A DNA stretch of 6,441 bases from Candidatus Thorarchaeota archaeon (GTDB taxonomy: Archaea; Asgardarchaeota; Thorarchaeia; Thorarchaeales; Thorarchaeaceae), in assembly GCA_003345555.1 (NCBI GenBank), contig PRDJ01000059.1:1-6441 (forward strand), written 5' to 3'. Below, piece after piece: positions 1 through 6,441 of the stretch. Position 1 is the first letter of the stretch; each line of letters begins with the position of its first letter. Below the pieces are notes generated by a model. It was not told where the DNA came from. It did not search any database and saw only the letters and a program-made list of their open reading frames with translations. The translations under genes were made by a program, and so were the position numbers.

Positions 1-376
1 TTGCGTAGAGCTCCAGGATATTGATTCGATACGGCCCCGAAACAAAAGCCAGACCAATCATCAGCCCAATCAGCGCAGTGACCATCAGCGGGCTGCCGAC
101 AGAAGACACGACGATTATTGTCATGGTTCCGAGGATGGCTATTATGACGACAACCGTCAGGATGGAGTTGCCCTCCAACAATCCGCTGACGCGACCCTTG
201 GAACTCCTGAGGTCCAATGGGTTCCGTAGAATCATGTAGGACTGGCTCCTCCTGTAGTCGGTTGAGCCCCCGACTCCAGCTGCCGTCTCTGTGAGACTCC
301 TAGCTCGACGCGCTATGTCGATATCGCGAACTGCAAGTGATAATACCACGATTCCAATCGCAAGAATGACAGGCAC
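1..376 (-). CDS. Hypothetical multi-pass membrane protein, 3'-truncated by the window edge
   Basis: Manual translation of the minus strand is open from GTG at 376 to base 1: VPVILAIGIVVLSLAVRDIDIARRARSLTETAAGVGGSTDYRRSQSYMILRNPLDLRSSKGRVSGLLEGNSILTVVVIIAILGTMTIIVVSSVGSPLMVTALIGLMIGLAFVSGPYRINILELYA... It has three clear hydrophobic segments. GGAG lies just upstream of the GTG, and an in-frame TAG a few codons upstream limits the start. The ORF track lacks it because there is no stop in the window. Confidence 0.72.
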   Translation of the reverse strand, partial: MPVILAIGIVVLSLAVRDIDIARRARSLTETAAGVGGSTDYRRSQSYMILRNPLDLRSSKGRVSGLLEGNSILTVVVIIAILGTMTIIVVSSVGSPLMVTALIGLMIGLAFVSGPYRINILELYA

Positions 377-416
377 TGCTATCTCCGTATCTGCCCCCGA
401 ATGACACTAGCGCGCA

Positions 417-431
417 AAAGAACATAAAGTC
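417..431. promoter_or_regulatory. AT-rich TATA-like element, possibly bidirectional (AAAAGAACATAAAGT on +, ACTTTATGTT on -)
   Basis: Only AT-rich patch in this intergenic stretch. It sits about 45 nt upstream of the GTG at 376 (-) and about 30 nt upstream of the structured segment at 464 (+). Confidence 0.35.
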
Positions 432-463
432 TCTGGCCAAGAACGAGGCATCGCGTCAGGATG

Positions 464-630
464 GCAGCAGTTCATCTCGCTTCTTGGCTCCTGAGTGCAG
501 CCTCGGATCAGGTTCACGAGTCCGTTCTTCGAGGGTACTGGTTTGCAGCTCCTCGAGTAGAACACTTCCTCCCACTACTTCATGGTCAATATTGGCGCCA
601 CTCAAGAAGGCTGTCAAGATGGACCGTCGC
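464..630. ncRNA. Candidate structured non-coding RNA (rod-like fold, unknown family)
   Basis: Nested long-range complementarity: 464-479 with 615-630, CTTCTT 480-485 with AAGAAG 604-609, GAGTG 493-497 with CACTC 599-603, and GCC 500-502 with GGC 594-596. Internal hairpins CGGA/TCCG and GTTCT-TCGAGG...CCTCGA-GT-AGAAC. No convincing protein in any frame. Folded by eye only. Confidence 0.3.
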
Positions 631-652
631 AGCCGAAGTGCAGAATTGAATG

Positions 653-728
653 TGGAGCCCGCCAGGGGAGTCGCACCCCTCTAGAACAGATCTGCAGTCT
701 GTCGCGTAAGCTGATCCGCCAGACGGGC
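653..728 (-). tRNA. trnC: tRNA-Cys (anticodon GCA), 76 nt with encoded CCA, intronless, non-canonical D/T loops
   Basis: Minus strand reads GCCCGTC TG GCGG ATCAGCTT ACGC G ACAGA CTGCAGA TCTGT TCTAG AGGGG TGCGACT CCCCT GGCGGGC T CCA. Acceptor stem 7/7 (one U-G), D stem 3 bp plus G13-A22, anticodon stem 5/5, T stem 5/5. It has anticodon GCA, G37, discriminator U73 and G1-C72/C2-G71/C3-G70, as in archaeal tRNA-Cys. Confidence 0.9.
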
Positions 729-754
729 ACCTGCTCGCAACACGGTCTTCATCG

Positions 755-770
755 ATATTAAGCATTACGG
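755..770 (-). promoter_or_regulatory. Putative BRE/TATA promoter of the tRNA-Cys gene
   Basis: Minus strand CCGTAATG-CTTAATAT, ending 26 nt upstream of tRNA nucleotide G1 (728). This spacing fits an archaeal promoter with little or no leader. Confidence 0.55.
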
Positions 771-805
771 CAAGTCTTGCTAGCATGACTCTCTTGTTTG
801 GTTCT

Positions 806-854
806 GTCTGCGAATAGGGACATGGACAGCCTTATCTTATCCTGACTCGCAGAC
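806..854. repeat. 8-bp perfect inverted repeat GTCTGCGA-N33-TCGCAGAC flanking a TATA-like element
   Basis: GTCTGCGA at 806-813 and TCGCAGAC at 847-854 bracket CTTATCTTAT (831-840), about 30 nt upstream of the ATG at 871. Confidence 0.4.
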
Positions 855-870
855 GGGATTGCGATAGAAG

Positions 871-1158
871 ATGAAAGTTAAGGCTGTCCTCAGGGATGCT
901 GAGATCTTGCGCCTGCCAATTGGATCATCTGAACGTGTCCTGGCATCGGCCGAGAAGAACTTTGGCCGCGTAGTGAACCTATCAAGTCTCTTGAAGGTCA
1001 TGGGTCTACGCGCCGAAGATAGGTTGAAGATGCTTGAGATTCTGGAGCGCACTGGTGCCCACATCTGGCTGGCCCGTGAAGGCGACCAGCATCTGATATA
1101 TCTCAGCAAGAACGGACCTCCTCAGGACGAGGAATTCACTGGATATCAGTGGAAATAG
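871..1158 (+). CDS. Small hypothetical protein (95 aa), probable winged-helix fold
   Basis: ATG-started ORF with natural composition, divergent from the tRNA. The amphipathic pattern reads helix (SERVLASAEKN), strand (RVVN), helix (LSSLLKVMG), helix (AEDRLKMLEILERTG), then beta-hairpin (HIWLAREGDQHLIYL), matching wHTH topology. The fold is an inference. Confidence 0.78.
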   Translation: MKVKAVLRDAEILRLPIGSSERVLASAEKNFGRVVNLSSLLKVMGLRAEDRLKMLEILERTGAHIWLAREGDQHLIYLSKNGPPQDEEFTGYQWK

Positions 1159-1191
1159 CCGCAATCCTGAGTGGATGGATTCTTATCTCGC

Positions 1192-1944
1192 CTACGTTCT
1201 CTTCGCACGTTTGTCCATCTCTACGTGAACAGATTGGATTCCATTCTGGAGAGCAGGGGGCATTGAGGCACGGTGCTTCTTGAAGGCATCCTCTACTCGG
1301 CTCAACTCGGCCGCAATGCGAATGGCGTCTTCATCCAAATCCCATGCGTGCCCAATGGCGGCCAGTATATCAGAGCCAATGCTCTTTTCCATGTTGGTGA
1401 TGATTTCGAACTGCTCAATCAGGTTCGATGCAAGCTTGGTCAGCCCCTTGCGGTCAAACTCCGATTCATCAGTCTCATCGCTGATGTTGTCTTCTTCAGC
1501 TTGGAGAACATGTTGCAGTGGACTGTAGGCTTCATACGTCGTTGAAAACTGCTCGGCATGCCTCTTTGCCAGCCTGTGTGCTTCATCGAACTGCTCCGCA
1601 TCCAGTAGGAGATCGCACAGGTCATCAAGAACGGTGTGAGAAGCAGGCTTCCTATCAAGAAGACCCCGATACATTCTCTCCGCTTCTTCCGTCCGCAGCG
1701 AATTGTCAAGTAGTCGTCCCAATGCAGATGTTGCCCGTTCGTCGGACGGATCTCTCCTAAGCACCGACCGAAGCACGGCCTCAGCCTCATTGTCTCGCCC
1801 CAATCTTGATAGGACTATGCCGAGCATTGTCTTGAGCCCCAAGTGATTGGGAAATCGCCCCAGGGCTTCTTCAAGTAGCTTCAGGGCTTCTAGGTTCTCA
1901 TCACGGGAACACAATGCGGATGCAGCGTCAAGTACTCCCTGCAC
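1192..1944 (-). CDS. Tetratricopeptide repeat (TPR) protein, 250 aa
   Basis: About four 34-aa TPR units (..EALKLLEEALGRFPNH; ..MLGIVLSRLGRDNEAEAVLRSVLRRDPSD; ..ALGRLLDNSLRTEEAERMYRGLLDRKPAS; ..DLCDLLLDAEQFDEAHRLAKRHAEQF), then an acidic linker EEDNISDETDESEFD and a helical C-terminal region. GTG start at 1944 is uncertain, since the frame stays open upstream to 2028 without ATG/GTG/TTG. Confidence 0.9.
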   Translation of the reverse strand: MQGVLDAASALCSRDENLEALKLLEEALGRFPNHLGLKTMLGIVLSRLGRDNEAEAVLRSVLRRDPSDERATSALGRLLDNSLRTEEAERMYRGLLDRKPASHTVLDDLCDLLLDAEQFDEAHRLAKRHAEQFSTTYEAYSPLQHVLQAEEDNISDETDESEFDRKGLTKLASNLIEQFEIITNMEKSIGSDILAAIGHAWDLDEDAIRIAAELSRVEDAFKKHRASMPPALQNGIQSVHVEMDKRAKRT

Positions 1945-2025
1945 TGAGTCTGTCGTGGTTCTAAGTACCTCCTCGGAAACGTTGGTTGGTGACCGTTCTA
2001 GACCTGAGCAAGATTTGCAGACGCG

Positions 2026-2033
2026 TTTTTATG
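2026..2033. promoter_or_regulatory. TATA-like element shared by divergent TPR gene and cysS (TTTTTATG / CATAAAAA)
   Basis: Single AT-rich box in the 122-nt divergent gap, 33 nt upstream of the likely cysS TTG at 2067. An AGGT SD-like motif is present at 2056-2059. Confidence 0.45.
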
Positions 2034-2066
2034 TACTCTTTGGAAGACACACATCAGGTTCCTAGC

Positions 2067-3500
2067 TTGATACAAGTGTTCAACACGCTTACCCGGTCAA
2101 AGGAAGAGTTCGTACCGCTTGATGGAAAGAACGTCCGAGTTTACGCATGTGGGCCCACCGTATACGATTATCCGCACATTGGCAATGCTAGGTCATTCGT
2201 CGTGTTTGACACGATGAGACGCTACCTAGAGTACAGCGGATACAGGGTTCATTTCATCACCAACTTCACTGATGTGGACGACAAGATGATTGCGCGGGCC
2301 CACGATGAAGGCACTACAGTGGCGGAACTTGCCGCGAAGTTCATCGCGGAATATCAGAAAATCGCGAAGGAACTGAACCTGAAACCGGCAAATGCCAACC
2401 CCAGAGCCACAGAACACATCGATGACATGATTGACATGATCAAACGAATCGTAGAGAACGGTATGGGGTATGTTGTCGATGGAAACGTCTACTTCGATGT
2501 GAGCGCGTTCGCGGCCTACGGTAATCTGTCCAAGATGCCGGTCGACCAAATGACTGCAGAGGCCAGAATAGAACCCGATGAAAACAAGCAGGATCCACGA
2601 GACTTCGCCCTCTGGAAAGCTGAGAAACCGGGCGAGCCCTCATGGGATAGCCCGTGGGGAAAAGGAAGACCAGGATGGCATGCAGAGTGCTCAGCCATGA
2701 GCCGGCACTACCTTGGAGTCCCATTCGACATTCACGGTGGAGGACAGGATCTGATATTCCCTCATCATGAGAACGAAATTGCACAGACTGCCTCAGCGTA
2801 CTCGATAGAGACTCCAGTCAAGTACTGGCTTCACAACGGGTTCCTGACCATCAACAAGGAGAAGATGTCGAAATCCCTAGGCAACTTCTTCACTGCTCGC
2901 GAAGTTCTCGATCATTACAATCACCAAGCAGTCCGGTTGTTCTTGATATCAGCTCAATACCGGCAACCACTCGACTACAATCCTGAGGCACTCAACCAAG
3001 CGACTCAGTCTTTGGAAAGACTTCGAAACGCACTCGATGTGCTCGAAGGCAGACTATCGCTAATAGAGAAAGGCGGCGCAAAACCAGCCCCAGCGGACTC
3101 AAAGCTTGCCGAGGCAGTCAGGAAAGCCAGAGATGAATTCGAGAGGGAGATGAATGACGACTTCAATACGCCCGGCGCACTGGCAGAAGTGTTTACGCTT
3201 GTTAAGTCAGTGAATACATACGCCAGCAAAGTTGGCAAGGCTTCGGCCTTGAGAGAAGCTCGTTCTGCCCTGCTCGAGTTGATGGGTGTGCTTGGAATCG
3301 ACCTAGAGAAGAAGGCAGCTGGAGGTGCTTCAGAAAGCGATGAGCTGCTAAAGCAGGTGGTCAACCTGCTTCTCCAAATCAGAGAAGAAGCTAGGAAAAG
3401 CAAGAACTACGCCCTCTCCGACAGAGTAAGAAAGGGATTGGCTGATCTAGGCATCACGGTCTCAGACACAAAGGATGGCCCTACTTGGAAAACCGAATAG
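2067..3500 (+). CDS. cysS: Cysteinyl-tRNA synthetase (class Ia), about 477 aa
   Basis: YACGPTVYDYPHIGNAR (Zn-ligand Cys plus HIGH motif), NFTDVDDK, DFALWK, GRPGWHAECSAMS, DIHGGGQDLIFPHHENEIAQ and KMSKSLGN are present, plus a C-terminal anticodon-binding region (K.YALSDRVR..L...GI...D...G..W). The start is placed at TTG 2067 because IQVFNTLTRSKEEF matches the usual CysRS N-terminus. The ORF track's start at 1986 is probably too long. Confidence 0.97.
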   Translation: MIQVFNTLTRSKEEFVPLDGKNVRVYACGPTVYDYPHIGNARSFVVFDTMRRYLEYSGYRVHFITNFTDVDDKMIARAHDEGTTVAELAAKFIAEYQKIAKELNLKPANANPRATEHIDDMIDMIKRIVENGMGYVVDGNVYFDVSAFAAYGNLSKMPVDQMTAEARIEPDENKQDPRDFALWKAEKPGEPSWDSPWGKGRPGWHAECSAMSRHYLGVPFDIHGGGQDLIFPHHENEIAQTASAYSIETPVKYWLHNGFLTINKEKMSKSLGNFFTAREVLDHYNHQAVRLFLISAQYRQPLDYNPEALNQATQSLERLRNALDVLEGRLSLIEKGGAKPAPADSKLAEAVRKARDEFEREMNDDFNTPGALAEVFTLVKSVNTYASKVGKASALREARSALLELMGVLGIDLEKKAAGGASESDELLKQVVNLLLQIREEARKSKNYALSDRVRKGLADLGITVSDTKDGPTWKTE

Positions 3501-3538
3501 GCGTCACTGCGCGCGTAGGGGCCTTCTTCCGCTTCTTC

Positions 3539-4927
3539 CTACTTCTTGACGATTTGACGCTTGACGCTTATGTACAACCCAGCGTCATCCAAGATGAAGA
3601 TGCGTGGGTCAGGGTTCTCCTTCAGGAACCTCTGCATTAGCTCGCGAAGAACTCGTTGAGCATCTGCCGGATTACGAGGATTCAACCCTTCCATTCTGTA
3701 GACATCGCAGAGCATTTTGGGGTCAAGCTGACTTACAATCTTGATGTTACCCTCAGCGACGTTCAATAGAATCCTGAAGAGGTCGGGTACCTTCTGATTG
3801 CCAATCTTGAATGTCTTCTCTGAGCAGTAATTTTCGATAGAGTACTTGAGTGCATCCTTTACCTTCATGCCAATCGTGGCTCTGATAGATTCCTCATAAG
3901 CGGGGCTTCCTATTCCTTCCTGACACGGAGCGAGCAGGACAATCCAGCCCTTGAGATCGTGACGCACACCATTCCATGCAGCATGTATTCCCTTGCCTGC
4001 TTGATAGAGGTTAAGCCCTAAATCTCCAACAGACACGAAAACAATGTCAGCTGGGTCATCGACGTCCACAACCCTCAGCTTCCTTAGCGGCGCTGATGCT
4101 GCTTTGTGGCATTCAATGATGTCGCCAGCTTGTACGTAGACTATCTTGCCTTGGTTCACAATCGTATCGATGCAGAAAATGGGAATACGCGCAGCCATCT
4201 GTCGTGTGATGTCAATCATGTCTTGGATTACGGGGTTGCCTTCAGTGTTGCCGAGTCTGCACTCCGGTTTGAATCCCTTCTCGAGGTCGAACATCCTGGG
4301 ATGGTTGATCCGGACTGTCTCGCGCCCTGCAACTCCTGGGCAAAACAGCTTGACCGTACCGGCCTGTCCAGCGAAGTAATGATACTCTGAGTCGCTTAGC
4401 ACAATTATCAGACTTGAATCGAGTACCTTCTGGTCGATGAGTATCGGCGTGCCCATCTTCGTTTTTCCCACGTCACGGTTTCCGGAGTCGGGATCATGCG
4501 TCAGAACGTTGGCTTTCCAGTCCCTGTAAATCTCCGAACCCAAGACCTTGTTTTCAATGGCTTCAGGCTTTGGAGGCCCATGGGTGCCACTTGAAATCAT
4601 AATCGCTATGTCTTCTTTGCGCACGCCAAGTCCCAACAGGCGTGGAGTGAGGAGTGGCAGTAAGGCCCGGGTATGGATGTTTGGCCTTGTGTTATCATCG
4701 ACGAGAATGACAATCCTCTTCCCCTTCGTGTAGACTTTCTTCACCACCTCATCAAAGGACTTGGAGCCCAAGGGTTTGGCCAACACCTGATCGAGGCGGG
4801 CCTTGAAATCGGTGAAATCGGGCTTGAATCCTGCCACGCGCAGAATCGTCAGCTTCTTCACACTTGACGGGATGAACTCGTCGATTGTCACAGTGCCATA
4901 CTTGAGTGGGGTCTTCTGGTAGGACAT
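3539..4927 (-). CDS. larA: LarA-family nickel-pincer-nucleotide (NPN)-dependent 2-hydroxy-acid racemase/epimerase, 462 aa
   Basis: Family motifs DDNTRP, SSGTHG, EYHYFAGQAGTVK, RINHP and NLYQAGKG carry the equivalents of L. plantarum LarA D72/R75, H108, H174, K184, H200 and Y294/Q295/K298. The substrate is not assignable, so the symbol denotes the family. Confidence 0.9.
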   Translation of the reverse strand: MSYQKTPLKYGTVTIDEFIPSSVKKLTILRVAGFKPDFTDFKARLDQVLAKPLGSKSFDEVVKKVYTKGKRIVILVDDNTRPNIHTRALLPLLTPRLLGLGVRKEDIAIMISSGTHGPPKPEAIENKVLGSEIYRDWKANVLTHDPDSGNRDVGKTKMGTPILIDQKVLDSSLIIVLSDSEYHYFAGQAGTVKLFCPGVAGRETVRINHPRMFDLEKGFKPECRLGNTEGNPVIQDMIDITRQMAARIPIFCIDTIVNQGKIVYVQAGDIIECHKAASAPLRKLRVVDVDDPADIVFVSVGDLGLNLYQAGKGIHAAWNGVRHDLKGWIVLLAPCQEGIGSPAYEESIRATIGMKVKDALKYSIENYCSEKTFKIGNQKVPDLFRILLNVAEGNIKIVSQLDPKMLCDVYRMEGLNPRNPADAQRVLRELMQRFLKENPDPRIFILDDAGLYISVKRQIVKK

Positions 4928-4994
4928 GCGATTACCAATGTCTCGACGTCTGTGTTTGGGATAACAGTTGCGGTTGCTCCATAGGAGGAACTCG

Positions 4995-5036
4995 AGATAA
5001 ACCTAGACACGGCAGGCGGCCGTGCCAAGGTAATCT
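4995..5036 (-). other. Long GC-rich hairpin upstream of larA
   Basis: Minus strand AGAU-U-ACCUUGGCACGGC [CGCCU] GCCGUGUCUAGGU-UU-AUCU gives about 16 paired positions. A G-U pair on the minus strand becomes an A-C mismatch on plus, favouring the larA-sense strand. Confidence 0.5.
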
Positions 5037-5168
5037 GGCCCTCTCGACATTGCGGACATGGACCACGCATCTTGAGTTCGACGGTCTTTGTATGAAGACG
5101 CCACATGACCCGATTGCTTCAATGATTCCGCAGTCGGCAGTGTAAGAATCACTGACAAGAAAGGGCCT

Positions 5169-5284
5169 CAAAAGGCTTAAATCCAAACTTACCAAGTAGT
5201 GATACTGGGGGGAAAAGAAGTTCTCGGCCGAATGCCGATTCAAGGGCACAAAGTTTATAAGCGTAGTTACGCGGCTATATAAAA
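5169..5284. promoter_or_regulatory. Cluster of three BRE/TATA-like elements in the larA-tfb divergent region
   Basis: CAAAAGG-CTTAAAT (5169-5182; reads ATTTAAG on minus), CACAAAG-TTTATAAG (5247-5261, +) and TATATAAAA (5276-5284; reads TTTTATATA on minus). Confidence 0.6.
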
Positions 5285-5352
5285 TTGACGGATTTCGACG
5301 GTACTTGCCTCGGAGGACACCGCAACGGCACGCCCAGAGTTGTGTTTTCCTA

Positions 5353-5377
5353 GTATGTATGGGGACATCATACATAC
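5353..5377. repeat. Perfect 9-bp inverted repeat upstream of tfb
   Basis: GTATGTATG (5353-5361), loop GGGACAT, CATACATAC (5369-5377). Confidence 0.6.
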
Positions 5378-5403
5378 CGTCTGAATTCGAGAGAGAACGG
5401 AGA

Positions 5404-5409
5404 GAGGTG
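5404..5409 (+). promoter_or_regulatory. Shine-Dalgarno site of tfb
   Basis: GAGGTG ending 7 nt before the ATG at 5417. Confidence 0.7.
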
Positions 5410-5416
5410 TAACATC

Positions 5417-6379
5417 ATGGCCACCAAACCAAGCGCACCAAAAAAGCAGGGAAACCATGCGCATGCTAATTCGGGCTTCACGTGTCCAGAGTGCGGGGGA
5501 CACGAGGTAGTCCAGGACATTGAGAAAGGGGAGAGAATCTGTGCCAGCTGCGGACTGGTCGTAAGCGAGCACCGCATCGACACAGGTCCAGAATGGAGAG
5601 CTTTCACATCGGAGGAGAAAGACTCTCGATCAAGAGCAGGGGCTCCAACCAACTACTCTATTCATGACAAGGGTCTCTCGACGATGATTGACTGGCGAGA
5701 TCATGACTCTCAGGGTAAGCGGTTCACGGCAAAGAAGCGTTCCGAAATCTACAGGCTTCGTAAGTGGCAAATCAGAACCAGGGTTCACAGTTCTGTCGAC
5801 AGGAACCTAGCTCAAGCTATGTCGGAACTGGACAGGCTCTCATCTCAGCTAGGACTAACCAAGGGTATCAAGGAACTTGCAGCACTGCTCTATAGGAAGC
5901 TTATCGTCAAGAGACTTGCACGCAGCAGGTCCATAGATGCCATGGTTGGCGCTTCGATCTACGCTGCATGCAGACTCAGAATGGCTCCTCGATCCCTTGA
6001 GGAAATAGCAAGGTACTCACGAGTCAGCAAGAAGAAGATAGGCCAGCACTACAGACTGCTCGTTGAGAAGCTCAAGCTGAAGATGCCCATATCAGACCCA
6101 GCTAACTACGTGCCCAGATTCATGACCGACCTCAGCCTGCCAGGACATGTCCAACAGAAGGTCTTGGAAATCCTGGAACAGGCAAAAAACAACAAGAGCC
6201 TTGTGACCGGCCGTGATCCAAGAGGACTCGCAGCTGCAGCAATCTACATTGCCTCGATTCTGATGGACCACCGTGTGACACAGCGCGATATCGCCATGGC
6301 AGCAGGCGTAACTGAGGTTACAGTAAGAAATCGCTACAAAGAACTCGTCCAGAAACTTAGCATAACAATGGCACCGTGA
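5417..6379 (+). CDS. tfb: Archaeal transcription initiation factor IIB (TFB), 320 aa
   Basis: Zn ribbon CPECG...CASCG, B-reader IDTGPEWRAF, B-linker RLRKWQIR, two cyclin repeats, and the C-terminal BRE-binding HTH TQRDIAMAAGVTEVTVRNRYKEL. Confidence 0.98.
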   Translation: MATKPSAPKKQGNHAHANSGFTCPECGGHEVVQDIEKGERICASCGLVVSEHRIDTGPEWRAFTSEEKDSRSRAGAPTNYSIHDKGLSTMIDWRDHDSQGKRFTAKKRSEIYRLRKWQIRTRVHSSVDRNLAQAMSELDRLSSQLGLTKGIKELAALLYRKLIVKRLARSRSIDAMVGASIYAACRLRMAPRSLEEIARYSRVSKKKIGQHYRLLVEKLKLKMPISDPANYVPRFMTDLSLPGHVQQKVLEILEQAKNNKSLVTGRDPRGLAAAAIYIASILMDHRVTQRDIAMAAGVTEVTVRNRYKELVQKLSITMAP

Positions 6380-6410
6380 CCAAACTGAGAGGAAGAGTTA
6401 CAATTAAGAG

Positions 6411-6430
6411 TGAGGGCACCCGGACCCTCA
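6411..6430. other. Short hairpin downstream of tfb
   Basis: TGAGGG (6411-6416), loop CACCCGGA, CCCTCA (6425-6430). It lies at the window edge and its function is unclear. Confidence 0.25.
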
Positions 6431-6441
6431 GGGCAATCCGG

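What the first reader, a model, noticed from the sequence alone, without database searches (positions are those of the whole stretch)
653..728. tRNA-Cys with a rewritten elbow: no D-loop GG, GUGC instead of TPsiC, U15-G48
Seen in sequence: all four stems pair, and GCA, G37, U73, the first three acceptor pairs, an encoded CCA and an upstream TATA are present. Yet several near-invariant core positions differ together. The D loop is AUCAGCUU (no G18G19, no A21, U at 15), the T loop is UGCGACU (G55 instead of U/Psi55), and position 48 is G. In my alignment the changes fall on partner positions (A18/G55 and U15/G48, with G19-C56 retained), which looks like compensated remodelling rather than pseudogene decay. 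Established: the non-proteinogenic tRNA-Gly species of Staphylococcus, which donate Gly to peptidoglycan, lack the D-loop GG and have GUGC in place of GTPsiC. tRNA-Pyl also lacks GG/TPsiC, and the 15-48 pair matters for E. coli CysRS (G15-G48). Inference: this is either a specialised tRNA-Cys acting as a Cys/sulfur donor outside ribosomal translation, or a lineage-specific elongator that tRNA finders may under-score.
Basis: partly seen in the sequence, partly recalled or inferred. Interest (0 to 1): 0.85.

Follow-up and report, generated by a model that had tools for sequence, protein, structure and literature searches.

The report
Sole cysteine tRNA with swapped elbow
This is the only cysteine tRNA gene of a Thorarchaeota (Asgard) archaeon. 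It replaces one supposedly universal fold-locking contact (G18-Psi55) with A18-G55, a matched double change that recurs in Asgard cysteine tRNAs, so it is a working translation tRNA with an alternative elbow, not a special-purpose one.

Summary
Confirmed. Window 653-728 (minus strand) is a 76-nt tRNA-Cys(GCA) gene with D loop AUCAGCUU, T loop UGCGACU, G48, U73 and an encoded CCA.

G18/Psi55 becomes A18/G55, while G19-C56 and U54-A58 stay. G9, G13.A22 and Y21 are ordinary tRNA-Cys traits. U15/G48 is a genus-level swap of G15-C48.

The genome is a Thorarchaeota MAG. This tRNA-Cys type occurs in all 16 genera of its family (86 genomes searched), with stem covariation and a conserved BRE/TATA-like promoter. 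It is the only tRNA-Cys found here and in single-contig relatives. Cys codons are used normally (1.1%), there is one CysRS (1.3 kb away) and no SepRS. It is therefore the elongator, and the non-ribosomal-donor idea fails here.

Unique Asgard tRNA-Cys sequences:
- 61 A18/G55
- 29 G18/U55
- 3 C18/U55
- no A18/U55 or G18/G55

Sister lineages with similar tRNA bodies differ at these two sites, so the switch recurred. The TYMV-type tRNA-like consensus carries the same pair.

Rfam's tRNA model scores the gene 41.8 bits, but larger searches missed it three times.

This scan has noted the same swap on other DNA (phages, CPR bacteria, tRNA arrays). I found no paper describing it.

The parts
653..728 (-). 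tRNA-Cys(GCA) gene, 76 nt, with encoded CCA (653-655) and U73 (656)
   Evidence: ARAGORN. Model R1 scores it 97.2 bits. RF00005 scores it 41.8 bits with lax filters. Cloverleaf covariation.
693..695 (-). Anticodon GCA (positions 34-36); G37 is at 692
711..712 (-). A18 (712) and G19 (711) in the D loop. A18 stands where G18 is near-universal.
   Evidence: Sister lineages with canonical tRNA-Cys have G at the aligned position, for example AGCGGU against AGUAGU.
671..675 (-). T-loop core: U54 (675), G55 (674), C56 (673), G57 (672), A58 (671). G55 replaces U/Psi55.
   Evidence: G55 is invariant in 39 unique family sequences.
714..714 (-). U15, partner of G48 (681). This is a genus-level replacement of the G15-C48 Levitt pair.
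   Evidence: Only the window and G003 have U15/G48. The other family members have G15/C48.
681..681 (-). G48, partner of U15
707..716 (-). G13 (716) opposite A22 (707): an invariant non-standard fourth D-stem pair, typical of tRNA-Cys
   Evidence: all 14 distinct sequences unpaired at this position; PMC7566577
755..773 (-). Promoter-like element TTGCCGTAATGCTTAATAT (BRE/TATA-like), 27-45 nt upstream of G1
   Evidence: The motif TTGCCGAYATCCTTAAA is conserved at the same distance in most family loci.
2031..3500 (+). Class I cysteinyl-tRNA synthetase, the only CysRS in the genome and the presumed charging enzyme
   Evidence: Pfam tRNA-synt_1e at 436 bits, plus DALR_2 and CysS_C. Single genomic hit over the cut-off. 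The called product is 489 aa (P0001), so the start is probably 2031 rather than the TTG at 1986.

Best explanation
**What it is.** The gene encodes the single elongator tRNA-Cys of a Thorarchaeota archaeon.

**How it works.**
- It is transcribed from its own conserved BRE/TATA-type promoter.
- It is most likely charged directly by the one class I CysRS, encoded 1.3 kb away.
- It decodes UGU and UGC on the ribosome.

**The elbow.**
- The D-loop/T-loop contact G18-Psi55 is replaced by A18-G55.
- The stacking platform G19-C56, the U54-A58 reverse-Hoogsteen pair and G53-C61 are kept, so the L-shape should be preserved.
- In this genus the 15-48 Levitt pair has also switched, from G-C to U-G.
- The family-wide swap dates to the base of the family. 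Comparable swaps occurred repeatedly in other Asgard tRNA-Cys lineages.

**Shown and inferred.**
- Shown: gene, conservation, covariation, single copy, and the available charging enzymes.
- Inferred: the geometry of the A18-G55 contact (for example A N6-H to G O6, with G N1-H taking the role of Psi55 N3-H). Also inferred: normal L-shape, the lack of Psi55 on this one tRNA, and charging by the neighbouring CysRS.
For: **1. Real and conserved**
- ARAGORN finds it. Seven stem pairs have compensatory changes. The promoter is conserved.
- Model R1 finds the type at 87-105 bits in 16 of 16 genera of the family, among 86 genomes searched.

**2. Sole tRNA-Cys**
- No other GCA tRNA turned up with ARAGORN with introns, among 38 RF00005 hits (those ARAGORN had not already named were read one by one), or in a scan for G55 T arms.
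- Single-contig G044 and G082 and 10-contig G022 have only this one. Their next hits are Ser, Glu, Tyr, Ala and Lys.
- R1 scores canonical Asgard tRNA-Cys at 44-83 bits, so such a gene should have been seen.

**3. Needed for translation**
- There are 4,959 Cys codons in 891 long ORFs, 1.14% of residues.

**4. Charging route**
- One CysRS and no SepRS: the best hit is 49 bits against a cut-off of 381.

**5. Compensated swap**
- Unique Asgard tRNA-Cys sequences: 61 A18/G55, 29 G18/U55, 3 C18/U55, and no A18/U55 or G18/G55 (corrected).
- Three contrasts between related lineages share D-stem, T-stem or acceptor sequence but differ at 18 and 55:
  - f1 against sister family f2;
  - f5 g33 against f5 g20;
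  - f9 g24 against f9 g39.

**6. Structural precedent**
- The RF00233 (TYMV-type tRNA-like structure) consensus has D loop CAGU and T loop UGCAACU, the same pair.
- A review describes that elbow as nearly identical to a tRNA's (PMC4810234).

**7. Psi55 enzymes are present**
- Pus10 (460 bits) and Cbf5 (432 bits) are encoded, so only this tRNA lacks the substrate U55.
Against: - There are no expression, modification or aminoacylation data.
- The MAG is 93% complete, so a second tRNA-Cys in the missing part of this particular genome cannot be excluded. The claim leans on more complete relatives.
- The A18-G55 geometry and its equivalence to G18-Psi55 are inferred, not modelled.
- In yeast SUP4 no single change at G18-U55 was tolerated (PMC4117946), so the mutational path between the two states is unexplained.
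- Some other Asgard lineages carry an A18/G55 tRNA-Cys and a canonical one together. This leaves room for a functional difference between the two designs.
Confidence: 0.85

Rival explanations
1. The A18/G55 elbow is adaptive rather than near-neutral. It would make tRNA-Cys invisible or resistant to a factor that reads the universal U54-Psi55-C56 loop or G18. Candidates are a modification enzyme, a tRNA-targeting nuclease or a viral factor. The tRNA would still serve in translation. This adds to the best explanation rather than replacing it.
For: - The swap recurs in at least eight Asgard lineages, and only in tRNA-Cys there.
- It is fixed across a whole family.
- In the pattern scan it also appears in bacterial tRNA arrays where many tRNA species carry it.
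- Pus10 and Cbf5 are present, yet they cannot act on G55.
Against: - No candidate factor was identified.
- No gene was found whose presence tracks the swap.
- Repeated toggling in both directions is equally expected for two near-equivalent states under drift.
- Nothing here explains why cysteine in particular.
Confidence: 0.15
2. A specialised tRNA-Cys that donates Cys or sulfur outside ribosomal translation, like the non-proteinogenic tRNA-Gly of Staphylococcus.
For: - G55 and the loss of G18 are shared with the staphylococcal species (PMC4574755).
- In Odin-like and f9 Asgard genomes an A18/G55 tRNA-Cys coexists with a canonical one.
Against: - It is the only tRNA-Cys found in this genome and in single-contig relatives, while Cys codons are in normal use.
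- G19-C56 is kept, unlike in the staphylococcal tRNAs.
- The T stem has three invariant G-C pairs.
- No Fem-type gene lies in the window.
Confidence: 0.03
3. The variant tRNA-Cys was acquired by horizontal transfer from bacteria that have the same type (for example Saccharibacteria), possibly together with CysRS.
For: - Saccharibacteria tRNA-Cys has the same D stem (GCGG/ACGC), an AGUAGU D loop and a UGCAAAU T loop.
- The G9, G13.A22, Y21 combination is described as the common bacterial tRNA-Cys pattern (PMC7566577).
Against: - Sister family f2 has the same D and T stems with a canonical elbow.
- Two other family-level contrasts also show the change arising in place.
- Overall identity to the Saccharibacteria gene is only 51 of 79.
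- The closest named CysRS relatives are overwhelmingly Thorarchaeota or other Asgard archaea.
Confidence: 0.05
4. A decaying pseudogene or an assembly error.
For: - Single-sequence folding does not recover the cloverleaf and is no more stable than shuffled sequence (z = -1.04).
- Rfam missed the gene in larger searches.
Against: - The same two changes are seen in 39 unique sequences from independent assemblies.
- Stems show compensatory changes, and the promoter is conserved.
- No alternative tRNA-Cys was found.
Confidence: 0.01

Closest known systems
Canonical archaeal (Asgard) tRNA-Cys(GCA), for example the gene of sister family f2 (locus L096)
   Same: - GCA anticodon, U73, 7/4/5/5 cloverleaf.
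- G9, G13.A22, a short 7-8 nt D loop without position 17, G19-C56, U54-A58 and G53-C61.
- Often encoded next to CysRS.
   Different: - Position 18 is A, not G, and position 55 is G, not U. Psi55 therefore cannot form.
- In this genus 15-48 is U-G rather than G-C.
Valine-accepting tRNA-like structures of tymoviruses (Rfam RF00233; the TYMV structure is cited in PMC4810234)
   Same: - The consensus D loop CAGU and T loop UGCAACU carry the same A18/G55 combination, with G19-C56 kept.
- That elbow is described as nearly identical to a tRNA's.
   Different: - It is a viral 3' UTR element with a pseudoknotted acceptor arm, not a cellular tRNA gene.
- The window's tRNA matches only its T arm (11.8 bits).
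Non-proteinogenic tRNA-Gly isoacceptors of Staphylococcus (PMC4574755)
   Same: They lack G18 and U55.
   Different: - They also lose G19 and C56.
- They exist beside proteinogenic isoacceptors and bind EF-Tu weakly.
- They feed Fem transferases.
- Here G19-C56 is kept, the gene is the only tRNA-Cys, and the T stem is G-C rich.
E. coli tRNA-Cys with G15.G48 and A13.A22 (cited in PMC7566577)
   Same: - A non-standard 13-22 pair.
- An unusual 15-48 pair in the core of a tRNA-Cys.
   Different: - The E. coli elbow is canonical (G18, G19, U55).
- Here 15-48 is U-G, and only in this genus. Odin-like relatives have G15/G48.
tRNA-Pyl (PMC7609411)
   Same: It lacks the G18-G19 and T-Psi-C consensus.
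   Different: - tRNA-Pyl has one linker nucleotide, a 5-nt D loop, a 6-bp anticodon stem and a 3-nt variable loop.
- None of these applies here.

Membership tests
tRNA (Rfam RF00005) | Score at or above the gathering cut-off of 29 bits | tested here: met
   41.8 bits over the full model when 121 nt are searched. The hit was lost in three larger searches, most likely at the speed filters.
tRNA | Cloverleaf supported by covariation | tested here: met
   7 of 21 pairs change on both sides. Acceptor, anticodon and T helices are 100% paired in 14 distinct sequences.
tRNA-Cys | GCA anticodon and U73 discriminator | tested here: met
   Both are invariant in relatives.
tRNA-Cys | Core pattern G9, G13.A22, Y21, reported as common in tRNA-Cys (PMC7566577) | tested here: met
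   G9 at 720, G13 at 716, A22 at 707, U21
Canonical tRNA elbow | G18 and U55 (Psi55) | tested here: not met
   A18 at 712 and G55 at 674. The alignment to canonical sister sequences fixes the numbering.
Canonical tRNA elbow | G19-C56, U54-A58, G53-C61 | tested here: met
   All are invariant in the family.
Non-proteinogenic tRNA (staphylococcal tRNA-Gly type) | An extra isoacceptor beside a proteinogenic one | tested here: not met
   Only one tRNA-Cys was found in G000 and in G044, G082 and G022.
Non-proteinogenic tRNA (staphylococcal tRNA-Gly type) | Loss of G19 and C56 as well as G18 and U55 | tested here: not met
   G19 and C56 are retained.
Non-proteinogenic tRNA (staphylococcal tRNA-Gly type) | A Fem-type aminoacyl-tRNA transferase that uses it | tested here: inconclusive
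   None among the seven window ORFs scanned against Pfam. The rest of the genome was not searched for Fem-type genes.
SepRS-dependent tRNA-Cys | SepRS encoded in the genome | tested here: not met
   The best TIGR00470 hit is 49 bits against a cut-off of 381.
tRNA-Pyl-like scaffold | One linker nucleotide, 5-nt D loop, 6-bp anticodon stem, 3-nt variable loop | tested here: not met
   Two linker nucleotides, 8-nt D loop, 5-bp anticodon stem, 5-nt variable loop
TYMV-type tRNA-like structure (RF00233) | Full-model match at or above 40 bits | tested here: not met
   Only the T arm matches, at 11.8 bits. The shared feature is the A18/G55 pair in the consensus.

The most novel reading that the evidence does not exclude
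A18-G55 is a selected second design of the tRNA elbow rather than a neutral equivalent. It would insulate tRNA-Cys from something that reads the universal G18/T-Psi-C signature, such as a modification or quality-control enzyme, a tRNA-cleaving toxin or a viral factor. In Asgard lineages that keep both a canonical and an A18/G55 tRNA-Cys, the two would form functionally separate pools.
Probability: 0.15. Interest if true: 0.8.

Novelty: new variant of a known kind. Interest (0 to 1): 0.55.

Why it matters
G18-Psi55 and Psi55 itself are taught as near-universal in cytosolic elongator tRNAs.

- **An essential tRNA without Psi55.** Here an essential, single-copy elongator tRNA of a whole archaeal family does without them. 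The same matched swap has arisen again and again in Asgard tRNA-Cys.
- **A natural test case.** This gives a compensatory-pair experiment for how the tRNA elbow is locked. It also offers a defined substrate for asking what Psi55 and G18 are needed for: the Psi55 synthases Pus10 and Cbf5, RNase P, EF-1alpha and ribosome contacts.
- **An annotation warning.** Rfam's tRNA model missed this gene in three larger searches, so genomes of this group may be wrongly reported as lacking tRNA-Cys.

Tried and rejected
1. **Alternative pairing model.** I considered D-loop G-C pairing antiparallel with T-loop G55-C56. I rejected it because canonical sister sequences show a point change of the first G of GG to A. 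The pyrimidine after G19 is present in both designs.
2. **BLAST for orthologues.** BLASTN found them in only 13 of 24 family genomes. Covariance model R1 was needed.
3. **Second-tier R1 hits (36-52 bits).** I checked them as possible hidden tRNA-Cys genes. They are His, Thr, Tyr, Glu, Ser, Lys and Ala. The one canonical Cys is a bacterial-looking gene on a 511-bp contig of G066, probably contamination.
4. **Pattern scan of genome contigs.** It returned mostly chance matches in coding DNA and none of the Thorarchaeota genes. It did yield five bacterial A18/G55 tRNA-Cys genes.
5. **An apparent A18/U55 sequence.** This was a parsing error that ran into flanking DNA.
6. **SepRS route.** Rejected.
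8. **Literature.** No paper was found with A18 together with G55, or G18A with U55G, in a natural tRNA. Only open-access full text was searchable.
9. **Single-sequence folding.** It neither recovers the cloverleaf nor differs from shuffles, so it is uninformative here.
10. **Not attempted.** Protein structure and complex predictions, because no claim here rests on them.

Full report
**What is at 653-728**

ARAGORN calls a single tRNA in the window, tRNA-Cys(GCA), on the minus strand at 653-728.
- 7-bp acceptor stem, U8, G9;
- D stem GCGG/ACGC;
- D loop AUCAGCUU;
- anticodon loop CUGCAGA;
- variable loop UCUAG;
- T stem AGGGG/CCCCU;
- T loop UGCGACU;
- U73 and an encoded CCA.

There is one correction. 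The fourth D-stem pair is G13 opposite A22, which is not a standard pair. It is invariant in relatives. With G9 and a pyrimidine at 21, it is described as a usual tRNA-Cys pattern (PMC7566577). "No A21" is therefore not part of any rewriting.

**Genome context**

The window is a whole 6.4-kb contig of a 2.28-Mb archaeal MAG, 93% complete. It also encodes TFB, a TPR protein, a LarA-like protein and a class I CysRS.

The closest named CysRS relatives are overwhelmingly "Candidatus Thorarchaeota archaeon". One of them lies on the 3,157,342-nt contig that is genome G044 of the same family. The organism is therefore a Thorarchaeota (Asgard) archaeon.

Many of its tRNA genes carry introns, some at non-canonical sites. 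Every other tRNA found has GG in the D loop and UUCRA in the T loop. The only G55 T arm in a tRNA context is this gene.

**Is it real and conserved?**

BLAST found orthologues in 13 of 24 family genomes. Fifteen aligned sequences keep the cloverleaf. Seven pairs have compensatory changes, and three helices are fully paired.

Covariance model R1, built from them, finds the same type at 87-105 bits in all 16 genera of the family among 86 genomes searched. A promoter-like motif, TTGCCGAYATCCTTAAA, sits 27-45 nt upstream in most of them. In the window it reads TTGCCGTAATGCTTAATAT at 755-773. This is a maintained gene.

**Numbering of the elbow**

The sister family of the same class (locus L096) has the same D and T stems but a canonical D loop (AACGGCUG) and T loop (UUCAACU). 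Two further contrasts inside other Asgard families show related tRNA-Cys bodies that differ by G to A at the first G of GG and by U to G at position 55.

I considered a model in which the D-loop GC pairs with the T-loop GC, and rejected it on these contrasts.

Over all Asgard tRNA-Cys collected, the unique sequences divide as follows (with one parsing error removed):

| State | Unique sequences |
|---|---|
| A18/G55 | 61 |
| G18/U55 | 29 |
| C18/U55 | 3 |
| A18/U55 | 0 |
| G18/G55 | 0 |

A18/G55 lineages are f1, f3, parts of f5, four genera of f9, f14 g55, f21, f23 and f25. The switch has therefore happened many times, and G55 never occurs without A18.

The absence of intermediates fits the yeast SUP4 scan, in which no single change at G18-U55 was tolerated (PMC4117946).

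**The 15-48 pair**

Most family members have G15/C48. Only the window and G003 have U15/G48. This is a second compensated tertiary pair, at genus level. Elsewhere in Asgard tRNA-Cys the pair is G-G, A-U or G-U.

**Function**

Evidence that no second tRNA-Cys exists:
- ARAGORN with introns finds none.
- None turned up among the 38 RF00005 hits; those ARAGORN had not already named were read one by one.
- R1 finds none.
- Single-contig G044 and G082 and 10-contig G022 have only this gene. Their next R1 hits are Ser, Glu, Tyr, Ala and Lys.
- R1 scores canonical Asgard tRNA-Cys at 44-83 bits, so such a gene should have been visible.

Evidence that a tRNA-Cys is needed and how it is charged:
- The genome uses 4,959 Cys codons in 891 long ORFs.
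- It has one CysRS, 1.3 kb from the tRNA gene.
- It has no SepRS.

This is the elongator.

The staphylococcal non-proteinogenic tRNA-Gly also lack G19 and C56 and coexist with proteinogenic copies (PMC4574755). Neither holds here.

**How the elbow probably works**

Everything except 18/55 is canonical: the G19-C56 platform, U54-A58 and G53-C61.

The consensus of TYMV-type tRNA-like structures (RF00233) has D loop CAGU and T loop UGCAACU, the same A18/G55 pair. A review describes that elbow as nearly identical to a tRNA's (PMC4810234).

I infer that A18 takes the intercalated place of G18 and bonds G55, and that the L-shape is normal. This is inference and nothing here models it.

Pus10 and Cbf5 are encoded, so this should be the one tRNA in the cell without Psi55.

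**Detection**

RF00005 scores the gene 41.8 bits when 121 nt are searched. It was not reported in the window scan, the whole-genome scan or a ten-locus scan. Relatives with A18/G55 but G15/C48 scored 50-60 bits in the ten-locus scan. The loss is most likely at the speed filters. The "under-scored by tRNA finders" idea is thus supported for Infernal/Rfam. tRNAscan-SE could not be run.

**Wider occurrence and prior notes**

A pattern scan found the same tRNA-Cys type in Saccharibacteria, Opitutaceae and Dormibacterota. In the last two it lies inside tRNA gene arrays in which several other tRNAs also carry G55, most of them with AG in the D loop.

Earlier notes of this scan report the same swap in phages, CPR bacteria and tRNA arrays. 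These are unchecked AI notes. I confirmed the TYMV lead and saw bacterial examples myself.

I found no paper describing A18/G55 in natural tRNAs.

**Limits**

The MAG is incomplete, and the structure is inferred. Why cysteine, and whether the swap is neutral or selected, remains open.

Noticed in passing
L147 + L167 (G026); L190 + L236 (G141); L188 + L237 (G144); L149 + L219 (G032): Some other Asgard genomes carry two different tRNA-Cys genes, one A18/G55 and one canonical. They include an Odin-like 1.4-Mb closed genome and members of family f9. The two designs can therefore coexist in one cell.
   Followed up: partly
L203, L217 (f5 g43); L208 (f9 g24): A third elbow state in tRNA-Cys: C18 with U55 (D loops AGUCGAU, AGCCGUU, AGUCGUA with a canonical UUCAAAU T loop).
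   Followed up: no
L120, L126 (Opitutaceae); L137 (Dormibacterota): The bacterial A18/G55 tRNA-Cys genes lie in dense tRNA gene arrays. Several other tRNA species there also have G55 T loops, most with AG instead of GG in the D loop.
   Followed up: partly
window 871-1158 (+): A 95-aa ORF with no Pfam family is conserved (51-59% identity) beside the tRNA-Cys gene in at least five other family genomes (G007, G016, G009, G015, G013).
   Followed up: partly
G000 C10:88970-89025, C63:31571-31628; L204, L207, L210, L230: Introns lie inside the T loop of several tRNAs: Ala-GGC and Lys-UUU in this genome, and the A18/G55 tRNA-Cys of f9 genera g35 and g52. Many other non-canonical introns occur in this genome.
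   Followed up: no
L004 and L031 (G002): One same-genus MAG has two A18/G55 tRNA-Cys copies on different contigs that differ at a few positions. This may be strain mixture or a true duplication.
   Followed up: no
L068 (G066, 511-bp contig): A bacterial-looking tRNA-Gly(CCC) plus a canonical tRNA-Cys on a very short contig of a Thorarchaeota MAG, probably contamination.
   Followed up: partly
L147:2143-2215: A fluoride riboswitch match (RF01734, 49.4 bits, above the cut-off) about 570 nt downstream of the tRNA-Cys in an Odin-like genome.
   Followed up: no
L006/L047, L007/L045, L159, L154 and window 2031-3500: CysRS lies within about 1.5 kb of tRNA-Cys in several Asgard genomes, whichever elbow type they have.
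   Followed up: partly
window 464-643: Another first-stage note flags a roughly 170-nt structured segment just 3' of the tRNA gene. The ORFs overlapping the tRNA (461-649, 484-684, 586-786) look spurious.
   Followed up: no
L109 (Chitinophaga MAG): A tRNA-like sequence with a G55 T arm (UGCGAAU) and an odd anticodon loop turned up in the pattern scan.
   Followed up: no
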